A stretch of DNA of 64,000 bases, from IMG/VR virus record IMGVR_UViG_3300026035_000001, positions 1,634 through 65,633 of that record. One strand, written 5' to 3'. Shown one piece after another: positions 1 to 64,000 of this stretch. The translations under genes were made by a program, and so were the position numbers. The notes beneath the pieces are model-generated. The model was not told where the DNA came from. It saw nothing but the letters and a program-made list of their open reading frames with translations, and ran no database searches. Position 1 is the first letter of the stretch. Each line of letters opens with the position of its first letter. The stretch comes from a virus. Its lineage: Duplodnaviria; Caudoviricetes.

Positions 1-55
1 AGGCAGGCGCCTGATGAGCGTCTATGAGGGTGTTCGATTCACTCAGGGACTACCA
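1..55 (+). tRNA. tRNA-Ile(GAT), 5'-truncated by window edge
   Basis: Anticodon arm GGCGC-CT GAT GA-GCGTC (6-22), T arm GGGTG-TTCGATT-CACTC, 3' AGGGACT-A-CCA ending at 55. Confidence 0.85.
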
Positions 56-69
56 TTCGGAGAAAGCCA

Positions 70-273
70 ATGCCGGTCGCTGTCGAGGTGTTGATGGAGG
101 AGGCTCGGCGCGAGCGCTGGCGTGCGCAGGACGCGATCCCGATCAGCTGCGGGTGCGTATTCTGCGACATCGGCATCGAGCCGGTGCGGCTGCGCCGCAA
201 TTGGGTGCACCACATCCGCGGCTCCGGCCGGCTGATTCGCTGCAACTTCAAGAACCTGAAACCGGGCGTCTGA
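70..273 (+). CDS. small Cys/His-rich hypothetical protein inside tRNA array
   Basis: GGAG SD upstream; 67 aa with CxCxxC and HH..C; fills the spacer between two tRNAs. Confidence 0.6.
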   Translation: MPVAVEVLMEEARRERWRAQDAIPISCGCVFCDIGIEPVRLRRNWVHHIRGSGRLIRCNFKNLKPGV

Positions 274-277
274 TCAC

Positions 278-359
278 GGACCCCGAACGTAAAGCAGGAT
301 GGTCTTGCAAGGGACTTTTAACCCCTCCGTAAGTGGCTCGAAACCACCGGGGTTCGCCA
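278..359 (+). tRNA. tRNA-Lys(TTT), irregular
   Basis: Acceptor GGACCCC/GGGGTTC, G73, CCA; loop CT TTT AA; 9-nt linker before a 5-6 bp D stem; T loop CTCGAAA. Confidence 0.85.
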
Positions 360-362
360 TTC

Positions 363-437
363 GGATCGATAGTTCAGTGCCAGAACGGCGGCCTCTTAAC
401 CCGCGCGTCCGGGGTTGGATTCCCCGTCGATCCACCA
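363..437 (+). tRNA. tRNA-Lys(CTT)
   Basis: Acceptor GGATCGA/TCGATCC, A73, CCA; loop CT CTT AA; D loop AGTGCCA, T loop TTGGATT. Confidence 0.9.
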
Positions 438-442
438 ATTTC

Positions 443-518
443 GTGCCTGTACCCCAACGGTAGAGGGATCGCGTTGAGGACGCGCTCAGTGGGTGTTCGA
501 GTCACCCCAGGCACACCA
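443..518 (+). tRNA. tRNA-Leu(GAG) with short variable loop
   Basis: Acceptor GTGCCTG/CAGGCAC, A73, CCA; loop TT GAG GA; variable region only TCAGT. Confidence 0.85.
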
Positions 519-525
519 TTTTTTT

Positions 526-624
526 GGGTCTGAAACCGTAGACGGTCTAGAAGCGGGACCGAAGATCGAAGTGCCCTTAGCGGCCGGAAGATCGCGGATG
601 TGGGATCGTCGCCCACCTGACCTA
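526..624 (+). ncRNA. tRNA-shaped RNA without a canonical anticodon loop
   Basis: Acceptor-like GGGTCTG/CTGACCT (one U.U), T arm GTGGG-ATCGTCG-CCCAC, V-arm-like GCGGCC-GGAA-GATCGC; no 7-nt anticodon loop, no encoded CCA. Confidence 0.6.
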
Positions 625-625
625 T

Positions 626-700
626 GGCCCTATAGCTCAACGGTGGAGCACCCCCCTGTCACGGGGAAGGTCCGGGGGTCAGCACCCCGTAGGGTCGCCA
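626..700 (+). tRNA. tRNA-Asp(GTC)
   Basis: Acceptor GGCCCTA/TAGGGTC, G73, CCA; loop CT GTC AC; T loop GTCAGCA. Confidence 0.9.
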
Positions 701-705
701 ATCAT

Positions 706-751
706 GGAGGCGTACCGCATAGGCGGATAACGGCGCCAGCCGGCCTCCACA
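706..751 (+). ncRNA. Y-shaped mini RNA (three-way junction)
   Basis: Stem GGAGGC/GCCTCC encloses hairpins CCGC-ATAG-GCGG and CGGC-GCCA-GCCG; 3' tail ACA. Confidence 0.5.
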
Positions 752-754
752 CTT

Positions 755-829
755 CGGAGTATGGGTCAGTGGTTGATCGCTCGGTTTGGGGCCGAGACAA
801 GGCGGGTTCGATTCCTGCTGCTCCGACCA
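755..829 (+). tRNA. tRNA-Pro(TGG)
   Basis: CGGAGTA/TGCTCCG, A73, CCA; loop TT TGG GG. Confidence 0.95.
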
Positions 830-834
830 ATTTT

Positions 835-924
835 GGGCCTTAGCACAGGTGTGCGGCTCGGTTTTATAAACCGGGGCACCGGACGGGTGTAGACGGCTCG
901 GCTCGATACCGAGGAGGCCTACCA
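835..924 (+). tRNA. irregular tRNA with UAU anticodon (nominal Ile) and long variable arm
   Basis: GGGCCTT/GAGGCCT, A73, CCA 922-924; D arm GCAC-AGGT-GTGC; loop TT TAT AA; V stem GCACC/GGTGT; T loop CTCGATA. Confidence 0.8.
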
Positions 925-1271
925 TGAAAGTCATCGCTAAGTATTTGGCGATGGAGCAGCCGCCGCTCCTGCAGCTGTGGGTACATGACGCGCCGCACCG
1001 GCGCATGCACGTGAGGGTGATCCAGGAGTACCGGCGCGCGATCTTGGCGGCGTGCCAGAAGGCTGGGATCATCACGCCGATCGCCGATCCGATCGAGCTC
1101 GATGTGCTGTTCGTCAATCCGTCGTCGCCCGATCTCGGCAATCTTTATCTGGCGCTGGAGCAAGCACTGGATGCGAAGGCACTGCGGCCGATGCCGGGCG
1201 TGGTGGTCGACGATAGCCTGATCGAGGCCGTGAAGATGGCCAAGTATTGGAATCAGGCGAAGAAAAAATAG
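924..1271 (+). CDS. RusA-like protein with degenerate active site
   Basis: PIELDVLF...PDLGNLYLALEQAL...VVVDDSLI matches the RusA pattern (DLDNxxKxxxDAL...DDxxV); SD GAGGAGG 6 nt upstream. Confidence 0.75.
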   Translation: MKVIAKYLAMEQPPLLQLWVHDAPHRRMHVRVIQEYRRAILAACQKAGIITPIADPIELDVLFVNPSSPDLGNLYLALEQALDAKALRPMPGVVVDDSLIEAVKMAKYWNQAKKK

Positions 1272-1348
1272 GATCTCTTAGCTCAACTGGATCGAGCGCC
1301 GGCCTCCGAAGCCGGGAGATCGGCGTTCGAGTCGCCGGGAGATCGCCA
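1272..1348 (+). tRNA. tRNA-Arg(CCG)
   Basis: GATCTCT/GGAGATC, G73, CCA; loop CT CCG AA; A20 present. Confidence 0.95.
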
Positions 1349-1351
1349 AAT

Positions 1352-1439
1352 GGATGGTCCAGGTGCAATGGTGCGCCAGCGGTCTTGAAAACCGTGGCCC
1401 GGGCAACCGGTGGGGGTTCGATTCCTCGGCCATCCGCCA
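1352..1439 (+). tRNA. tRNA-Ser(TGA)
   Basis: GGATGGT/GCCATCC, G73, CCA; loop CT TGA AA; long V arm. Confidence 0.92.
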
Positions 1440-1440
1440 A

Positions 1441-1589
1441 GAAGGGCTGATGCCTCACGACTGCGCCGGATTCGTAGTCATACGTTTGGGTTTGGTATCA
1501 CGATTCAAAGCCTTCCCGGAGGGCCCCGATCAATTCTGTGCAGGCCGGAGGTACGCCGCGCACGCGAGAGAGTTCAAAGCCTCGCACCA
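1441..1589 (+). ncRNA. two irregular structured RNAs, the second ending in ACCA
   Basis: 1441-1515: stems GAAGG/CCTTC, TGATGCC/GGTATCA, GACTGC/GTAGTC. 1538-1589: hairpin GCGAG/CTCGC followed by A-CCA. Both contain TTCAAAGCCT. Confidence 0.4.
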
Positions 1590-1591
1590 AT

Positions 1592-1666
1592 TGCAGGTAA
1601 AGGTCGGGTGACCCGTTCGGTCTCATAAGCCGGAACAGCAGGATTCGAGTTCCTGGCCTGCAACCA
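1592..1666 (+). tRNA. tRNA(CAT), elongator Met or Ile2 type
   Basis: TGCAGGT/GCCTGCA, A73, CCA; loop CT CAT AA; lacks the initiator GGG/CCC; 4-nt D loop. Confidence 0.85.
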
Positions 1667-1671
1667 ATTTC

Positions 1672-1762
1672 GGGTGGCGCAAGTAAGGATCGGCGGTCCG
1701 ATCGCCGCGCTGTAAACGCGGTCCCTTTGGGCAGGATGTTCAACTCAGTCCGTCACCCACCA
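1672..1762 (+). tRNA. tRNA-Tyr(GTA), irregular
   Basis: GGGTGGC/GTCACCC, A73, CCA; loop CT GTA AA; 9-nt linker, D arm GATCGG-CGGT-CCGATC; bulged T stem. Confidence 0.85.
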
Positions 1763-1763
1763 T

Positions 1764-1837
1764 GCGGCCATAGCTCAATGGCAGAGTTCGACCTTGCCAA
1801 GGTCGAGACGTCGGATCGTAACCGACTGGCCGCTCCA
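1764..1837 (+). tRNA. tRNA-Gly(GCC)
   Basis: GCGGCCA/TGGCCGC, U73, CCA; loop TT GCC AA; T loop ATCGTAA. Confidence 0.93.
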
Positions 1838-1841
1838 ATTC

Positions 1842-2096
1842 AGTCCGCGCCCGGCGGTGGATGGCCGGCGGCGGCTCGCGCGATCGATACTGCGGGAAGT
1901 ACAACCGCGAAGGGTCGACGGGAATGCGCCGCGGCGCCAATCGAAACGGGATGCCATCTGCCCTCTGGGACGGCTCCTCGCGCGATGCAATACGGTAAGG
2001 GTTTGGCGTGCCCTCCTACTTCAACGAAGACCCGCAACCGCGGCAAATTAATGAAGAGGTGACCGTGAAGGCGGTCGAATAAAACGCCATCTATTC
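1842..2096 (+). ncRNA. ~255-nt putative structured RNA between tRNA-Gly and tRNA-Phe
   Basis: No convincing ORF; hairpins CCGGC/GCCGG, GCGG/CCGC, AGGG/CCCT, GACCG/CGGTC, GAATA/TATTC; long-range GGGTC(1912)/GACCC(2029); CTCGCGCGAT occurs twice. Confidence 0.45.
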
Positions 2097-2172
2097 GCCC
2101 TGTTAGCAAATCTGGTGATTGCACGCGGCTGAAGACCGCAGGAGGCCTGTTCGAATCAGGCGCAGGGCACCA
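2097..2172 (+). tRNA. tRNA-Phe(GAA)
   Basis: GCCCTGT/GCAGGGC, A73, CCA; loop CT GAA GA. Confidence 0.93.
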
Positions 2173-2176
2173 ATTC

Positions 2177-2248
2177 GGGGAAAGCGTTGGGACGCAGTGA
2201 CCCTTTGCACGGCTCACGTTCGGAGTTCAATTCTCCGTTTCTCCACCA
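2177..2248 (+). tRNA. tRNA-Ala(TGC), compact core
   Basis: GGGGAAA/TTTCTCC with G3.U70, A73, CCA; D arm GCGT-TGGG-ACGC directly after the acceptor; loop TT TGC AC; 3-nt V loop. Confidence 0.85.
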
Positions 2249-2256
2249 TCTTCTAT

Positions 2257-2333
2257 TCCGGTCGGGCCATCTTGGTGATGGCGGGCGGCTGTTAACCGCC
2301 ATGCGGCAGGTTCGAAACCTGCGACCGGAGCCA
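2257..2333 (+). tRNA. tRNA-Asn(GTT)
   Basis: TCCGGTC/GACCGGA, G73, CCA; loop CT GTT AA. Confidence 0.93.
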
Positions 2334-2334
2334 T

Positions 2335-2409
2335 GCTGCCGTCGTCTACTGGCTAGGATGCTGGGTTCTCAACCCGGTGAAGCGGGATCGATACCCGCCG
2401 GCAGTGCCA
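2335..2409 (+). tRNA. tRNA-Glu(CTC)
   Basis: GCTGCCG/CGGCAGT, G73, CCA; loop TT CTC AA; T loop ATCGATA. Confidence 0.92.
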
Positions 2410-2414
2410 TTTAC

Positions 2415-2490
2415 GGTCCCGTAGCACAATGGATAATGCGCCAGACTACGAATCTGGGAGGTCGGGGTTCGAATCCTCGCGGGATCGCCA
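2415..2490 (+). tRNA. tRNA-Arg(ACG)
   Basis: GGTCCCG/CGGGATC, G73, CCA; loop CT ACG AA; A20 present. Confidence 0.95.
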
Positions 2491-2491
2491 T

Positions 2492-2565
2492 CAGGATGAA
2501 AGATTGCGGAAGTCGGGCGGCCTCGGATGCTGCCAGTGGAGGTTCGACTCCTCCCATCCTGACCA
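2492..2565 (+). tRNA. tRNA-Pro(CGG) with A37
   Basis: CAGGATG/CATCCTG (C1-G72), A73, CCA; loop CT CGG AT; 6-bp anticodon stem, 3-nt V loop. Confidence 0.85.
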
Positions 2566-2569
2566 ACAT

Positions 2570-2639
2570 TGCGGTCCTCCAGGGGATAAGCCCGGCTCTG
2601 ACCCGGGCGACGTGGGTTCGAGTCCTACGGCCGCAGCCA
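2570..2639 (+). tRNA. tRNA-Gln(CTG), reduced D arm (70 nt)
   Basis: TGCGGTC/GGCCGCA (U1-A72), G73, CCA; loop CT CTG AC; D region only 13 nt. Confidence 0.85.
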
Positions 2640-2646
2640 ATCCTAT

Positions 2647-2721
2647 GACCGGATGCCAGAGCGGCGATGGGCGGGCCTGCAAAGCCCGGCAAGGGGCGTT
2701 CGACTCGCCCTCCGGTCTCCA
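2647..2721 (+). tRNA. tRNA-Cys(GCA)
   Basis: GACCGGA/TCCGGTC, U73, CCA; loop CT GCA AA. Confidence 0.93.
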
Positions 2722-2723
2722 AT

Positions 2724-2800
2724 GCCCCGGTAGCTCAGTGGTAGAGCGCGCGTCTTCTAAACGCGATCTGGCGGGTGTTCGAATCACCCTCGGGGCTCCA
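2724..2800 (+). tRNA. tRNA(TCT), nominal Arg, with U73 and no A20
   Basis: GCCCCGG/TCGGGGC, U73, CCA; loop CT TCT AA; D loop AGTGGTA; 7-nt V region. Confidence 0.85.
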
Positions 2801-2804
2801 ATTT

Positions 2805-2880
2805 GGCCACGTACCGGTCGGGCCTCCTAAGCTCGATACCGTAACTGGAGATGGGCGTTCGACTCGCCCCGTGGCCACCA
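2805..2880 (+). tRNA. D-armless tRNA(CCT), nominal Arg
   Basis: GGCCACG/CGTGGCC, A73, CCA; only TACCGGT between acceptor and anticodon stems; loop CT CCT AA; 17-nt variable region; canonical T arm. Confidence 0.75.
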
Positions 2881-2881
2881 T

Positions 2882-2969
2882 GGAAGGCTAACCCGGCGGG
2901 GCCGGGCGTCGATTGCTAACCGATCGGCGGCGACTATGCCGTGAGGATCGTGCCCTCAGCCTTCCGCCA
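2882..2969 (+). tRNA. tRNA-Ser(GCT)
   Basis: GGAAGGC/GCCTTCC, G73, CCA; loop TT GCT AA; long V arm; T loop ATCGTGC. Confidence 0.9.
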
Positions 2970-2974
2970 TTCAT

Positions 2975-3049
2975 GCGACCTTGGGTCATTGGTTGATCGC
3001 CGGCCTTCCAAGCCGTGCCAAGGGAGTTCGATTCTCCCAGGTCGCTCCA
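2975..3049 (+). tRNA. tRNA-Gly(TCC)
   Basis: GCGACCT/AGGTCGC, U73, CCA; loop CT TCC AA. Confidence 0.95.
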
Positions 3050-3050
3050 T

Positions 3051-3125
3051 GCTGCGTTCGTCTACTGGCTAGGATAGCGGTCCTTCAAACCGCGGGAAGG
3101 GGATCGAAACCCCTACGCAGCCCCA
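3051..3125 (+). tRNA. tRNA-Glu(TTC) with C33 and C73
   Basis: GCTGCGT/ACGCAGC, C73, CCA; loop CC TTC AA; D arm identical to that of tRNA-Glu(CTC). Confidence 0.85.
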
Positions 3126-3130
3126 AATTT

Positions 3131-3204
3131 GGGCGGTTCGTTTAACGGTAGGACGGCAGTTTTTGAGGCTGCCTATGTGGGTTCGAATCCTACACCGCCT
3201 GCCA
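3131..3204 (+). tRNA. tRNA-Gln(TTG)
   Basis: GGGCGGT/ACCGCCT, G73, CCA; loop TT TTG AG. Confidence 0.92.
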
Positions 3205-3205
3205 A

Positions 3206-3276
3206 CGCTCTCCCTCCGGCGAGGAAACGGCTTTCATACGGCTGTCAGGCGCGATCGACACGCGCGTGAGCGACCA
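3206..3276 (+). tRNA. tRNA(CAT), compact core
   Basis: CGCTCTC/GTGAGCG, A73, CCA; D arm CCTC-CGGC-GAGG with no connector; 6-bp anticodon stem, loop TT CAT AC; V loop CAG; T loop ATCGACA. Confidence 0.75.
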
Positions 3277-3281
3277 ATCAT

Positions 3282-3358
3282 GCTGGAGATGCTCGATGGC
3301 AACGGGCGGCCGGACTGTGAATCCGGAGTACTCGGTTCGATTCCGAGCTCCAGTACCA
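3282..3358 (+). tRNA. tRNA-His(GTG), alphaproteobacterial type (no G-1)
   Basis: GCTGGAG/CTCCAGT (G1.U72), A73, T at -1, CCA; loop CT GTG AA. Confidence 0.92.
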
Positions 3359-3363
3359 AAATT

Positions 3364-3435
3364 ATCGGTGGGCTCCGGGAGCCGGCAGGTCTCCAAAACT
3401 TCGCCGCGAGGGTTCGACACCTTCCACCGGTGCCA
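3364..3435 (+). tRNA. tRNA-Trp(CCA), compact core
   Basis: ATCGGTG/CACCGGT, G73, CCA; D arm GGCTC-CGG-GAGCC with no connector; loop CT CCA AA; extended, bulged anticodon stem. Confidence 0.8.
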
Positions 3436-3443
3436 ATATCAAG

Positions 3444-3476
3444 CCCGGTCCCTTTCCCAGGGGCCGGCCTTTTTTA
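3444..3476 (+). terminator. intrinsic terminator of tRNA array
   Basis: Stem CCGGTCCCT/AGGGGCCGG followed by CCTTTTTT. Confidence 0.85.
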
Positions 3477-3484
3477 TTGTGATG

Positions 3485-3679
3485 TCAATGCAAATCGCGG
3501 TCTTCCTTGGAGTACGGCCCCTTGGCCGATGGCGTCCTTTCGATGCGACAGCCGGACCCACACATGCGCCCGTTCGGCGTCTGGTCGAAGCGGCCCCCGC
3601 ATGTCTCACAAGTCTTATTGTGACGCGCCAACCCCATGGCGCGGCGAACCTTTGTTGGCGTCACGTTGTTGGCCATCAC
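3485..3679 (-). CDS. small Cys-rich hypothetical protein
   Basis: 64 aa, CxxC...CxxxC; TGATG coupling to the upstream gene. Confidence 0.55.
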   Translation of the reverse strand: MMANNVTPTKVRRAMGLARHNKTCETCGGRFDQTPNGRMCGSGCRIERTPSAKGPYSKEDRDLH

Positions 3680-3885
3680 AGTTCCTTTAACTGCTGATTA
3701 GTGACGCTCTGTCGCGTCACGTAGGCTTGCGCATAGGCAATTGCTGACCCGAGATTTCGCAACACCTCTTGGATGTCGCCGAACTCCGGTTCCGGATTGG
3801 TGGCGATCTCGTCAAAGAATTTTTCATCCTTCAGCCAGCGCCGATAAATCGCTTTGACTTTGCGGGCTTTCTGCGCTGGCGTCAT
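3676..3885 (-). CDS. hypothetical protein
   Basis: 69-aa ORF in a tightly packed operon. Confidence 0.65.
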   Translation of the reverse strand: MTPAQKARKVKAIYRRWLKDEKFFDEIATNPEPEFGDIQEVLRNLGSAIAYAQAYVTRQSVTNQQLKEL

Positions 3886-3895
3886 CGCTAACTAC

Positions 3896-4618
3896 CTACT
3901 TCGGAAATTGCCTGATCATCAGATCGTCCGGGATTGCAGTCTTTCCGGTCATCTGCTTCATGAAGAACGGAACCTCCCGCTCGGCGCATTCGTCGCGGAG
4001 CTCCCGCGCCCAGGCCGGCTCCATCATGCGGGCGCCGGGCCCGCTCTCTCCGCCGCAGATCAGCCAATCCGGGAGATGAGATTTTGGAAACTTGCGCGTG
4101 GTGAGCGGACCGAGCGCTGGTTCATAGGAGATAAACCGCACGATGGCGGGGAGCTCCAGCATGATCTCCCACCGGCGGTCGAAAGCGTCCTGGTCTTCGG
4201 TCGTGGTGCCGAGCCAGATATTGCCCGGGAACCAGAACGGATGCATCATCTTTTCGATGTTCTCCGGGCGCTTGGTCAAGAGCAGCCAATCAAGCTCTGG
4301 CGTATCCATGATCATATGGAACAGGTCGGCCCGCGCGCCGGCAGGGGCCTTGTTGTCGAACACGTCGGCAAGGCTGGCACAGAAGACGCGCGGGCGCCGG
4401 CCAGAGGCTTTGGCAGCCTTGGCCCATCGGTAGGGCTGGCGCCAGTTTGACGCACTGGTGCGCACGCGGGCGCCGTGAGGACCCCATTCGACGCGATGGT
4501 ATCGCTTGTCCATCAGGGTCTCCGCATAGCAAAGGTCGCAGCCGGCGGAGACCTTCTGGCAGCCGATCCAGGGGTTGAACGTATGATCGCACCATGCGAT
4601 TGCAGTTTTCTCGCCCAT
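3896..4618 (-). CDS. DUF5131 (phage Gp37/Gp68) family protein
   Basis: IAWCDHTFNPWIGCQKVSAGCDLCYAE, VFCASLADVFD, LLLTKRP, RFISYEPALG, WLICGGESG, FFMKQM; start at MGEKT by TGATG coupling. Confidence 0.9.
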   Translation of the reverse strand: MGEKTAIAWCDHTFNPWIGCQKVSAGCDLCYAETLMDKRYHRVEWGPHGARVRTSASNWRQPYRWAKAAKASGRRPRVFCASLADVFDNKAPAGARADLFHMIMDTPELDWLLLTKRPENIEKMMHPFWFPGNIWLGTTTEDQDAFDRRWEIMLELPAIVRFISYEPALGPLTTRKFPKSHLPDWLICGGESGPGARMMEPAWARELRDECAEREVPFFMKQMTGKTAIPDDLMIRQFPK

Positions 4619-5031
4619 CAGATCGGTTCCCATTTGATCAGGTCGCCATTGAAGTAACCGACTCCATGCTCCTGGCGCCAGAAATCGTACATATCGCCGC
4701 AGTCGTTGAAACCGTCGGCTTGGGCGAAATCGATTCGCTCAAGATCGGACAGCCAGTGCTTGCCGACGCGGATATCGAGGCCGTAAGGGGTTGGCGAGAC
4801 ATTGATCCGGATCGGGACCACCTCGATGCAGCGGGCCTCGCCGATCTTCTGACAGTGCTTTGTCCTCTGGGCATAGTAAAGCTGCAGGATTTCCCCCGGC
4901 CGAGCGTGGCGCCGCCGCGGCAGGCGGATTGTCTGCCGCTTTGGTGCGCAATCGAATGACAGGCTGACCGACGACAGGCCAACCCGGATCGGCTGCACAA
5001 ACCGCTGTTTGAAGCTATAGGCGACCATCAT
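4618..5031 (-). CDS. ASCH/PUA-like domain protein
   Basis: YSFKQRFVQPI...KRQTIR...RPGEILQLY...FAQADGF pattern typical of ASCH-like phage proteins. Confidence 0.7.
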   Translation of the reverse strand: MMVAYSFKQRFVQPIRVGLSSVSLSFDCAPKRQTIRLPRRRHARPGEILQLYYAQRTKHCQKIGEARCIEVVPIRINVSPTPYGLDIRVGKHWLSDLERIDFAQADGFNDCGDMYDFWRQEHGVGYFNGDLIKWEPI

Positions 5032-5240
5032 GCTCTCCGGTGATAGACGCCGATGCCCTTGTTCGGCGTGCCGGTGCGGGTGATCACGTCATCGGCGAGC
5101 ATGGTGCTGACCGCACGCAATACCTTCTGCGTCGAGAGGCCGGTTGTGGCGGAGATGTCTTTCAGGCTGGCGCCGGCCGGCGGGATTGCGCTCAGGACCC
5201 CATTAAGTATTGCGACGTCTTCGCTTCCACGGTTTTCCAT
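5028..5240 (-). CDS. winged-HTH protein
   Basis: ASLKDISATTGLSTQKVLRAVSTML...ITRTG; start refined to MENRG. Confidence 0.65.
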   Translation of the reverse strand: MENRGSEDVAILNGVLSAIPPAGASLKDISATTGLSTQKVLRAVSTMLADDVITRTGTPNKGIGVYHRRA

Positions 5241-5437
5241 CGTTTCCCCTTGATGATGCTTTCGATGCACCATTCTGACACGCCGTAAGCGACGGCGAGG
5301 CGCTTGGCCAGTCCGTTAGTTCCGCGCGCGAAGCCGGCCTTTCTTCGCTCGTGGCGGTCCAGGCGCACGATGCCGCGAATCATCGCAACCTCGGTGGCCG
5401 TCAATTTGACCGGAAACTCGTATCGCTTCTTGCCCAC
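5192..5437 (-). CDS. HTH DNA-binding protein
   Basis: KLTATEVAMIR...LAVAYGVSEWCIESIIKGKRWK; GTG start just after the upstream stop. Confidence 0.65.
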   Translation of the reverse strand: MGKKRYEFPVKLTATEVAMIRGIVRLDRHERRKAGFARGTNGLAKRLAVAYGVSEWCIESIIKGKRWKTVEAKTSQYLMGS

Positions 5438-5441
5438 GTGG

Positions 5442-5843
5442 TCACCGTGGCGGCGGCAGGAGCGGCGTTGTTTCACCGGCATAGACCTTGGCGATTGTCG
5501 CGCTCGTGTGGTCGCCGACGGTTTTCCCGTCGGGCATCACTACATGGGCCAAGAAGGCTTCTTCGAACGTCTCGATCTTGCTGTCGACCGCTTCCAGCTT
5601 GGCCTTGATGCAGAGCAGGAGTGCGCGCCAGCGCTGCCGCGCCATCTGGCCTTTGCGGTCATCCTGGTCCTTGGGCAATGGTAGATCGAAGCGAATGCGC
5701 CGGTTCTTCGCTTCGAAGACCACGATGGCACGCTGGCCCTCTGCGAAATAAGCGAATCGGTCAGCACCATATTTCTTCAACGTGGCCTCGATCTCGCCCC
5801 TGGAACGCTCGACCGGCACATCGGTTCTGGCTGCGTACATCAC
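5442..5843 (-). CDS. conserved phage hypothetical protein
   Basis: YAARTDVPVERSRGEIEATLKKYGA...RWRALLLCIKAKLEAV...FEEAFLAHVVMPDG. Confidence 0.8.
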   Translation of the reverse strand: MMYAARTDVPVERSRGEIEATLKKYGADRFAYFAEGQRAIVVFEAKNRRIRFDLPLPKDQDDRKGQMARQRWRALLLCIKAKLEAVDSKIETFEEAFLAHVVMPDGKTVGDHTSATIAKVYAGETTPLLPPPR

Positions 5844-6454
5844 TTGCTCTTTTTGTCGTAAGGGTCCTTGACCGGCGGCATCATGTTCTGGTCGCGAAGC
5901 GCGCGCAGGATGTTGAGCGCGCGTGTGGCGCCGTGGATCGCGCGGTGCGGCTTGGGCTCCTGTTCAAAGCCGAAATGGATGCAGGCTTCATCCATCGTCG
6001 GAACCTTGCTGCGCCCGGCCGCGGTCTTGGCGTTGACCAGTTTCCGGCAGCCCTGCATCACGCACATATAGCGGGTCTGCATGTAGCGATCCGGATAGCC
6101 GGAGTGGCGGAGCTCGGCGCGCATCATCTTGATGTCGAACGGCGCGTTGAATGCGACGATCAGCCGGCGCTCATCGATCGCGGCGCCATAGTCGCGTGCG
6201 ATCTCGCGGACCGGGACTCCCTCGGCCTCAAGCCGCTGCTGGGTGAGACCATTCACGCGGGCGGCCTCGCTGTCGTCGCGCAGCAGCCAGCCCTCCGGCT
6301 TGATGAGGTGGTCGATGGTGCGCTCGATCTCCAGGGCATCGTTGACGAATAGCAGCGCGGCCTCACAGAGCCGGGGCTGGCCGATCGCATCGGCCGGCTT
6401 GGTGAAGTCGAACAGATCGCTGGTCTCCACGTCCATCACGAGATATTTTGTCAT
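5840..6454 (-). CDS. DnaQ-like DEDDh 3'-5' exonuclease
   Basis: ExoI DVETS, ExoII FNAPFD, ExoIII HRAIHG (terminal Asp absent); start MTKY. Confidence 0.85.
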   Translation of the reverse strand: MTKYLVMDVETSDLFDFTKPADAIGQPRLCEAALLFVNDALEIERTIDHLIKPEGWLLRDDSEAARVNGLTQQRLEAEGVPVREIARDYGAAIDERRLIVAFNAPFDIKMMRAELRHSGYPDRYMQTRYMCVMQGCRKLVNAKTAAGRSKVPTMDEACIHFGFEQEPKPHRAIHGATRALNILRALRDQNMMPPVKDPYDKKSK

Positions 6455-6966
6455 GCCGATCTCCCTGCATTGTCCTGTAGCTGGCGGGTGCTGGTGTGGA
6501 TCATGGCCGAGATCGCATCCAGGACCGCCCACTTGGATGCTTGGAACTCTTTTTTACCCATTGCCGCGAGAGACTGTGATTTTGCCTCGTAAACGCGGAT
6601 CACGTTCCCGCGCACCTCGACGATGCCGTATTGGTGCAGCGGTGCTATATAAGCCGCCATAATTGCCGCGTCGTGCGCGGTGTCGCAGACCGTAACCTTT
6701 TCGTTGGCATATCCGGACTTGATCAGCATCTTTTTCCGCAGCGCATCTGGAGAGGGATATTCCGCGTCCAAGGCTTCGGGGAGATTCTTCCAGGCCTCGT
6801 TGATCGAGGCGAAGTAATGGCTGTGCGAGTTCATGTCGCGCTCCTCGTGGCGCTCCAGCATGACGATCTCGCCGTCGCCAAACTGCTCGCGGCATTGGCG
6901 CAGCTGGCTGTTCTGCGGAACGAAATGGGTGCCGGTCCACATGCACCGGATCGGGCGCTGACGCAT
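6451..6966 (-). CDS. NinB/DUF1367-like recombination accessory protein
   Basis: SHSHYFASINEAWKNLPE...PDALRKKMLIKSGY...SLAAMGKKEF; sits in the recombination cluster. Confidence 0.6.
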   Translation of the reverse strand: MRQRPIRCMWTGTHFVPQNSQLRQCREQFGDGEIVMLERHEERDMNSHSHYFASINEAWKNLPEALDAEYPSPDALRKKMLIKSGYANEKVTVCDTAHDAAIMAAYIAPLHQYGIVEVRGNVIRVYEAKSQSLAAMGKKEFQASKWAVLDAISAMIHTSTRQLQDNAGRSA

Positions 6967-6969
6967 TGA

Positions 6970-7134
6970 TCATCTCCAGCCGGTCAGACTCATAACAGCC
7001 AAAATTGCACAGAAACTGATGATCCACCCCCAGGTCCCGACGACCTGTTTTTTACCCGATCCAATGTCATGGCCCTGGCCGAAAGCAAAAAACGACCCGG
7101 CCATATAAAGCATAAAAACGACTAAATCCCTCAT
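6970..7134 (-). CDS. small membrane protein
   Basis: 54 aa with two hydrophobic stretches; ATGA coupling. Confidence 0.55.
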   Translation of the reverse strand: MRDLVVFMLYMAGSFFAFGQGHDIGSGKKQVVGTWGWIISFCAILAVMSLTGWR

Positions 7135-7751
7135 GTGACACCTCGGATCAATTCGACGATTTGGTCGACTTCCTTGTTGAAGATGTGAACCTGCCCCTCC
7201 AGATGCTCGATAAAGGAAACGTCCTTGTCGAACCGGTGAATGAACAGCGGCAGGCCTTTGCAATAGATCGCCAGATCAATCCACTTTCGCCGCGCCACCA
7301 TCAACCCGCCCTGGCATTGGGCGTAATGCATGGTCGGCGGCAGTCGGCGGCGCCAGATGTCGATCAGGAGGTGCGGCTCGGTCGATTTGAACTCGACCAT
7401 GCCATCGTCGCCGATCAAACCGTCCGGGCTGCACCCGCACCGATAGCCGCGGATGAAGCCGACGCGCTGCACCGTATGCCCGGTGAGGAACTCGTACTGC
7501 TGTAGCGCTTCCGGTTCATCGACGTGGCCGCGCTCCATGGCGGCGTTCTTCCATGTCTCCATGGGAACGCCGGTGATGCGCTCGCCGGCCAACTGGTTCA
7601 GATAGGTGCGGCGCGTCTTGCTCTCGCCACCGGCGCCCCTGCCTTCCTCGCGCAGCACCTCATTGAAGCGGCTGGCTGTCGGCAGCCCGAGCCGAGCCGC
7701 GAACCATTCCGGAGAACCCTGCTCGCAGTCGATGATATCTGGCTCGATCAC
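7131..7751 (-). CDS. YqaJ/lambda-type exonuclease
   Basis: EQGSPEWFAARLGLPTASRF, GHVDEPEA, CSPDGLI, VEFKS, YAQCQG. Confidence 0.93.
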   Translation of the reverse strand: MIEPDIIDCEQGSPEWFAARLGLPTASRFNEVLREEGRGAGGESKTRRTYLNQLAGERITGVPMETWKNAAMERGHVDEPEALQQYEFLTGHTVQRVGFIRGYRCGCSPDGLIGDDGMVEFKSTEPHLLIDIWRRRLPPTMHYAQCQGGLMVARRKWIDLAIYCKGLPLFIHRFDKDVSFIEHLEGQVHIFNKEVDQIVELIRGVT

Positions 7752-8530
7752 TGCGGCTCACCCTGGCTTGCGGTCCTGGCCTGCTCGGCGCGCAGTTTGC
7801 GCTCCAGCTGCCGCCTTGCCTCATCGAACAATTTGGCCGGGATCGCGGCGAAGCTTGAGACCTTCATTACCTTGCAGAACTTGGCCTTGTCGGCGCCGGC
7901 CTCATCGGCGAGGGCCACGAGCTCGGCTAACTGCTCCTGGCTAATTGGCTCGATGCCGGCGGCGCGGTTGCCGTCATCGTCGGCCGGGCGCCCGGGATCG
8001 CCGATCGTGACATTGAAGATCGCGAGTTCCAGGTAGCGCTTGCCATAGGAGAAGCCGGAGCCGCCGGCATGCGTCTTCGTCATCACGTCATTGCCCTTCG
8101 GGCCCTTGGTATCGATTGCGACGTCGTATTGGTAACGGCGGGTGAAGAGGCCGCGCCCGACGTAGCAAACCACGCGCATATGCCCCTCGATGGGACAGTC
8201 GGTGGTGTCGAAACTCAGGCTGAATCGGTATTTCGAATAGATCGGCCGCAGCGCCTTGTCGACGGCATAGAGCGTGGCGTATTTGCTCCTGGTGCTGTCG
8301 TTGGCAGCGTCAGCCTCGATCGGCCGCATCTCCTCCTGGCAGTCTACCAGCGCCTGATTGAATGCTTCCTCGGCATCATCGAGCCGCATCTGCCGGCGGA
8401 GCTCGGCGATCTCTTTCAGCCGAGGGACCGGGATCGATGGGTTGCTGGCGATCCGCAGCAATTGCTCATCGAACGACATCGGTTCCCGGACCTGATCCAG
8501 GGTTATGACTTCCTTTTTCCGCGCAGCCAT
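7748..8530 (-). CDS. erf: ERF-family single-strand annealing protein
   Basis: KYATLYAVDKALRP...GSGFSYGKRYLELAIFNV...DDDGN; adjacent to the exonuclease. Confidence 0.88.
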   Translation of the reverse strand: MAARKKEVITLDQVREPMSFDEQLLRIASNPSIPVPRLKEIAELRRQMRLDDAEEAFNQALVDCQEEMRPIEADAANDSTRSKYATLYAVDKALRPIYSKYRFSLSFDTTDCPIEGHMRVVCYVGRGLFTRRYQYDVAIDTKGPKGNDVMTKTHAGGSGFSYGKRYLELAIFNVTIGDPGRPADDDGNRAAGIEPISQEQLAELVALADEAGADKAKFCKVMKVSSFAAIPAKLFDEARRQLERKLRAEQARTASQGEPQ

Positions 8531-8751
8531 TCGTCGCCTCCTATTTCCACGTATTGTTCCGCAACCTTGGCCGCGAAAAGACGGTCAACCGCCTTGATCT
8601 CTCCGCCGCATACTCCGCCGTCCTCGCGAATACCGAGGATTCGCCAGATAGGGTCGATATCGACACCAGAGGGCGGCATTACCAGAAAGCCTCGACCGCA
8701 GGACGTGCAGATCAACACCGGGTTCGTATCTGGCTTGAGAATCGTACTCAT
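8503..8751 (-). CDS. hypothetical protein
   Basis: 82 aa, CxxC; coupled stop/start. Confidence 0.55.
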   Translation of the reverse strand: MSTILKPDTNPVLICTSCGRGFLVMPPSGVDIDPIWRILGIREDGGVCGGEIKAVDRLFAAKVAEQYVEIGGDEWLRGKRKS

Positions 8752-9842
8752 TTTTCCACCCGATATGTCTTGACGATCTTTCCCAAGCGCTCATCGCCGC
8801 GGTTGTGCTCTCTCACCTTGACCAGTCGGGTGCCGCCGTCGGGCGTCTTGATCCGCCGCAGGTGGTGGCGCACTTCATGGAACCTCTTCTTGTGGCCAGA
8901 GATCACCCGCGCGGCAACTTTATCCGCGGTCATCTTGCGGCCGAGTTTGATGGTGAGCACCTTATGCTCGATCGGAAATAGCGTCTTTCCTTTGGCCTCG
9001 AAGGGCGCCGCGGCGCTCGGCGCCTGCGGGGAAAACGAAGGGGTCGCGCCGGCATTGGAGGCGCCCAGCGTCAGCAGCAGGGCAAAGATGTAGCGGAGTT
9101 CGCCAGAAAGCTCGAACATCAGGTCGACTTCCTGGCGGCTCAATACAAATTCCCCCTCGCCGGGGATCGGCCATGCTTTTGTAATGGAAGCGTCGTCAGT
9201 GAGAACGCCACTTCCTTTCATGTTGAAGCACATGCGGTCATTATTGGCGACCGAGGTTGGCGTATCCTTGGGCGATTGGATGCCGCGCGCGCCGGTGCGC
9301 CAGCGATAGGCCATAGGGGCGATAACCGGGCCCTGCAGCGTCACGCAACAATAGTTCGCGAGGTATTCGTCGCCGTGCGAGGTGATCAGCCAACCGACGC
9401 GCGCGACCGGATCATTGCTGGCCATCTCCGACAGTTTATGGCCGAGCTCGACGATGCGCCGCAGCCGCGCCACGTTGTCAATTTCGAACCATGTCGTCGG
9501 GAACGGCGGCGCCGCCAGTTGGCGAACGCTGTCGAGATCGGTGGAGATTGCGATGCTGAAATCGGCCAGCAGCGCCGATGTCGCGGTATCGATCGTGAAG
9601 CAGTGCGCTTTCCGCAATGCGGTACGGAATGCATAGATATCATTGACCCATTGCAGGCCGATCGGGCGAGAAAATGTCGCCTCATGGATGATATCGATCA
9701 GCGGACGGTCGACCTCGGCATTGGCCAAGATGCCTTTGCGGATCGGCATGCCCTGGCCAATGCGCATATAGCCGGCCGGCGGCTGGCTCGGATCGGGCCG
9801 CACCGCGGTGTTGTAGAGCCAATCGCCGGTGATCTTGCTCAT
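8748..9842 (-). CDS. hypothetical protein
   Basis: 364-aa ORF, C-terminal RFHEVRHHLRR...VREHNRGD; coupled at both ends. Confidence 0.8.
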   Translation of the reverse strand: MSKITGDWLYNTAVRPDPSQPPAGYMRIGQGMPIRKGILANAEVDRPLIDIIHEATFSRPIGLQWVNDIYAFRTALRKAHCFTIDTATSALLADFSIAISTDLDSVRQLAAPPFPTTWFEIDNVARLRRIVELGHKLSEMASNDPVARVGWLITSHGDEYLANYCCVTLQGPVIAPMAYRWRTGARGIQSPKDTPTSVANNDRMCFNMKGSGVLTDDASITKAWPIPGEGEFVLSRQEVDLMFELSGELRYIFALLLTLGASNAGATPSFSPQAPSAAAPFEAKGKTLFPIEHKVLTIKLGRKMTADKVAARVISGHKKRFHEVRHHLRRIKTPDGGTRLVKVREHNRGDERLGKIVKTYRVEK

Positions 9843-10291
9843 CGAAATCCCCTGGTGTTTTTCGGGAATGGCCGCGACGGAATCTTATGCTTCGGGCGCC
9901 GTGATGCCTTGGTCCGTTTCTCCAGCTTCGCGAATTTTGCCTTTAGGCCGATGTCGGAGCCTTTGGTGGTGATGGTGCGCTCGGCGCCGGGCTTGCGACC
10001 GGTGGTTTTCTGCTGGTGCTCGGCTTTCTCGCGGTAGACCAGATAGGCCGGATCGTTGGCCAGTGGCGAATAGAAGCCGTCGACATAGGGGCGCAGGATC
10101 AGCGCGGGATCGTGGTCAAGCTGGGCGCCCTTCGGCAGGTGCCCGAGCAGGATCATGAGGCGCTTGCCAAGCGTCAGCCGCCCTCTCTCGACTGCCAGAG
10201 AATAGAGCTCCCACCATGCGCCCTTCGGCACGTCGCGCTCGGCGACTTCCACCCGGACGGCCAGCGGGATGTAGGGGCGGGGCCGCTTCAT
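9839..10291 (-). CDS. HNH-like protein
   Basis: LDHDPAL...ANDP...EHQQKT degenerate HNH pattern. Confidence 0.55.
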   Translation of the reverse strand: MKRPRPYIPLAVRVEVAERDVPKGAWWELYSLAVERGRLTLGKRLMILLGHLPKGAQLDHDPALILRPYVDGFYSPLANDPAYLVYREKAEHQQKTTGRKPGAERTITTKGSDIGLKAKFAKLEKRTKASRRPKHKIPSRPFPKNTRGFR

Positions 10292-10518
10292 GGCTCGTAT
10301 CCTCCAAAGACGTCAGAGGCATCTTCACGCAGGGGCTCCACCTCATCGAAAGAGCCACCGGTGATCTCGCCATGGACCAAGCGACCGGTAACGGCCAGAG
10401 CAAAATCCTCTGGCCGCAACTCGACGCGGATGCGTTGCCTACCACGCTTGATGGTGATCGCGATCGGCGGCGGGTCGACCGGGCCATGCATGGGCGCGAT
10501 GGTGATCTCGACCTTCAC
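10288..10518 (-). CDS. hypothetical protein
   Basis: 76-aa coupled ORF. Confidence 0.65.
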   Translation of the reverse strand: MKVEITIAPMHGPVDPPPIAITIKRGRQRIRVELRPEDFALAVTGRLVHGEITGGSFDEVEPLREDASDVFGGYEP

Positions 10519-11423
10519 CGCGTCACGCCCTTATTGCGCTGGCCGATCTCGGCGCCTTCCATCCTGGTCCGATAGCCGGTGGCCTTGGCCCAGCCGCGCA
10601 GAGCCTTCTCGATCTCGGCGTCGGTGAAGTATGGCCGCAGCGCGTTCATATCGACCTTGTTGCGGTCGACCAGCAGCGCGTAGTTTTCCTTGGCAGAGGT
10701 GAGCAGCACGCCGGCTCCGGAGGCATCGCTGCCACGGGTGCGCACTAGATCGGCGGTAGAAGCCAGCGAATTGAGACGCGCCTCCTCCGCCTGTTCGGCC
10801 TGTCGCTTGGCCTCGATCTCGACCTCGATCGCGCGGCGCTCCTGCTCGACGGCCGCGGCGCTCTTGGTCGCGATGTTCTCCGGCTTGCGCGCGCGCTCCG
10901 CGGCCAGCCGGGCTTCCTCGGCCTGTCGCGCCTCCTCAGCGGCCTTGCGGGCGGCCTCTTGCGCCACGCGCGCAGCTTCGGCCTGCTCAGCGGCAAGGCG
11001 AGCGCGCTCGACGGCCAGCTTGCGATCCTGGTAGTCGTTGATGCGGGCCTGCAGAACGTCGGCGGCGCCGGGCTTGGCGGAACGGTCGGTCTTGACCCTC
11101 TTGCCGATCTTGTCGCGCAGGGCATTAAAGAACGAGTCCACCGCGTTGCCGCCGCGCAGGTACGGCTCTTTCTCCAGGACCCGCACCGCCTCGACCCGGC
11201 CGTCGAGATCGCGGAAGCGCTTGATCAGCGCGCCGCTCGACAGGGCGTCCTCATCGTTGTGGATCGGGCTCGGCAGCGCGCGGGCCTGATCGAGCATTTC
11301 GGCCAAGGTGGTGTTGAACTCGGCATATTCCGCCGCGATGCGCTCGGTAACGAGCTTGGCATAATCCGGAGCCTCATTGGAACCGGGGACAGCGCGAGGA
11401 TTAAGGGGTTCGTTCAAGGGCAT
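10515..11423 (-). CDS. coiled-coil hypothetical protein
   Basis: GGGAG SD before MPLNE; long Ala/Glu/Arg coiled coil. Confidence 0.8.
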   Translation of the reverse strand: MPLNEPLNPRAVPGSNEAPDYAKLVTERIAAEYAEFNTTLAEMLDQARALPSPIHNDEDALSSGALIKRFRDLDGRVEAVRVLEKEPYLRGGNAVDSFFNALRDKIGKRVKTDRSAKPGAADVLQARINDYQDRKLAVERARLAAEQAEAARVAQEAARKAAEEARQAEEARLAAERARKPENIATKSAAAVEQERRAIEVEIEAKRQAEQAEEARLNSLASTADLVRTRGSDASGAGVLLTSAKENYALLVDRNKVDMNALRPYFTDAEIEKALRGWAKATGYRTRMEGAEIGQRNKGVTR

Positions 11424-11433
11424 TGGGGTCTCC

Positions 11434-11526
11434 CTAGAAAAAGAGGTGAATGACGAAAGCAGCAACGGCGAGCACGAAGCCTGCCGCGCCGCAGCAGGCG
11501 ACGTCGAGGTGGGTGAGCGGCTTCAC
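11434..11526 (-). CDS. 30-aa membrane peptide
   Basis: Own translation VKPLTHLDVACCGAAGFVLAVAAFVIHLFF; GTGA coupling; below the ORF-track cutoff. Confidence 0.45.
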   Translation of the reverse strand: MKPLTHLDVACCGAAGFVLAVAAFVIHLFF

Positions 11527-11789
11527 GACTTGGCCACGCTGAACAGGCAAGACAGCGCGGCCTTATTGGGCGTTTCCACCCAGGTGGCCTCGCCGCTATC
11601 CAAGACGTGCTTCACCTCTCCGGCGAGCCCGGCAATATTGCGGCCGGTGGTGCGGGTGGCGCGGCGACCGTTGACGGACTGCCAAACGATGGTCTCACCG
11701 GTGTTGCTGTTGGCGCCGATGAAAAGCGCGGTCTTGTTCCCGTTGGAGAACTGGAGGATGCCGATCGGGGAAGCGGACTTGTTGATCAT
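11523..11789 (-). CDS. hypothetical protein
   Basis: GGAG SD before MINKS; ATGA coupling. Confidence 0.65.
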   Translation of the reverse strand: MINKSASPIGILQFSNGNKTALFIGANSNTGETIVWQSVNGRRATRTTGRNIAGLAGEVKHVLDSGEATWVETPNKAALSCLFSVAKS

Positions 11790-11983
11790 GTTGTGCTCCT
11801 GGCATTTCTGCCGTCTGCAGCCAAAACCAGACCGTCCGTGGTACGGCGATCGACCCAGCGCTCGATGCTCCAAACCAAATCGAACCGGCCCAACGGAACC
11901 TGATCATAGGAGATAAAGTCGCGGCCCTCGACGAAGCCGCGCTTTGCCGCCATGATGCCTTGGCCCTTGCTCAGAACAATCAT
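11786..11983 (-). CDS. hypothetical protein
   Basis: Start 11983 (GAGG SD) or 11953; coupled downstream. Confidence 0.5.
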   Translation of the reverse strand: MIVLSKGQGIMAAKRGFVEGRDFISYDQVPLGRFDLVWSIERWVDRRTTDGLVLAADGRNARSTT

Positions 11984-11984
11984 T

Positions 11985-12140
11985 TCAGGCCTCGGTGATG
12001 GTGACGGTCGCAACGATGCCCTCTGCCGCATAGTCAGCGATGAGGTGCGCCGCGGCGCGTTCTGCGCCAGCCTTGGAGAGGAACTCTACATTAGAGATGG
12101 AAAGGCCGGTCGAGAGCTTGGCGGAAACGAGGTAGACCAT
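11985..12140 (-). CDS. 51-aa hypothetical protein, first gene of the leftward operon
   Basis: Own translation MVYLVSAKLSTGLSISNVEFLSKAGAERAAAHLIADYAAEGIVATVTITEA; GGAG SD. Confidence 0.65.
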   Translation of the reverse strand: MVYLVSAKLSTGLSISNVEFLSKAGAERAAAHLIADYAAEGIVATVTITEA

Positions 12141-12182
12141 GTGATGCTCCAGAGCCGCGATGGCTCGTTTCGGTGTACCCCC

Positions 12183-12224
12183 TATTTACGCCCGGTCGCC
12201 GCTATTGTCAACCTCGCGTTGACG
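12183..12224. promoter_or_regulatory. back-to-back sigma70-type promoters with palindromic operator
   Basis: Minus strand TTGACA-N17-TAAATA (12211-12183); plus strand TTGACG at 12219; the two -35 boxes form the inverted repeat GTCAAC-N5-GTTGAC. Confidence 0.7.
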
Positions 12225-12241
12225 TGATAATCAGACAAATC

Positions 12242-12466
12242 ATGAAAAATGCGCTTTCCCCGATCCCAGCGACTGATGAGGAGGCCTTCGCCGATCTGAC
12301 GGCAAAGGACGGTTGGGGTTGGACCAAGACGCAAGTTGCCGATTTTTTGGGGATTTCGAAACAGGCGGTCAGTAAGTGGAAGACTTTGCCCGTGAAATAT
12401 GTGACCGTAATCAACCAAAAGACCGGAATACCCAAAGCGCATCTCCGACCCTCGGATTTTGCGTAA
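12242..12466 (+). CDS. Cro-like HTH regulator
   Basis: TKTQVADFLGISKQAVSKW...TGIPKAHLRPSDF (Cro/YdaS-like). Confidence 0.85.
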   Translation: MKNALSPIPATDEEAFADLTAKDGWGWTKTQVADFLGISKQAVSKWKTLPVKYVTVINQKTGIPKAHLRPSDFA

Positions 12467-12487
12467 AACAACGGAGCGAGAACACCC

Positions 12488-13360
12488 ATGACGAAGGAAA
12501 AGAGCGCGGAGGCGCCGCGCCGCGGCCGGCCACCGATGACGGAAGAACAGAAGGCGGCAAAGGCAGCTGCGAAGGCCGCGGCCGGTGGCGCGACGGCGCC
12601 AAAGCCCCCGAAGGCTGACAAGAAGGCCAAGGACAAGACGCCACCTCCGATCGAGCAGCGGTTCAATTCCCCGGTCGATGAGGAAAGCCGCGCGTTGTTC
12701 CTGCAGACACTGCCGAAGATCGCCGATCTCAAGGCCAAGTTGAACACGGCAAACGCCAATCTCCGCAATGCCTACAAGACGGCCAAGAAGGACGGTTTTC
12801 TCAAGAACGACTTCGAAATCGCTTTCCAGCTGCAGCAGGCCGAGGGTGAGAAGGCCCGCAAGGCGGCGATTGCCCGCGATCTCACCATCGCGAAATGGAT
12901 GGGCTGCGATCTCGGCGCCCAGCTGGATATGTTCGTCCAGGATGAGCGGGTTCCGGCGGTCGACCGCGCCTATGACGAGGGCGTGACATGCAGCATGCAG
13001 GGCGAGGCGGCCAAGCCGGGCTATGATCCCGGCACCGAGCAGTATCGCGCCTTCATGAAGGGTTTCCACGACGACCAGGAGAAGCGGATCAAGGGTGGCA
13101 TCAAGAAGCTGGAGCCAGAAACTCCGGAGGCTGCGATTGCCGCGGACGAAGCGCAGAAGGCGGCCGAGCGCGCCAAGATCGAAGCGCAGAAGGCCGAGGA
13201 TGCCGCGGAGTTCGAGGGCGGCGACGTCGAAAGCGTCACGGTGAGCGAGCCAACCTCTGGCACGCCGATGACGCGCTCTCAGTTCGCTGCTCGCCAGCGT
13301 GAGTTGGCCGTGGCTGATGAAGCGCCAAGCGGCGGCAGCGGCATTTTCCAGAAGCATTAA
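12488..13360 (+). CDS. GapR(DUF2312)-like / RMF-like fusion with AT-hook N-terminus
   Basis: PRRGRPP; IADLKAKL...LRNAYKTAKKDGF (GapR-like); DRAYDEG...GYDPGTEQYRAFMKGFHD (RMF-like). Confidence 0.65.
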   Translation: MTKEKSAEAPRRGRPPMTEEQKAAKAAAKAAAGGATAPKPPKADKKAKDKTPPPIEQRFNSPVDEESRALFLQTLPKIADLKAKLNTANANLRNAYKTAKKDGFLKNDFEIAFQLQQAEGEKARKAAIARDLTIAKWMGCDLGAQLDMFVQDERVPAVDRAYDEGVTCSMQGEAAKPGYDPGTEQYRAFMKGFHDDQEKRIKGGIKKLEPETPEAAIAADEAQKAAERAKIEAQKAEDAAEFEGGDVESVTVSEPTSGTPMTRSQFAARQRELAVADEAPSGGSGIFQKH

Positions 13361-13515
13361 CGGTTACCGAACGGCGGAGGACCAATATCGGTCGGCGGGA
13401 GGATCGGTGCCGAAAGCTAATCTGGGGCGCTTGTTCGGTTTCTTGGTGGACCCTGCAAGGTTAGCAACTCCCGCACACTTCTTCTGGAGCCATAGGGGCT
13501 CGAAAGGAATATCAC

Positions 13516-14043
13516 ATGGGGCTGATTATCGGTTTCGATCCCGGCATCAATGGGAGCGCCGCGGCTCTATGCCCGGCTGATGCCGACGGACCCGAGTTTA
13601 TCGCTGATGCCATCGATCTCCCGACCATGCCCGACGGCTCCAAGCGCCAGATCGATGACTTCGCTCTGGAAAGGTGGCTGCGCCGGCTTGGGAGGGTCTC
13701 CCATGCGGTGATCGAGAACGTGAGGGCGATGCCCTCGATTCCTGATGAGGACGGAGAGCGGCGCTCCATGGGCTCGGCAAGTGCCTTCCGGTTCGGCATG
13801 GCCGCGGGCCAGCTGCGCGCCACGGTGCGCATGGTGTTGCAGATCGAGCCGGAGTTCGTCGAGCCGGCAGTGTGGAAGCGATATTTTGCGCTCAGTTCCG
13901 ACAAAGAGGAGTCGCGTCGCTTGGCGCTGCGCCTGTTCCCGCATTCGGCCTATCTCCTGACCCGGAAAAAGGATCACCAGCGCGCCGAGGCCATGCTGGT
14001 GGCGAAGTGGCGCGCGCGGCCGCTAATTGGGAGGGGCTGGTGA
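13516..14043 (+). CDS. ruvC: RuvC-like Holliday junction resolvase
   Basis: IIGFDPG, VIENV, SAFRFG, PAVWK, DHQRAEAML. Confidence 0.85.
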   Translation: MGLIIGFDPGINGSAAALCPADADGPEFIADAIDLPTMPDGSKRQIDDFALERWLRRLGRVSHAVIENVRAMPSIPDEDGERRSMGSASAFRFGMAAGQLRATVRMVLQIEPEFVEPAVWKRYFALSSDKEESRRLALRLFPHSAYLLTRKKDHQRAEAMLVAKWRARPLIGRGW

Positions 14044-14669
14044 CGCTGCTTGAAGGGCTGCCCTATCGCCATTTCCGCGCGGTGCACGCGGATGTCCCCT
14101 GGCGTTTTGAGGCCTATTCCGAGAAGGGCGAGGAGAAAAGCGCCCAGGCCCATTATGACTGCATGTCGCTGTCCGACATTATGCGCTTACCGGTCGAGGC
14201 GCACACTGCCGACGACTGCCATCTGTTCTTTTGGGTAACCGGGCCGTTCCTGTCGACCGGGCAGCATGTGCCGATCATGCGCGCATGGGGCTTTGAGCCA
14301 ACCGCGATGGCGTTCGTATGGCTGAAGCTGAACGAGCGCTGGCACCCGCAATGGCTCTGCTACATGCAGGACGCAATGTGGTTTTTTGGACAGGGCCACA
14401 CCACCCGGCAGAACGCCGAATATGTGGTCCTCGGCCGCAAGGGCAGCCCGGAGCGGCGTTCGGCCTCGGTGCGCCAGATCATCACCGCGCCGCTGCGGGA
14501 GCATTCCCGCAAGCCGGATGAGACCTTCGCGCGGATCGAGCGCTACTGCGAGGGGCCATACCTCGACCTGTTTGGGCGCGAGCAACGGCCGGGCTGGATA
14601 GTGCGGGGGAACGAGGCCAACAAATTCAACATTTGTCAGCAGCAAAGGAAAGTCGATGGAGATTTGTGA
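14040..14669 (+). CDS. MT-A70 family adenine methyltransferase
   Basis: ADVPW (DPPW variant), HYDCM, LFFWVT, WGF, TRQNAE, HSRKP, LDLFGR; GTGA coupling. Confidence 0.9.
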   Translation: MTLLEGLPYRHFRAVHADVPWRFEAYSEKGEEKSAQAHYDCMSLSDIMRLPVEAHTADDCHLFFWVTGPFLSTGQHVPIMRAWGFEPTAMAFVWLKLNERWHPQWLCYMQDAMWFFGQGHTTRQNAEYVVLGRKGSPERRSASVRQIITAPLREHSRKPDETFARIERYCEGPYLDLFGREQRPGWIVRGNEANKFNICQQQRKVDGDL

Positions 14670-14829
14670 TCGCTGCGGCAAAGAGTGCACCGTCACCTAT
14701 GCCGTTAAAGGTCCGGTCAGGATCGAACTGGTTTGCATCGAATGCAAGCCGAAGAAAAAACCGCGCACCAAGGGAACAACATCACATGATCCCGATTCCA
14801 GCACCAAAATGGGAATCCGTCAGTATTGA
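14656..14829 (+). CDS. 57-aa zinc-finger protein
   Basis: Own translation MEICDRCGKEC...LVCIECKPKKK; AAGGA SD. Confidence 0.55.
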   Translation: MEICDRCGKECTVTYAVKGPVRIELVCIECKPKKKPRTKGTTSHDPDSSTKMGIRQY

Positions 14830-16180
14830 AGCCGAGCAAGGCCTGCTCGGTGCGATCCTGATCAACAATGCAGCCTTCGGCTACGTCAACGGCATCGTCA
14901 GCGAGGAGGATTTCGGGGAACCGATCCACGGCTACCTCTTTCGGATCATGTCCGAATTGGTTGCCGCGGGAAAACTCGTCGATTGGAAAATCCTGATCAG
15001 CATTGTCGAGGATGTCGAGATCACCCCGGGCATGACGACGCGCAAATATCTTGCGCGGCTGGCCGCCGAGGCGACCACGATCATCAATGCTCCGGACTAT
15101 GCGCGCCACATCCACGAGCTCGCCGATCGGCGACGGATTGCCGAGGTTGGCCGCGCCCTGGCACCCAGGGAAGACCTGGACGCGGTGTCGATGGCGGCCG
15201 AGGCAATCGATGCCCTCGATGCCGTGGTCTCACAGCGGGCCACGGCAGGCCGGGCAATCACTATGCGGCGCGCGGTGGCGGAAGCCATCGACGCCACCGC
15301 CAAAGCCTATGCCAACGATGGGCGGCCGATGGGCGTTGCGTTCACGCTGCGCGATCTCGACGCCAAAACCGGCGGAATGAGTCCTGGCGATCTGGTGATC
15401 CTGGGCGGGCGCCCAGGCATGGGCAAGTCGGCCATGATCCTCACGCTGTTACGCCGGCAGGCCGAGATGGGCCGCAGGGTGATGATCTCCTCCCTGGAAA
15501 TGAGCGCTCTTGCCCTGACCCAACGCATGATCTCCGACGTCATTTTCGATCATAGCACTGAAAAGATGCCGTATTTCTATCTGCGAAACGGCAGATTCCA
15601 CGAGCGGATGTTCGATAAGGTGCGGGACGCCGGGGTGCGGTTGGCCGACTTGCCCATCACGATCGACGATCGCGCTGGCGTCACGATGAGTCAGATCGGC
15701 GCGCGCGCGCGGCAGTTGAAGCGGCGGGAGGGCCTCGATCTCCTGGCAATCGATCACCTCGACCTGATCAAGGCCGGCACCCGCTATTCCGGCAACAAGG
15801 TCTATGAGCTCGGCGAGATCACGGCCGCGGCGAAGGCCCTGGCCAAAGAGCTCGAAATCCCAGTGGTTCTGCTCGCGCAGCTGAACCGCGTCGTTGAGAC
15901 CCGGGAGGACAAGCGGCCTACGCTTTCCGATCTCCGCTCCTCGGGCTCGATCGAGCAGGATGCCGACACCGTGATTTTTCTATACCGGCCATCCTATTAC
16001 CTGCAAAACTCGGAACCGGAGCAGGGCACACCGGCGCACGGGGAATGGGAACGAAAGGTGGACGCGGCCCACAACATGCTGCAGGCGATCATCGCAAAGC
16101 AACGCATGGGCCCGGCCGGGACCGTCGAGCTATTCTGCGATATCGGCTCTAATGCGGTGCGCGACATGGATAGGCGCTAG
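14786..16180 (+). CDS. dnaB: DnaB-like replicative helicase
   Basis: EAEQGLLGAIL, GGRPGMGKS, SLEMS, IDHLDLI, LAQLNR, RPTLSDLRSSGSIEQDAD, IIAKQRMG. Confidence 0.95.
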   Translation: MIPIPAPKWESVSIEAEQGLLGAILINNAAFGYVNGIVSEEDFGEPIHGYLFRIMSELVAAGKLVDWKILISIVEDVEITPGMTTRKYLARLAAEATTIINAPDYARHIHELADRRRIAEVGRALAPREDLDAVSMAAEAIDALDAVVSQRATAGRAITMRRAVAEAIDATAKAYANDGRPMGVAFTLRDLDAKTGGMSPGDLVILGGRPGMGKSAMILTLLRRQAEMGRRVMISSLEMSALALTQRMISDVIFDHSTEKMPYFYLRNGRFHERMFDKVRDAGVRLADLPITIDDRAGVTMSQIGARARQLKRREGLDLLAIDHLDLIKAGTRYSGNKVYELGEITAAAKALAKELEIPVVLLAQLNRVVETREDKRPTLSDLRSSGSIEQDADTVIFLYRPSYYLQNSEPEQGTPAHGEWERKVDAAHNMLQAIIAKQRMGPAGTVELFCDIGSNAVRDMDRR

Positions 16181-16222
16181 GGCTAGTGTCTTGCGAGTCA
16201 ATGTGACGAAGGCGTAAAAGAA

Positions 16223-16252
16223 AGGGCGGCCCCCCGGCAAGGGAGCCGCCCT
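16223..16252. terminator. GC hairpin flanked by A tracts (possible terminator)
   Basis: AGGGCGGC/GCCGCCCT stem preceded by AAAAGAA. Confidence 0.4.
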
Positions 16253-16377
16253 AAAATTCGGAACCGGTGCGAACGGAAACCGAGCCATCGAGTGGACGCA
16301 TCTCGTTTATAGCAGCGAGAAGCAGTTTTTCAAGGGCTCCGTTCTCATTTGGTTCTTCACATTTGGAAGGACTGGAA

Positions 16378-17319
16378 ATGAGTCATCAAGCCGTTGCGTG
16401 GGCCATGGAAATCCGGGTAGGGGACCCGACCTTGAAAAGCCTGCTGATCGCGATTGCGCACCGCGCCGATCGCCTGACATGGGCCTGCTGGCCTTCCCTG
16501 GACTGTCTCGCCTATGACACCGAGGTGTCGCGCCGCACGATCCAGCGCCGGCTCGATGAATTGGTGGAGCGCGGCCTGATTCGCATCGATCGGCGCCGCC
16601 GACCGGACGGCACCCAAGACAATTCATTGATCACGATCACCGGTGGACAAATTGTCACCCTGTCACCGCCGGTGGACAAAAGCGGCCTCACCGGTGGACA
16701 AAAACAGGGGTCACCGGTGGACACTGCTGACCACCATAATAAACAGGAAGAACAGGAAGAACAGGAATCTAGTCCTCCTGCGAAGCCGCAGGAGCGTAAG
16801 CGCAAAGCCAAGGGTGGAATCGAATACACAGAACAGTTCGAGAACGAGGTGTGGGGACCATATCCGCGCAAAGAGGGAACTTCGAAAAAGAAGGCGTTCG
16901 AGAAGTTCCGGTGGTTGGCGGAGGAGGATCAGGCCTTGGTGATCAAAACCATCCCGATCTACGCCAAGCAGAAGGCTGGTAAGGACCCGGAATTTATCAA
17001 GCACTTGCAGTTTTTCCTCAGTGAGAGGATTTTCGATACGATCGGGATTTCGAAACTGGTCGCGGGCGCCGAGCCACAGAGCTATCAGCAATTCAATCAT
17101 CGCCAGTGGGAAAAAGTTCTCGCTAAGTGGCGGGATGATCACGTTTGGCGGGATATGTGGGGTCCGGCGCCATGGTTGCCGACGACGCGAGTCCCAGTCG
17201 AATTGCTGTGGCCGCACGAATTGAGTAAACCGGCAGTTGACAGCACCGCCCCGCCGTGCAATAAGAACGGCACTGGAGAGCCACAGGGGCTCGCCACTTC
17301 AACCAGGAGCATCTCATGA
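16378..17319 (+). CDS. replication initiator (lambda O-like, N-terminal wHTH)
   Basis: MSHQAVAWA...KSLLIAIAHRAD...CWPSLDCLA...SRRTIQRRLDEL; C-terminal WGPYPRKEG; internal iterons. Confidence 0.85.
   Translation: MSHQAVAWAMEIRVGDPTLKSLLIAIAHRADRLTWACWPSLDCLAYDTEVSRRTIQRRLDELVERGLIRIDRRRRPDGTQDNSLITITGGQIVTLSPPVDKSGLTGGQKQGSPVDTADHHNKQEEQEEQESSPPAKPQERKRKAKGGIEYTEQFENEVWGPYPRKEGTSKKKAFEKFRWLAEEDQALVIKTIPIYAKQKAGKDPEFIKHLQFFLSERIFDTIGISKLVAGAEPQSYQQFNHRQWEKVLAKWRDDHVWRDMWGPAPWLPTTRVPVELLWPHELSKPAVDSTAPPCNKNGTGEPQGLATSTRSIS
16637..16770 (+). repeat. putative origin: 4 iterons plus purine-rich repeats
   Basis: CCGGTGGACA at 16640, 16669, 16691, 16714, then ATAATAAA and (CAGGAAGAA)x2 CAGGAA. Confidence 0.75.
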
Positions 17320-18401
17320 AATCAGGTCGCACCCTTACCGAGCTCGCCCAGGAAATCGAACGCCGCGCCGCTGCGAAGTCTGATCTGGTCGCCAACACCA
17401 AGAACATGGGTTTCACCGCCCAGGCCGAGCTCTGTGTGGGCCACGACAAGTCTTTCCAGGTGAACGATATCGCTCACGCGCAGATCGGCTCTCACCTCGA
17501 AATACCGAAGGTCTATTACGACCGCATGCTGGCCCAGGACCCCGGCTTGCTCGCCAACAACGTGAACGCATGGTTCCAGAAGAATCCGGCGCCGCGCATG
17601 GTGCGCACCCTGGACGGCAAGGCCCGCGCCTTCCTATCGGACAAGTTCTCGCCCGACATGGAGAACGAAGACCTCGCCGAAGCCGTCCTGCCGGTCCTGC
17701 TCGACATGAATCTCGCGATCATGTCCTGCGAGATCACCGATCGTCGGCTCTACATCAAGGCCGTCGACAAGAAGGTCGAGCGCGAGCTCGCCAAGACCGG
17801 CGCGCGGTTCGGTGACGGTGGCCACACCATCGTGCGGGTGACGTCGCCCTCGATCACCATTTCCAACAGCGAAGTTGGGATGGGCGCGCTTTCGATCCAG
17901 GGCGGGGTTTACGACAGCTTCTGCTCCAATCTGGCCTCGTTCGGTGAGCGCTCGATGCGCCGCGCCCACCTCGGACAGAAGCAGAACATCGCCGAGGGCG
18001 AGCTCTACGCGATGCTCTCGGACAAGTCCAAGAAGCTGAACAACGCCGCGCTGTGGAGCACGGTTCGCGATGTGGTCAAGGCGGTGTTCGACCGCGCCAA
18101 GTTCGATGCCCTGGTCGACAAGATCGAGGGCACCGTGGCCGACAAGATCGTTGCCGACGACATCGTGAAGGTGGTCAACCTGTCAGCCAAGAAACTGGGT
18201 CTCAACGAGACCGAAGGAAAGGGCGTTCTGCGGCATCTGATCGAGGGCGGAGACCTGTCGAGGTTCGGCATGTATAACGCCATCACCCGGTACTCGCAGG
18301 AAGTTCCGGATTACGATCGCGCCACCGAGTTGGAGCGGGTTGGGGCTCAGATCATCGAGCTCCCGAAGGCCGACTGGAAGGTGCTCGCCGAGGCCGCGTA
18401 A
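17316..18401 (+). CDS. DUF932-family protein
   Basis: MKSGRTLTELAQEI...RMVRTLDGKARAFLSDK...ISNSEVGMG...CSNLA...SRFGMYNAITR. Confidence 0.75.
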   Translation: MKSGRTLTELAQEIERRAAAKSDLVANTKNMGFTAQAELCVGHDKSFQVNDIAHAQIGSHLEIPKVYYDRMLAQDPGLLANNVNAWFQKNPAPRMVRTLDGKARAFLSDKFSPDMENEDLAEAVLPVLLDMNLAIMSCEITDRRLYIKAVDKKVERELAKTGARFGDGGHTIVRVTSPSITISNSEVGMGALSIQGGVYDSFCSNLASFGERSMRRAHLGQKQNIAEGELYAMLSDKSKKLNNAALWSTVRDVVKAVFDRAKFDALVDKIEGTVADKIVADDIVKVVNLSAKKLGLNETEGKGVLRHLIEGGDLSRFGMYNAITRYSQEVPDYDRATELERVGAQIIELPKADWKVLAEAA

Positions 18402-18411
18402 GACGGCACAA

Positions 18412-18459
18412 TGCGGAGGGGCCTCCTCAGCCCCCAGCCCCCAGATGGGCCCCTCCGCA
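18412..18459 (+). terminator. 12-bp hairpin after DUF932 (terminator or processing site)
   Basis: TGCGGAGGGGCC/GGCCCCTCCGCA with a loop containing (CAGCCCC)x2. Confidence 0.45.
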
Positions 18460-18592
18460 ACTTCCTGGATATCGACGGGCGGATTAGCATAAAAGTCCTG
18501 CGGACAAGCGTCTTAGGGCATGTTGCGAGAATGGTTGCATAGCGCGCGGCGGGTCGGCAGCATCCCGCTTAATCCGTCCTTCGATATCCACG

Positions 18593-18690
18593 AGAGCATC
18601 CCGAGGTGGGCACCTAATCCGGCCCGGGAGTAGCGGCCCAGCCGGCGGTCAGAACCGCTATCCAGACCGGGGCCCACCGCGGAATGCTCT
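18593..18690. ncRNA. multibranched RNA on a 19-bp stalk upstream of the MTase gene
   Basis: 18593-18611 pairs with 18672-18690 (17 of 19 positions), enclosing hairpins CCGGC/GCCGG and GCGGT-CAGA-ACCGC. Confidence 0.45.
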
Positions 18691-18712
18691 TTCCCCAAAA
18701 ATAGGACGCATC

Positions 18713-19489
18713 ATGCCTCTCCAGATCGACCAGGAAACCTTGGCTATCCTTTCTGAATGCACGCTCGCGCCGGCCTGCGTAGTGATGCCGCCGCGGCAAC
18801 TCGACCGCAAGCTTTACGAAAAGGTCGACAAGGTATTGCGCGCTGCTGGCGGCAAGTGGAACAAAAAGACCAGATCGCACCATTTCGAGGAGGACGCCAC
18901 CGAGATCATCGATCAAGCGATCCTGACCGGCACGATCGGCAACGCCAAGCAAGAGCTCGGCATTTTCTACACCCCGCCGGCCCTGGCCAAGCGCGCCGCG
19001 CAACACCTTAAGCTCGATCACAGCGGGATGTCGATCCTGGAGCCGAGCGCCGGCATGGGCGCTCTCGCTATCGCCGCGCGCGATGAGGCGCAGGCCGACG
19101 ATGAGCGCTGCAGCTGGGCCAATATCGCCTGTTTCGATATCGTGCAGCGTCACGTTGCGGCGCTCCAAGAACTCGGTTTTGCCGCTACATGCGCCGACTT
19201 TATGAAAGTCGAGGCAGAACCAGGATTTGACCGAATCATCATGAATCCGCCGTTCGCCAAGCAGCAGGATGCGGCACATTTCCTCCATGCATGGGGTTTC
19301 TTGAAGCCCGGCGGGAGGATCGTGGCGATCATGTCTGCCGCGGTGATGTTCCGCCAAACACCGCTCTATCAGCATGTACGGCAGATGATCGAGGGCTGCG
19401 GCGAGATAGTCCCTCTGCCGGCCGGATCATTCAAGGAATCCGGCACCGGGGTGAACGCGGTCCTCGTGATTTACGACAAGCCGCTGTAA
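18713..19489 (+). CDS. N6-adenine DNA methyltransferase
   Basis: FYTPPALA, ILEPSAGMG, DRIIMNPPF, LPAGSFKESGTGV. Confidence 0.92.
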   Translation: MPLQIDQETLAILSECTLAPACVVMPPRQLDRKLYEKVDKVLRAAGGKWNKKTRSHHFEEDATEIIDQAILTGTIGNAKQELGIFYTPPALAKRAAQHLKLDHSGMSILEPSAGMGALAIAARDEAQADDERCSWANIACFDIVQRHVAALQELGFAATCADFMKVEAEPGFDRIIMNPPFAKQQDAAHFLHAWGFLKPGGRIVAIMSAAVMFRQTPLYQHVRQMIEGCGEIVPLPAGSFKESGTGVNAVLVIYDKPL

Positions 19490-19491
19490 AC

Positions 19492-19526
19492 TAGCAGTTG
19501 ACCATAGCTGCTATTTCTGGCAATGT
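19492..19526 (+). promoter_or_regulatory. promoter of accessory operon with operator-like inverted repeat
   Basis: TTGACC(19498)-N17-CAATGT; TAGCAG/CTGCTA inverted repeat flanks the -35 box. Confidence 0.55.
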
Positions 19527-19561
19527 TCCGGTCGAGCCATTGGGGCTCTGGAGCCAGCATC

Positions 19562-20482
19562 ATGAACACCGATTTTTTCCCCGCTGACGCGCTCGACGAA
19601 GCGATCACCAATGCCAGCGAAGTCCGGGCCACCGCTGCGCGCGCGCCGGCCGGCTATACCCCAATGAATTGGGAGCCATGCACCCGCTGCCGGGGCACTG
19701 GCCAGACCCGATGGGGAATTTGCTTCAAGTGCAAGGGTGCACGCGGTCAGAACTTCAAGACCAGCGCTGCCGAGCGTGCCGCGAATCGCCAGCAGGCCGC
19801 CCAGCGCACCGAGCGCAAGGCTGATGCGGCGTGGGCCGCTTTTGCTGCGCAGCATGCGGACGTCGCGGCGTGGATCGAGGCCAAGAAGGCGACCTTTGAA
19901 TTTGCCGCCAAGATGTATGACGCCGTGGCGCGCTTCGGCGACATCACCACCGGCCAGCGCGAGGCCTGCCTGCGTTGTCTGGAAAAGGACCGGGCTCGGC
20001 AGGCCCAGGCAGCCGAGCGCGCACAGGCGGCGCCGCAGGCTGATGCAGCCGGGATCAATCGGCTGAAGGCTTCGTTCGATCGCGCCAAGGCACATGCAGC
20101 CAAGAATGGCCTTTCGATGCGCACGCCGAAGATCACGATCGGCGGCATCACGATCTCCCCGGCCAAGGCCGACGGCAAAAACCCTGGTGCGCTTTATGTC
20201 AAGGGTGGCTCGACCTACCTTGGCAAAATCCAGAATGGGCGGCTATTCGCCTCGCGTGAGTGCTCCACTGAGCAGGAAAAGCAGGTTTTGGCTTTCATCG
20301 CTGATCCGGCCGAGGCCGCGAAGGTTTACGGCCAGACCACTGGCATTTGCTGCGTCTGCAATGCGACGTTGAGGTCAAAGTGGAAGAACGCCGGTATCGG
20401 CCCGGTATGCGCCGAGAAAATGGGGTGGGCGCCTCTGGCCCGCGATGTCGGTGGCCTGCCCTCTGATCGCAAGGAGGGCTGA
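19562..20482 (+). CDS. zinc-finger / DUF6011-type protein
   Basis: CTRCRGTG..CFKCKG N-terminus; C-terminal YGQTTGICCVCNATL...GIGPVCAEK. Confidence 0.8.
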   Translation: MNTDFFPADALDEAITNASEVRATAARAPAGYTPMNWEPCTRCRGTGQTRWGICFKCKGARGQNFKTSAAERAANRQQAAQRTERKADAAWAAFAAQHADVAAWIEAKKATFEFAAKMYDAVARFGDITTGQREACLRCLEKDRARQAQAAERAQAAPQADAAGINRLKASFDRAKAHAAKNGLSMRTPKITIGGITISPAKADGKNPGALYVKGGSTYLGKIQNGRLFASRECSTEQEKQVLAFIADPAEAAKVYGQTTGICCVCNATLRSKWKNAGIGPVCAEKMGWAPLARDVGGLPSDRKEG

Positions 20483-20485
20483 TCG

Positions 20486-20743
20486 ATGTTCAACCCCAAA
20501 CTCCTCATCACCGCGCGCGGCGAGATCGACCGCGCCTATCTGGTCGCTATAGCCAGCGCTCGCGCGCAAGTGAAGTTTGACGGACCCAACCCGCCGGCCG
20601 CCTATGTGCGGCCGGAAATCCTCAACCTGGAGACAATCGCCTATTTCGAGCGCCGCGACTGGCGCCGCGCGCGCGGCCTGCGCGACGACACCGATTACAT
20701 CGGCGGGTTCACCGTGATCGAGCCGGACAGGAGATTCGCATGA
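20486..20743 (+). CDS. hypothetical protein
   Basis: 85 aa, GGAGG SD. Confidence 0.7.
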   Translation: MFNPKLLITARGEIDRAYLVAIASARAQVKFDGPNPPAAYVRPEILNLETIAYFERRDWRRARGLRDDTDYIGGFTVIEPDRRFA

Positions 20744-20967
20744 CGGAACTGGAGGGATGCACGGTTACGTCGCGCCATAGCTTTGGCGGCGATGATGACG
20801 GCCATCCGGTCAAGATGGTCACCTATGTGGACGGAGGAGTGCTGCTGAAGGGACAGAATGGCGAAATGGTGCTGCTGTCCCCGTTGCAGCTGAAGTTGAT
20901 GGCGACGGTCTTGGGATGGACCGTTGCCGCGCCGGTGGCGCCGCGTCCGGTCAGGAGCGAGCGATGA
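20740..20967 (+). CDS. hypothetical protein
   Basis: 75 aa, coupled. Confidence 0.65.
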   Translation: MTELEGCTVTSRHSFGGDDDGHPVKMVTYVDGGVLLKGQNGEMVLLSPLQLKLMATVLGWTVAAPVAPRPVRSER

Positions 20968-21233
20968 ACGGCGCGGAGCTCAAGCGGCTGCGGCTCGCCA
21001 TGCGGCTCGATGAGCTCCAGGTCGGCCGCGCCATCGGCTACACGGGCACCGATCGCAACGTCATCAACCGGATTCGCGAGTTCGAGCGGGACAAAAAACA
21101 GGTCCCGCTCTATATCGCCCGGCTGGTCTGGCTGATGGGTCGGTTTTTTGCCAAGACCGGTGGTTTGCCGAAGTTCCCGGCATGGCCCGGCTATGAGTTC
21201 GAGAGCATTCCAGATCAGCAAGGTGAAGCATGA
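20964..21233 (+). CDS. XRE-like HTH regulator
   Basis: MNGAELKRLRLAMRL...VGRAIGY...IREFE...VP. Confidence 0.75.
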   Translation: MNGAELKRLRLAMRLDELQVGRAIGYTGTDRNVINRIREFERDKKQVPLYIARLVWLMGRFFAKTGGLPKFPAWPGYEFESIPDQQGEA

Positions 21234-22258
21234 ACGCCGCAGCAATTCTGGCCATCCCGGTCGACCAGCCCGAGCGCCTGTTCAAGACGCCCACGCTGCT
21301 CCGTAGCGAGTTCGGCGGCTTGGTGATGGAATGGCACCCGGACCGCAACAAAGCGCCGGAAGCCGCAGCAGTGGTCGACCATATCCAGGCACTCTATCGC
21401 GCGGCGCAGCAGCGGATCAAGGCTGGCCTATGGTCGCCAGCGAATGAGATGCACGTCACCGCGGTGACTGGCAAGAAATACCGGATCAGGTTCCGGAAAC
21501 GTCATGCTTTCGAGCTCGGCGAAATGCTGGTCGGGATGCATTTTGTCACATTCGTGATCGACAAAAAGCACGAAAACCTGATGCTGCGCGGGGTGAAGCG
21601 AATCGGATCGCTGAAATATCCAACCGAGCAATTCCGTCGCAGCATCGGCCCGTTGATGCCGGCGATCGGCCGCAATATCGAGACGGCAGAAAAGTGGATC
21701 ATCTCGACCCGCAAGCAACCCGATGAGGTTTTGCTCTCCGATTTGATCGCTTACCTCGGCGGGAAGATCGAGGCCAAGCATACCGCATGGGTCATCTCCA
21801 GGCTGCTCAATCTGGCCTGTTTCCTGACCGTGGCCAATATCTCCCACAACGGCATCAGCCCGACCACGGTATTCGTCTCTCCTCAGAAGCACGCTGCAGC
21901 CTTATACGGAGGCTGGTGGTACGCTGTCGACCCGGGCAAGCTAATTACCCATCTGCCGCCGGCAACGTATCAGCTGGCCTCGCGGCGGCTCCTGGCGCAC
22001 AAAATAGCCACCCACGAACTCGACCTTGAGAGCATCAAGGCGGTTGGCCGCGCCTGTCTCGGCGATCTGTCCGGTGGATCGCTGCGCGGTAGCGCCGATA
22101 TCCCTGCCCCCATAGCTCAGTGGCTCCAGATGCCGCCGGCCAAGACCGCCTTTGCCGAATATGAGAGATGGCCGAAGATTCTCTCCGACAGCTTTGGACC
22201 CCGCCGATTCCATCAGCTGCCTATCACCGGCGAAGACGTTTACCCAGAAGGAACGTAA
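21230..22258 (+). CDS. J-domain-like / protein-kinase-like (pseudokinase) fusion
   Basis: N-terminal EWHPDRN (J-domain HPD); kinase-like lobe WVISRLLNLACFL...HNGISPTT...LYGGWWY...DL lacking the HRD and DFG Asp residues. Confidence 0.7.
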   Translation: MNAAAILAIPVDQPERLFKTPTLLRSEFGGLVMEWHPDRNKAPEAAAVVDHIQALYRAAQQRIKAGLWSPANEMHVTAVTGKKYRIRFRKRHAFELGEMLVGMHFVTFVIDKKHENLMLRGVKRIGSLKYPTEQFRRSIGPLMPAIGRNIETAEKWIISTRKQPDEVLLSDLIAYLGGKIEAKHTAWVISRLLNLACFLTVANISHNGISPTTVFVSPQKHAAALYGGWWYAVDPGKLITHLPPATYQLASRRLLAHKIATHELDLESIKAVGRACLGDLSGGSLRGSADIPAPIAQWLQMPPAKTAFAEYERWPKILSDSFGPRRFHQLPITGEDVYPEGT

Positions 22259-22259
22259 A

Positions 22260-23174
22260 ATGGGAAACACCACATTCGACCCTGGCGCCTATGCGGCATA
22301 CGCCCGCTCGACGTCGCACCTGGATCATACGACGAAATTCAGGGCGAGCTCGGCCAAAGCCGCGTTCACAGCGAAAGAGATCAAGGTCCGCGAATCTGTC
22401 AAATCGGACATCAACCCGCACCCGACACCGATCATCGTGGGCCTCGACGTCACCGGCAGCATGGGCCCGGTGGTCGACGCCTGCCACAAGGCGCTCGGTA
22501 CGCTGTTCGAGGAGATCATCAAGCGCGGGCCGGTCTCCGATCCGCACGTGCTCGCGATGGCGATCGGCGACATGGACTATGATCGGTCGCCGGTGCAGGC
22601 CACCCAATTCGAGGGCGATCCCGTGACCATCGGTAAGCAGGTCGAGGAGCTCCACCTGGAGCGCGGCGGCGGCGGCAACGACCATGAAAGCTATCTCGGG
22701 CCGCTCTATTTCGCCCTCAATCGGACGAAATGCGATGCCTTCGCCGAAGGCCGGAAGGGCTATATCTTCACCGTCGGCGACGAAGGGCCCCAAGAGAGGA
22801 TAGAGTCCTCCCAGATCGAGCGCTGGTTCGGCGATCAGGTCACCAGCTACATCTCGGCCGAACGTCTCATCGATTCGGTGCAGCGCAATTGGCATGTGTT
22901 CCACATCATCATCAAGCAAGGCACATTCCAGGGCTATCCGGCGGCGCCGCGGGCCAACGCGCGTTGGCGGGAATTGCTCGGCCAGCATGTGATCGAGCTC
23001 AATGACCACACCAAGATGGTAGAGACCATCATTTCGGTGATCGAGGTGACCGAGGGCCGCGACAAGGATGCGGTCGCGCATTCCTGGAGCGGGGACACCA
23101 GCCTCGTTGTGCGGGATGCGATCAAGGGACTGACGCCGGCCGAGAAGGCTGGTAGCGGCCCCGTCGCGCTCTGA
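22260..23174 (+). CDS. von Willebrand factor A domain protein
   Basis: MIDAS IIVGLDVTGSMG, AIGD, GGGGNDHESY, FTVGDE. Confidence 0.88.
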   Translation: MGNTTFDPGAYAAYARSTSHLDHTTKFRASSAKAAFTAKEIKVRESVKSDINPHPTPIIVGLDVTGSMGPVVDACHKALGTLFEEIIKRGPVSDPHVLAMAIGDMDYDRSPVQATQFEGDPVTIGKQVEELHLERGGGGNDHESYLGPLYFALNRTKCDAFAEGRKGYIFTVGDEGPQERIESSQIERWFGDQVTSYISAERLIDSVQRNWHVFHIIIKQGTFQGYPAAPRANARWRELLGQHVIELNDHTKMVETIISVIEVTEGRDKDAVAHSWSGDTSLVVRDAIKGLTPAEKAGSGPVAL

Positions 23175-23245
23175 TGGAATACGTGTTTGTCAGCCTTGGG
23201 GTGCTGCTGATTTGGGCGCTCCTAGGGGCAATCTTCGCGCCATAG
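23174..23245 (+). CDS. 23-aa single-TM peptide
   Basis: MEYVFVSLGVLLIWALLGAIFAP; TGATG overlap with the vWA stop; ends at the PurA-like SD. Confidence 0.55.
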   Translation: MEYVFVSLGVLLIWALLGAIFAP

Positions 23246-23258
23246 AAGGAAGCGACCA

Positions 23259-24362
23259 ATGAAGCGCGCCACCGCGGTAATCGGAGCAGTGTTCGGAGAC
23301 GAAGGTAAGGGCCTTTTCACGGACTATTTTTGTCGGCTAGCTGGCTCCGAACCGCTGGTGGTGCGCTTCAATGGTGGGGCCCAAGCAGGACATACCGTCG
23401 TCACTCCGACCGGAATCAGGCATGTGTTCCACCATTTCGGATCGGGAACGCTTGCCGGCGCGCGCACCTATTTGTCGCGGTTCTTCCTGGTCAACCCGAT
23501 CCTGTGGATGAAGGAACATCAGGAGCTCCAGGCTCTGAGCCAGCAGCACAATCTCGGCCTTCGGCTGCGCCTGTTCGTCGATCGCGAGGCACCGCTGACC
23601 ACCGTTATCGACATGATCGAAGGGCAGGACCGCGAGCGCCAGAAGCGCCATGGCAGCTGCGGCGCCGGCATCCATGCGACAATGGTGCGCCAAAAATACG
23701 CCCAGTACCGCCTATTTGCTGGCGACCTGGATAATCCAATGTTTCTCAGCGACCGGGTTTACAAAATACGCAAACAGGTCGATTCGACGATCAGCGATGA
23801 GGTGATCGAGCGATTTCTCGAAGACTGCCGGCTGATGCGCTCGCATATCAGTTTTTGCGATAGTCGCCTGATGGCAGCGCACCCGGGCGATATCGTGTTC
23901 GAGGGAGCCCAGGGCCTACTTCTGGATCAGGACAACATGACGTTTTTCCCGCATGTGACCCACAGCCACACGGGCTTGCGCAACGTCTCGGAGCTCTCCC
24001 GCGAATGCAATATCGATCGAATGAACGTGGTCTATGTGCTACGCTCCTACATCACCCGGCATGGCGCCGGGCTGCTTCCATCGGAAGCGTCTGAACTGTC
24101 TTATCCAGATGACACAAATGTCGAAAACGAATGGCAGGGGAAATTACGATTTGCCCCGCTCGACGCGCGGAACAGAGAAATGGTTGGCAATGCGATCATC
24201 CGCGACTTTTCGGGAAACGAGCGCGCTGGCATGAAATTGTCAGTCGCAATGACGCATTTAGACCAATGCGAGATACCCAATTTTGAAAAATTACGAACGA
24301 CATTCCGCTCTCACGGGCCCTCCGCCGGCAATATCGAGGGAAAAGCGGAATGGCCGCATTAA
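23259..24362 (+). CDS. adenylosuccinate synthetase (PurA)-like enzyme, divergent
   Basis: FGDEGKG, RFNGGAQAGHT, GSG, GSCGAGI, FEGAQGLLLD, FPHVTHS, YITRHGAG; aspartate-binding TTGR loop replaced. Confidence 0.9.
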   Translation: MKRATAVIGAVFGDEGKGLFTDYFCRLAGSEPLVVRFNGGAQAGHTVVTPTGIRHVFHHFGSGTLAGARTYLSRFFLVNPILWMKEHQELQALSQQHNLGLRLRLFVDREAPLTTVIDMIEGQDRERQKRHGSCGAGIHATMVRQKYAQYRLFAGDLDNPMFLSDRVYKIRKQVDSTISDEVIERFLEDCRLMRSHISFCDSRLMAAHPGDIVFEGAQGLLLDQDNMTFFPHVTHSHTGLRNVSELSRECNIDRMNVVYVLRSYITRHGAGLLPSEASELSYPDDTNVENEWQGKLRFAPLDARNREMVGNAIIRDFSGNERAGMKLSVAMTHLDQCEIPNFEKLRTTFRSHGPSAGNIEGKAEWPH

Positions 24363-24384
24363 AGACCGCAGAGGGAAACTCAAA

Positions 24385-24558
24385 ATGAGCGACCATAAAG
24401 GCGACAAATCAAAGCAGCCGCAAGGCTGTCAGCCGGAAAAGTACGCGGGCAACCCCTGCCCAAACATGAAGGAGACCGGAGGCGGGATGGATGGCGAGCA
24501 ATATCGCTGTGAAGTCTGCGGCGAGGCTTTCTATCTCGACTACGACGAGATGCGTTAG
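24385..24558 (+). CDS. 57-aa zinc-ribbon protein
   Basis: MSDHK...PCPNM...YRCEVCGEAFYLDYDEMR; GAGGG SD. Confidence 0.6.
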   Translation: MSDHKGDKSKQPQGCQPEKYAGNPCPNMKETGGGMDGEQYRCEVCGEAFYLDYDEMR

Positions 24559-24577
24559 ACGCCACTTAAGGAAACCG

Positions 24578-25420
24578 ATGAACCCCTACCTGATCCAGGG
24601 CCCGGCCTTGATCTCGTTCAGCGGTGGCCGCACCTCGGCCTATATGCTGCACGAAATCCTGCGCGCTCACGACGGCAAATTGCCGGAAGATGTGCGGGTC
24701 TGCTTTGCCAACACTGGGAAAGAGCGGGAGGAGACGCTTCGCTTTGTCCATGAGTGTTCGGTGCGCTGGGATGTTCACGTCAACTGGATCGAATATCGCG
24801 ACAATACCGTAGGCTTCGAACTGGTCGGCTATAATTCGGCAAGCCGGAACGGAGAGCCGTTCCAGGCGATGATCGACAAAAAGAAGCGCCTACCGAACTG
24901 GAAAGAGCGGTGGTGTACTGATCGGCTCAAGGTGCAGCCTATGACGGATTTTGCTGCCTCGCTAGGTCTCTTGCCCGGCGCCTATACCGAAGTGATCGGG
25001 CTGCGCCATGACGAAGGCATGCGAATCCTCAAGGGCATGGAGAACGCAGAGAAGCGCGGCAGGAAGTGTGCGTGGCCGCTGGCGAAGGCCAAGGCGACCA
25101 AGAACGGCCACGTCATGCCGTTCTGGCGCGAACAACCATTCGATCTTGGCCTTGAGCCATGGGAAGGCAACTGCGATGTGTGCTTTTTGAAAGGACGCGG
25201 TATCAAAAAGCGCATCATCGCCGATGATCCTAGTCGGGCGATTTGGTGGTCCAACAACGAGAGCAAGCACAAGGGTAAGCAAGAACGGGGATGGTTCGAC
25301 CGGCGCGACAGTATCGCCGGCTTAGTTGCCGAGGTGCGCAAAGCACCAACCCTTTTCGAGCCGATAGATGATGCGGACTATGACGTGGAATGCGGGCTGA
25401 CATGCTCAGCCGATCTTTAA
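24578..25420 (+). CDS. PAPS-reductase/PP-loop family protein
   Basis: ISFSGGRTSAYM, FANTGKE, RWCTDRLK, IGLRHDE, GNCDVCFLK. Confidence 0.88.
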   Translation: MNPYLIQGPALISFSGGRTSAYMLHEILRAHDGKLPEDVRVCFANTGKEREETLRFVHECSVRWDVHVNWIEYRDNTVGFELVGYNSASRNGEPFQAMIDKKKRLPNWKERWCTDRLKVQPMTDFAASLGLLPGAYTEVIGLRHDEGMRILKGMENAEKRGRKCAWPLAKAKATKNGHVMPFWREQPFDLGLEPWEGNCDVCFLKGRGIKKRIIADDPSRAIWWSNNESKHKGKQERGWFDRRDSIAGLVAEVRKAPTLFEPIDDADYDVECGLTCSADL

Positions 25421-25519
25421 TTAACGAGTTGATTTAGTGGAATCTACCGGTACGCAATAAATCCCTGGTCAACCTGCGATAGACAGGATACAAGGGAACA
25501 AACAACAGGCTTGAGGAAA

Positions 25520-25741
25520 ATGGCTAAACGGCAACCCATCGTTCATCGTCGAACGGGAACCAAGGCTGACACATCAGCAATGGAGCTCTCGATCCTGATC
25601 AAGAAGGACACAGGCGTCGATTTCCCGCCGGCCAAGCTCATCGAGTTCATCCGCCTCAACTTCGTTCTCGGATCGGTGCTTGCCCATGAAATCCATGACG
25701 ATCTTGCGATGCAAGCGGCGGCAAAGGGATTTAACCCGTGA
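25520..25741 (+). CDS. hypothetical protein
   Basis: GAGGA SD; 73 aa. Confidence 0.65.
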   Translation: MAKRQPIVHRRTGTKADTSAMELSILIKKDTGVDFPPAKLIEFIRLNFVLGSVLAHEIHDDLAMQAAAKGFNP

Positions 25742-25887
25742 GCTCAGAAGAGGAACGAGATCGCCAAGCCACATGGCAGCGGCTCCGCGATGAGATCGAC
25801 CGCCGGCCTTTCCCGCCATCCCATCTTACCGAAGGCCTGATCGAAGCAATCATCGGCCTGATCAAAGGGAGGACCGACCATGCTTGA
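25738..25887 (+). CDS. hypothetical peptide (49 aa)
   Basis: GTGA coupling; own translation. Confidence 0.45.
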   Translation: MSSEEERDRQATWQRLRDEIDRRPFPPSHLTEGLIEAIIGLIKGRTDHA

Positions 25888-26047
25888 GATCAAGTCAGAA
25901 CTCCGCGCCTTGGCCGACGATATCGAGGCCCAGGTCAAGACGCCGGCCCAACTGCGCGCCAAGGTGATCGAGATCATCCAGATGATGGACGATTTCGATG
26001 AGCATTACGTGCCGCCGTCGACCGAGAGGGATTTCATCCATGGGTAA
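25880..26047 (+). CDS. hypothetical peptide (55 aa)
   Basis: GGGAGG SD; MLEIKSELRALADD. Confidence 0.6.
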   Translation: MLEIKSELRALADDIEAQVKTPAQLRAKVIEIIQMMDDFDEHYVPPSTERDFIHG

Positions 26048-26624
26048 CCGTTTCGGCCGGAACCAAAAGCGCCGCATGCGCGCGGAGATCGCCGCAAAAG
26101 AGGAACAGGCGCACAATATGCGGCATCTCTTGGCTGGTGAGCGAGTGACCAATGGCAAGCTGCGCGATAAATTCGACCGCCTAAAGCAAGACGTCGAAAC
26201 ATGGGATGCGGAGATCAAGCATCTACTGGGCGATTTCTCCTCATTCCGCCCAGGAACGCATGGCTATAGCCACCCGCACCCAGAAAATATGGCGCAGTTG
26301 CGTATTATGCCGAATTTGGGGCCGCTGGTGACCGACAGCGGCACGCTATCCGATAGCGTCACTTACACGATCGAGCGATTGCTGCAGGTCGTGGTCGATA
26401 GCGACACGACATGGGAAGGCCGCAAATACCTGCGGCTCCGCATTACCGATGCGGGATATGCCGAGCATGACATGCGCTATGCGATCAGCAGGGTGCAGTT
26501 TGATCGGGCCCAGCTGGGCCCGCGCGAGCGCCGCTATGTCGCCGAGCGGATCGCCCAGGAGCTCTGCGACGGCATCAACAGGGGCCTCGGTGATCGGCGG
26601 ATACGCGAAGGCGGAGCGATATAA
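26040..26624 (+). CDS. hypothetical protein
   Basis: MGNRFGRNQKRR; GAGGG SD. Confidence 0.75.
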   Translation: MGNRFGRNQKRRMRAEIAAKEEQAHNMRHLLAGERVTNGKLRDKFDRLKQDVETWDAEIKHLLGDFSSFRPGTHGYSHPHPENMAQLRIMPNLGPLVTDSGTLSDSVTYTIERLLQVVVDSDTTWEGRKYLRLRITDAGYAEHDMRYAISRVQFDRAQLGPRERRYVAERIAQELCDGINRGLGDRRIREGGAI

Positions 26625-26625
26625 A

Positions 26626-26970
26626 ATGCGCCGGCAGATCGAGCGCACCACTTGGTATCTCGACGCGATGCAGGCGATCCATGACAAAAGCCTCGCCTCG
26701 ATGGCTCACGGCGGCGACGGATGGGTGAAGACCGATTGCATCCCTGGATATCGGCCAAACCCAGATTCTGATCGGATCAGGAGGCTGCAGCACCGGGGCC
26801 TTGTCATCCGCATGTTCCATGGTTCAAGGTGGCTGCGACTCACTGTTCTTGGAATCGCCCACATCGAAAGAGAGAAAAATGCCGGATATCCGCGACAACC
26901 GGAACATTATCGACAAAGCGTTCGAGGTATTCGACCGCGTGCAGCGAGGCATGGGCAGCCCAGCGCCTGA
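26626..26970 (+). CDS. hypothetical protein
   Basis: GGAG SD; overlaps the next gene. Confidence 0.5.
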   Translation: MRRQIERTTWYLDAMQAIHDKSLASMAHGGDGWVKTDCIPGYRPNPDSDRIRRLQHRGLVIRMFHGSRWLRLTVLGIAHIEREKNAGYPRQPEHYRQSVRGIRPRAARHGQPSA

Positions 26971-27190
26971 TGAGGTGTCATTCGTCGGCGGCTTTATGAC
27001 GTGCTTCGGAATTATGGTGGGCCGCGTCGACATCGGCCTCGACCAGCACGCGCCGCTCGACAAGATCATGGACGCCATTCACAAGGACATTGCCGCTTTC
27101 GGCCTGCGCATCGCCGAGAACCAGCGGAAGCAAGACGCGCTCAACGAGACCATCAGGACCGCGGCGAAGAACGCGGCCAAGAGGAATTGA
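26879..27190 (+). CDS. hypothetical protein
   Basis: MPDIRDNRN, 103 aa. Confidence 0.7.
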   Translation: MPDIRDNRNIIDKAFEVFDRVQRGMGSPAPDEVSFVGGFMTCFGIMVGRVDIGLDQHAPLDKIMDAIHKDIAAFGLRIAENQRKQDALNETIRTAAKNAAKRN

Positions 27191-27192
27191 AT

Positions 27193-27405
27193 ATGGGAAA
27201 TAGCACGCCTGACACTCCGATGAAGTTCGACAACGGGCTTACAGCTAAGCAGGATGACCAGATCGACGACATCATGATCGATCTCAACCGGATCGAGGAG
27301 CGGATCAATGCCCTCGGCCGACACCGCAGCTATTCGCTGGCGATCACCAAGATCGAAGAGGCCATACACTGGCTGCGCGACCGCAAGCACAAGCCGGCGG
27401 GTTGA
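27193..27405 (+). CDS. Acb2/Tad1-like helical-hairpin protein (candidate immune-signal sponge)
   Basis: HRSYSLAITKIEEAIHWL resembles the RE(x)SLA(I)TKLEEA(x)MW hairpin. Confidence 0.55.
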   Translation: MGNSTPDTPMKFDNGLTAKQDDQIDDIMIDLNRIEERINALGRHRSYSLAITKIEEAIHWLRDRKHKPAG

Positions 27406-27408
27406 GCC

Positions 27409-27801
27409 ATGAAATCCAAGCCAACGAAGAAGCGCACACCGCTCGCCGAAGCGCGCCACCAATTGAAGCTGGCCACCGAGGAGGTTCGCAAGGTCTCGGA
27501 TATGGCCGATGATGTCGCGGGCCAACTGCATGATGCGCGCGACGATCTATCCCGGGTCCGGCAAGCGGCCGAACGCAATGCCCTGCGCGTGGCCCGGCTG
27601 GAGGGCTATATCGAGCGCGTCCACGAGATCGAGCGCAAGCAGCCTGTCACAAACCTAACCCCAGGCGATCCGATCGACCGGCTGCGCCAGCGCATCGCCA
27701 CCGGGCCGGAACATCAGGCCCAAGCGATTCTCGACGCACTCGATTCCTCGCTGGGCTTGATGGACGATATTATGGGGAAAGAAAGTTATGTCGATCGCTA
27801 G
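27409..27801 (+). CDS. coiled-coil hypothetical protein
   Basis: 130-aa ORF in operon. Confidence 0.7.
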   Translation: MKSKPTKKRTPLAEARHQLKLATEEVRKVSDMADDVAGQLHDARDDLSRVRQAAERNALRVARLEGYIERVHEIERKQPVTNLTPGDPIDRLRQRIATGPEHQAQAILDALDSSLGLMDDIMGKESYVDR

Positions 27802-28201
27802 GATTATCGTCATCTGCATCCTGGCCGGTGTCGTGGTCGCGCCATCATTAATTGGAATGTGGTTCCGCCGCGCCCGACAAGTGCGGACACGCCACATCGA
27901 GCCGGAGGGCATCGAGCTCGATGACGACGATTATGCGATGCTGATCATCGATTACGAAACCGGTCAGGAATGGCGAATTTACCAGGACGGCCAAGTCTCC
28001 GGCTGGGAGGGCCGCAAGATCACAATCATAAATCGCATCCCGGCCCTGGTCGCGGCGGCTGGCGAGCTCGGATATTCGGAGGCCGAGAGCCTCAAGGATA
28101 TCCCGGAAACCAAAGAGGAATGGTTTCGACAAGCAAGAATGCAATCAGACCTCGATAAATATGGAGTAAGGCCAGACCATGGGCGGAAGCAAGAAGGGTG
28201 A
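27788..28201 (+). CDS. membrane-anchored hypothetical protein
   Basis: N-terminal TM IIVICILAGVVVAPSLIGMWF. Confidence 0.7.
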   Translation: MSIARIIVICILAGVVVAPSLIGMWFRRARQVRTRHIEPEGIELDDDDYAMLIIDYETGQEWRIYQDGQVSGWEGRKITIINRIPALVAAAGELGYSEAESLKDIPETKEEWFRQARMQSDLDKYGVRPDHGRKQEG

Positions 28202-28733
28202 GCGGCGCGGCAACGCGCGCAAGCGGCCAACAGGCTCGCCCCACGAGACGCCGGCCGAGGTAATGAAGGAAGCGGTATCGCGCAAGCCAAACAAGCGCGG
28301 CGACCGTGGCCAGAGCGTGACCACGATCGAGCGCCGCATTCACATCGCACGTGTGATCCATGGCCAGAGCGGCAGTGTGCTCGACATGACGCCGAAAGAG
28401 GTGATGCTGGCCGGCATGCACCACAATATGCAGGCGGTGTCCGACTGGAAGGCGTTCCTGATGGAAATGGCGGCCAAGCCCATCACCGAGGAGACCACGC
28501 GCCTCGTGGCGCATGCTGAAGCCGAGATCGAGCGCCTCCTCGATAAGGCGGTGGAGCATGCATTCAAGGTTGCGCCGATGATCCACCCGCGCCTCTCTGC
28601 CATCGCCCTGGCGCCGTCCCAGGGGGACAACCCCGCCTCGGTGCTCCAGGACCTCCTCGACGAAATCGATGAGCGCCAGCGCTCTGAGCCAGTGCTGATC
28701 GAGTACAATCCGCAAACCAAGAGGAGCGCGTGA
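28179..28733 (+). CDS. candidate terminase small subunit
   Basis: MGGSKKGERRG N-terminus and APMIHPRLSAI motif seen in small-terminase-like phage proteins. Confidence 0.5.
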   Translation: MGGSKKGERRGNARKRPTGSPHETPAEVMKEAVSRKPNKRGDRGQSVTTIERRIHIARVIHGQSGSVLDMTPKEVMLAGMHHNMQAVSDWKAFLMEMAAKPITEETTRLVAHAEAEIERLLDKAVEHAFKVAPMIHPRLSAIALAPSQGDNPASVLQDLLDEIDERQRSEPVLIEYNPQTKRSA

Positions 28734-29266
28734 TGAGTTTCTACGACAGCGTTATTCGCAATAAATCGGCTACAATTCGCAGCGATGTCGTCTGCAAGGA
28801 CACCGCCCTGCTGGAGCCGGGCACGCGCAAGGCCGTCCAGGCTCTCCTCGACGACGCGCGCGCCGCCGGCCACGACTTGCGGGTGCTGGAGACCTTCCGA
28901 TCCCAGGCCCGGCAAATCGTCCTTTTCAGGAAGGGGGCGACGCAGCTGCGGAAGGTGGGCTGCCACGGCTATGGGGTGGCTGTGGATTTCGGGGTTTTTG
29001 TGAACGGCAAATATGCCGAGGCAAACGGCCCCTACGTATTCCTCCGCGATCTGGCGAGGAAGCATGGACTGATTTCCGGTCAGGACTGGGGCCATGCGCG
29101 CGAGGGAAGCTTTGTCGATTCCGGCCACGTCCAGCGCATTCCGGTCTGGCGCCAGAGCGCGCTTTTCGCTGGTACGTGGTATCCCCCGGAAATCTATGAT
29201 CCGTATGCCGACAGTGCGGAACATGGTCACACTGATGTCGTGGGAGTAATCAAGGATGGCACGTAA
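28730..29266 (+). CDS. M15-family peptidoglycan peptidase (endolysin candidate)
   Basis: ETFRSQARQ, CHGYGVAVDF, GQDWG, FVDSGHVQ. Confidence 0.85.
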   Translation: MMSFYDSVIRNKSATIRSDVVCKDTALLEPGTRKAVQALLDDARAAGHDLRVLETFRSQARQIVLFRKGATQLRKVGCHGYGVAVDFGVFVNGKYAEANGPYVFLRDLARKHGLISGQDWGHAREGSFVDSGHVQRIPVWRQSALFAGTWYPPEIYDPYADSAEHGHTDVVGVIKDGT

Positions 29267-29489
29267 CAAAGAGCTCGAAGAAATCACCGATGAGGAACTC
29301 GAAAAACTGCCGAAGCCGCAGCGGGAAGCGCTGCTGCGCGCGCGCAGCCATAGCTACAAGCTCGCTGCCGAGAGTCTCGGCATCAAGATCGGCACATTCA
29401 AGAGCCGGATCACACGAGCCCGGGATCGCGTCGAGCGCATGCGCATCCAAGAAATGGTCTCCGCCGCTGCAGCGCCGTCGGCACAATAG
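29256..29489 (+). CDS. stand-alone sigma70 region 4 (ECF-like) protein
   Basis: LPKPQREALL...SYKLAAESLGIKIGTFKSRITRAR. Confidence 0.8.
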   Translation: MARNKELEEITDEELEKLPKPQREALLRARSHSYKLAAESLGIKIGTFKSRITRARDRVERMRIQEMVSAAAAPSAQ

Positions 29490-29516
29490 GTCGACAGCGG
29501 ATAATTTTGCTGTAGG

Positions 29517-30116
29517 GTGATCATGCAGCGGGTGGTGTTTTATCGGAGGTTGGAAATGCGGTTATTGACGATAGAGCACCATCATTTTCACCACTTGGAC
29601 AGGCCGATGACCGAGGCGCTTGCCAAGATTTCAATCCAACTCGGTTCCTTGCAAGGACAAATGAGGCAAATCATGATCGATACGTCAAAACTGCTCGCGG
29701 TGGTCGCGCGCGAGAAGACCGATGGCGACAGCCTGCGGGCCCTGGTCGCGGCGAATACCTCGGCACTGGACAATATCGCCGTGCAGCTGAAGGCCGCGAC
29801 TGACGCGCTGGCGGCCCAGGGCGCCAACGTGGAAGCTTTGAAGGCGGTGCAGGCCGACATCGACAAGGCCGCGGACGATCTGTCGCTCGATAGCGACAAG
29901 ACCGAGGCAGCGCTTGCGGCAAATATCCGGCCAACCCCGGCATCCAAGCCGGTTGACCAGCCTCCGGCCGGCGCCGGTGACGCGGCAAAGACGGATGCAC
30001 CTCCAGCACCGCCGGCTGACCAGACGCCGCCTCCGGCTCCCCTGGCTGGCACTGGGCAGCCTCCGGCCGACCCGACGCCAGCCGCTGCGCCGTCGACAGA
30101 CCCGGCCTCCGGCTAG
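29517..30116 (+). CDS. coiled-coil protein with Pro/Ala-rich tail
   Basis: 199-aa ORF; start uncertain. Confidence 0.7.
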   Translation: MIMQRVVFYRRLEMRLLTIEHHHFHHLDRPMTEALAKISIQLGSLQGQMRQIMIDTSKLLAVVAREKTDGDSLRALVAANTSALDNIAVQLKAATDALAAQGANVEALKAVQADIDKAADDLSLDSDKTEAALAANIRPTPASKPVDQPPAGAGDAAKTDAPPAPPADQTPPPAPLAGTGQPPADPTPAAAPSTDPASG

Positions 30117-30136
30117 ACGTCATCGTAAACGGTGGG

Positions 30137-30165
30137 TTGACAAAAGAGGCCGGATCAGAGATGAT
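30137..30165 (+). promoter_or_regulatory. sigma70-type promoter
   Basis: TTGACA-N17-GATGAT, about 8 nt upstream of the structured RNA. Confidence 0.65.
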
Positions 30166-30173
30166 GCGGCCTC

Positions 30174-30316
30174 GCTTCTTTCGTCAGGACCGGACCCGCA
30201 GCACCGGCCGGTGCAATAAATCTGGAGTTGGATACTCCCGGCGGCCCTAAACCAGCCGCTGATTGTGGGGTTCGATTCCCCACCGGATTTTGGGCGTCGG
30301 CCCTGACGAAAGAAGC
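30174..30316 (+). ncRNA. 143-nt RNA: perfect 15-bp stalk carrying a tRNA-like domain (possible CUA anticodon)
   Basis: GCTTCTTTCGTCAGG/CCTGACGAAAGAAGC; D arm GGAG-TTGGATA-CTCC; bulged 6-bp arm with loop CC CTA AA; T arm GTGGGG-TTCGATT-CCCCAC; acceptor-like AAATCT/GGATTT; no CCA. Confidence 0.7.
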
Positions 30317-30550
30317 ATACCCGAAGGGGAGCGCCGCGTGGTCAGGGACTTGTCCCATTAGCCCGCCCTGGACAATGAGAAGGGGCAAACAGCGGCAACT
30401 TTATTGAGTTCGGCGGACCCTGCCAGCTGCGTTGGCCCCATTTCCTCCCGGGCTTGGACCCAGCTAAGCGCGCAGGCCTCGCCGGGATGGCGGCGTGTCC
30501 AGCGCCGTCAGCGGCCCCGGTTCGGTGATGCGGCCGGGGCCGCATTCGTT
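30317..30550 (+). ncRNA. structured 3' domain with kissing-loop potential and terminal hairpin
   Basis: Loop TGTCCAG (30496-30502) of an 8-bp hairpin is complementary to CTGGACA (30368-30374); 10-bp hairpin 30511-30543 followed by ATTCGTTT. Confidence 0.5.
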
Positions 30551-30564
30551 TCAGGGAGGATTCG

Positions 30565-30705
30565 ATGCGATCGAAGGCAAAGCGCATGAATGTTGCCCGT
30601 GGCGGCAAGCGCGGTCGATCTGGCTTTAAACTGTCTTGTCGACGTCGTTTCCGTAGGGAGGAAAATAAGAATGTCAAATGCACCGGCCCATACCCCAGAG
30701 CATGA
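30565..30705 (+). CDS. 46-aa Arg/Lys-rich peptide
   Basis: GGGAGG SD; MRSKAKRMNVARGGKRGRSGFKLSCRRRFRREENK... Confidence 0.45.
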   Translation: MRSKAKRMNVARGGKRGRSGFKLSCRRRFRREENKNVKCTGPYPRA

Positions 30706-30910
30706 CGAGATCATGAAGATTGTTGCTATAATGCAGCAGCGGTCGAAACTGATCGATTTGGCCATTCTGATCACGATTGGGAAAGATGGAAGACCCGTCG
30801 TCGCCGGCAATGCGACACCGGAAGAAATGAGCAACATCATGTCGACATTGGGAGGAGCTCGCGATTTTATCGCCGGGACTACCGTTCTCCCAGATTGGCA
30901 GGAAAACTGA
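30671..30910 (+). CDS. hypothetical protein
   Basis: GGAGG SD before MSNAP. Confidence 0.7.
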   Translation: MSNAPAHTPEHDEIMKIVAIMQQRSKLIDLAILITIGKDGRPVVAGNATPEEMSNIMSTLGGARDFIAGTTVLPDWQEN

Positions 30911-30912
30911 AA

Positions 30913-31143
30913 ATGCCGAATCCATCCGAACAGACGGTCGCCGGCATCCAGGCCAAATGGGACGAATGGCGCCGCAAGATCAATGACCGGTCTTGCACCG
31001 AGTTCGAGTGGCCCCATGCGGCACAGCCGCAGCAGTTGGGCCTTTGCGAAGTCCTGGTCGATGAGCTCGGCAGGCTCTGGCGCGTCGAGCCGAGCCGGGA
31101 CAGCATCAAGATGAAAATGGTGATCGACCCGAGGCCATCCTGA
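30913..31143 (+). CDS. hypothetical protein
   Basis: 76 aa, in operon. Confidence 0.65.
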   Translation: MPNPSEQTVAGIQAKWDEWRRKINDRSCTEFEWPHAAQPQQLGLCEVLVDELGRLWRVEPSRDSIKMKMVIDPRPS

Positions 31144-31337
31144 TGAGGTTCCTCCGCCGCATCGCCTGTCTCTTCAAAGCCTGCCCCGGTCGCATCGACC
31201 ACGACAAGCATTCGGTCTATTGGGAATGCGTGATCTGCGGCAAGAAGGATCGCGCTGAGCCATGCGGTGATCACTGGAAGCCGTTCCCGCCGAGCGTTCC
31301 GCAAGTCCCTCCAACATGGTCGAGAAAATCAACATGA
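31143..31337 (+). CDS. small Cys-containing protein
   Basis: TGATG coupling; CPG...CVICG. Confidence 0.55.
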   Translation: MRFLRRIACLFKACPGRIDHDKHSVYWECVICGKKDRAEPCGDHWKPFPPSVPQVPPTWSRKST

Positions 31338-31648
31338 GCGAGTTCAAGAAATATCGCCGCACCCAGATCGCCGAAATGCGGCCATGGACACCGGACGTCG
31401 ACATGACGACGGTTTCCGTCAGCGTTCCGGACAAGGAAGCGGGATCACCGAAGGCCGGTGATATGATCGCGCGCAACCCGAAGAATCATGCCGATCAGTG
31501 GCTGGTAGCGGCTCAGTATTTTGCAGATAATTTCGAGCCTATGCATCCGGCCGATTCCTTTCTCCTAAGCAGGCAGGCCGAGAAGCCTCCGGTGGTCCTC
31601 GACCCAGACGATCTCCAGGCCCAGCTTGGCCACCCAGCGAAGGACTGA
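31316..31648 (+). CDS. conserved phage hypothetical protein
   Basis: FKKYRRTQIAEMRPW...SPKAGDMIARNPKNHADQWLV..YFADNFE; start may be 31334. Confidence 0.75.
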   Translation: MVEKINMSEFKKYRRTQIAEMRPWTPDVDMTTVSVSVPDKEAGSPKAGDMIARNPKNHADQWLVAAQYFADNFEPMHPADSFLLSRQAEKPPVVLDPDDLQAQLGHPAKD

Positions 31649-31653
31649 AGACC

Positions 31654-31878
31654 ATGGCGCAATACATCGCTATCGTGGCCTACGGCGGCGGTGCCGTTGC
31701 CCATTACGGTCCGTTCGACGATCGAGATAGCGCCGAATCCTATGCCGACGGGATAACGAAGAGGCTGGACAATTGCACAAAGCGGGTGGTCGAGCTCATC
31801 CCGCTGGGCACCGGGAAGTTTCCCGGCGACCCAAATTTCGGGGATTACAACATCCCGCCGGGAGGAAACCACCCGTGA
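31654..31878 (+). CDS. hypothetical protein
   Basis: YGPFDDRDSAESYA motif; 74 aa. Confidence 0.65.
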   Translation: MAQYIAIVAYGGGAVAHYGPFDDRDSAESYADGITKRLDNCTKRVVELIPLGTGKFPGDPNFGDYNIPPGGNHP

Positions 31879-32057
31879 ACACGCTGCAGAATATCGCCCA
31901 AGACATGCGCGACAGCGATATCGATCAAGGTCACGCTGGCGCCGATGTCCAGTGGGGGCGGTACGAAGTACTGGCGCGTGTTGCGGTGGAGCGGATGGGG
32001 AAGGAAGGAATAATCAGCAAGATGGCGCTGAAGTCGATCCTTGAGGGCAAGTCGTGA
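31875..32057 (+). CDS. hypothetical protein
   Basis: GGAGG SD, GTGA coupling. Confidence 0.6.
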   Translation: MNTLQNIAQDMRDSDIDQGHAGADVQWGRYEVLARVAVERMGKEGIISKMALKSILEGKS

Positions 32058-32257
32058 AGCTCACTCGCCGGCAGCGCCATTTTCTGGAGCTCCTATATCC
32101 CGACGGTACGATCGCCATCGGCCTTACCGTGGGCGCTGATCTGCGCCTGATGGGATTGGTGCGGATCGCGAAATACGGCCGTTATGGGATCACCGAGGCC
32201 GGCGCCCAGGCGATCGGCAAGAGCGGCGGTCATCAGCAGAAAAGGAAAGAGCCATGA
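32054..32257 (+). CDS. hypothetical protein (wing-helix-like)
   Basis: KLTRRQRHFL...LMGLVRI..YGITEAG. Confidence 0.6.
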   Translation: MKLTRRQRHFLELLYPDGTIAIGLTVGADLRLMGLVRIAKYGRYGITEAGAQAIGKSGGHQQKRKEP

Positions 32258-32412
32258 TATGGTGCGTTATGTTTTTCTATATCGACACGCACGAGCCAGT
32301 GAACGTCGCGGCGGTAAGGGACCTTCCGCGCGCAGAAGCCGAATCCTTCGCGGCTGAACGTCGCCCCGGAATCTACGGCGTGGCGCGGCCTCAACCGGCT
32401 AAAGGCTGCTAG
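32254..32412 (+). CDS. hypothetical peptide (52 aa)
   Basis: ATGA coupling, AGGA SD; own translation. Confidence 0.45.
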   Translation: MIWCVMFFYIDTHEPVNVAAVRDLPRAEAESFAAERRPGIYGVARPQPAKGC

Positions 32413-32444
32413 TTTTCCTTTTCATCACAATAATGGAGGCCGCT

Positions 32445-32570
32445 GTGATCCGCTGGGACGCCACGCCATTCGACCAGATTTGCAGATGGGCCGGGTTCTT
32501 CGGCTTCCTGGCGCTCGGTGCGCTCTGGTTCGATATTGTCGTGATCAGGGGAGGGATGGCGCCATGTTGA
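32445..32570 (+). CDS. small membrane peptide (41 aa)
   Basis: GGAGG SD, GTG start; WAGFFGFLALGALWFDIVVI. Confidence 0.5.
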   Translation: MIRWDATPFDQICRWAGFFGFLALGALWFDIVVIRGGMAPC

Positions 32571-32722
32571 GCGCCCACTACTCGCCGCTTGTGGATATCG
32601 TCTGCAGGGTCGTGATCCTGGCCGCGATAGCCCTCGGACTTTGTGCTATCCCGGGTTTCGTGGTCTATTTGCTGTGGGACAGCGAACCGCACCGGGAGGC
32701 TCCCGGCAATCGAAGGAAATAG
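32564..32722 (+). CDS. small membrane peptide (52 aa)
   Basis: GGAGGG SD; VVILAAIALGLCAIPGFVVYLLW. Confidence 0.55.
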   Translation: MLSAHYSPLVDIVCRVVILAAIALGLCAIPGFVVYLLWDSEPHREAPGNRRK

Positions 32723-32726
32723 CATA

Positions 32727-33050
32727 ATGGCCTATCAAAAGACCAATTACCCGAATGCCCTCGGTAACGCTCCAGCCGGGTTGGCAACATCCGCGCCGCA
32801 GCCTCCGACATCGATCAGCGGCCAGATCGCGGCCGTTCAGAACGAGGTGGAGATGTTCAGCATGATCCTCGGCCGGGTGCGTAATATCGCCGACGCTCTG
32901 AACGGAGCACACCCGCGCGCCATCGAGGGTATTGCCGAGGCCACACCAGATGAGGGACTGGCGGATCAGATCAACCGCAAGCGAGCGCAGTTGCGTGATC
33001 TCGGCAACGCGATCCAGTCCGAGCTCGATGGGATTGAGCGCGCCCTCTGA
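32727..33050 (+). CDS. coiled-coil hypothetical protein
   Basis: AAGGA SD before MAYQK. Confidence 0.7.
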   Translation: MAYQKTNYPNALGNAPAGLATSAPQPPTSISGQIAAVQNEVEMFSMILGRVRNIADALNGAHPRAIEGIAEATPDEGLADQINRKRAQLRDLGNAIQSELDGIERAL

Positions 33051-33091
33051 TTGCTCTATGGTGCGGGCCTCGACACCAGTGAGGCCCGCCC

Positions 33092-33325
33092 ATGTCCATT
33101 ATGCGAAATCTCACGCTCGCCAGCGCGAAGCACCTCATGAGCATGGGGCACATCACTCCTGACCACCATGCGCGGATCGTGGCCAGCGCCGGCAAGAGCC
33201 GCAAGCCGCGGCCATTCGGCTCGATGGCGCCACAGCAGGCCCAGGCGCCGATCCCAGGCGCCATGCCATCCCAGGCAGTCCCAGCCGGCACGGCGACTGG
33301 CTACGGCCAAGATGAGGCTGGATAG
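33092..33325 (+). CDS. hypothetical protein
   Basis: 77 aa, GAGG SD. Confidence 0.65.
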   Translation: MSIMRNLTLASAKHLMSMGHITPDHHARIVASAGKSRKPRPFGSMAPQQAQAPIPGAMPSQAVPAGTATGYGQDEAG

Positions 33326-33327
33326 GG

Positions 33328-33594
33328 ATGGAACAAGCCACCCAACTGATTCTAGCCATCGGCTTTCTGCTGAACGTGTTTATTGGGCTGATTACGGCCA
33401 TCCATACCATCAGGAATGGCAAAAAATCAGACAGGATCGAGGCCCAGCAAGCCGATATCCAGGAAAACGTCGCAACGCTGGAAAAGAACACAAATTCGAT
33501 CAAGGACGCGCTTGTTCTGTCGGTTGCAAAGGCTAACCTCGCCGAGGGCACCGCAATCGGGCTTGAGCAGGGCCGCAACGAACAGAGGCGGTGA
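33328..33594 (+). CDS. TM plus coiled-coil protein (holin/spanin-like)
   Basis: LILAIGFLLNVFIGLITAI followed by a helix. Confidence 0.6.
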   Translation: MEQATQLILAIGFLLNVFIGLITAIHTIRNGKKSDRIEAQQADIQENVATLEKNTNSIKDALVLSVAKANLAEGTAIGLEQGRNEQRR

Positions 33595-33776
33595 TGCCGA
33601 TCGTATCCAAGGCGCAGCAGCGCTGGGCCTACGCGAATCAGAACGAGGACAGCAGCGAGGGCGCCGCGGCGCGCGACTTCATCGCAGCCACGCCGAAGGG
33701 CGCCTACAAGAGCTTGCCGGCGCGCAAGAAGCCTGCGAAGAAAGAGCGCAAGTTCGGCCAGCTTGGAGGTGACTGA
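33591..33776 (+). CDS. small basic phage protein
   Basis: MPIVSKAQQRWAYA, common upstream of terminase genes. Confidence 0.65.
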   Translation: MMPIVSKAQQRWAYANQNEDSSEGAAARDFIAATPKGAYKSLPARKKPAKKERKFGQLGGD

Positions 33777-34147
33777 TGGCGTTCAACGTCCGTATATTCG
33801 GCTATTCGGGCCTCGCCCAGATGCATGCTTCGCAGCTGCGCCAGTACAACGCCCAATCGGTGTTCCTGGCCGAGGAGCCGCCGCTGTGGTCGGCGGTCGC
33901 AGCGTCGAACGGCGCGGTCGCGGTCGCGATGGTCTCGCCGATCGCTGCGAACCTGGATTCCGCCCGCGTGCTCGGCATCGAAGTCCCTGACGGCCAGCAG
34001 ATACGCTATGAACTCCAATTGCTCGGGCCCCTGGCCTCGAACGCGCGGACCCCGGGCAATCTCTCGCGCCGCATGAGCGGCTTCGATTTCATCACCTGGA
34101 ATGCCAGCGCCACCTTCAGTTTCGTGGACGCGGCCAACTTCCTGTAA
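33776..34147 (+). CDS. hypothetical protein
   Basis: GGAGG SD, TGATG coupling. Confidence 0.75.
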   Translation: MAFNVRIFGYSGLAQMHASQLRQYNAQSVFLAEEPPLWSAVAASNGAVAVAMVSPIAANLDSARVLGIEVPDGQQIRYELQLLGPLASNARTPGNLSRRMSGFDFITWNASATFSFVDAANFL

Positions 34148-34148
34148 A

Positions 34149-35714
34149 ATGCTCGATCTCCCCGACCAGCAGCCGGTCGGAAAGAACACGCCGGCCTATG
34201 TCGCTCTGCTGAAGAAATTCGCGGATCGCGACGTCCGCATGAACACGCTGTATTTCGTGCTCGACGAAATCGGCAACTTGGTTCCGTATCGGCGCCGCGC
34301 CGCGCAGCTGCAGTACTCCTCGGCCCATTGGCTGCTGGATATCATCGTCAAGGCCCGCCAGCTTGGGTTCTCCACCGAGATCGCGATCGACATCACCGAT
34401 TGCTGCGTCTTCCGGAAGAACTTCAAGGCCGGCATCATCGATTTCACCCTCGACGACGCGAAGCTGAAGCTTCAGAAAATCAAGATCGCCTATTCCGGAC
34501 TGCCGCAGGCGATCCGCGATGTGGTCCAGATCATCAAGAATAACGAGGAGGAAATCTGGTTCTCGAACGGCTCCTCGGTGGTGGTCGGCACGACCCACCG
34601 CGGCGGCACGCTGCAGTATCTGTGGATTTCAGAGTTCGGCAAGATCGCCGCTGAAAAGCCGGACGTCGCCACCGAGATCATCACCGGCGCTCTCAACACG
34701 GTGGCCCCTGGTTGCATCGTCAAGATCGAATCAACTGCGCATGGCACGTCTGGCGCCTTCTATGACATGGTGCGCAAGGCCGAGGCGCGGATGAAGTCCG
34801 GCCGGCCGCTCTCGCAGCTGCATTACATGCTGCATTTCTTCGGCTGGTGGATGGACCCGAAATATCGGCTCCAGGCCTCGCTCATTACCGTACCGCAAGA
34901 GCTCATCGAATATTTCGCGGAGCTCCAGACCAAATATGGGATCAGCCTCGATGCCGACCAGCGCGCTTGGTATGCGCAGAAATACGAAGACCTTGGCCCC
35001 GACAAGATGCACGAGGAGTTCCCCTCGCACATCGATGAGTGTTTTTTCAATTCCCTGGAGGGGACATGGTTCAAGCGGCAATTGACCAAGGCGCGCGAGG
35101 AGCGCCGCATCGGGTATCCGATCCCGCATGACCCGAGTTATCGAGTAAACACCTTCTGGGACAAGGGGATGAACGAGAAAAACGATCTCAACTCGATCAT
35201 TTTCCACCAGACGGACGGCACCCGCCACCGAATTATCGATTATTACGAAAATGCCGGTGAGGGCATCGAGCATTACTGCGCGAAGGTGCTGGAGATCGGT
35301 GCCAAGCGGGGATTTGTGTTCGGCGAGCACTTCGGGCCGCACGATCTGACGCATCGCATCTGGGCAGCCGGCGCTCGCACCAGCGTCGAGATCGCCTCCA
35401 AGCTGGGAATCAAGTTCACCGAGGTGCCGCGGATCATCATGAAAGAGGACGCGATCGAGGCCGCGCGCAAGATGCTGAACCTGACCTGGATCGATGAGGA
35501 GCATTGCGCGCGACTGATCGAATGCCTCGACAACTACCGAAAGACGTGGAACAAACAACTGGCCCAGTGGACAAATGTGCCCTTGCACAATTGGGCATCG
35601 AACGCGGCCGATGCGCTCATGACCGGCGCGGTGGGCCTCAAGCCGGAAGCGGTCGAGACCGCAAATGGCCGGTCAAGAAAGAACCAGCCGCGAGGCTCGC
35701 AATGGTCGAGGTGA
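34149..35714 (+). CDS. terL: terminase large subunit
   Basis: IVKARQLGFST (Walker A), LWISE (Walker B), ESTA, FWDKG, GPHD, HNWASNAADA. Confidence 0.93.
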   Translation: MLDLPDQQPVGKNTPAYVALLKKFADRDVRMNTLYFVLDEIGNLVPYRRRAAQLQYSSAHWLLDIIVKARQLGFSTEIAIDITDCCVFRKNFKAGIIDFTLDDAKLKLQKIKIAYSGLPQAIRDVVQIIKNNEEEIWFSNGSSVVVGTTHRGGTLQYLWISEFGKIAAEKPDVATEIITGALNTVAPGCIVKIESTAHGTSGAFYDMVRKAEARMKSGRPLSQLHYMLHFFGWWMDPKYRLQASLITVPQELIEYFAELQTKYGISLDADQRAWYAQKYEDLGPDKMHEEFPSHIDECFFNSLEGTWFKRQLTKAREERRIGYPIPHDPSYRVNTFWDKGMNEKNDLNSIIFHQTDGTRHRIIDYYENAGEGIEHYCAKVLEIGAKRGFVFGEHFGPHDLTHRIWAAGARTSVEIASKLGIKFTEVPRIIMKEDAIEAARKMLNLTWIDEEHCARLIECLDNYRKTWNKQLAQWTNVPLHNWASNAADALMTGAVGLKPEAVETANGRSRKNQPRGSQWSR

Positions 35715-35719
35715 GGAAA

Positions 35720-35965
35720 ATGGGTGTCAAAAATCTCCGCGAATCGTTCAATGCTATAGCGGCGCCGACCTATACCGCGACGCTTGCGCTGATGGACACC
35801 AGCCGGGTTCACGATGTAGAATGCAATATCCTCACGTTCATAGGGACCAAGAGCAGCGGCGAGAAATTCACGATTTCGTCGCGACCGGTCAAAGGCGGGG
35901 AGGATGTGAATCTCGTTGCGGCCGAGACGGCGCACAAGCTTATGGATGAGGAAAAGCAGCCATGA
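35720..35965 (+). CDS. hypothetical protein
   Basis: GAGGA SD; 81 aa. Confidence 0.7.
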   Translation: MGVKNLRESFNAIAAPTYTATLALMDTSRVHDVECNILTFIGTKSSGEKFTISSRPVKGGEDVNLVAAETAHKLMDEEKQP

Positions 35966-36429
35966 ATGACCCGATCCTATCGATCCTGTTGAGGCGCCTT
36001 GTTCTCCCCGTCGCATTCTTGATCGCGGTCACGGTCATGGCATTGCTGTTTCCTCTGCCGGCACCGAGCCGCGCCGGCTCCGGCAATGCTATCACTTGCG
36101 ACAGCGCACCGCTGATTTACGACGCCTCGACCAACGGCGCTACGCGGCTATTCGCATCATCAGACACCAAGCGGACGCTCTATATTTGCGGCTATCTGAT
36201 CAACGTCGGCGGCACCGCCACGAACGTGAAACTGCAATATGGCACCGGATCGGCATGCGCCTCCAATACGGTAGACCTCACCCCGAATTGGGTGCTCGGC
36301 ATCTCCGGTCAGGTGAACATGCAGGGCGGCAACTGGGAGGGCATGACTGCGCCTCCTGGGTTTGATTTCTGCATCAAGACGTCTGCCGGCAACCCGGTCC
36401 AGGCCCTGGTATATGTGACCTATTTCTGA
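35962..36429 (+). CDS. predicted secreted beta-rich protein
   Basis: RR + long hydrophobic stretch + PSRA cleavage-like site. Confidence 0.75.
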   Translation: MNDPILSILLRRLVLPVAFLIAVTVMALLFPLPAPSRAGSGNAITCDSAPLIYDASTNGATRLFASSDTKRTLYICGYLINVGGTATNVKLQYGTGSACASNTVDLTPNWVLGISGQVNMQGGNWEGMTAPPGFDFCIKTSAGNPVQALVYVTYF

Positions 36430-36431
36430 TG

Positions 36432-36509
36432 CAGCCCGGCGGTGTCGCTTTCCGCTGAATCGGGCTGACAGGGGGCCGCACAAGCGACCTGAAAGACGTT
36501 GCGGCCCCC
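36432..36509 (+). promoter_or_regulatory. tandem intergenic hairpins
   Basis: CAGCCCG/CGGGCTG and GGGGGCCGCA/TGCGGCCCCC. Confidence 0.4.
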
Positions 36510-36529
36510 GAATAAAAAAGGATTGAGGA

Positions 36530-37000
36530 ATGTCGCATTTGATGAGCTCAGTGGAAAATCTGGAAGGATACGACCAGATCACGAAGGTTGGCGTGGGAGC
36601 AAACGTCCTGTTCCATATCCAGCCCGGCAGGCAGCGGCAGGGCCGCGACACTTTCCCAGCGCTGGTGCTGTCGCAGCACCCCGACGACGGGACGCTCGAT
36701 CTCCTGGTGTTTTTCGAGCCGGAGGATTTGATTTGGGAGCGCCGTGTCCCGGCCTTCACCGAGAATATGCCGAATCGCTGTTGGTCACCCGTCACTGATC
36801 AGCCGGGCGATGCACCCCTGGTCGGCGCCGACGGTGAGGCTCTGGAGGCGATCCGCTCCAGCATCGCGGATTTGAAGGCAAAAATGCTCGGGCCCTATCG
36901 GGAGCCGCCAAAATCGGTTATGGAGCATTTGGCGGATTTCGATGAGCGCTTGACGAAGCTGGAGCGTGCGGCGCAGCCGAAAGGCAAGAAGGGAAAGTAA
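36530..37000 (+). CDS. hypothetical protein
   Basis: 156 aa immediately before the portal gene. Confidence 0.75.
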   Translation: MSHLMSSVENLEGYDQITKVGVGANVLFHIQPGRQRQGRDTFPALVLSQHPDDGTLDLLVFFEPEDLIWERRVPAFTENMPNRCWSPVTDQPGDAPLVGADGEALEAIRSSIADLKAKMLGPYREPPKSVMEHLADFDERLTKLERAAQPKGKKGK

Positions 37001-39412
37001 ATGGCGCGGGGCGGGATTATCGATGACGTCGACTATGAGGACGTGACCGATAGCGGAGCGGCGGAGAACGACGACGCTTCCTCGCCAGATAGCCCACAGG
37101 CGCCGATCCCGCTCAGTAAGCGTAAGCCGAGCGCGCAGTTCCGCACCATGAAGTCGAGCATCCTGGCCGATCTCGAATACAGCGCAAAATGGCGCAAGCA
37201 GGCCACCGAGGACCTCGGATTTATCGCTGGCGACCAGTTGGCCGAGGAGGACAAGCAACTCCTCGACGAGCAGGGTCGGCCGCACATCGTCTTCAACCGA
37301 GTCGAGACGATCCTCAAAGCCATCGCCGGCATGGAGATCAACGGGCGGCACGAAATCCAGTTTCTGCCGCGCAATAATGCCGACACCGCCAAGAACGAAC
37401 TCCTCACCGCGGCATCGAAGTGGATGGCCGACGGCTGCGATGCCGAGGACGAGCAGAGCGAGGGTTTTCAGCAGGCGCTCGGCACCGGCATGGGCTGGGT
37501 GGAATGCCGCTATTCCTTCGAAGATGAACCGGAGGGCTCCTACATCGAGGAGGAGATTGACTGCCGCGAAATGGTCTGGGATCGCACCGCGCGCAAGAAG
37601 AACCTGCGCGACAGCCGCCGCATGGCGCGGCTCCGCCGCATGCCGCTCGCCGATGCGATGGAAATGTTCCCAGGCAAGACCAGACTGCAGATCGACGCGG
37701 TATGGGCGAACAACACCTATCTCGATGAGGCCACGCTGAAGTCGATCGAGGAAAAGCGTATCCGCGACGAAAACGACAGCGAGGACCATTACGACGATCG
37801 CAACGAAGTCACCGTAGTGGTGATGCAGTGGCGCGAGAAGGAAACCTATTACCGGGTTGCCGATGAGGCGACGAACACGATCCAGGAATACACCGAGGAG
37901 GAGCACGAAAAGATCAGTGCTCGCCTGAAGATGATCGGATCGCGCGTCGGGATGACGCCGAAGCTGCATTCGCGCAAAGCCTCGCGGTGGGCCTATTATC
38001 AGGCGTTCCTCGGCTCCGAAGGGCTCCTGGACAAGGTGACACCGGCGCCATGCGGCAAGCAATTCAGCTGGGCATGCATCACCGGCAGTTTCGACAAGAA
38101 AAAGCGCCAGTGGTACGGAGTGATTCGCGTGATGCGCGATCCGCAGATGTGGGCCAACAAGTTTATGTCCCAGATCATGCAGATTATGAACGCGACTGCG
38201 AAGGGCGGCATCCTGGCGGAGACGGACGCCTTCGATGATCAGCGCGAGGCCGAGGAGACCTATGCCCAGCCAGAGGCGATCACGTGGGTGGCGCCGAACG
38301 CGCTCTCCGGCGGAAAGCCGAAGATCATCCCGAAGCCGGGGCAGGGCGACGCCTCCGCCTATGTGAATCTCCTGACCTACGCGGTGAGCGCGATCACCGC
38401 GGTGACCGGCATCAACCTGGAGCTCCTCGGGCAGCAGGATCAGAACCAGCCGGGTATCGTCGAGCACATGCGCAAGCAGGCTGGAATGACCGTGCTCGCC
38501 ACCATGTTCGACAGCCTGCGCGGGTTCCTCAAGATCGTGGGCCGTAAGCGCCTGTTCTATATTCAAACCCGCGTGCCGGAGGGGACGCTGATCCGCGTCG
38601 CCGGGCAGGACTATCAGGGCGTGGCCGCGATCACGAAGGACAAGACCACCGGCCGCTATGACGTGGTGGTCGACGACGCGCCGACGTCGCCGAACCAGAA
38701 GGAAGCCAATTGGGCCGTGATGCAGCCGATGCTCACGATCTTCAAGGACCAACTGGCGGCCAATCCCGAGCTCCTGATCATGGCGCTGGAATACTCGCCG
38801 CTGCCGTCGGCGTTCGTGAGCGCGATGAAGAAGGTCATGGGGCAGCAGGCGGCTGATCCGGAGGCCCAGAAGTACAAGGAAACGATGAAGCAACTGGCGA
38901 TCTCCAAGCTGACGGCCGAGATCGACAAGGATCAATCGATCGCCGAGATGAACAATGCGAAGGCCGGCGCGACGTCGGCGACCGCGACATACGATCTCGC
39001 CATGGCGCAAAATCTCCTCGCAAAGAACGATATCGAGGGATTCCAGCATCACATCGAGGCGATGTCGACGGCGGCCAAAGCGGAAGTGGACAAGGCAAAT
39101 GCGGTCAAAGCGCATATCCAGGCGCAGCGCGAAGCGGTCGCGATCGGCCACGACCAGCAGCAGCATCAGTCCGATATGGCAGATGCCCATACCCAGCGGA
39201 CTGTTGACGTGCACCAAGCGCTCACCGACAGACTTCGGGCCCATCTTGAAGGGGCAAAAGTCGCTCATGGAGCGGTCAACGACCGAGGAGTCGCGGCCAT
39301 CAATCATATCGCCGCCCTGGCAGGAGCTCACCGCGACCTTGCCGGAGCTCACCGCGATAGAGTTGGCGCGATGGTGGACGCTCGGCCCGAGCCGAGGCCA
39401 GCAGCGCAATGA
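37001..39412 (+). CDS. portal protein (P22-like)
   Basis: 803 aa; FIAGDQL...GRPHIVFNRV, GMGWVE, RDPQMWANK, TGINLELLG, GRYDVVVD, long helical C-terminus. Confidence 0.88.
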   Translation: MARGGIIDDVDYEDVTDSGAAENDDASSPDSPQAPIPLSKRKPSAQFRTMKSSILADLEYSAKWRKQATEDLGFIAGDQLAEEDKQLLDEQGRPHIVFNRVETILKAIAGMEINGRHEIQFLPRNNADTAKNELLTAASKWMADGCDAEDEQSEGFQQALGTGMGWVECRYSFEDEPEGSYIEEEIDCREMVWDRTARKKNLRDSRRMARLRRMPLADAMEMFPGKTRLQIDAVWANNTYLDEATLKSIEEKRIRDENDSEDHYDDRNEVTVVVMQWREKETYYRVADEATNTIQEYTEEEHEKISARLKMIGSRVGMTPKLHSRKASRWAYYQAFLGSEGLLDKVTPAPCGKQFSWACITGSFDKKKRQWYGVIRVMRDPQMWANKFMSQIMQIMNATAKGGILAETDAFDDQREAEETYAQPEAITWVAPNALSGGKPKIIPKPGQGDASAYVNLLTYAVSAITAVTGINLELLGQQDQNQPGIVEHMRKQAGMTVLATMFDSLRGFLKIVGRKRLFYIQTRVPEGTLIRVAGQDYQGVAAITKDKTTGRYDVVVDDAPTSPNQKEANWAVMQPMLTIFKDQLAANPELLIMALEYSPLPSAFVSAMKKVMGQQAADPEAQKYKETMKQLAISKLTAEIDKDQSIAEMNNAKAGATSATATYDLAMAQNLLAKNDIEGFQHHIEAMSTAAKAEVDKANAVKAHIQAQREAVAIGHDQQQHQSDMADAHTQRTVDVHQALTDRLRAHLEGAKVAHGAVNDRGVAAINHIAALAGAHRDLAGAHRDRVGAMVDARPEPRPAAQ

Positions 39413-39798
39413 TTCGCGAGCGCTCTGCCCTTGCGCGGCAGGCCCAGCAGATGTTCCACGATCACCTCGTCGGAATTTATGCTTGGGACCAAGCGAGGAT
39501 CGCCAAGCCGCGCGAGGTGGCGCGGCAGCCCGGGCAACAGAGGGAAGCTGGTAAATTCCACGACCAGATTTCGATCAGGCTCGGCCAGTTCGATATCGAG
39601 ATCATGGGACCGTTCGAGGACCCGCAATGGCCATGCGGGATGGTGCGCGTAAAGTTGGGTAAACTCTCGCTTGACGGCCCGCTCGATGCTAAGACGTGGC
39701 TGCAAGTCGCAAATTTCATAAAAGAACATCGCAACGAGGAATTGGAATATGGCGGTTCAGCCGAGAATGCTGCAAGCGGAGCAGATTGGGGACGTTGA
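39409..39798 (+). CDS. hypothetical protein
   Basis: ATGA coupling to the portal gene. Confidence 0.65.
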   Translation: MIRERSALARQAQQMFHDHLVGIYAWDQARIAKPREVARQPGQQREAGKFHDQISIRLGQFDIEIMGPFEDPQWPCGMVRVKLGKLSLDGPLDAKTWLQVANFIKEHRNEELEYGGSAENAASGADWGR

Positions 39799-41014
39799 CG
39801 AAGGAACGCCTGTCGAGAGCCGCGATGAGTTCGGGTTTAACGCGGAAGAACGCGCGGCATGGGATGCCATGCAAGCGGGACCGGCTGATGGTGATGGTCC
39901 GGCCGAGCCGGAGCCAGCGTCGGACCCGGAGCCGACAGAGCCTGCGCCTGATGCCCCGCCGGCCGATCCCGCCGCCGTAGCGCCGCCGGCCGAGGAGGAC
40001 GATGATGCGCCCGACGTCATCACCACGGACCCGAAGACCGGCAAGCAGCAAAAGACGATCAATTATGGCAAGCACCAGCGCCTGATCACCAAGGCGCAGA
40101 AGCAGGCCGAAGATGCGCGCCTCCTCGCGGAGCAGCAGCGCGTCGACAATGCGAAGCTCGCCGAGCGGCTTGCGATCCTCAATGAAGCGCTGATGGCGCC
40201 GCCGCCTTCATCCGCACCGGCGGCACCGGCGGCTCCGGCAAATCCCATGCTGGAGCCGACGATCAATCCGGCCGAAGACGCTATTGCAGCCCTTGACCAA
40301 ATGCAGCGCCGTCAGGTGTGGTTGGCCGAGAGCTCGATGCAGGTCCAGGAACAGACGCAGGAGCAACTCCAGGACCAGCAGGTTGTCGCCGATTTCACCC
40401 GCGACACGCAGACATTTGCGCGCACCGAGGAGGGGCGGCATTTCTTCGGCGATGAGGGCGCCTATCAGTTCCTCAAAAACAGCCGGTTGATAGAGCTCGG
40501 CATCTCGCTGTTCGACAAGGACCCGACCGACCCGAACGCGGTCTTTTCCCAGACCGAGATCAACAAAATGGTCGCGGATTACAACGCCGAGGAAAAGTGG
40601 GTTGTGACCAATGCTCTGAAGGGCGGAAAGTCGCCCTCCATGGCGATCATGAAGCTGGCGCGCGGCCGCGGCTGGAAAGCGCCGGCCGCTGCAGCACCGG
40701 CACCGCCCGCACCGGCGCCAGCCGCGCGCGCCGCAGCGCCGGCAGTCCCGGGATTGGCGCGGCCACCGGCTGCAGCCCCACCACGCGCGCCGGCAGCGGC
40801 AGCGCCAGCCAGCGCGGCAGCCAAACTCCAGGCCGAGATCGACGGTGCGGCGGCGTCGCGCTCGCTGTCCGATGGTGGCGGATCGCCGCCGGCCGAGCCG
40901 CTCACGCCTGAGGCGCTGTTGCGCATGAACGATGAGGAGTTCGGCCGCTATGTCGACAGCCTGCCGAAAGACCGGCTCGACGCGATCATGGGCAAGCAAT
41001 TCCCTGGCCGGTGA
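39749..41014 (+). CDS. capsid scaffolding protein (putative)
   Basis: Acidic, Pro/Ala-rich and coiled-coil; lies between portal and MCP. Confidence 0.7.
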   Translation: MAVQPRMLQAEQIGDVDEGTPVESRDEFGFNAEERAAWDAMQAGPADGDGPAEPEPASDPEPTEPAPDAPPADPAAVAPPAEEDDDAPDVITTDPKTGKQQKTINYGKHQRLITKAQKQAEDARLLAEQQRVDNAKLAERLAILNEALMAPPPSSAPAAPAAPANPMLEPTINPAEDAIAALDQMQRRQVWLAESSMQVQEQTQEQLQDQQVVADFTRDTQTFARTEEGRHFFGDEGAYQFLKNSRLIELGISLFDKDPTDPNAVFSQTEINKMVADYNAEEKWVVTNALKGGKSPSMAIMKLARGRGWKAPAAAAPAPPAPAPAARAAAPAVPGLARPPAAAPPRAPAAAAPASAAAKLQAEIDGAAASRSLSDGGGSPPAEPLTPEALLRMNDEEFGRYVDSLPKDRLDAIMGKQFPGR

Positions 41015-41020
41015 ACTCGC

Positions 41021-41256
41021 TTGACGGCGCAACAATCTTTCGCTAGGAGTGTTGCACGCGGGGACTGCGGGAAGTGTCCCACCTCTTTTCTGGCTGCTGT
41101 CGCCATATCCTCCGGGGATTAAAAGCACAGAGGCTCCGCCGCCATCGGCGAGGATATCGCTCGCAGCGAGCGTTAATCGTTTGCACCCAGCACTGATCTT
41201 AATCGCGCCTTTGCGCCCCCACGGGGGCGTGCTCGCGCCAGCAGGGGTGCCCCGCG
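41021..41256 (+). promoter_or_regulatory. promoter plus ~200-nt structured leader of the capsid gene
   Basis: TTGACG-N17-TAGGAG; hairpins GGGAC/GTGTCCC, CTCGC/GCGAG, GCCCC/GGGGC. Confidence 0.5.
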
Positions 41257-42369
41257 ATGGGAACCACGAATTTTCCTGTCAACGACGCAATGGCGGTCAA
41301 GCTTTGGTCGCGCGTTCTTGACCACGAAGCGCTGAAGTACACGGCGATCGGGCCGTTGATGGGTGACGACGAAAACTCGATCATCCATATGCAGGACTCG
41401 CTCTCAAAGGGCCCCGGCGACGCGATCACCTATGCGATCGTGATGCAGCTGTCGCAGGCCGGTTTCTCGGAGAACCAGTTGGCCGAGGGTAACGGCGAAT
41501 CGCTGACCACCTATAGCGACCAGCTTGTCATCAACGAGCTCATGGCGGTGGCGGGCGTGAAGTCGCGCCGCACGATCGACCAGCAGCGCGTGCCGTGGGA
41601 CCTCCGCAACACCGCTAAGGGCCGGCTGGGCGACTGGTACGCCAAGCGCTACTCGGTAGCCTTCTTCAATCAGGTGTGCGGCTACACCCCGCAGGTCGAT
41701 ACCCGTTTTACCGGGTTGAATCCGGTGACTGCGGCATCGACCACGCGTATCATTCGCCAGTCGAACCGGGCATCCGACGATCTGCTCGTGGCCGGCGACA
41801 CCTTCACCTTGGACATGCTCGACAAGGCGAAGGAATTGGCGATCACGGCCACGCCGATGATCCGACCGATCAAGATCAAGGGTACCTCGCCGCGCAGCAA
41901 CGGCCGCAGCGATTACAACAACACGCTTGAGGATATGTACTGCGCATATCTTCACCCGTACCAAGTCACCGCGCTTCGCCGCAACACGGCGACCGGCCAG
42001 TTCCTCGATCTTCAGAAGGCGGCCTCGATGGGCCGCGAAGAGACCGGGAACAAGATTTTCTCCGGCGCGATCGGCGTCTACAATGCCGTGATCATGCGGT
42101 CCTCGATCGACGTCAGCGACGGCGTGTCGGCGGCAGGCGCCGATGTCGCGACCGTGCGGCGCGCAGTGCTGCTCGGCGGGCAGGCCGCGATGATGGGCTT
42201 CGGCCGCGACAATGGGCCGAACAAGATCACGTGGAACGAGGAGCTTTTCGACCACAAGCGCCGGCTCGAAATCTCCGCGCTCACCATCCATGGTCTGAAA
42301 AAGACCCGGTACAACAACGTCGACTACGGCACGGTGGTCATGTCCACCTACGCCCAGCCGGCCGTTTAA
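41257..42369 (+). CDS. major capsid protein (N4-gp56/DUF4043 family)
   Basis: AVKLWSR...DSLSKGPGDAIT...AEGNGESL...GAIGVYNAVI...RAVLLGGQA...GLKKTRYN...DYGTVV. Confidence 0.9.
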   Translation: MGTTNFPVNDAMAVKLWSRVLDHEALKYTAIGPLMGDDENSIIHMQDSLSKGPGDAITYAIVMQLSQAGFSENQLAEGNGESLTTYSDQLVINELMAVAGVKSRRTIDQQRVPWDLRNTAKGRLGDWYAKRYSVAFFNQVCGYTPQVDTRFTGLNPVTAASTTRIIRQSNRASDDLLVAGDTFTLDMLDKAKELAITATPMIRPIKIKGTSPRSNGRSDYNNTLEDMYCAYLHPYQVTALRRNTATGQFLDLQKAASMGREETGNKIFSGAIGVYNAVIMRSSIDVSDGVSAAGADVATVRRAVLLGGQAAMMGFGRDNGPNKITWNEELFDHKRRLEISALTIHGLKKTRYNNVDYGTVVMSTYAQPAV

Positions 42370-42384
42370 GGGAGGGTCTGTGAC

Positions 42385-42801
42385 ATGACCACGGGTGTCG
42401 CTGGAGTCGCTGACCGCGTTGATCCGCGTCAAGTGACGAACACGCTGAAGAAGACGGTCAACTGGAACGACAACGCGGCGAACGTCGCCGCGGCCTTCGC
42501 CAACTACCTCCCCCAGGGCGCGTTTCTGACGCGCACGCTGGTCGAGGTGGTGACCGCCTTCAACGGCACCACGCCAACGGTTGCAATCGGCACCGTCGGC
42601 GCCGCCTACAACAACATTGTCGCCGCCGGTGACGTCAACTGGGGCGTTGCGGGCGTTTACGAGGCCACGCGCGGTCTCGGCCGCTCGCTCACCGCAGCAG
42701 CGGCGGTGCTTCCCTTCGCGCTCTACAACAATGGCGGCGGCGGCCCATCGGCGGGCCAAGCCATCATTGTGATCGAGTACGAGGGCGGCTGGCAGTCGTA
42801 A
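42385..42801 (+). CDS. capsid decoration/cement-like protein
   Basis: Beta-rich LPQGAFLTR..VEVVTAFN..VAIG...GQAIIVIEY directly after MCP. Confidence 0.65.
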   Translation: MTTGVAGVADRVDPRQVTNTLKKTVNWNDNAANVAAAFANYLPQGAFLTRTLVEVVTAFNGTTPTVAIGTVGAAYNNIVAAGDVNWGVAGVYEATRGLGRSLTAAAAVLPFALYNNGGGGPSAGQAIIVIEYEGGWQS

Positions 42802-42813
42802 GGGAGAAGGACC

Positions 42814-43206
42814 ATGAATTTTCTGCGCTCACTCAAGGCGATCCCGGCGGCTCTCGCCGCCCTGGTCGTGGCCTCGGCGATCAGCTGGGCAGCCTTCACC
42901 TTCTCGACGGACCGCATCATCGGCACCGGTGTTGCGGCTCCGGCGCTCACGTCCTGCGGCACCTCCCCGGCGATCACCGGCACCGATCTGGCGGGTACCG
43001 TCACGATGGGTACCGGCACCCCGACCGGTTGCGTGATCACGTTCAACGTGCCGAAGACCACCGCGCCGCATTGCCTCGTGGTCTGGATCGCAACCCCGCT
43101 GGCTTCGCAGTCCTATGCGACGTCGGCCACCGCCATCACGTTGACCCAGACCGCGACGTCTTCGAACGTCGTGAAGTATTTCTGCGTCGACGTGGCAGGC
43201 GGATAA
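42814..43206 (+). CDS. signal-peptide-bearing structural-module protein
   Basis: MNFLRSLKAIPAALAALVVASAISWA|A; Thr/Gly-rich beta mature part. Confidence 0.75.
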   Translation: MNFLRSLKAIPAALAALVVASAISWAAFTFSTDRIIGTGVAAPALTSCGTSPAITGTDLAGTVTMGTGTPTGCVITFNVPKTTAPHCLVVWIATPLASQSYATSATAITLTQTATSSNVVKYFCVDVAGG

Positions 43207-43222
43207 TCGTTTCCTCCAACTG

Positions 43223-43251
43223 GCCGGGGCCTCCAGGCTCCGGCACCTTTT
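43223..43251 (+). terminator. putative terminator
   Basis: GCCGGGGCC-TCCA-GGCTCCGGC then ACCTTTT. Confidence 0.5.
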
Positions 43252-43266
43252 GACGCGAGGGCAGAC

Positions 43267-43752
43267 ATGCTGAAGCGACTTTTCAATTCCGCCGCGGCAG
43301 GCTTGGTCTTCGCGCTGGCGGCTCTGGTAACGGGCGCCTTCGCGCTGTCGATCACCGGGCGCGATAGCCAGTTCCAGCGCTCGATCTTGCAGGCTGGCAT
43401 CCCGGCGGTGTCGACCGAACTAGCGATCACCGCCTCGACCACCCAGACCCTTGCTGGAGCCTATCAGCTATCAGCTGGTTTCAGTCAGGTTGGAACGGCA
43501 AGTTCGAATGATGCTGTGAAGCTTCCGTCGCTGACCGCGTTGGGCTCTCCGAGCAATCTTGATGCATCGCTCAATATGGTCATCGCCAACAATACGGCGA
43601 ACTCGATCACGGTATTTCCGTTTGCATCGACCGATGTCATCGTGGTTGGCAACACCGCATTGGGCGCTGGTGCAGCCTTCACCTTGACGACGCTGAAGGT
43701 GATGGAATGCTGGTCGGCCAGCAGCGGGCGGTGGTATTGCACTGCGAGTTGA
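43267..43752 (+). CDS. signal-peptide-bearing structural-module protein
   Basis: MLKRLFNSAAAGLVFALAALVTGAFA|L; DAVKLP...IANNTANSITVFP fibre-like motif. Confidence 0.75.
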   Translation: MLKRLFNSAAAGLVFALAALVTGAFALSITGRDSQFQRSILQAGIPAVSTELAITASTTQTLAGAYQLSAGFSQVGTASSNDAVKLPSLTALGSPSNLDASLNMVIANNTANSITVFPFASTDVIVVGNTALGAGAAFTLTTLKVMECWSASSGRWYCTAS

Positions 43753-43789
43753 TGTGGCTGATGCTATAGTCGGCCCATAGGAGGCTGCT

Positions 43790-44506
43790 GTGGCAAACGA
43801 TCTTGCGGCGATGGTGTTTCGCATCGCGGCCGAACTCGGCTCCAGGTTTGATCTGGCAGGTGCTGTGGGATCGGCGAGCCAATCGGCGCCGAATGCGGAG
43901 GCGATCCGCAATGCGATCACCACGGCTATCTCCGAGTACCAGAAAGAGCGCTTTCGGTTCAACGAAATCGACCCGTCGGTGCCCTCGACGTTCTCGACTG
44001 TCGCGCTGCGCTCGGTCTACACGAACGCCGATTCGCCGCTGATCGGGACGGCCTTCTATTTCGATTACCTCAACATCCAAATCGGCAACACACTTCAGCA
44101 ACTGGGCCGCGTTACGCCCGAGCAGCAGCACCTCAATATCCAGCTATACAACCAGTTCGGATTCCCATCGTCATGGGCCTATGAGGGCAACTCGATCATT
44201 CTCTATCCGGTGCCAGACACGGCCTACACGCTCTACATCGGCGCCCACCTCAACCTTGCGGCGCCGGCAACCGACAATGAGGCCGGCAACCCGTGGATGA
44301 CGTCGGCGGAGGCTCTGATTCGCTCGCGCGCGAAATACGAGATCGCCACCCATGTGACCCGCAACCCGGCGATGGTGAAGGCCATGTCTCCGCTGCCTGA
44401 TGGCAACGATGGGCGCCCTGGCGCGACCTATATGTTCTGGCGCTCACTGAAGGGTGAGGCCAACAAGGTGACCGGGACCAGCCGCATCAAGCCGATGAGG
44501 TTCTGA
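43790..44506 (+). CDS. head-tail adaptor (putative)
   Basis: IRNAITTAISEYQKERFRFNE...ILYPVPDTAYTL...NPWMTSAEALIRSRAK. Confidence 0.7.
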   Translation: MANDLAAMVFRIAAELGSRFDLAGAVGSASQSAPNAEAIRNAITTAISEYQKERFRFNEIDPSVPSTFSTVALRSVYTNADSPLIGTAFYFDYLNIQIGNTLQQLGRVTPEQQHLNIQLYNQFGFPSSWAYEGNSIILYPVPDTAYTLYIGAHLNLAAPATDNEAGNPWMTSAEALIRSRAKYEIATHVTRNPAMVKAMSPLPDGNDGRPGATYMFWRSLKGEANKVTGTSRIKPMRF

Positions 44507-46212
44507 TGCCGGCCAATATCGTCAAATTCCCGCCCTACGCTCCCGATGTGACCGATCTCGGTACGGACACCTCGGCCCTGGTGCTCAACTGTGTGCCACG
44601 GTCGGACGGCTATGGCCCGATGCCGAGCCTGCAATCATTCACGCAGGCGCTGCCGGCGGCGTGCCGCGGCTATTTTTTCGCGCGCAAATCCGACGGATCG
44701 ATTGCGGTGTTCGCAGGTACTGCGACGGAGCTCTACCTTCTCAACAACACGGACTTTTCGTGGGTGGTGGTATCGAAGGCGACCTACTCACCGCTGGTCT
44801 CGACCGATAATTGGCAGTTCGTGCAGTTCAACGATCTCGTCATCGCAGTACAGGCCAACACGCCTCCGCAGAAGTTCGCGCTGTCGAGCTCAACGCAATT
44901 CGCGGACCTCGGCGGCTCGCCTCCGGCGGCCGGCGGCGTGGCGGTGGTAGGCTTCTTCGTGGTGCTGACCAATCTGGTCACAAATTCGCGCCGCGTGCAG
45001 TGGAGCGATCTGTCGGGACCGGAGACCTGGACCGCAGGCGTAGGCCTGTCCGACTTCGAAGACCTCCCCGACGGCGGCCAGACCATCGGTGTCTCGGGTG
45101 GCGATGCCTATGGCGTTGTGTTCCAGGAAAGCGCGATCCGCACGCTGATTTATGCGCCGGGCAGCCCAGCGATTTTCCAGATCAACCGCATCTCGACGCA
45201 GGAATCGCTTTTCGCGAAATATTCGATCATCAACGTTGGGAATCGGACCTTTTACTGCGGAGCGGCCGGCTTCAAGGAGATTGTCGGCGGGGGCGATCCC
45301 TCGCCGATTGGCAAGGATCAGGTCGACCAGACATTCTTTACCGACGTCGACCGTGGCAATTTGCAACTCGTGATTGGAGCATCCGATCCTACATCGACGA
45401 GGGTTTATTGGGCCTACAAGTCGCAGAGCGGCGATGCCGGGCTGTTCGACAAAATCCTCTGTTACGACTGGGCGCTGCGGCGGTGGTCTCCGCTTGAGGT
45501 ATCAGGCGAATATGTGGCATCGCTGGCAAAACCCGGCCTGACGCTCGAACAGTTGGATGCGATTGCCCCGGGCGCGCTCCAGGTAACGGGCGCCGCCAAC
45601 AACGGCTCCGGCCTGATCCGGCTGACGCTGAATGCGACATCGAACGCTTTTTTCAATATTGCCGGCCAGAACTTCATTGAAGTGCAAGGGGTGACGGGAA
45701 CGACGGAGGCTAATGGCTCCTGGCGCGTCAACATCATTGACGGCACGCATATTGATCTGATCGGGTCGGTCTTCGTAAATGCGTATGTCGCCGGTGGCGC
45801 GATCGGCGGATCGCTAGATGCTCTCACGTTTTCTCTCGACAGCATCTCAAAATCCTCGGTGGCGCAGCTGTCCGCTTTCAATTCGGCGCATCTGCTCGGG
45901 TTTTTCTCCGGCCCTAATCTTGAGGCGACGCTGGATACAGCGCAAATCGACACCGGAGGCCAAATGGTGTTCACCACGCAATTGATCCCGCTGACGGATT
46001 GCTCGATAGCCTTCGGGTCGATCGGCACCCGCAACAATGCGAACGCTGCGATCACCTACACCGCGGAGAGCCAGATCGACGACATGGGGCAAATCTCGAT
46101 CAACCCAACCGAATCTCGATATCAGCGCATGCGGCTGCGGCTGCCGGCGGGCGCAGGCTGGTCCTATGCCCGAGGCGTCCACCCCGACACGATTGTTGCC
46201 GGGGATCGCTGA
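44506..46212 (+). CDS. tail nozzle/tubular protein with FCCH-like insertion
   Basis: LNCVPRSDGYGP, WQFVQFND, VQWSD, LVVFQE-like propeller motifs; insertion VTGAANNGSGLIRLT...VTGTTEANGSW. Confidence 0.75.
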   Translation: MPANIVKFPPYAPDVTDLGTDTSALVLNCVPRSDGYGPMPSLQSFTQALPAACRGYFFARKSDGSIAVFAGTATELYLLNNTDFSWVVVSKATYSPLVSTDNWQFVQFNDLVIAVQANTPPQKFALSSSTQFADLGGSPPAAGGVAVVGFFVVLTNLVTNSRRVQWSDLSGPETWTAGVGLSDFEDLPDGGQTIGVSGGDAYGVVFQESAIRTLIYAPGSPAIFQINRISTQESLFAKYSIINVGNRTFYCGAAGFKEIVGGGDPSPIGKDQVDQTFFTDVDRGNLQLVIGASDPTSTRVYWAYKSQSGDAGLFDKILCYDWALRRWSPLEVSGEYVASLAKPGLTLEQLDAIAPGALQVTGAANNGSGLIRLTLNATSNAFFNIAGQNFIEVQGVTGTTEANGSWRVNIIDGTHIDLIGSVFVNAYVAGGAIGGSLDALTFSLDSISKSSVAQLSAFNSAHLLGFFSGPNLEATLDTAQIDTGGQMVFTTQLIPLTDCSIAFGSIGTRNNANAAITYTAESQIDDMGQISINPTESRYQRMRLRLPAGAGWSYARGVHPDTIVAGDR

Positions 46213-46571
46213 TGCTTCGTTCTGCTCTTGTTCTCACCGCTCTTGCTGCGGCCTCGCCGGCTATGGCCGATAGCATTCTGCCTCATCCTGCTGGTTGCCC
46301 GGCTCGACAGTTCTGCGGCTGCGGTGTGGCGGTGGCAGTGTTCGGTGCGCCGGTGCGGGCCTTATGGCTGGCTGCGGAATGGCCCAGGCGCTTCCCGCGC
46401 GCGCCGCCGGCTCCCGGCATGGTGGCTGCGCGCGCCCATCATGTGATGCTGCTACGTCAGCATATCGAAGGATCGATTTGGGTGGTATATGATCCGAACA
46501 GTGGGCGACATCGCACCCGCGAGCATGCGCGTTCGATCGCCGGCTATACGATTGTAAACCCGCATGGGTGA
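46212..46571 (+). CDS. secreted CHAP/NlpC-like Cys-His protein
   Basis: MLRSALVLTALAAASPAMA|D; FCGCG...LAAEW..FPR..PAPGMVAARAHHV...YDPNSG. Confidence 0.65.
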   Translation: MLRSALVLTALAAASPAMADSILPHPAGCPARQFCGCGVAVAVFGAPVRALWLAAEWPRRFPRAPPAPGMVAARAHHVMLLRQHIEGSIWVVYDPNSGRHRTREHARSIAGYTIVNPHG

Positions 46572-46580
46572 GGGCAGCGC

Positions 46581-49500
46581 GTGGCCGACGGATTTGGTTC
46601 TCTCATCACCGATATGTCGCCAGACGAGCAGGCCATGTCGCCGGAGACGTATCGGTCACCGCTTGGCAAGGTGGCGGTCGGGCTCCCTGCCATCATGGCG
46701 AAAAACCTGCTCTGGGACCTTCCGAAGCAGTTGATCGGCGCCGCCCAGGATAATCCGTTGCCGGGTCTGCGCCGCGAGGATTATACCGACATCCCAGGTA
46801 CCTCGCAGCCGGTTGACCCGCTGGTCGAGGCCTCGACGCAAACCGCGATGAACGCGCTCGGCACCGCCGCGCCATTCGCCAAGCCCGGAACGATCGGGGT
46901 GTTCGGAGGCAAATCGGCAAAAACGGCCGATCTGAATGCGCTGGCAGAGGCGCAGAAGATGCACGCTGCCGGCCACGACAAAGTTTCGATCTGGGATCAG
47001 ACCGGATGGTTCCAGGGCCCGGATCAAAAATGGCGGTTCGAAATCCCTGATAACCGCTCAGTGATGCCGACGGCGGCACAGGATGCTTTTAGCGGCGGGG
47101 GAGCACGCGCGGAGGGCCCCGCCTCATCTGTCCTATCGCATCCAGACCTTTATGCGGCCTATCCTGATTTGGCGAATATCCCGACAGTGGCAAAGCGTAA
47201 GGGAATGGGAGCTCCTCGGAGTGGGAGCATTGCCCGTGATCTCGGAGACATGCGCGTCGACGTTCCTACCGTCAGTGATGCGCGCGATGTCATGCTGCAT
47301 GAACTTCAGCATGCTGTGCAGGGCGAAGAGGGTTTCACTGCCGGTGGCAGCCCGTCGATGTTCAAGCCTCAAGAGGGAATTGAGGCATCCGATGCATTGG
47401 CGTGGCGGCGCGAACTTGAAGCGCAGCCCGCGCATTTGAGCATCCTGGAAAGGAATCAGGCAGCGGAAAAGGCCTATCGCGATGCTGGAATGGCGGATCA
47501 AATCCCGGGACAGCGCGTGCGCCAGCTTGCATCCGATCCAGAGAGCAACCCAACGGCAGAATTGTCCAGGATTGTCGAGCTTTATGGTCTCGATAAAAGA
47601 ACAAAACCGACATCAGCTGATAAGCTCTATAGGCAAATCCCAGGAGAGATCGAGGCGCGTAACGTGCAGCGGCGCAAGGATATGTCTCCGGAGGAGCGCC
47701 GGAAAATGCCGCCGTGGGTCACAGAGGATCGCGAGACAAGCCCGGGGCTCGCAAAAATGATGTTGCCGGCAAGTCGACAAGAGATGCTCGACGCGCCATA
47801 TTCTGATTGGCATTCAGCGATGGAGGGACCGACAAGTGGGCAAAAATCCGTATCCGAAGGACAGCCAGCAGCCGCCCCAGCCGGACAAATGGGACCCGGA
47901 GGAGGAGGGCCGCTTGGAGCAGGCAGCCTACCAGAAGCACAGGCAAAGGCAGCGCGGTGGTCAGGAGACCGAGCGCCCCTAGAGGGCATTCCTGGCCCGC
48001 TCAAGATCGGCGATGAGCATTTCGTTCCTGGCCCGATCGGGAAGGTTCATGACGTCGCCGACGCTTATATGCGGGAGCACTTCCCCGAGCGGCCCTACAA
48101 ACCCCCGACGAAGTACCATCAGATTGATCCGGAGCACTCGCAGGCTATCGCGCGCGCCTATGAGGACATGAAGCATACCCCGGACGATCCGGCCACCAAG
48201 GCATCCTATGATGCGCTGATCGACGAAACCGCAAAGCAATATGAGGCGATCAAGAAAACGGGCCTCAAGATCGAGCCAATCCGCGCAGATATGGAAGACC
48301 CTTACGCGGCCAACCCGCGGCTTGCGGCGCATGATGTCGCGGAAAATAATCATCTGTGGTTTTTCCCCACCGAACAGGGATTCGGCACGGTCAACAAGAT
48401 CAGCGATAATCCGATGTTGCGCAACACCGGAGAGAAGATCGGTCAGCACGATCTCCTGGCGAACGATATGTTCCGCATCGTCCACGACTACTTCGGCCAT
48501 CTGAAGGAAGGGCACGGCTTCCGCGCGGCCGGCGAGGACAATGCATGGCGCACGCACTCGGCGATGTATTCCGATCTGGCGCGGCCGGCGATGACGACGG
48601 AGACGCGCGGACAGAACTCATGGGTGAATTACGGCCCGCATGGCGAGAAGAACCGCAAGGCGAGTGCCGCTGATACCGTCTATGCCGATCAGAAGGTGGG
48701 CCTGATGCCGGAATGGACGATGCGCGACCGCGGCTCGCCGGAGCCGACTATTGCCTATCACGGTACGCCCTACGCCTTCACCCATTTCAACCCGGCGCGC
48801 ATCGGCGCCGGTGAGGGCAATCAGGCTTACGGCCATGGGCTCTATTTTGCCGAGCACTCGCCGGTGTCGGAATGGTATCGGCATCAGCTGGCCTCGCGGC
48901 GTGACCCGCTGCTGGAAAAATACGGGTTGAGCTCGGAGGACGGCGCGCGGATCGGAATCGATCTCGCCTCGACGAAGGGCGACACCGCGCCGGTGATCAA
49001 GGGGCTGAAAGCATATATCAAGGAAAACCAGAAGCGACAGGCCGACGGCGACACATCGAAGGCGACGGCCAATATCATCGATACATCGCAAAAAATGATC
49101 GCCTATATGCAGGACCCCGGGCGCCACAAGGGCCATATGTATCAGGTGGCGATCGACCACCCGCCGGAGCACTTCCTGGACTGGGACGCGGCGCTGAAGG
49201 ACCAGCACCCGACCATTCAACAGGCAGTGCGGCCGGTGCTGGAAGAACAGCGCGCCGCTCACGCGATCAAGCGGAAAGAGCTTCTGGCTCGCGGCACTGA
49301 CGCATTCGGAAAGCCGTTTAAGCCTGCGCGACTCAAGCAACTAACCGATGAACCGCGACCGCTCGACGAATTGAAGGGTGAAGACGTCTACCAAATGATG
49401 GGATTACCTGCGCGCGATCAAAGCGAGGCATTCGTCACGGCAGCGCAGCGGCTGAAGGAAAAGGGCGTTCCTGGCATCCGCTATCTCGATCAGGCCTCGC

Positions 49501-49634
49501 GTCTGGCCGGCGGCGGCACCAAGGCCACGCGCAATTTCGTCACCTTCGATGCACCGCGCATTTTGAAGCGCTACGCGATCCCAGGTGCGATCGGCGGCGC
49601 CGGTTTCGGTTCACTCGCGCAGCGGGATCAATAA
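46581..49634 (+). CDS. large polyvalent protein (LPD23-like, two zincin-like motifs, ART-PolyVal-like)
   Basis: QTGWFQGPDQKWRFEIPD; HELQHAVQ..EGF.GGSP; VHDYFGH...GE; AYHGT...G.GEG.QAYG.GLYFAE; GIRYLD...NFVTFD. GTG start. Confidence 0.8.
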   Translation: MADGFGSLITDMSPDEQAMSPETYRSPLGKVAVGLPAIMAKNLLWDLPKQLIGAAQDNPLPGLRREDYTDIPGTSQPVDPLVEASTQTAMNALGTAAPFAKPGTIGVFGGKSAKTADLNALAEAQKMHAAGHDKVSIWDQTGWFQGPDQKWRFEIPDNRSVMPTAAQDAFSGGGARAEGPASSVLSHPDLYAAYPDLANIPTVAKRKGMGAPRSGSIARDLGDMRVDVPTVSDARDVMLHELQHAVQGEEGFTAGGSPSMFKPQEGIEASDALAWRRELEAQPAHLSILERNQAAEKAYRDAGMADQIPGQRVRQLASDPESNPTAELSRIVELYGLDKRTKPTSADKLYRQIPGEIEARNVQRRKDMSPEERRKMPPWVTEDRETSPGLAKMMLPASRQEMLDAPYSDWHSAMEGPTSGQKSVSEGQPAAAPAGQMGPGGGGPLGAGSLPEAQAKAARWSGDRAPLEGIPGPLKIGDEHFVPGPIGKVHDVADAYMREHFPERPYKPPTKYHQIDPEHSQAIARAYEDMKHTPDDPATKASYDALIDETAKQYEAIKKTGLKIEPIRADMEDPYAANPRLAAHDVAENNHLWFFPTEQGFGTVNKISDNPMLRNTGEKIGQHDLLANDMFRIVHDYFGHLKEGHGFRAAGEDNAWRTHSAMYSDLARPAMTTETRGQNSWVNYGPHGEKNRKASAADTVYADQKVGLMPEWTMRDRGSPEPTIAYHGTPYAFTHFNPARIGAGEGNQAYGHGLYFAEHSPVSEWYRHQLASRRDPLLEKYGLSSEDGARIGIDLASTKGDTAPVIKGLKAYIKENQKRQADGDTSKATANIIDTSQKMIAYMQDPGRHKGHMYQVAIDHPPEHFLDWDAALKDQHPTIQQAVRPVLEEQRAAHAIKRKELLARGTDAFGKPFKPARLKQLTDEPRPLDELKGEDVYQMMGLPARDQSEAFVTAAQRLKEKGVPGIRYLDQASRLAGGGTKATRNFVTFDAPRILKRYAIPGAIGGAGFGSLAQRDQ

Positions 49635-49948
49635 TGGCGATCAATCTATCGATCCTCGAAAAAGACATTGGCCGGGTTGTGCGGGTGGTGATCGAGCTCA
49701 TCGCCGGCCGCGCGAACAGCGTGGTTGATGTTACGCTTGCAGCAAATGCCGCCTCGACCACCGTTCCTTTTGTGAATTGCTCATCGGCATGTGGTCCGAT
49801 CCCTATCCCGCTGACTGCGCATGCTGCGGCCGAGATCGGCAACGGAACGCTGTTCATCAGTTCGATCCAGAATGGCGCGTTCACCATCACGCATGCGAAT
49901 AACGCACAAACCGATCGGAATTTTCGATTTGTCTGCTCTGGCGGTTAG
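49634..49948 (+). CDS. small virion-associated protein
   Basis: Beta-rich ITHANNAQTDRNF; coupled. Confidence 0.7.
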   Translation: MAINLSILEKDIGRVVRVVIELIAGRANSVVDVTLAANAASTTVPFVNCSSACGPIPIPLTAHAAAEIGNGTLFISSIQNGAFTITHANNAQTDRNFRFVCSGG

Positions 49949-50345
49949 CACGCTGCCATGCGCGCCATGGCAGGTTGACGGGATGTGGCCGATCGTGCGG
50001 CCGTTTCTGGAACGCTCCTATGCGAAGGCAAACCAGGATATCCCGGAGACGGTGCTAGATGATCTCCGCGCAGATCGCCGCAGGCTGTGGGTTGTGGTGG
50101 TTGGGTCGGACGAAATAATCGCTGCCGGGACCACCGCGCTCTATCAGATGAAAACCGGCAAAATGTGCAAGATCGAGCACTTCGGCGGGATGGGAATGAA
50201 TTTCTGGCTCGATCAACTTGCTGTAATCGAGCAATATGCAAGAGAGCAAGGGTGCGATAGAGTGATGTTCGAAGGGCGCCGCGGCTGGGGCCGCAAGCTT
50301 GTCGACTACCAGCAAACCGCCGTCATTCTGGAAAAGAGATTGTGA
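49929..50345 (+). CDS. GNAT-like acetyltransferase-fold protein
   Basis: MWPIVRPFL...LWVV...IEQYAREQGCDRVMFEGRRGWGRKL; start uncertain (TTG 49929). Confidence 0.7.
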   Translation: MSALAVSTLPCAPWQVDGMWPIVRPFLERSYAKANQDIPETVLDDLRADRRRLWVVVVGSDEIIAAGTTALYQMKTGKMCKIEHFGGMGMNFWLDQLAVIEQYAREQGCDRVMFEGRRGWGRKLVDYQQTAVILEKRL

Positions 50346-50346
50346 T

Positions 50347-51417
50347 ATGGGCGACAAGACGCCGGCCACAACAACCCAAAATCAGAACTCGACATCGACG
50401 GCTTCACCGTATGCGCCAGCTGTCGGGATGATCGACAATCTGATCTCGAAATATTCCGGGATTTCGACGGACCCGACGAAGGCCCAGACGAATGCCGCAC
50501 AGGCTGGCGTCGATGCCACTGCCGGGCTGCAGAATTTCGCGCCCCAGGCGACATCGGCGATCAATAGCTCCTTCGGCAATGCCGGAATGCTCAATTCAAA
50601 TCTCGCCACGATCAACAAAAACCTCGGTGGCATGGCGGGCGGCGCCGGCCTCAATCCATACGAAACCCCGGGTTTCGGCGATGCGCTGAAGACTATGACC
50701 GAGGATATCACCAGCGCGACGAAGGGAGTCTATGCGGGCGCTGGGCGCGATCCGTCGGGCGCCGGCAGTTTCTCACAGTCGCTCGGCCGAGGGCTGACAC
50801 AGGGCCTCTCTCCGGTCCTGCAGTCGCAGTACAATACGAACGTTGGCAACATGATGAATGCCAACAACACGCTCTATAACGCGGGGAACTCGACGGTCGG
50901 CGCGCTCAACAGCAACACTGCGGCCGCGCTCTCTGGCGCTGGCATGATTCCGGGGCTTTCGCTCGCCCCGTCGAGCGCAGCATTGTCGGCAGCCAACACG
51001 CAGCAGGGATTACCATACCAGAATCTGATGCAGCAGCTGCAAGCGGCGGGCCTGCTCGGCGGCATGGGAGGAACAACAACATCGACGGGCTCTGCCACGG
51101 GCACACAGACTCCGGCCAACGATCCGATGTCGAACATCATCGGCGGCATATCAGCCGGTGCCGGACTGGTCGGCGCGTTCTCCGATGAGGACCTGAAGGA
51201 AGACATCAAGGAAGTCGGCAAACTGCACGACGGCCAGAAGGTCTACAGCTATCGGTTCAAGGGTCACAACGTTCCGCAAATCGGTCTGCTTGCGGGTGAA
51301 GTCGAGAAGCATGCGCCGGAAGCCGTCAGCCGCGACGCTGGCACCGGCTATCGCAAGGTTCGCTACGACGTCGCGACGAAGAAAGCAGCCCGCATGGGCA
51401 TGATGGAGGCCGCATGA
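50347..51417 (+). CDS. ejection/pilot protein with C-terminal S74 (ICA)-like domain
   Basis: TTTQNQNSTS..PYAP, G/A/N/Q-rich body; FSDEDLKEDI...VYSYRFK...IGLLAGEVE..PEAV. Confidence 0.75.
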   Translation: MGDKTPATTTQNQNSTSTASPYAPAVGMIDNLISKYSGISTDPTKAQTNAAQAGVDATAGLQNFAPQATSAINSSFGNAGMLNSNLATINKNLGGMAGGAGLNPYETPGFGDALKTMTEDITSATKGVYAGAGRDPSGAGSFSQSLGRGLTQGLSPVLQSQYNTNVGNMMNANNTLYNAGNSTVGALNSNTAAALSGAGMIPGLSLAPSSAALSAANTQQGLPYQNLMQQLQAAGLLGGMGGTTTSTGSATGTQTPANDPMSNIIGGISAGAGLVGAFSDEDLKEDIKEVGKLHDGQKVYSYRFKGHNVPQIGLLAGEVEKHAPEAVSRDAGTGYRKVRYDVATKKAARMGMMEAA

Positions 51418-51866
51418 ACGCACCCGCACCGATGCAATTTGCCCCGCTGCAATTTGCTCAATCCCCAGGTCTTGGCGCCCAGCTGCAGCAGTTGGGCAAG
51501 GCGGTTGGCCCCGCGGCTGGCGTGATGAAGGGCATGATGGCGCCGGGAGCGATTGATCCTGGTGCTGCGATCCCTGGCGCTGCGGGCCCGACGGCGGCTG
51601 GCGGCCCGAGCGGACCAGCACCGCTGGCACCACCGAACGCAGCGCCAGCCATGGCCGGCAGCCCAGGCAGCCCTTATGCTGGTCCGGTCAATCCGCAGGC
51701 GCAGCCCGGAATCATGGATGCGCTCAAGGGAATGCAGCCGCAACAGATTTTGGACGTGCTTCGCAATATGTCGGCGGGCGGGCAGAAGGTGATCCCGCCG
51801 GGCATGCCGGGATCGGCAGCACTGGCTGGCGCCGGGTTGTTGCCGTCGGGAGGCTATGGAGGCTGA
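51414..51866 (+). CDS. low-complexity internal virion protein
   Basis: Pro/Gly/Ala/Met-rich; in ejection cluster. Confidence 0.7.
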   Translation: MNAPAPMQFAPLQFAQSPGLGAQLQQLGKAVGPAAGVMKGMMAPGAIDPGAAIPGAAGPTAAGGPSGPAPLAPPNAAPAMAGSPGSPYAGPVNPQAQPGIMDALKGMQPQQILDVLRNMSAGGQKVIPPGMPGSAALAGAGLLPSGGYGG

Positions 51867-53751
51867 TTTGAATTTGCTTGAGGAAATCCTGGCGCGCGCG
51901 GCGTCGCCGCAGTCGCAATTTGATCCTGCTATGTTTCCTCCGGCAGCGGCGCCGAAGCTTTCCCTGATCGAGCGATTGATGGGGCAGCGCAAGCCCGGCG
52001 CCGCGCCGGCATCGCCTTTCCCTGATATGCAGGCTCCGGGAGCGCCGCCGGCAGCACCGCCATGGGCGGCACAAGCTGGCATCATCGCGCCGGGGATCGG
52101 GGGGCTCGGTAATATGGACGCAGCGACCACGCGCGCGCCGACGTCGCCAGTTGACCCGAACTATGCTGAACCATCGAGCGACACTGAGCGCCAATTGCAG
52201 GCCATGGTGCAGCCATCCGGTGCCAAGCCGCTCCCGCCGCCTCTGCCGCAGGCCCGGCCTCGTGAGGCTGATGGCTCGCTCTCGCCCGATCCTGCTCGGC
52301 CATCTCCGACGGATGCCTCCTCGCAACAGCGCGGGCCGGCTGCGGAGGATGATCACGCGGCGGCGCCGAACTCGCAAGGACTAGCACCGGCTGGACCAGC
52401 ACCGGCGGGCAACGTGCCGCAGATGGCGCAGCCATCGCTTTGGGATAACGTCGGCGGCCTCGCCAACAAGGTGATGAGCGGGCTTTCTGACCATTCGGCG
52501 ACACTGCTTGCCCTCGGCGCCGGGTTCGCGGGGGCGCCGAATATCGGGCAGGGCATCAGCCGAGCATCGCAATATGCGATCCCGGCGACGCAGCAGGATT
52601 TGAAGAATCGTCTTCAGGTGCAGAACCAGTCCTCGACCTACCGGGCGATGATCGAGGCGGGCGTGCCGCCGAATCAGGCGCTGGCCGCGGTCGGCAACCC
52701 GGAGCTCGCCAAGCGGCTGATGGATGCCTATATCGTCGACCGCAAATCCGAGATCAAGACGATCAAGAGCAAGGATATGTTCGGCAATGAGACCGAGCGC
52801 CTTGTGGCGGTCAACCCCTATGACGGCACCTCGAAAGAGATCACCGGCAAACCTGGAGCAGCCGCTGCAACGCCGGGCGCTGCCGCGCCAGCACCGGGCG
52901 GGACAAGCGGCGTATTTGCGTCTGGCGTTTCGATGGACACGTTCGACCACAGTAAGAGCGGCGCCGATTATCTGGCACAGTTCTCGCCGGAGGTGCAGGC
53001 TGGTGTCAAAAAGTATCTCGCGGGGGAATCTCTCCCGACGGGCAGGCAATCGCAGGCGCAAGCGATCAAGTATGCGGCTCAGAAATATGCCGATGACGTC
53101 GGGTTGCCGGCGGGTGAGCAGGCCTACAACCAAAAAAAGGTCTTCAAGAACGCACTGGCCGACACCAAGAGCGGCGTGGGCCTCCAGGTGAAGGGCTTCC
53201 AGCAGGGCCTTTCGCATGCTGCGGCGCTGGCCGATCAGATCGTGAAGATGGGCAACTGGAACGGCCTCGGGATCGCGCCGGTGGCCCATGTCGTCAACGA
53301 CGTCCGAAACCAGAGCACGACGCAAAAAGGCAAGGTCATCGCTGCGGAGAACAGCGCGCAGGCGTTGTCCGGTGAAATCGGCAAACTGTTCTCGGGCGCG
53401 AGCGGCGGCGGCGTGCATGAACGGCAGGCGACAGCCAAGCGATTTGCCGGCAACCTGTCTGGACCGGAGGCAGCCGGCGCGCTCGAATCGACCTTGGAGT
53501 TGATGCACGGCGGCCTCAACTCGATCAACCAGACCCGGGATCGCGTGTTCGGTCCTGGCGCCGGTGAAATGCCGGGGCTGAACTTCGTCGGCCCGGAGGA
53601 GCAGGCCAATATCGACAAGATCGAAAAGGCGATCAAGGTGCTGCGCGGCGAGGCACCGCCGGAGGCTCCGGCAAAAACTGGTGTTGTGGCTCCGCCTCCA
53701 GGCCGGTATGTCTATGATCCCGCCACCAAGATGATGAAGCCGCTGCAATGA
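51856..53751 (+). CDS. ejection protein (putative)
   Basis: 631 aa; LLALGAGFAG, C-terminal PPPGRYVYDPA. Confidence 0.7.
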   Translation: MEADLNLLEEILARAASPQSQFDPAMFPPAAAPKLSLIERLMGQRKPGAAPASPFPDMQAPGAPPAAPPWAAQAGIIAPGIGGLGNMDAATTRAPTSPVDPNYAEPSSDTERQLQAMVQPSGAKPLPPPLPQARPREADGSLSPDPARPSPTDASSQQRGPAAEDDHAAAPNSQGLAPAGPAPAGNVPQMAQPSLWDNVGGLANKVMSGLSDHSATLLALGAGFAGAPNIGQGISRASQYAIPATQQDLKNRLQVQNQSSTYRAMIEAGVPPNQALAAVGNPELAKRLMDAYIVDRKSEIKTIKSKDMFGNETERLVAVNPYDGTSKEITGKPGAAAATPGAAAPAPGGTSGVFASGVSMDTFDHSKSGADYLAQFSPEVQAGVKKYLAGESLPTGRQSQAQAIKYAAQKYADDVGLPAGEQAYNQKKVFKNALADTKSGVGLQVKGFQQGLSHAAALADQIVKMGNWNGLGIAPVAHVVNDVRNQSTTQKGKVIAAENSAQALSGEIGKLFSGASGGGVHERQATAKRFAGNLSGPEAAGALESTLELMHGGLNSINQTRDRVFGPGAGEMPGLNFVGPEEQANIDKIEKAIKVLRGEAPPEAPAKTGVVAPPPGRYVYDPATKMMKPLQ

Positions 53752-56300
53752 CCATCGAAGTCATCGGGCCCGACAAGTCATCGTTCCAGTTTCCGGACGG
53801 TACGCCCGAGGCTGCGATTACGGCCGCGCTCGATCAGCACTATGGCGGCAAGCCAGCAGATGAAGGGTTCGACCGCAACGATCCAGCCTTGAAGAATCAG
53901 GATACGCGCGCTTTGCTGCGCGGCGTCCCCGTCGTCGGACCGCTGGTCACCAACAAGCTCGCCGCGGGGCTGCGCACCGCCTTCAACGGGGGCAAGTATG
54001 CGGAAAACCTGCAGCAAGAGGATGCGGCGCAAAAGGCTTTCGAGGCGGAGCATCCGGTTCTTGACACTGTGTCCGAGGGTATCGGCGGCACATTGGCGCT
54101 GGGTGGTTTCGGCGGTCTTGTCCCGCAAGCGGCGCGGGCGCTGGGAATGACCGGAAAGCTGCTGCCGGCGATGAAGAACGCCGCGCTCTCTGGTGCGGCG
54201 ATCGGCGGCGCAGATGCGGCGGCGCGCGGCAATGACATCGGCAGCGGGGCGGTCGCAGGCGGCCTCACGGGCCCGGCTGGTGTGCTGCTCGGCAAAGGGG
54301 TGGGCAAGGCCTATGACGCGGTAGCGCGCAATCTGCGCGGGGCTCCGCCGGTCCCGACGCGAACGATGGACGTCAATGGCACACCGGTCCCGATCCGCGA
54401 ATCGGTGGAGACCGGTAGCCCGGATACCAGCCGCACCGAGCAGACGCTCTTGAAGTCGGGGCAGCCTGCCGCGCTTCAGGGCGAGGAAGCCACCCAGGCG
54501 GCTATGGCGAAGGCCCACAGCGATCTTTCGGCCGGCCTCGACCCGACAGGCACCAGCCCAGGAGCGGCGCCCCTGGAGGCTGGGGACGCGGTGGCGCGCG
54601 ATCTTGCCGCGCAGGAGCAGCAGCGCGCCGCGGCCGAAGTTGCGCGGACCCGCGCGGCGATCGAACAGACAGCCGGCATCCACAGCGAGATGGACAAGCC
54701 GCCGTTCGCGCCGGCACCGCAGGCGCCGCAGGAGGCAGGACAGTCCCTCTCCGATCGTATCCGGGGGATGTTCCAGACAGCGCGCGGAGCCACGCGCGCG
54801 GCTTATGACAGGGCTGGACAGATTGCGGGCGAGTTCAACCCGGCACGTCTGCTCGGTGCTGGCGAAGATATCCGGCTCCGCCTCAACAGCGCGCCCGGCA
54901 ACGAGCGGGTGCGAATCAGTCCCGAGGTGACCCCCACCGCCCAAGCTGCGCTTCAGACGATCGATAGCGAGATCGCGCAGCTGCGTTTCACCAACGATGC
55001 GGCGCGCGGCCAGCGCCCGATCACGCCTGCCGACATGGAGCAGGTACGAAAGCAACTGGTGATCTTGCGCCGGCAGGCCAACAATGCCGCGCGCACTACC
55101 GGCAATTGGGAGGATGCGCGCGCCGTCGGCCGCGTGATGGATGAGTTCGGCGGCTGGCTGGAGCGGACGGTGCGCCGTCCTGGCGGATTCTCTGGCGATG
55201 CCGAGGCCTATCTGCGAGCGCAGCAGGCTGCGCGTACCGCGCACGCCACCGAGCGCGCGGCATTCTCACGCCGCGGCCCAGGCGATCAGGTCGGCGCGAT
55301 GATGGAAGGCGTCATCGGGAAATACCCTGGACAAGAGATGTCGCCGGACAAGATCATCCGGACGCTGCTCGGATCGCCGGACAACCCGGGCGGATCGGAG
55401 CACGCCGTTGCGGTCTTGAACCACTTGCGCGAAGGGCTCGGAGCGGATTCGCCGGAATGGGCGGCGCTGAAGAAAGCGGCGATCTCGCATTTTACGGAGC
55501 CTGCGCCCGGCGGCGAGGCGGTGCCGATGACCAAGCAGGCGGCGCGCATGCTGCGCTTTCTGGGCAATGAGCGCCATTCGTCGGCGATGTTCACGCCGGA
55601 GGAGCGCGCGCGGCTGTCGTTGCATGCCCAGCGCCTCGCCAGCGCCGAGGATGTGCTGCCGGCCAAGGGCACGGTCGAACAGAAGATCGCGATCCTTTCC
55701 GGACGCATCACGGGCGAGCCTGCCACCGGCACCCAGGTGGTGCACGCGCTGCTCAACCCGGCCGCGGACAATGCGCCGAAGCTCGCCGCGGCGATCCGTG
55801 AGCGCGTCAGCCCGCAAAGCTGGGCGCTGGTGAAGCAAGGCCTCTGGAAGATGATCAGCGAGGCCCCGGAGGGCATGACGGCATGGGGTGATCAGAAGAT
55901 CGGGCAATCGATCGCGAAGTTCCTCAACACCGAGCTCGCCCGTGAGGTGTTCACGCCGAATGAGCGCATGCTGATGAAGACGATCGCCGATGCTCACCAC
56001 AAGCTGATCCCGATCCCTGGGACGACAAATCCGAGCGGCACCGCGCACACCGCCGCAAAGCTGGTCCAGGGTGCACGGCATCAACTCCTGGCACTATTCG
56101 GTTTTGCGCATGGCGGGCTGCCGGGCGCCGGCGTCGCGCTGGCGCTGGGCAAGGCGCTCGATTGGTCGGTAAACCGGCGCGCAGCGAATCAGGCAACGAA
56201 ACTGTTTCTCGGCCCGCAGCCGAAGGGCCCGGCCTCGACGGCAGCACAGCGCGCGCTTGTTACGGCCGCGCAAACACCGGCTCTGCGTCAGTCGAGGTAA
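53748..56300 (+). CDS. large ejection protein (putative)
   Basis: 850 aa, helical; MTIEVIGPD...FPDGT N-terminus, TNPSGTA near C-terminus. Confidence 0.75.
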   Translation: MTIEVIGPDKSSFQFPDGTPEAAITAALDQHYGGKPADEGFDRNDPALKNQDTRALLRGVPVVGPLVTNKLAAGLRTAFNGGKYAENLQQEDAAQKAFEAEHPVLDTVSEGIGGTLALGGFGGLVPQAARALGMTGKLLPAMKNAALSGAAIGGADAAARGNDIGSGAVAGGLTGPAGVLLGKGVGKAYDAVARNLRGAPPVPTRTMDVNGTPVPIRESVETGSPDTSRTEQTLLKSGQPAALQGEEATQAAMAKAHSDLSAGLDPTGTSPGAAPLEAGDAVARDLAAQEQQRAAAEVARTRAAIEQTAGIHSEMDKPPFAPAPQAPQEAGQSLSDRIRGMFQTARGATRAAYDRAGQIAGEFNPARLLGAGEDIRLRLNSAPGNERVRISPEVTPTAQAALQTIDSEIAQLRFTNDAARGQRPITPADMEQVRKQLVILRRQANNAARTTGNWEDARAVGRVMDEFGGWLERTVRRPGGFSGDAEAYLRAQQAARTAHATERAAFSRRGPGDQVGAMMEGVIGKYPGQEMSPDKIIRTLLGSPDNPGGSEHAVAVLNHLREGLGADSPEWAALKKAAISHFTEPAPGGEAVPMTKQAARMLRFLGNERHSSAMFTPEERARLSLHAQRLASAEDVLPAKGTVEQKIAILSGRITGEPATGTQVVHALLNPAADNAPKLAAAIRERVSPQSWALVKQGLWKMISEAPEGMTAWGDQKIGQSIAKFLNTELAREVFTPNERMLMKTIADAHHKLIPIPGTTNPSGTAHTAAKLVQGARHQLLALFGFAHGGLPGAGVALALGKALDWSVNRRAANQATKLFLGPQPKGPASTAAQRALVTAAQTPALRQSR

Positions 56301-56455
56301 TTGCGCACGCCATATCCGACGGCAAAAACCGTGGCGATTGCGATGAGGCCACCGGCGATCCCGCCCGCATTGACGATCGCAACAGAGGCGATGCGCACGC
56401 CGATACATCCTGCTATGATGATGAGGACGCACGCCGCGAGCAGGGCATAATTCAT
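56288..56455 (-). CDS. antisense two-TM membrane protein (superinfection exclusion candidate)
   Basis: MNYALLAACVLIIIAGCIG...GGLIAIATVFAVGYGVR fills the only gap in the late operon. Confidence 0.6.
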   Translation of the reverse strand: MNYALLAACVLIIIAGCIGVRIASVAIVNAGGIAGGLIAIATVFAVGYGVRNYLD

Positions 56456-57128
56456 GGACGGTCCAACTATCATGAGGGGGCTGATCGAGCGGGGGTACTC
56501 CCCTGTCCAGGCAGCCGCGCTCGCGGGTCATGTCCTACAGGAAAGTGGGGGCGACCCCACAAACGTCAACCCGAAAGAGGACGCGCATGGCCTGCTGCAG
56601 TGGCGCCTAGACCGCTGGAAATCCCTCCAGGATTTCGCCAAGGAACGAGGTACAGCCCCGACCGATCCGCAACTCCAGCTTGATTTCATTGGCCGCGAGC
56701 TTGGGGGAAGCGAAGCGAAAGCTGGAGCAGGTTTCCGGGCTGCCACCGATCTTCCTTCAGCCAGCGCCGCTCTCAAGCCGTATATCCGATTTGGCGACAA
56801 TTCCGATCAAGCGAGGTTGAACAATGCTCGTGGGCTCTTTGGCCAAGCGCCGCAGTCTGCTCCAGCGCCGGCATCGGCCGCATCGCCTTCACCTCAAGTT
56901 GCTCCAGGAGTTCCAGGGACCTCCCCGGCCCCAGAGCAGCCCGACAGCGGACTTGCCGAAGCCATTGCAGCCATCCCCAAGCGCATCGCCGAGCAGCAGC
57001 AAGTAGCGGCTCCGCCGCCGCTCGATCTGCAGCCCGTGCAGCCGATGATCACCCCGCAAATGATCCGGGCGCGACAACTCGCACAGGCCATGCTATCTCG
57101 ATCGCTCAACCCTGGAAGCCAGTCATGA
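56454..57128 (+). CDS. phage tail lysozyme domain protein
   Basis: GYSPVQAAALAGHVLQES...GLLQWR..RW..L...QLDFI..EL...RLNNA. Confidence 0.85.
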   Translation: MDGPTIMRGLIERGYSPVQAAALAGHVLQESGGDPTNVNPKEDAHGLLQWRLDRWKSLQDFAKERGTAPTDPQLQLDFIGRELGGSEAKAGAGFRAATDLPSASAALKPYIRFGDNSDQARLNNARGLFGQAPQSAPAPASAASPSPQVAPGVPGTSPAPEQPDSGLAEAIAAIPKRIAEQQQVAAPPPLDLQPVQPMITPQMIRARQLAQAMLSRSLNPGSQS

Positions 57129-58204
57129 AACTCAAGAACTTTTTCGGGATGGTGTTGCTGGTGCTGATCGCGGCTGGATCGCAGCCGGCGATCGGCGCGT
57201 TTTGGCAATGGTCGAAAACGACAGCAACGAATGCCACAGCTGATCCGTCGATAAATTGGGCGGAAGGCATGTCGCCGTCCTCGATCAACGATTCCGGCCG
57301 GGCCATGATGGCGCGCGCTGCCGAGTATCGCGACGATATTTCCGGGGCTTTGGCTCTAGCCGGCTCGTCGACGGTTTATACGGTTACGACGAACCAGACG
57401 CTATGTGTGGCGCCGGCCTCTACTACCACGCCGACCACCGGGCAAATGCTCGCGTTTGTTCCGAACGTCACGAATGGGATTGCGCCGACGCTGAAGGCCG
57501 ATGGCTGCAATGCTTTTCCATTCCAGGTCACAGCTGGAACGGCGCTGCCGGCTGGGACGATCGTAGGTGGGACACCATATCGTGCATCATTCAGCGGCAC
57601 CGCATGGGTGCTGGAAGCTGGCTACGGAAATCCCTATGCGGTTCCGCTCGGTGGATTGCTGGATTCGACAATCGCAACTCCGCCGAATAGCAATTTCATC
57701 CTGCCGGCTGGCCAGTGCATTTCATCGACCACCTATAACGCCTATTTCGTAGCCCTCGGATCACCGGCGAGCGGCGGATGTGCGGGCGGTCAATTTGCGG
57801 TCATCGACATGCGTGGCCGGGTGTCGGCAGCGCTAGATAATCTGAATGGGTCACCAGCAAGTAGGTTAACCACGGCTGGTTGTGGCGTCACGTTTCAGAC
57901 GATGGGGCTCGCCTGCACGAGCACTGAAACGGTGGCGCTTGGGCCAACCAATATGGCTCCGTATACCCCTTCAGGATCGGTTGTTCTCAACTCGCTGGCG
58001 TTCAACTCGGCGAATATCAGTTCAACAGGCGGTGGCGGTCCTGGCAACGTCACCGTTGGTGGATTCTCCACAACGGGGCCGCTTGTGCTCAATGCGCCAA
58101 CTTCATCTCTGACATTTACCGGCACCGCTGGACCTGGAACTAGCGCACCTTTCGCGCGCGTGCAGCCTACCGTAGGAGTCTATCGGTTTCTGAGGGTGAT
58201 CTGA
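57125..58204 (+). CDS. tail fibre/collar protein with N-terminal signal peptide
   Basis: MKLKNFFGMVLLVLIAAGSQPAIG|AFWQWS; INWAEGMSPSSINDSGRAMMA; collar-like LPAGQ...FAVIDMRGRV. Confidence 0.8.
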   Translation: MKLKNFFGMVLLVLIAAGSQPAIGAFWQWSKTTATNATADPSINWAEGMSPSSINDSGRAMMARAAEYRDDISGALALAGSSTVYTVTTNQTLCVAPASTTTPTTGQMLAFVPNVTNGIAPTLKADGCNAFPFQVTAGTALPAGTIVGGTPYRASFSGTAWVLEAGYGNPYAVPLGGLLDSTIATPPNSNFILPAGQCISSTTYNAYFVALGSPASGGCAGGQFAVIDMRGRVSAALDNLNGSPASRLTTAGCGVTFQTMGLACTSTETVALGPTNMAPYTPSGSVVLNSLAFNSANISSTGGGGPGNVTVGGFSTTGPLVLNAPTSSLTFTGTAGPGTSAPFARVQPTVGVYRFLRVI

Positions 58205-58632
58205 TGGCTGTTGTCGATACAGAAATGACGTTGCGGCGTCAGCGTGAATCGGCTCGACGGCTTCGCTTTGAGCCGAGCGCGATAATTCCAGCGACAGACG
58301 TGCAGACCGCTATTGAACAAGTAGTCGGTATCGCGCAACCCGGTGCCAAGGCAATAACCAGCGCAGCCTCGCCGTATACGGTTCTTTCGTCCGATCGCAT
58401 TCTGCTGGTTGACACGACGGGCGGTCCCGTCACGATCAACATGCAACCCTCGGCCGCGCGCCAATATGATCTGGAGATCAAGGACGACAAGGGGACCGCT
58501 GCGACCAACAATATATCCGTCGTGCCGAGTGGCGCAGAAACGATCGATGGTCTTGCGCCCTACACCATGGACAGCAACTACAGCAACGTAGTCTTTGGTC
58601 TGCAAGCTGGTGGGTATTATGTCAAGAATTAG
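58204..58632 (+). CDS. tail-associated protein
   Basis: ATDVQTAIE, VDTTGGPVTI.M, IKDDKG, ETIDG fibre-type motifs. Confidence 0.7.
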   Translation: MAVVDTEMTLRRQRESARRLRFEPSAIIPATDVQTAIEQVVGIAQPGAKAITSAASPYTVLSSDRILLVDTTGGPVTINMQPSAARQYDLEIKDDKGTAATNNISVVPSGAETIDGLAPYTMDSNYSNVVFGLQAGGYYVKN

Positions 58633-59770
58633 GGCTCTCGCTGCAGCACTGAGTTTGTTTCTGGCGCCTGCCGCCGCATTCGGTCAGGCTGCACAATTCG
58701 GCCCTGGCCAGATTTACGGAAACTCGACGGCTGCACAGCGCAACGGCCGCGCCGAGAACGTGACTGCGATCCTGGATCGCGCTCTTTCCAGTGTGCGTGG
58801 TTCGATCATCGAGCGCGGCGCCTCGGGGTGGGGCGTTATAGGGCCGGGCACGTCAGGGCTTGCCTTTATCAGCGGTGGCGCCGGTGCCGATCCAGCTTAT
58901 GGCATTCTCGGTTACCCCGGTGGCGGCTGCGGTGCTGCGATCTCGGCATCCAATGGCGGGGTATTCTTTTCTGGCGCCTCGGCATGTTCGCTCCTCGCTG
59001 GAACGGCAACGGCTCGGCTCCCGCTCTTGTCCGGGGCCAATGTCGTTGGCGTGTGGGGAGCGTTCACGCTTCCGGCCAGCGTCACGAGTGGCGGCGTAGC
59101 GTGCTTTACGTCAGCCACCGCCATGAGTTCCAGTGGTGGACTTACGGCCGGCGCGATTATGCTTGGTGGGGGCTCCGGAATATGCCCAGGCTCTGCAGGT
59201 CTCGGCACAACGACAACTGTCTACCACGGCAATGCGGGCGGGGCCGGAGCGTTCGGTTCGGTGGTGTCGGCCGATCTTAACATCACGACGACGAGTTGCA
59301 CGAATCAGGTCATAACGGCGATTTCCGCGACTGCATCTGGGACATGCACCTCGATCGCCTATGCCATGATTGCCGCGAGTTCTCTTGCGACTGCGGCCAA
59401 CCTGGAAGCTGGCGCGGCCAATGTGCTCTTGAGCGCAGCAATCATCTATGATGCCGAGCAGACGATCACGTTCAACGCCACCCAGACGTTCGATTTCAAC
59501 ACGTTCCTTAATGGCCGCATCACGCTCACCGCGAACATCACGTCGTTGACGTGCTCGAATATGAAGGCCAGCCAGAGCGGCGTGATCACGCTGGTGCAAG
59601 ACGGCACCGGAAGCCGGACGATGGTGGCTGGATGGTGCACGCAATTCAGATGGGCCACTGGTGTGAGAGGCGTTCTTTCGACCGCGGCATCCTCCGTCGA
59701 TGCCCTGTTCTATCAGTGCGTATCGACGTCGATCTGTTATGTGTCCCTCAGTAAGGCGCAGGCAAACTGA
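58619..59770 (+). CDS. Gly/Ser/Ala-rich tail fibre with signal peptide
   Basis: MSRIRALAAALSLFLAPAAAFG|Q; C-terminal LTANIT..SN.KASQSG.ITLVQDGTGSRT...LSTAASSVD. Confidence 0.8.
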   Translation: MSRIRALAAALSLFLAPAAAFGQAAQFGPGQIYGNSTAAQRNGRAENVTAILDRALSSVRGSIIERGASGWGVIGPGTSGLAFISGGAGADPAYGILGYPGGGCGAAISASNGGVFFSGASACSLLAGTATARLPLLSGANVVGVWGAFTLPASVTSGGVACFTSATAMSSSGGLTAGAIMLGGGSGICPGSAGLGTTTTVYHGNAGGAGAFGSVVSADLNITTTSCTNQVITAISATASGTCTSIAYAMIAASSLATAANLEAGAANVLLSAAIIYDAEQTITFNATQTFDFNTFLNGRITLTANITSLTCSNMKASQSGVITLVQDGTGSRTMVAGWCTQFRWATGVRGVLSTAASSVDALFYQCVSTSICYVSLSKAQAN

Positions 59771-60693
59771 TGTCCCGACGCAAATTATTGCTGATCTCGG
59801 CGCTCTGCCTTTCGCTCCTCGGCATCATCGGCCAAGCGATCAACGTATCGGCCAATCCTGGAGCAACCCAGCAGCCGATGATGGTCGGAGGCTCGACGCC
59901 TCTGGCATGCACCGGTGGCACGCACACTACGGTCGGCGGCCATGAGATTTACACGTTCACATCCTCCGCCACGTTGAATTGCTCTGGCTCTGGAATTGTA
60001 ACCTATCTTCTGGTTGCCGGCGGTGGGGCTGGAGGGTCGGCAACGGCCCTGGCAAATGGCGGCGGAGGGGCCGGAGAATACCGAGAGCACACAACTTTCC
60101 CGCTTAGCGCCGGTTCATATCCAATCGTGATTGGCGCCGGAGGCATTCCGAATAATGCCGCGGCCAATGGCGGAACTTCTTCCGCTTTCGGGTTCAATTG
60201 CACGGGCGGAGGAGTGGGCGCGGGTGCGCTTGCTGGCAATGGAGCAAATAACGGCACGGGTACGGCCGGCGGCTCTGGTGGTGGCGCTGGAAACGGCATC
60301 ACGACGCAAGCGGGAGGAGCCGCGGGGGCGACGTGTGCCGGCCTTGCCAATGCGGGCGGCAGCAGCACGGCAGCGAATCGCGGCGCCGGAGGCGGCGGTA
60401 GCGGCGGGGCTGGCGTCAACAGCCCGGATGCCAACAATGGCGGCACCGGCGGCATTGGTACGTCGAGCTCTGCATCGGGGTCTGCTGTCACGTATGCGTG
60501 CGGCGGCGGCGGATCGAGCGCATCAGCGGGATCGGTCAAAGCTGGAGGCTGCGCATCGGCCGGCTCTGGCGGTATTCAGGGCGGTGCCGGTCCTACTGCG
60601 GCAGCGGCGAATAGCGGCTCTGGCGGCGGCGGCGGGTTTGCTGGAACCGGCGGGGCCGGAGGCTCTGGGATTTTCATCCTCAGTATCAACTAA
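59770..60693 (+). CDS. glycine-rich domain protein with signal-like N-terminus
   Basis: HEIYTFTSS..YLLVAGGGAGG...GGAGGSGIFIL; MSRRKLLLISALCLSLLGII. Confidence 0.8.
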   Translation: MSRRKLLLISALCLSLLGIIGQAINVSANPGATQQPMMVGGSTPLACTGGTHTTVGGHEIYTFTSSATLNCSGSGIVTYLLVAGGGAGGSATALANGGGGAGEYREHTTFPLSAGSYPIVIGAGGIPNNAAANGGTSSAFGFNCTGGGVGAGALAGNGANNGTGTAGGSGGGAGNGITTQAGGAAGATCAGLANAGGSSTAANRGAGGGGSGGAGVNSPDANNGGTGGIGTSSSASGSAVTYACGGGGSSASAGSVKAGGCASAGSGGIQGGAGPTAAAANSGSGGGGGFAGTGGAGGSGIFILSIN

Positions 60694-60711
60694 AAAAGGA
60701 AGGACTAAACC

Positions 60712-62220
60712 GTGAGATTTTTGGGGCATTTTCTATTCGCAGCAATCGCTTTACTTTCCTCGCCACTCTGCGCGCAGTCCGTTACGTGGACTCAGATGCC
60801 GGACAATCCGATCCCGTGCTGCGACGGCATGGCCGGAGTGATCTCGCCAGCGAACGGCGACATTCTGTCGATTGACCGATGGGACGCCACAGGACCAGCC
60901 GGGAGCTCTACCCATAGCGAGACGTGGCGATCATCGGACCGGGGGCAGACCTGGACGTTGAGCAACGTCACGAAGTCTTACCAGGGTTGCCACTCCACTC
61001 CGGTCGTGCCGTTCAACGGGCGGCTTTATCAGATCGGCTGCGATGGCGTTGGAGGGACTTCCGGCACCCCTGGCTATGACAACCGGGTCAAATCATGGGA
61101 TGGTGCCGAATACCCGACATCCACGGGCTGGCGCGTCGATGCCACCTTGGCTTCCCTCAACCGGGTAGGGCACTTCGGGTTTGCGCTTGGCGGTCAACTC
61201 TGTTTTGGCGGTGGCCAGACTTTTACCTGGATTTCGAGCACTCCGGCCCCGACCAAGGTGTTAACTGACCTGATCTGCTCCCCCGACGGGACAACGTGGA
61301 CCCAGGTTACCGACACGCTTCCGGCAGGCATACACGGGTTCATCTCCTCCGCTTCTCTCCCGATCATCGGAAGCGAAGCCATCGCATGGAGCGGCGGTAT
61401 CTATGCGACCGCTGATATCCCAAATCGCCTTTACAACGGGATGCAGAGCATCGTTGCTATTGGAGGGCCTCCGACCTTCACGGTTCGGCTGCTTAGCGGC
61501 TACAACGCGATGCCTCCGCTGTTCTACAATTCGACTGCGGTCATGCCTCTGGCGAGCTCGCCAAGCGGGCAAATCCTGCTGACTCTTGCCGGGCACAACG
61601 GCAACAATCTGCAATCCGTGTGGGCATCCTTCGACGGTGGCAGAACGGTCTCGCAGCTTACCAACTTCCCCGGAACCCCTATGCATGCGGCGTCGGTAGC
61701 TGTCGTCGGAAATGAGATGGTCACGTGGGGTGGGACCAAGGTTACGCCGAACTCCAAGACGTGGCATCTGAACGACAGTGCCAGTATCCACCTTGGTGCC
61801 CCGGCAAACGGAACAACGAACCTCGGAAGCGTCTACACCATCTGCGACCGCACGAACGCCTTGACGCCGGGCAAGGCCGTGAAGTGGCTCCGCCTCTATA
61901 TGAATGGATCGCATGCGGTGCGGCCAAAGATCGCCCGCGAGAACCCGACGAATTACGATTTCGTCTTCAACGGGACGTCGGCACAGCACCCTGGAGGAGG
62001 ATATGCGGATTTTTCCGGCGGCAACTACGTTGTTCCTAGCGATGGATTCAATTACCGGGTGTGCTTCGCGATGTCATTCACGCCGGGTGTCCCTGATGCT
62101 TTCTCGTTCGGCGGAAGCGCCGCGCGCTCCCAGGCAGCTGGCGATCTTTCCGGAAGCTCAGTCACGCTGACAGCGATGCCGGATGCCGCGACGATCCCGG
62201 TCGGGTGGACGGAAAATTGA
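60712..62220 (+). CDS. Kelch/BNR-like beta-propeller receptor-binding protein with signal peptide
   Basis: MRFLGHFLFAAIALLSSPLCA|Q; WRSSDRGQTW, SPDGTTW, SFDGGRT, LYQIG, GGQ repeats. Confidence 0.75.
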   Translation: MRFLGHFLFAAIALLSSPLCAQSVTWTQMPDNPIPCCDGMAGVISPANGDILSIDRWDATGPAGSSTHSETWRSSDRGQTWTLSNVTKSYQGCHSTPVVPFNGRLYQIGCDGVGGTSGTPGYDNRVKSWDGAEYPTSTGWRVDATLASLNRVGHFGFALGGQLCFGGGQTFTWISSTPAPTKVLTDLICSPDGTTWTQVTDTLPAGIHGFISSASLPIIGSEAIAWSGGIYATADIPNRLYNGMQSIVAIGGPPTFTVRLLSGYNAMPPLFYNSTAVMPLASSPSGQILLTLAGHNGNNLQSVWASFDGGRTVSQLTNFPGTPMHAASVAVVGNEMVTWGGTKVTPNSKTWHLNDSASIHLGAPANGTTNLGSVYTICDRTNALTPGKAVKWLRLYMNGSHAVRPKIARENPTNYDFVFNGTSAQHPGGGYADFSGGNYVVPSDGFNYRVCFAMSFTPGVPDAFSFGGSAARSQAAGDLSGSSVTLTAMPDAATIPVGWTEN

Positions 62221-62280
62221 CGAAATGATGTCGACGGGATGGGCCTAATGCTGTATTCCGATTCGCTACAGGAGATGCAT

Positions 62281-62733
62281 ATGGCCGATCTCGCAACCGA
62301 CACGACGAACAAGGCAAACGCCGCAGCACGATACGTCGGTTCTAATTTCTCCGGCGCATTGATGTTGATGGCGGTGCTGGCCGGTCTGCCGCCTGACAAG
62401 GCGCAATCGGTTCTGACCAGCCTGCATGCGATTTACGCGGCGCTCCAGGACATGATCGGGGCGTTCTCCAATATCTGGTACATCGTCTTTCCGGTGATCT
62501 CGGCATATCTGCTGAAGGTCGGCGTCAACTCATCCGGGTTTGGCGTCATGATGGACAAGATTTTGACCGCGGCGAAGGCTGGCAACATCGATGCGGCCAA
62601 GTCGATCGTGACGGCCGCGGCCTCTCCCGAGATCGGGACAAAGGGCGTGATCAACCCGGTTTTGGCGCCGGACCCATCAACACCGTCAAACGTCGTCGCG
62701 AGCGCGTCAGACTTGCCAGCCCAAGCAAAATAG
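62281..62733 (+). CDS. membrane-associated protein (holin-like)
   Basis: AGGAG SD; two hydrophobic segments. Confidence 0.6.
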   Translation: MADLATDTTNKANAAARYVGSNFSGALMLMAVLAGLPPDKAQSVLTSLHAIYAALQDMIGAFSNIWYIVFPVISAYLLKVGVNSSGFGVMMDKILTAAKAGNIDAAKSIVTAAASPEIGTKGVINPVLAPDPSTPSNVVASASDLPAQAK

Positions 62734-62743
62734 GAAAAGGGAA

Positions 62744-63157
62744 ATGAGGAAGGCACTTGTCATCGTTGCAGCATTGCTCTCGCTTTCGAGCGTATCCTGC
62801 ACCCCGGCCGAGATGGAGAGATTCCAGACGGTTGAGAAAGTAGCGGTCGCCGTGATCTCTGCCAAGGTTCCGGCGGAGGCAGTTCTGGTCGCCGTGAACT
62901 CCTTCGATATCATCCGCGAGGGTGCGACCGGATATCTGGTCTATTGCAAGACCCACCTTTCCCAGCCGGTGTGCAGCCGCGGCAATCGGCGCCTCGTGAT
63001 CCGGTATGGAAGGCAGGGCACGGTGGCACGCAATAGGCTGGAGGACGCGATCTCCGAGGGCCAGCCGGCGGGGCCAAGGGATTTGTATGACGCCTTGATC
63101 TCGGCGACGTCTTCCCTCAAATCATCACCGGCGCAACAGTTCGTAGGAGCGAAATAG
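62744..63157 (+). CDS. lipoprotein (spanin-like)
   Basis: MRKALVIVAALLSLSSVS|C lipobox. Confidence 0.65.
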   Translation: MRKALVIVAALLSLSSVSCTPAEMERFQTVEKVAVAVISAKVPAEAVLVAVNSFDIIREGATGYLVYCKTHLSQPVCSRGNRRLVIRYGRQGTVARNRLEDAISEGQPAGPRDLYDALISATSSLKSSPAQQFVGAK

Positions 63158-63159
63158 CC

Positions 63160-63480
63160 ATGGACGCACTTGCCATCATCACAACGGTGCTCGGCCTGAT
63201 CGAGCAGGTTTTGCCAATCGTCGGCGGCATTGCGGGATCGAGCGGACCGGTCGGGGCTGTCATCGCCACGCTGATCAAGTTTGAGCCGCTGATCGTGCAG
63301 GCGATCAGTTCGGCGCCGTCGGTCTATGCCAACGTGAAGAACATCATCATCGCTCTGAAATCGGACCCGAGCACGATCCCGGCGCAACTCAAAGAGCTCC
63401 GGGCTTTGGAGGTGCGCATGGACGCGGCGTTCGACGCGGCAGCTGCCGACGTCGACCCGGATGCTCCTGGCGCTTCCTAA
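63160..63480 (+). CDS. amphipathic hypothetical protein
   Basis: GGAG SD; 106 aa. Confidence 0.7.
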   Translation: MDALAIITTVLGLIEQVLPIVGGIAGSSGPVGAVIATLIKFEPLIVQAISSAPSVYANVKNIIIALKSDPSTIPAQLKELRALEVRMDAAFDAAAADVDPDAPGAS

Positions 63481-63501
63481 ACCGTAGGGAAAGAGGAATG
63501 G

Positions 63502-63714
63502 ATGCCTCCCGAGCTCTTAGAGATGATCAAGGCGGGAGGCGCCGCGCTCGCGCCGATCTTCGGTATACTGTGGTGGATGGAGCGGCAGCGAGCGCAATCC
63601 CTCCAAGACAAATTAGACCATATGACCGAGAGGGTCATCGTGGCCATGACAGAGACAAAGACGTCTCTGCAAGCGTTCTCCGATTTGTTGCTTTCGCCGC
63701 GGAGAAAGCCATGA
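63502..63714 (+). CDS. TM plus coiled-coil protein (holin-like)
   Basis: AGGAALAPIFGILWWMER then helix; GAGGA SD. Confidence 0.6.
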   Translation: MPPELLEMIKAGGAALAPIFGILWWMERQRAQSLQDKLDHMTERVIVAMTETKTSLQAFSDLLLSPRRKP

Positions 63715-63923
63715 AATTTATCGACTGGATTTTTCGGCGCCGAGGCCACGAGCGCTATGAGGAGGCCGAAAAAAAGACAGAGGAGGCCACGGCATCTGCG
63801 CGTGAGTTGAGCACGAAACTCGGGCACTACAGGAACCAGCTTGACCCGTTCCAGGCATTGATGATCGACATCCACAACCGGCGGAATGAGGTTCTTTATC
63901 CTGGCCGCAACAACGGGAAGTGA
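63711..63923 (+). CDS. hypothetical protein
   Basis: GGAG SD, ATGA coupling. Confidence 0.6.
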   Translation: MKFIDWIFRRRGHERYEEAEKKTEEATASARELSTKLGHYRNQLDPFQALMIDIHNRRNEVLYPGRNNGK

Positions 63924-63924
63924 G

Positions 63925-64000
63925 ATGACAACAACAAATCATATCCTTGAACTTGCGAATAATCTTGTGACGCTGAACCGCGCCGCGCTGGTGATCTACC
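63925..64000 (+). CDS. partial CDS, truncated by window end
   Basis: MTTTNHILELANNLVTLNRAALVIY... Confidence 0.45.
   Translation, partial: MTTTNHILELANNLVTLNRAALVIY

Follow-up and report, generated by a model that had tools for sequence, protein, structure and literature searches.

Compact-core tRNA genes of a phage tRNA array resemble tRNA-Pyl in architecture but carry identity elements for standard amino acids

Transfer RNAs with a compact core are known from archaea, bacteria and mitochondria. In the tRNA-Pyl of Candidatus Methanomethylophilus alvus, which belongs to the delta-N PylRS class, the connector between acceptor and D stem is absent, the D loop has 4 nt, the variable loop is very short and the anticodon stem is interrupted on its 3' side by a single unpaired base (PMC7609411). 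Mammalian mitochondrial tRNA-Ser(UCN) and the tRNA-Pyl of Methanosarcina and Desulfitobacterium have a 'type I' compact core, in which the connector measures 1 nt and the anticodon stem 6 bp (PMC7609411). In tRNA clusters of alpha-proteobacterial phages, (8/4) tRNA-Ser and tRNA-His have been described together with allo-tRNAs, and lengthened anticodon stems go unmentioned in that work (Mukai et al., 2017; PMC5389517). Furthermore, some phage tRNAs evade host defence as isoacceptors that diverge from the host tRNA in sequence or architecture (van den Berg, 2023, PMC10264068; PMC12445682), and in the P2-OLD study it is the altered architecture of the anticodon stem that confers resistance to a stem-cutting tRNase (PMC12445682).

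The window analyzed here, a stretch of 64,000 nucleotides from a virus of the Caudoviricetes, contains an array of about 36 tRNA genes, which lie on one strand and cover all 20 amino acids. Three genes in this phage tRNA cluster, arguably four if Gln(CUG) is counted, are compact (Table 1). The plan common to Ala, CAU and Trp comprises a 7-bp acceptor stem, a connector of 0 nt, a D stem of 4-5 bp with a GG-bearing loop of 3-4 nt, a linker of 0-1 nt, a 7-bp anticodon stem and a variable loop of 2-3 nt, together with a normal T arm (5-bp stem, 7-nt loop) and 7-nt anticodon loops with U33 and R37. The three genes agree with a compact core in connector, D loop, anticodon stem and variable loop as well as in their location within the array. 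The absent connector and the shortened D and variable loops had been part of the original prediction and are confirmed by the descriptor scan and RNAfold, and the lengthened anticodon stem, also claimed there, spans 7 bp in Ala, in CAU (6 pairs, two of them G.U, plus a terminal A.C) and in Trp (with one bulge).

Table 1. Coordinates of the compact tRNA genes, their structural elements and neighboring features in the window.
Feature	Position	Strand	Description
Compact tRNA-Ala(UGC)	2177..2248	+	Descriptor scan, RNAfold
Ala acceptor	2177-2183/2238-2244	+	GGGGAAA/TTTCTCC, 7 bp, G3.U70 (G2179.T2242)
Ala D stem	2184-2187/2192-2195	+	GCGT/ACGC, begins at tRNA position 8
Ala D loop	2188-2191	+	TGGG; then linker A2196
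Ala anticodon stem	2197-2203/2211-2217	+	GTGACCC/GGCTCAC, 7 bp, one mismatch C2201.C2213
Ala anticodon	2206-2208	+	TGC
Ala variable loop	2218-2220	+	GTT
Ala T arm	2221-2237	+	
Ala 3' end	2245; 2246-2248	+	A73; encoded CCA
tRNA-Pro(CGG)	2492..2565	+	Short, essentially canonical; Rfam tRNA 40.2 bits
tRNA-Gln(CUG)	2570..2639	+	Weaker compact member; 70 nt with CCA
Compact CAU tRNA, probably Met	3206..3276	+	Descriptor scan, RNAfold, conserved array slot
CAU acceptor	3206-3212/3266-3272	+	CGCTCTC/GTGAGCG, one mismatch U3211.U3267
CAU D stem	3213-3216/3221-3224	+	CCTC/GAGG
CAU D loop	3217-3220	+	CGGC; then linker A3225
CAU anticodon stem	3226-3232/3240-3246	+	AACGGCT/GGCTGTC
CAU anticodon	3235-3237	+	
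CAU variable loop	3247-3248	+	AG
CAU T arm	3249-3265	+	T loop ATCGACA, A54
CAU 3' end	3273; 3274-3276	+	A73; CCA
Compact tRNA-Trp(CCA)	3364..3435	+	Descriptor scan, ARAGORN, RNAfold
Trp acceptor	3364-3370/3425-3431	+	ATCGGTG/CACCGGT
Trp D stem	3371-3375/3379-3383	+	GGCTC/GAGCC, 5 bp
Trp D loop	3376-3378	+	CGG; linker absent
Trp anticodon stem	3384-3390/3398-3405	+	4 bp, bulged C3402, 3 bp
Trp anticodon	3393-3395	+	CCA
Trp variable loop	3406-3407	+	GC
Trp T arm	3408-3424	+	
Trp 3' end	3432; 3433-3435	+	G73; CCA
Intrinsic-terminator-like hairpin and T run	3445..3477	+	9-bp stem, 7 G-C pairs, then CCTTTTTTAT

M. alvus tRNA-Pyl shares with the genes described here the missing connector, a D loop of 4 nt and a very short variable loop, and the unpaired base in the 3' strand of its long anticodon stem is matched exactly by Trp. 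In contrast to it, the anticodon stem has 7 instead of 6 bp, the variable loop has 2-3 nt and the anticodons are UGC, CAU and CCA instead of CUA; these are bacterial or phage genes for standard amino acids, and no PylRS was found among the scanned ORFs. The mitochondrial tRNA-Ser(UCN) and the type I tRNA-Pyl show the same trade-off of a short connector, a small D loop and a 3-nt variable loop against a long anticodon stem, and G18, G19 and the T-psi-C loop are retained in the mitochondrial tRNA and in the compact phage genes alike. The phage design goes a step beyond type I, with 0 nt, 7 bp and 2-3 nt at the respective positions, and extends to several isotypes. Hence, the likeness to both systems that had been pointed out originally stands (PMC7609411), but the resemblance to tRNA-Pyl is convergent and architectural, without sequence homology. 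The allo-tRNAs and (8/4) tRNAs likewise depart from the canonical cloverleaf and are carried in phage tRNA clusters of this type; however, they alter the split between acceptor and T stem (8/4 or 9/3) and have a long variable arm, whereas the split here is 7/5 and the D/anticodon side is rebuilt. The defence-evading phage tRNAs, unlike the compact core, are canonical cloverleaves with point changes (PMC10264068; PMC12445682). Resistance in the P2-OLD case is gained through changed pairing in the anticodon stem (PMC12445682); a connection between compact core and defence would be speculative. We found no paper that describes a compact-core design of phage tRNAs or of long tRNA arrays, and the compact core seemingly is an undescribed way of building an ordinary tRNA.

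Established tools handle these genes poorly. All of them, Gln(CUG) included, fall short of the gathering threshold of the Rfam model RF00005 (29 bits): neither Ala nor the CAU gene has any RF00005 match at E<=10, and the best hit of Trp is 17.8 bits on the tRNA-Sec model only. ARAGORN calls Trp and Ala by default, the latter in a shifted register that lacks G3.U70, and reports the CAU gene (as tRNA-Met) only with -ps80. The minimum-free-energy folds of RNAfold yield the compact fold for all three genes independently, with unremarkable z-scores of -0.5 to -1.2, which is usual for tRNAs. A scan of both strands of the 65.6-kb genome with the compact descriptor gave no additional match except the canonical Glu-CUC in an alternative fold, and reversed decoys of 2.86 Mb, searched on both strands (5.7 Mb), produced 0 matches compared with 92 in the real sequences.

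The compact fold might be an artefact of folding by hand that conceals a canonical or an 8/4, allo-tRNA-like cloverleaf. G3371 of Trp could indeed pair with C3424 to give an 8/4 form, the same array seems to contain an 8/4-like tRNA-Ser (1351-1436, 48.2 bits on the Rfam tRNA-Sec model), and the shifted ARAGORN call of Ala results from a 1-nt connector that is forced by moving the acceptor register. However, a canonical descriptor (2-nt U8/N9 connector, 7-11 nt in the D loop, N26 followed by an anticodon stem of 5 bp, 4-5 nt in the variable loop) fits none of the genes at 2177, 3206 and 3364. With 68-69 nt up to position 73, these genes are too short to accommodate a connector of 2 nt together with a D loop of 7 nt and a variable loop of 4 nt. 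In the shifted register Ala has C.C at 1:72 and loses the G3.U70 pair that is conserved in the family, and an eighth acceptor pair is impossible in Ala (G/G) as well as in the Trp of Streptomyces phage Immanuel3 (A/C). Furthermore, the 8-20 pair of the Trp D stem covaries (G-C, A-U, U-A) and RNAfold arrives at the compact fold on its own, so we regard a canonical or 8/4 fold as very improbable.

In the compact fold, U8/N9, the large D loop, N26 and the 4-5 nt variable loop are lost or shortened, and Watson-Crick pairs would substitute for them. By geometric reasoning, the D stem of 4-5 bp, the linker of 0-1 nt and the 7-bp anticodon stem would stack to 12 layers, equal to the canonical 5 + 1 + 4 plus two tertiary layers (8-14 and 15-48). 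Through its GG, the tiny D loop could still reach the T loop, and therefore the L shape and the distance between anticodon and CCA end should persist. The identity elements had been predicted to be retained, and indeed the sets of Ala (G3.U70, A73 and the anticodon TGC) and Trp are complete, so that charging is predicted for both. In bacterial tRNA-Trp, the identity elements are the CCA anticodon, G73 and A1-U72, which are present here with G3432 and A3364-T3431 at the last two positions. As the elements for Ala, Trp and Met lie outside the rebuilt core, charging need not change.

The compact design is not confined to this genome. A spacing-only pattern, which leaves the D and anticodon stems free of any pairing requirement, detected short Ala tRNAs of this design in 91 IMG/VR stretches. 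The sixth pair from the anticodon loop is formed in 92% of 63 distinct Ala sequences, with 5 pair types, compared to 22% of 1052 canonical controls. A search with a custom covariance model (R1), of the kind suggested in the original prediction, recovered 113 matches; 93% of the cells are paired vs. 57% after shuffling and 38-51% with the partners slid, a percentage that tilts toward structure because the alignment was fitted to the model. The covariation score of R1 is 0.836 vs. 0.186, and double-sided changes occur in 4/4 pairs of the D stem and 7/7 pairs of the anticodon stem. The MAFFT alignments A1, A2 and A5 were excluded from these pair counts, as they displaced the bulge or the 5' end where a gap in the D loop was called for. 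Ala 2177-2248, itself a seed of R1, scores 80.7 bits, and in its orthologues (L195/L383 and L225/L382) the D pairs and the outer anticodon-stem pairs covary. The Trp architecture recurs with compensatory pairs in Immanuel3 (L039) and in a further IMG/VR stretch (L093): the D stems GGCTC/GAGCC, AGCTA/TAGCT and TCGCA/TGCGA enclose a CGG loop in every case, and the outer anticodon-stem pairs covary (GGC/GCC, CGC/GCG, TGA/TCA). This covariation across many phages shows that the compact fold is under selection, and it supports the shared fold of the proposed Pyl-like core family.

The distribution of the design is wide but patchy. Compact Ala genes are present in phiCbK-like Caulobacter phages (24 records at no less than 99% identity, the gene being 100% identical among these phages and mostly unannotated) and also in Brevundimonas and Mesorhizobium phages, and the design as such is found in unrelated phages and bacterial tRNA arrays of differing gene content. 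An initial idea that compaction is restricted to Ala, Trp and CAU was dropped, as compact Cys, Arg, Thr, Ile and Lys tRNAs were found. In the syntenic arrays of two other phages Ala is compact, but Trp, CAU and Gln are canonical, which indicates that compaction is not needed for function in this array type; the compact Trp and the canonical Trp of the syntenic array G019 have identical T arms. Among relatives of the portal protein (37 loci), any tRNA was detected in 2 of the 17 searched records and this array in none of the 17. BLAST matches of Ala in GenBank phages covered the 3' half only and belonged to canonical Ala tRNAs (DyoEdafos, FelixO1, PR1), and the T5-type Trp is canonical; the GenBank note on T5 tRNA-Trp records a suppressor test. 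We assume that the compact genes belong to a horizontally mobile long tRNA array and that compaction has arisen in, or been swapped into, single slots, with Ala compact in 3/3 syntenic arrays and Trp, CAU and Gln only here.

Rejection by the Rfam tRNA model could also mean that the genes are decaying pseudo-tRNAs or tRNA-like RNAs outside translation, such as nuclease decoys, punctuation for operon processing or targets for recombination or attachment. A related Trp of Bradyrhizobium phage BDU-MI-1 is annotated as pseudo-tRNA, many of the phiCbK-like copies lack annotation, sister arrays hold canonical orthologues and the CAU gene has several weak pairs, all of which would fit such a fate. Nevertheless, it is unlikely, because four helices are kept by double-sided compensatory changes, unlike in decay, and because G3.U70 (69 of 89 distinct R1 rows), A73, G73, the 7-nt anticodon loops with U33/R37, the D-loop GG (55/59 distinct compact tRNAs) and exactly 12 layers (50/59) are preserved. 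In addition, the Ala gene is identical across at least 24 phiCbK-like phages, and Ala and Trp are represented solely by compact genes in an array that otherwise covers the full set of 20 amino acids. We infer a service in decoding from these sole genes, from their identity elements and from the encoded CCA. Thus, we consider it probable (about 0.7), on the evidence of the gene sequences, that the compact genes are genuine tRNAs that act as ordinary elongators and would be charged by the AlaRS, TrpRS and MetRS of the host.

A further possibility is that the tRNAs are functional, but with a core shaped for a partner encoded by the phage, e.g., a synthetase or a modification or repair enzyme, which would create a private, orthogonal translation channel. 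The shape of the tRNA is thought to be important for the PylRS pair of M. alvus (PMC7609411), and many genes of the window have no known function. On the other hand, a scan of ~35 larger ORFs revealed none of the synthetase, CCA-adding, tRNA-modification or tRNA-ligase families, unrelated phages and bacterial arrays with other gene contents share this design, and the standard identity elements of the host are kept, which makes a dedicated phage partner quite improbable.

Whereas the fold, its covariation-backed conservation and its distribution are established by the sequences, we infer aminoacylation, ribosome use and three-dimensional shape for elongators charged by the host. Any advantage of the compact core is speculative: the tRNA may no longer depend on core modifications and on slow tertiary folding, or it may escape host tRNases. 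A broader scenario, which we put forward only tentatively, is a widespread design of phages and mobile arrays that is accepted by bacterial synthetases, EF-Tu and ribosomes and selected both for folding free of modifications (s4U8, D, m7G46 and acp3U47 would be dispensable) and for escape from defence nucleases whose recognition or cleavage involves the anticodon stem and junction; both would follow from the loss of the single-stranded connectors, of the tertiary core and of canonical geometry in the anticodon stem. In that case, Pyl-like tRNAs of divergent shape would have evolved in phages as a counter-defence that reads sense codons, and synthetic biology could draw on them as naturally occurring tRNA scaffolds. 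In bacterial hosts, a core of the Pyl or mitochondrial type appears to be in use for sense codons, among them those of Ala, Trp and Met, and covariation documents its conservation in many phages and some bacterial tRNA arrays. Whether rebuilding of the core is an escape from tRNA-targeting defences becomes a testable question. The phiCbK/Caulobacter system and Streptomyces phage Immanuel3 are tractable for asking how much of the tRNA core translation needs. Since Rfam overlooks the compact genes and the phiCbK-like Ala genes are mostly unannotated, phage tRNA repertoires and analyses of codon compensation are biased.

The CAU gene is the weakest case: its acceptor has the U.U mismatch, its anticodon stem contains the A.C and two G.U pairs, its T loop carries A54 and the searches yielded no sequence homologue. 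As the gene served as a seed of the model, its high model score is circular. A pattern scan for homologues revealed no close one, the single matching stretch being a coincidence in coding sequence without a tRNA, and BLAST against GenBank phages gave chance matches in coding sequence only. The gene lies in the order Gln(UUG)-[CAU]-His-Trp, a slot kept in the syntenic arrays. An initiator is marked by C1xA72 and three G-C pairs in the anticodon stem, and an elongator tRNA-Met by CAU, A73 and G2-C71/C3-G70. The initiator function is ruled out, as C1-G72 is paired and the three G-C pairs are absent, and the gene carries A73, G2-C71 and C3-G70. With U-A at position 4:69, the lysidine determinants of tRNA-Ile2 (C4-G69/C5-G68) are half present. 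We take the gene as a probable tRNA-Met.

Gln(CUG) and Pro(CGG) had been proposed as partial members, which holds for the former but not for the latter. Gln(CUG) has a connector of 0-1 nt, a D stem of 3-4 bp with an AGG loop, an anticodon stem of 6-7 bp and a variable loop of 2-3 nt, and fits the compact descriptor with one mismatch in the D stem; it scores 24.7 bits with the Rfam tRNA model (cut-off 29) and 30.0 bits with R1, and the orthologous Gln genes of G018 and G019 are 75-76 nt long and canonical. Pro(CGG) satisfies the canonical descriptor with one D-stem mismatch and, despite an alternative RNAfold structure in which connector and variable loop have 3 nt each and the anticodon stem has 6 bp, is better taken as an essentially canonical, short tRNA. 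The compact genes are separated from their neighbors by 1-8 nt and encode CCA as does the rest of the array. The terminator-like hairpin begins 10 nt past the Trp gene and likely marks the 3' end of the tRNA operon.

Direct reading of the sequence and a descriptor scanner written for this analysis, with the T loop as its anchor, confirmed the zero-connector compact core proposed for the Ala(UGC), CAU and Trp(CCA) tRNAs of the phage. In the descriptor fit, the 7-bp acceptor stem is followed with a connector of 0 nt by a D stem of 4-5 bp with a 3-4 nt loop, a linker of 0-1 nt leads into an anticodon stem of 7 bp, the variable loop comprises 2-3 nt and the T arm is normal. The long anticodon stem is interrupted by a single mismatch in Ala and in CAU, and by a single bulged C in Trp. 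An alternative canonical fold found no support, as the canonical tRNA descriptor fitted none of the three and the MFE and centroid structures of RNAfold are the same compact cloverleaves. A search with the Rfam tRNA model RF00005 at E<=10 gave no match for Ala or CAU, and the best Rfam score of Trp was only 17.8 bits, on tRNA-Sec. For Ala, the zero-connector register forms seven acceptor pairs including the identity pair G3.U70, whose retention had been noted before and which is present in 69 of 89 distinct rows of the alignment to R1, a covariance model built from 13 compact tRNAs. The ARAGORN fold of Ala was rejected: its shifted acceptor register places C.C at 1:72 and loses G3.U70.

Features of the phage sequence
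Feature	Window position	Strand	Basis
Compact Ala (to position 73)	2177-2245	+	descriptor fit
Compact CAU tRNA (to position 73)	3206-3273	+	descriptor fit
Compact Trp (to position 73)	3364-3432	+	descriptor fit
Other CAU tRNA	1592-1666
tRNA-Ser(UGA)	1351-1436
tRNA-His	3282-3358
tRNA-Tyr(GUA)-like gene	~1673-1765
tRNA-like gene between Arg(UCU) and Ser(GCU)	2805-2880
90-nt 'Ile(UAU)'	835-924
ORF, 102 aa	24-332	+
ORF, 115 aa	924-1271	+
Adenylosuccinate synthetase homologue, 367 aa	23259-24362	+	Pfam PF00709, 4.7e-36
PAPS-reductase-like ORF	24491-25420

Two further tRNAs had been listed as partly compact, and only one of them stood. Gln-CUG is a weaker member, which scores 24.7 bits with Rfam versus 30.0 bits with the compact model and fits the descriptor with one D-stem mismatch, whereas Pro-CGG is simply a short tRNA, because it matches the canonical descriptor and reaches 40.2 bits with Rfam. 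Across both strands of the whole genome, the only further match to the compact descriptor was the canonical Glu-CUC in an alternative fold. The descriptor found 92 matches in the real sequence of 2.86 Mb of fetched loci and none on either strand of the same sequence reversed.

The CAU gene at 3206 is the weakest of the compact cases, and searches of IMG/VR and GenBank returned no homologue. It fits the descriptor exactly, encodes CCA, is called by ARAGORN at -ps80 and is separated by 1 nt from the preceding Gln-UUG and by 5 nt from the following His, in a slot Gln(UUG)-CAU-His-Trp that is conserved in syntenic arrays. The presence of C1-G72 and the absence of the three G-C pairs argue against an initiator, and G2-C71, C3-G70 and A73 would favour Met. 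The other CAU tRNA is ambiguous: it can adopt a canonical fold with a 3-bp D stem and 9-nt loop, or one in which a 3-nt connector precedes an inner core that is compact, with a D stem of 4 bp, a loop of 4 nt and an anticodon stem of 7 bp. The matching slot of the syntenic phage G018 holds a classical initiator (CGCGGGG...CCCCGCA).

Evidence for selection on the fold comes from an IMG/VR pattern for Ala that fixes only the 5' GGGG, the UUUGCA loop, the T-arm GUUC, the 3' CUCCA and the shortened 5' spacing, and demands no pairing in the D or anticodon stem. It matched 91 stretches. In the 63 distinct sequences, pairs 5 and 6 from the anticodon loop are formed in 94% and 92%, whereas pair 6 is formed in only 22% of 1052 canonical tRNAs of the same loci; pair 4 is frequently mismatched (48% paired). 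About half of the distinct sequences passed the strict compact parse, with diverse D stems and NGG(G) loops. A covariance-model search, of the kind that had been suggested as a check, returned 113 R1 matches at E<1e-7 in 942 kb. Double-sided changes occur at all D-stem and all anticodon-stem pairs of the R1 alignment, with 93.0% of cells paired versus 57.0% after shuffling and 38-51% with slid partners, and a covariation score of 0.836 versus 0.186; as this alignment was fitted to the model, the unbiased test is the pair tally of the 63 pattern sequences against the 1052 canonical tRNAs.

The same gene order was found in two IMG/VR phages, G018 (37 kb fragment) and G019 (86.6 kb). Both carry the compact Ala with unchanged acceptor and inner anticodon stem, C.C mismatch included, while the D stem (GCGT/ACGC, GTGT/ACAC, GTGG/CCAC) and the three outer anticodon-stem pairs (GTG/CAC, GTC/GAC, GGC/GCC) covary across the three arrays. 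Their Trp, CAU and Gln-CUG tRNAs are of canonical length and fold; therefore, these slots can switch core type, and the T arm of the G019 Trp (GAGGG-TTCGACA-CCTTC) is that of the window's Trp. By this comparison the window phage has gone furthest towards compact cores. The array is a mobile module, since phages related by the portal protein lack it. The 90-nt 'Ile(UAU)', whose extra arm is long and whose D arm is short, takes the same place in all three syntenic arrays (L382:2590-2683; L383, - strand, 2532-2621), and ARAGORN was unsure of the anticodon in one.

BLAST of the Trp gene led to Streptomyces phage Immanuel3 and relatives, where the gene is annotated as tRNA-Trp. That of Immanuel3 matches the window's layout (7 / 0 / 5-CGG-5 / 0 / 4 bp + bulge + 3 bp / 2 nt). 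The D stem is AGCTA/TAGCT in Immanuel3 versus GGCTC/GAGCC in the window, and the outer anticodon-stem pairs are CGC/GCG versus GGC/GCC. An IMG/VR locus has a version without the bulge (TCGCA-CGG-TGCGA, then TGACGGT/ACCGTCA), and several of six further variants share with Immanuel3 and the window the bulge on the 3' strand that follows pair 4. The T5 tRNA-Trp is canonical, yet shares the AUU.../...UUU acceptor with Immanuel3. This acceptor, with U2.U71 and U3.U70 mismatches under A1-U72 and G73, is common to tRNA-Trp of T5-like, Streptomyces, Aeromonas and Vibrio phages.

Compact-only Cys, Arg, Trp, Thr, Ile and Lys tRNAs also occur in the Ala-pattern loci (29 versus 669 canonical). Among 59 distinct compact tRNAs from all viral loci, 50 have exactly 12 layers of D stem, linker and anticodon stem, and 55 keep GG in the D loop. 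One compact Ala, which differs in sequence from that of the window, is shared at 100% identity by phiCbK, Karma, Magneto, Rogue, Swift and others, is unannotated in most phiCbK-like records and was also found in CcrColossus, CcrPW, Brevundimonas jumbo phages and a Mesorhizobium phage. In bacterial assemblies, the pattern detected compact Ala within tRNA arrays of Bradyrhizobium sp. C9 and NAS80.1, of Kribbella, Streptomyces, Micromonospora and others. Several tRNAs of the C9 array are common with the window (74-79% identity). This may indicate a host resembling Bradyrhizobium and exchange of phages with long chromosomal tRNA arrays, which PMC8421152 describes as a class. Actinomycetes and Solirubrobacterales MAGs contain, outside arrays, solitary tRNA-Ala(UGC)-like genes of 66-67 nt; their 3' half is canonical, and ~13 nt from acceptor to anticodon stem correspond to a truncated D arm.

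The compact fold is shown to be conserved through compensatory change, the region that is rebuilt does not include the identity elements, and the genes are placed in an operon-like array. Presumably, 12 Watson-Crick layers take the place of what a canonical tRNA stacks there, namely the anticodon stem, base 26, the D stem and layers 8-14 and 15-48; the junction would therefore be shifted two layers towards the elbow, the connectors could shrink to 0 and 2-3 nt, and the D-loop GG might still dock on the T loop. The analogy drawn earlier to tRNA-Pyl and mitochondrial tRNA-Ser(UCN) holds, as M. alvus tRNA-Pyl uses the same core solution and the mitochondrial tRNA a less extreme form of it, both in working tRNAs (PMC7609411). 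Seemingly new is the use of this known core for tRNAs that read sense codons in phages and mobile tRNA arrays: a full-text literature search found no paper on such compact tRNAs in phages or bacteria, the word 'phage' is absent from the 2020 review of non-canonical tRNAs (PMC7609411), and only 8/4 forms were reported from alpha-proteobacterial phage clusters (Mukai et al., 2017; PMC5389517). Possible selective reasons are independence from core modifications and, by analogy to phage Thr tRNAs that resist the nuclease P2-OLD via altered stem pairing (PMC12445682), escape from anticodon-stem-cutting nucleases.

The record comprises 65,633 bp with direct terminal repeats, is estimated complete (window: bases 1634-65633) and encodes portal, large terminase, capsid, a DnaB-like helicase, ERF and YqaJ recombination proteins and a PurZ-like enzyme. 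The array lies on one strand at genome positions 865 to 5068. ARAGORN reported 30 tRNA genes by default and, at a relaxed threshold, Leu-CAG, Lys-UUU, Tyr-GUA, the CAU gene at 3206 and one odd tRNA-like gene on the + strand, giving ~36 genes that cover all 20 amino acids; only 19 exceed the Rfam threshold. Trp is the last gene, followed by a terminator-like hairpin. Two small ORFs within the array have no family match in Pfam or PHROG. Homing endonucleases are often carried by such arrays.

Further unusual tRNAs were observed. tRNA-Ser(UGA) (48.2 bits on Rfam tRNA-Sec, cut-off 47) and tRNA-His (anticodon at position 36) fit the (8/4) Ser/His tRNAs of alpha-proteobacterial phage clusters (Mukai et al., 2017). 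The Tyr(GUA)-like gene, which combines a long variable arm with a D stem of 6 bp and a loop of 4 nt, is missed by Rfam and default ARAGORN and has an 81% match, unannotated, in Sinorhizobium jumbo phage Phosso. The tRNA-like gene at 2805-2880, flanked by Arg(UCU) and Ser(GCU), combines good acceptor and T arms with an odd middle, is labelled '???' with a 4-base anticodon by ARAGORN and has a 76.7% match in the Bradyrhizobium sp. C9 array. Outside the array, the best PHROG of the adenylosuccinate synthetase homologue is phrog_1211 ('2-aminooxy adenylosuccinate synthetase', 1.3e-52), and from this PurZ-like gene, which is followed by the PAPS-reductase-like ORF, the phage DNA may contain 2-aminoadenine (Z) in place of adenine.

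Follow-up and report, generated by a model that had tools for sequence, protein, structure and literature searches.

Positions 21230–24362 of the window, the 64,000-nucleotide stretch of Caudoviricetes DNA analysed here, hold one copy of a widespread and undescribed three-protein module that is common to large phages and bacteria. The module associates a J-domain pseudokinase (P0001), a vWA protein and a PurA-like enzyme (P0004), and the enzyme falls outside both PurA and PurZ/PurZ0, in a third clade of the PurA superfamily. No description of this trio was found in the literature searched. Taken as a whole, the best explanation, to which a probability of about 60% is given, is that the trio constitutes a PurA-type ligation complex acting in NAD+/nucleotide stress, of which the phage makes use.

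Three of the four ORFs of the cassette are real genes and are translationally coupled. The ATG of the J-pseudokinase gene (342 aa; 21230..22258, + strand) overlaps the stop of the ORF upstream, as ATGA, and the ATG of the vWA gene (304 aa; 22260..23174, + strand) sits one base past the TAA stop of the J-pseudokinase gene; it is here, at 22260, that the vWA gene truly starts and not at a TTG further upstream (22152), since all relatives begin with MG. The PurA-like gene (367 aa; 23259..24362, + strand) closes the series. The preliminary description had counted four coupled genes, the fourth encoding a 23-residue transmembrane peptide; this holds for three of them but not for the last. The 23-codon hydrophobic ORF (23174..23245, + strand) does overlap the vWA stop, as TGATG, and ends 13 nt ahead of the PurA-like ATG, but it is probably not a conserved gene and is not retained as part of the module: it gave zero tblastn matches across 80 loci, and in 195 loci the spacer between the vWA and PurA-like genes has a median of 20 nt and contains no comparable conserved ORF, a short hydrophobic ORF being present in the spacer of one other locus only (L091).

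Copies of the trio occur in hundreds of large phages, and bacteria of many phyla carry it too. Its genes stand in the order J-pseudokinase, vWA, PurA-like at 39 of 43 viral and 50 of 80 bacterial loci, and the vWA gene lies directly ahead of the PurA-like gene at nearly all sites (79/80 viral, 75/80 bacterial); the vWA/PurA-like pair is also found in phages of Mycobacterium (cluster C, ~200), Rhizobium (10) and Vibrio (6). Such co-occurrence is far beyond chance. Together with natural vWA–PurA-like fusions (P0120, P0132 and P0133), the linkage counts support the earlier view that vWA and J-domain pseudokinase proteins are partners of the enzyme, which forms the catalytic part of a dedicated module. 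The third partner varies: besides a J-pseudokinase, it may be a kinase that appears active (in Melainabacteria) or a Met-rich ‘U’ protein, or it may be missing, so that DnaK recruitment cannot be essential to the chemistry. Clustering of the neighbours of 133 loci revealed no fourth conserved gene except NrtR. In bacteria, the trio is a free-standing chromosomal operon in variable contexts and many phyla, often beside the NrtR regulator, and the module is therefore not phage-specific.

The PurA-like enzyme shares superfamily and fold region with PurA (EC 6.3.4.4; PF00709, TIGR00184; E. coli 1ADE/1CG0). It matches PF00709 at 4.7e-36, a match that spans only profile positions 1–278 of 416, and E. 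coli PurA at 2e-19 over residues 5–277; compared with PurA, its C-terminal third is shorter and divergent, and this part, which includes the aspartate loop and the guanine motif, aligns with less certainty than the N-terminal 280 residues do. A residue table compares 22 clade members with E. coli PurA and phiVC8 PurZ. Those of phosphotransfer are kept (D13, K16, H41, Q224 and T239): the catalytic Asp13 and Lys16 equivalents lie in the P-loop GDEGKG (23295..23312, + strand) and the His41 equivalent in the GGAQAGHT switch loop (23373..23396, + strand), where Gln replaces N38 and Asn replaces Q34, and where inteins of homologues are inserted exactly between the switch-loop His and Thr (between AGH and T). 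FEGAQG and the SxGP motif are likewise present, as is the guanine-specifying Asp333; Asn occupies this last position in some subclades, so that not all members need use the same nucleotide donor.

The amine side of the active site is altered throughout the clade. The loop DTNVENEWQGKLR (24111..24149, + strand) stands in place of the aspartate-binding GxTTGRxR, and the aspartate contacts T300, T301 and R303 are lost, as are R131 and R305; the loop position reads [WFY]-Q-G-x-[LFIM], with Arg in none of the 22 members, and no TTGR-like motif occurs anywhere in the protein. A His replaces PurA Val273 in TRHG (within YITRHGAG; 24054..24065, + strand) and is invariant in the 17 and in the 22 clade members of two alignments, while the third clade also shows N287, Q293 and R297 without exception. 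Contacts to the IMP 5′-phosphate are changed as well (N38 to Gln, T129 to Cys, R143 variable or absent). By these alignments, none of the residues that hold L-aspartate in PurA is left in the enzyme, and its IMP 5′-phosphate pocket is remodelled; its product is almost certainly not adenylosuccinate. All the motifs quoted for it in the preliminary description, namely GDEGKG, GHT, EGAQG, the loop replacing TTGR and the His in YxTRxG, were found in place, as were those quoted for the two partner proteins.

An ordinary auxiliary purine gene, i.e. a divergent adenylosuccinate synthetase that raises AMP for replication beside unrelated passenger neighbours, would account for the significant PF00709 match, for the conservation of the catalytic D13, H41 and Q224 and for the label ‘PurA-like adenylosuccinate synthetase’ given by depositors to relatives. 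This reading is nevertheless quite unlikely, given the clade-wide loss of the aspartate-contacting residues and the distance from PurA proper: the NCBIfam PurA models score far below their cut-offs (NF002223, 100.5 versus 402 bits; TIGR00184, 86.7 versus 395.6), and in the tree PurA, PurZ/PurZ0 and the vWA-linked proteins form three groups at 98–100% support, with the clade of the present enzyme at 100/99. Moreover, a canonical PurA is encoded alongside the trio copy in 5/5 trio-bearing bacteria (590–636 versus 127–178 bits), the phage genome contains no PurB, and simple salvage leaves the linkage and fusion with vWA unexplained.

Even less tenable is a PurZ/PurZ0-type enzyme (2-aminoadenylosuccinate synthetase of Z-genome phages; NF038379; 6FM1, 7ODX, 7VF6) serving 2-aminoadenine (Z) DNA, although PHROGs places the protein together with PurZ in phrog_1211, ‘2-aminooxy adenylosuccinate synthetase’, and some RefSeq records of relatives bear the same label. 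Like PurZ, it is a phage-borne PurA homologue whose substrate specificity appears changed. PurZ, however, has Ser at Asp13 and keeps the aspartate-contacting loop (PMC8342488), whereas the present enzyme keeps Asp13 and lacks the loop; Ser was found at this position in the 5/5 PurZ/PurZ0 sequences compared and is reported for 147/147 phage PurZ/PurZ0 (PMC12884076). With the PurZ model NF038379 the enzyme scores 53 bits where the cut-off is 300, PurZ proteins form a clade of their own (support 100/99), and PurZ phages and trio phages form non-overlapping sets. PurZ travels with DatZ, MazZ and DpoZ; DatZ (PF12917), MazG (PF03819) and family-A polymerase PolA (PF00476) are all absent from the complete 65.6 kb genome. 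The Z-DNA candidate, contradicted by Asp13, cut-off, clade and missing pathway partners, was rejected, and the earlier conclusion that the gene encodes neither housekeeping PurA nor PurZ stands.

The fold of the first partner, previously guessed from sequence, is borne out by a high-confidence AF2 model (pLDDT 93.9, pTM 0.82) and by fold searches. The top Foldseek matches of P0001 are the DnaJ–PKA chimera 4wb7/8fe5, the DnaJ portion of 4wb7 among them, with at least 500 kinase matches, and residues 70–337 superimpose on Hanks kinases with VIA-align Z scores of 17–19 (rmsd ~3.2 Å over 220–256 residues), so that the model confirms a bilobal Hanks-type kinase fold (~70–337) behind a J-domain (~1–65). 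The HPD motif, H36-P37-D38 (in WHPD; 21335..21343, + strand), lies between helices II and III of a helical J fold, flanked in the model by helices 21–35 and 45–64; among 33 diverse homologues H36 and P37 never vary, and at least 90% have D38. The Pfam DnaJ match is weak (PF00226, 16.2 bits versus a cut-off of 27.8), and relatives have precomputed matches to this family. All three catalytic positions of the kinase are replaced, with HNG, SPTT and YGG standing for the HRD Asp, the catalytic-loop Asn and the DFG Asp. H206-N207-G208 (in SHNGISP; 21845..21853, + strand) occupies the HRD place, the catalytic Asp being Gly, and Y226-G227-G228-W229-W230 (21905..21919, + strand) the DFG place, the Asp being Tyr; when hhalign sets the family profile against a canonical kinase, HNG falls on YRD and SPTT on KPSN. 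In this family of >100 members the HNG position is not conserved and GGW is invariant, and no Asp is conserved at the kinase catalytic positions among the 33 homologues. The kinase fold first described, lacking its catalytic Asp residues and carrying a J-motif, is confirmed.

The vWA fold of the second protein was likewise upheld, by an AF2 model (pLDDT 85.9, pTM 0.87), by Foldseek matches to factor B, integrin I-domains and Rpn10 (E ~5e-6) and to TFIIH p44, and by VIA-align (residues 52–297, Z 12–14.6 to vWA folds), even though the protein has no Pfam match and no PDB match by sequence; it falls in phrog_2971, where no function is assigned. Its putative MIDAS motif D63-V-T65-G-S67 (in DVTGSM; 22446..22460, + strand) is partnered by D174 (in TVGDE; 22779–22781). 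All of 27 homologues share D63, G66, S67, M68 and D174, and at least 90% of them have T65; GGGGN140 stands where many vWA domains carry GGT. The family comprises 913 clusters at E <= 1e-30. Two tails extend from the domain: an N-terminal Met-Gly tail, flexible in the model (pLDDT 55–66), with the Met-Gly start present in ~95% of the vWA partners (189/196 ORFs; 138 of 150 independent representatives), and a hydrophobic C-terminal tail ending in GPVAL. The C-terminal tail co-varies with the J-pseudokinase partner, a G-h-x-[RK]-[FL] tail being present with J-pseudokinase partners and absent with ‘U’ partners.

Several known systems resemble parts of the module. In the TerY-P triad (vWA TerY, Ser/Thr kinase and PP2C phosphatase) and in related vWA–kinase operons, e.g. 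Deinococcus DRA0331-0334 (bioRxiv 10.64898/2026.01.23.701218), kinase-fold and vWA/MIDAS genes are paired in an operon, as they are here, and the likeness extends to the Melainabacteria kinase at the trio position, which looks active. However, neighbour clustering shows no conserved phosphatase or FHA partner beside the trio, the kinase is usually dead and J-domain-bearing, the third conserved gene encodes a PurA-like enzyme, and neither Pfam nor TerY is matched by the vWA protein. Phage-encoded dedicated J-domain co-chaperones exist, such as Rki of phage RB43. As in class C J-domain co-chaperones, the modelled P0001 appears to fuse an N-terminal J-domain with HPD to a private client-binding domain, but here this putative domain is a pseudokinase fold; the oncogenic human DnaJB1–PKA fusion is alike in shape only. 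By analogy, NorQ–NorD, BchI–BchD and MoxR–vWA may also be compared, each having a MIDAS-bearing vWA subunit with an NTP-driven partner, and NorD and BchD are among the fold matches of the trio vWA; in contrast to these pairs, the NTPase partner of the trio is of PurA type (plus possibly Hsp70) and not an AAA+ ring, and no metal-cofactor target is evident.

In the mechanism that we propose for the ligation complex, the enzyme would still use GTP to phosphorylate the lactam oxygen of a purine-type substrate, and an amine other than free aspartate would then displace the phosphate. The enzyme would act in a complex with the vWA protein, whose Met-Gly tail and MIDAS site may hold or present the substrate; the pseudokinase would dock on the vWA C-terminal tail, and its HPD motif could bring host Hsp70 (DnaK) to the complex. 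The product may be, as first suggested, a new purine conjugate or a nucleotide–protein link. A more specific alternative makes the enzyme a protein–nucleotide ligase that joins a purine nucleotide via C6 to the alpha-amine of the vWA N-terminal Gly, left free once Met is removed, with the J-pseudokinase and DnaK handling the modified complex. The near invariance of Met-Gly on a flexible tail and the loss of the residues that bind the aspartate side chain are in line with it, the vWA part, with its free N-terminus, comes first in all the vWA–PurA-like fusions, and a fusion to S51, an N-terminal-Asp-specific peptidase family, points to peptide N-termini. Hadacidin, a glycine derivative, sits in the aspartate site of PurA. 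Yet the proposal is purely inferential and rather unlikely: the order of the fusions merely mirrors gene order, and docking, Met removal or stability could also explain why Gly2 is conserved.

The stress to which the preferred ligation complex would respond is suggested by the bacterial loci. At 23 of 80 of these, a NrtR-family gene lies divergently upstream of the trio, and lineage-specific 21–22 bp palindromes occupy the NrtR–trio intergenic region; their core differs from that of the NrtR regulons, being TG-N7-CA and not GT-N7-AC. A PurA-like–Nudix fusion exists (P0136), and both a Rhizobium phage and L010 have NMNAT/Nudix and PRTase genes next to the module. ADP-ribose frees NrtR from DNA, and the published NrtR regulons comprise genes for NAD synthesis and salvage, none of them purA-like (PMC2330246). 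The present phage has neither a NrtR gene nor a NrtR-like operator or palindrome above chance, nor any of the NAD genes scanned for, so the NAD link is borrowed from other genomes.

Stress and conflict systems repeatedly pair a kinase with a vWA protein, the TerY-P triad being one example. Such pairings are mentioned in this connection in PMC11090510 and lend some plausibility to a conflict module (defence or superinfection exclusion), in which a phage-borrowed sensor–effector of the kinase/vWA/chaperone type would have the PurA-like enzyme as a nucleotide-depleting or signal-making effector; the free-standing operon in variable chromosomal contexts of many phyla and the interleaving of phage and bacterial trio sequences in the tree are compatible with it. 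This too is unlikely, since the module is part of the core gene set in ~200 cluster C mycobacteriophages, which are lytic, NrtR control speaks for metabolic homeostasis more than for an infection sensor, and PADLOC-DB 2.0 models yielded 0 families for the three proteins at E <= 0.01. Nor do the absence of a PADLOC match and the presence of the same operon in bacterial chromosomes lend support to the counter-defence role first suggested as plausible.

Under the ligation-complex reading, the bacterial operon would be turned on via a NrtR-type, ADP-ribose-sensing repressor, and such control implies that the module most likely acts when NAD+ is broken down or the nucleotide pool is under stress. 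The phage, which carries the module without the regulator, would express it with its early/middle genes and may employ it in host takeover or counter-defence.

The PurA-like enzyme P0004 (367 aa, window 23259-24362, + strand) can be aligned with Escherichia coli PurA over residues 5-277 only, and it falls far under the curated cut-offs of both PurA and PurZ. Across 22 clade members (E. coli PurA numbering), D13, K16, H41, Q224 and T239 are kept, Q34 is changed to Asn, N38 to Gln, T128 to Ser, T129 to Cys and V273 to an invariant His, and R131, R143, T300, T301, R303 and R305 are absent; K331 is replaced, and D333 is kept in P0004 itself. A maximum-likelihood tree of 25 vWA-linked enzymes, six canonical PurA and five PurZ/PurZ0 sequences resolves the three groups as separate with 98-100% support, the phage and bacterial vWA-linked enzymes being interleaved. 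A plain PurA is rejected as the main explanation on the lost residues, the missed cut-off and the separate clade, and because a canonical full-length PurA is also present in five of five trio-bearing bacteria (the trio being J-domain pseudokinase, vWA protein and PurA-like enzyme). The alternative that the enzyme is a PurZ serving a Z-genome is ruled out by the residues, the cut-off, the separate clade and the missing Z partners, the complete phage genome holding none of DatZ, MazG or PolA; it has no PurB either. Among cultured phages, the PurZ-bearing and trio-bearing sets share no member. The preliminary description, which had placed the enzyme outside both housekeeping PurA and PurZ, is borne out, and all the motifs it quoted are present in the sequences of the three proteins.

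Inteins (PF14890/PF14528) are found in the PurA-like homologues P0121 and P0123-P0131, from several phage and bacterial lineages, and their insertion point is precisely the junction of the catalytic His and the Thr after it (GGAQAGH/T). This placement argues for an active site that is constrained and working.

The linkage of the three genes is widespread. The neighbourhood survey proposed for the PurA-like clade finds that they co-occur, with the order J-pseudokinase, vWA, PurA-like in 39 of 43 viral loci located via the J protein (GC 0.31-0.56), and with the vWA gene directly upstream of the enzyme in 79 of 80 viral loci located via the latter. Bacterial matches number at least 528 (one genome per species); in the best 80 of these, the full trio occurs in 50 and vWA followed by PurA-like in 75. 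The PurA-like clade is represented in ~220 cultured phages, the vWA and PurA-like pair being found in ~200 cluster C phages of Mycobacterium, 10 phages of Rhizobium and 6 large ones of Vibrio, and carriers include mycobacteriophages of the Bxz1 type as well as strains of Clostridium, Massilia and Rhizobium. Natural vWA–PurA-like fusions exist (P0120, P0132, P0133), as do fusions of the PurA-like enzyme to a Nudix domain (P0136) and to a peptidase S51 domain (P0134), from the family that includes cyanophycinase and the Asp-specific dipeptidase E; the last two fusions are possible clues to the substrate. Two viral loci are exceptions: in L125 the J-pseudokinase and vWA genes are joined by no PurA-like gene within the flank, and in L113 the J protein is shortened and a PurA-like fragment comes directly after it, the vWA gene being missing. 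Insertions of 1-2 kb inside the module are seen in L095, L101, L114 and L099.

At the junctions, the ATG of P0001 (the J-domain pseudokinase, 342 aa, window 21230-22258, + strand) shares ATGA with the stop of the upstream ORF, and that of the vWA gene (304 aa, window 22260-23174, + strand) begins one base past the P0001 TAA; a TTG at 22152 is rejected as the vWA start because the relatives begin with MG. A 23-codon ORF (window 23174-23245) begins inside the stop codon of the vWA gene (TGATG) and finishes 13 nt short of the PurA-like ATG; the latter is served by a ribosome-binding site of its own (AAGGAAG). This ORF has no homologue in other trio loci, the median distance between the vWA and PurA-like genes is 20 nt (195 loci), and a short hydrophobic ORF lies in the spacer of only one further locus, L091. 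The tight coupling first described for four genes thus stands for the trio, on its close junctions and recurrent order, and lapses for the predicted transmembrane peptide, which is not conserved in the other loci and is dismissed as a fourth member. In cluster C mycobacteriophages, vWA and PurA-like are separated by a gene of 90 aa (L082:4723-4995, Bxz1 gp249), unrelated to the 23-codon ORF of the window. In L046 (4915-5988) and similar gut-phage loci, the gene inserted in this place encodes 357 aa, including a treble-clef zinc finger (DUF4379), and its product is likely a homing endonuclease.

Homologues of P0001 number more than 100, with identities of 25-65%, and for many of them a DnaJ match is on record. 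The HPD J-motif reported earlier is present, H36 and P37 being invariant and D38 nearly so in 33 diverse family members, in which GGW(W) is also invariant; K162 and E95 of the pseudokinase are conserved. The AF2 model (pLDDT 93.9) retrieves with Foldseek a human DnaJ-PKA fusion as best match, then hundreds of kinases, and residues 70-337 align to kinases with VIA-align Z scores of 17-19. In profile alignment to a canonical kinase, HNG stands opposite YRD, SPTT opposite KPSN and YGG opposite DFG, so that all three catalytic positions are replaced; a kinase fold devoid of its catalytic Asp residues, as had been noticed from the sequence, is thereby supported by both structure and alignment. Bxz1 gp247, annotated as a 'serine/threonine kinase', has the same J plus kinase layout and aligns to P0001.

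The vWA protein has no Pfam, NCBIfam or PDB sequence match, even as a profile, and neither Pfam searches on 20 family members nor the profile against PDB gave one; the domain was found only by fold search, in which the AF2 model (pLDDT 85.9) resembles factor B, integrin I-domains, Rpn10 and TFIIH p44. The family, which counts 913 clusters (50% identity) when 1.84 billion library representatives are searched at E <= 1e-30, conserves D63-x-T65-x-S67 and D174. Its start is Met-Gly plus an aromatic residue (consensus MGxGRWDxxDW) in 189 of 196 ORFs from trio loci and in 138 of 150 independent representatives, and this N-terminal tail is flexible in the model. The C-terminal tail reads G-h-x-[RK]-[FL] where the upstream partner is the J-pseudokinase, and …EEITW or …ALFGKQ where it is the alternative partner 'U'; this tracking of partner type suggests that the tail docks on the pseudokinase.

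The third partner indeed varies between the J-pseudokinase, a canonical kinase (Melainabacteria, Pkinase 127.5 bits) and 'U', found in gut, Vibrio and Rhizobium phages (L003:4495-5103; L010:4366-5097; L002:4278-5066; L084:4246-4965; L083:3753-4544). The 'U' proteins, which have no Pfam or NCBIfam match and are not kinase-like, consist of a beta-rich N-terminal domain and a Met/Gly-rich low-complexity tail ending in FFDN or an acidic run.

Clustering of neighbours in 133 loci yields one further recurrent gene only, an NrtR-family regulator with a Nudix domain and an NrtR wHTH (67-72 bits), which lies divergently to the trio in 23 of 80 bacterial loci, in Proteobacteria and Firmicutes. ADP-ribose releases NrtR repressors (PMC2330246). 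The NrtR-trio intergenic regions carry lineage-specific palindromes of 21-22 bp (L134, L141, L146, L175, L196; L181, L186, L209), which resemble published NrtR operators in architecture but differ in the exact core and are candidate NrtR operators. In Competibacteraceae they read TTATTTG-N7-CAAATAA and TGTTATTA-N2-AAATAACA; alphaproteobacterial regions have tandem TTTGCAA-N8-TTGCAAA sites. NMNAT/Nudix and PRTase genes adjoin the module in one Rhizobium phage and in L010. The present phage has no NrtR gene, and the window has no NrtR-type palindrome near the trio above chance.

The source record is a complete 65.6 kb IMG/VR virus with direct terminal repeats, nearly all of it covered by the window (GC ~61%). 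It encodes terminase, portal and major head and tail genes, together with DnaB, a replication initiator, an Erf recombinase and an exonuclease (subunit); it shows no polymerase of its own, and none of family A occurs in the complete genome, so the host replicase is presumably used. At one genome end, 24 tRNA genes lie within 3 kb (window 363-3435), one of them, a tRNA-Ile(tat) call at 835-924, unusually long (90 nt). The trio stands in a long co-directional block, between replication and methyltransferase genes on one side, where two DNA methyltransferase genes (MT-A70 type, 13872-14669; N6 type, 18713-19489) form part of the replication block that precedes the trio, and a PAPS-reductase-fold gene on the other. 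The latter (24491-25420, phrog_424, weak SspD/DndC matches), directly after the trio, is possibly a DNA-modification gene; it is discarded as a module member, having a homologue in no other trio locus. No sigma-70-like promoter above chance was detected in window 16-27 kb, no near-identical phage records were found, and a metagenome scan with P0001 yielded only short stretches matching the J-domain, none from a close relative.

The trio is most likely a dedicated enzyme complex, in which a GTP-dependent PurA-type ligase is bound to a vWA adaptor. In the ligase the aspartate site is lost and the nucleotide-phosphate pocket remodelled, and the J-domain pseudokinase would link the complex to Hsp70 in most versions of the module. 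PurA chemistry consists of a GTP-driven activation of the purine lactam oxygen, then attack by an amine; here an amine other than aspartate would attack, in a context that may be NAD stress. In one specific and unlikely version, the enzyme is a protein-nucleotide ligase whose amine is the free alpha-amine of the vWA N-terminal glycine, replacing aspartate. GTP would then phosphorylate O6 of a purine nucleotide and the glycine would attack C6, giving a covalent N6-linked nucleotide-protein adduct that DnaK, via the J-pseudokinase, would assemble or remodel, ADP-ribose switching the module on in bacteria; we know of no such protein 'purinylation' in biology.

The literature searched holds no description of this gene combination, and PADLOC has a model for none of the three proteins. 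Such sequences appear only as an outgroup, 'other PurA homologs', in a survey of PurA homologues from phages that dates from 2026 (PMC12884076). With three small proteins, confident folds and several carrier phages and strains, the module is directly testable. The dedicated complex matters for PurA chemistry at large, of which the vWA-linked enzymes are a third, large clade. To our knowledge, two natural outputs of this chemistry have been recognised: adenylosuccinate, made by PurA, and its 2-amino-deoxy analogue, made by PurZ, which rewrites phage DNA. Without an aspartate pocket, and constantly paired with vWA, the enzyme should yield a product that differs from these, be it a novel nucleotide or a link between nucleotide and protein. 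In bacteria the recurrent regulator that senses ADP-ribose, and in some phages the neighbouring NAD-salvage genes, tie the module to the arms race over NAD+ depletion, a very active field.
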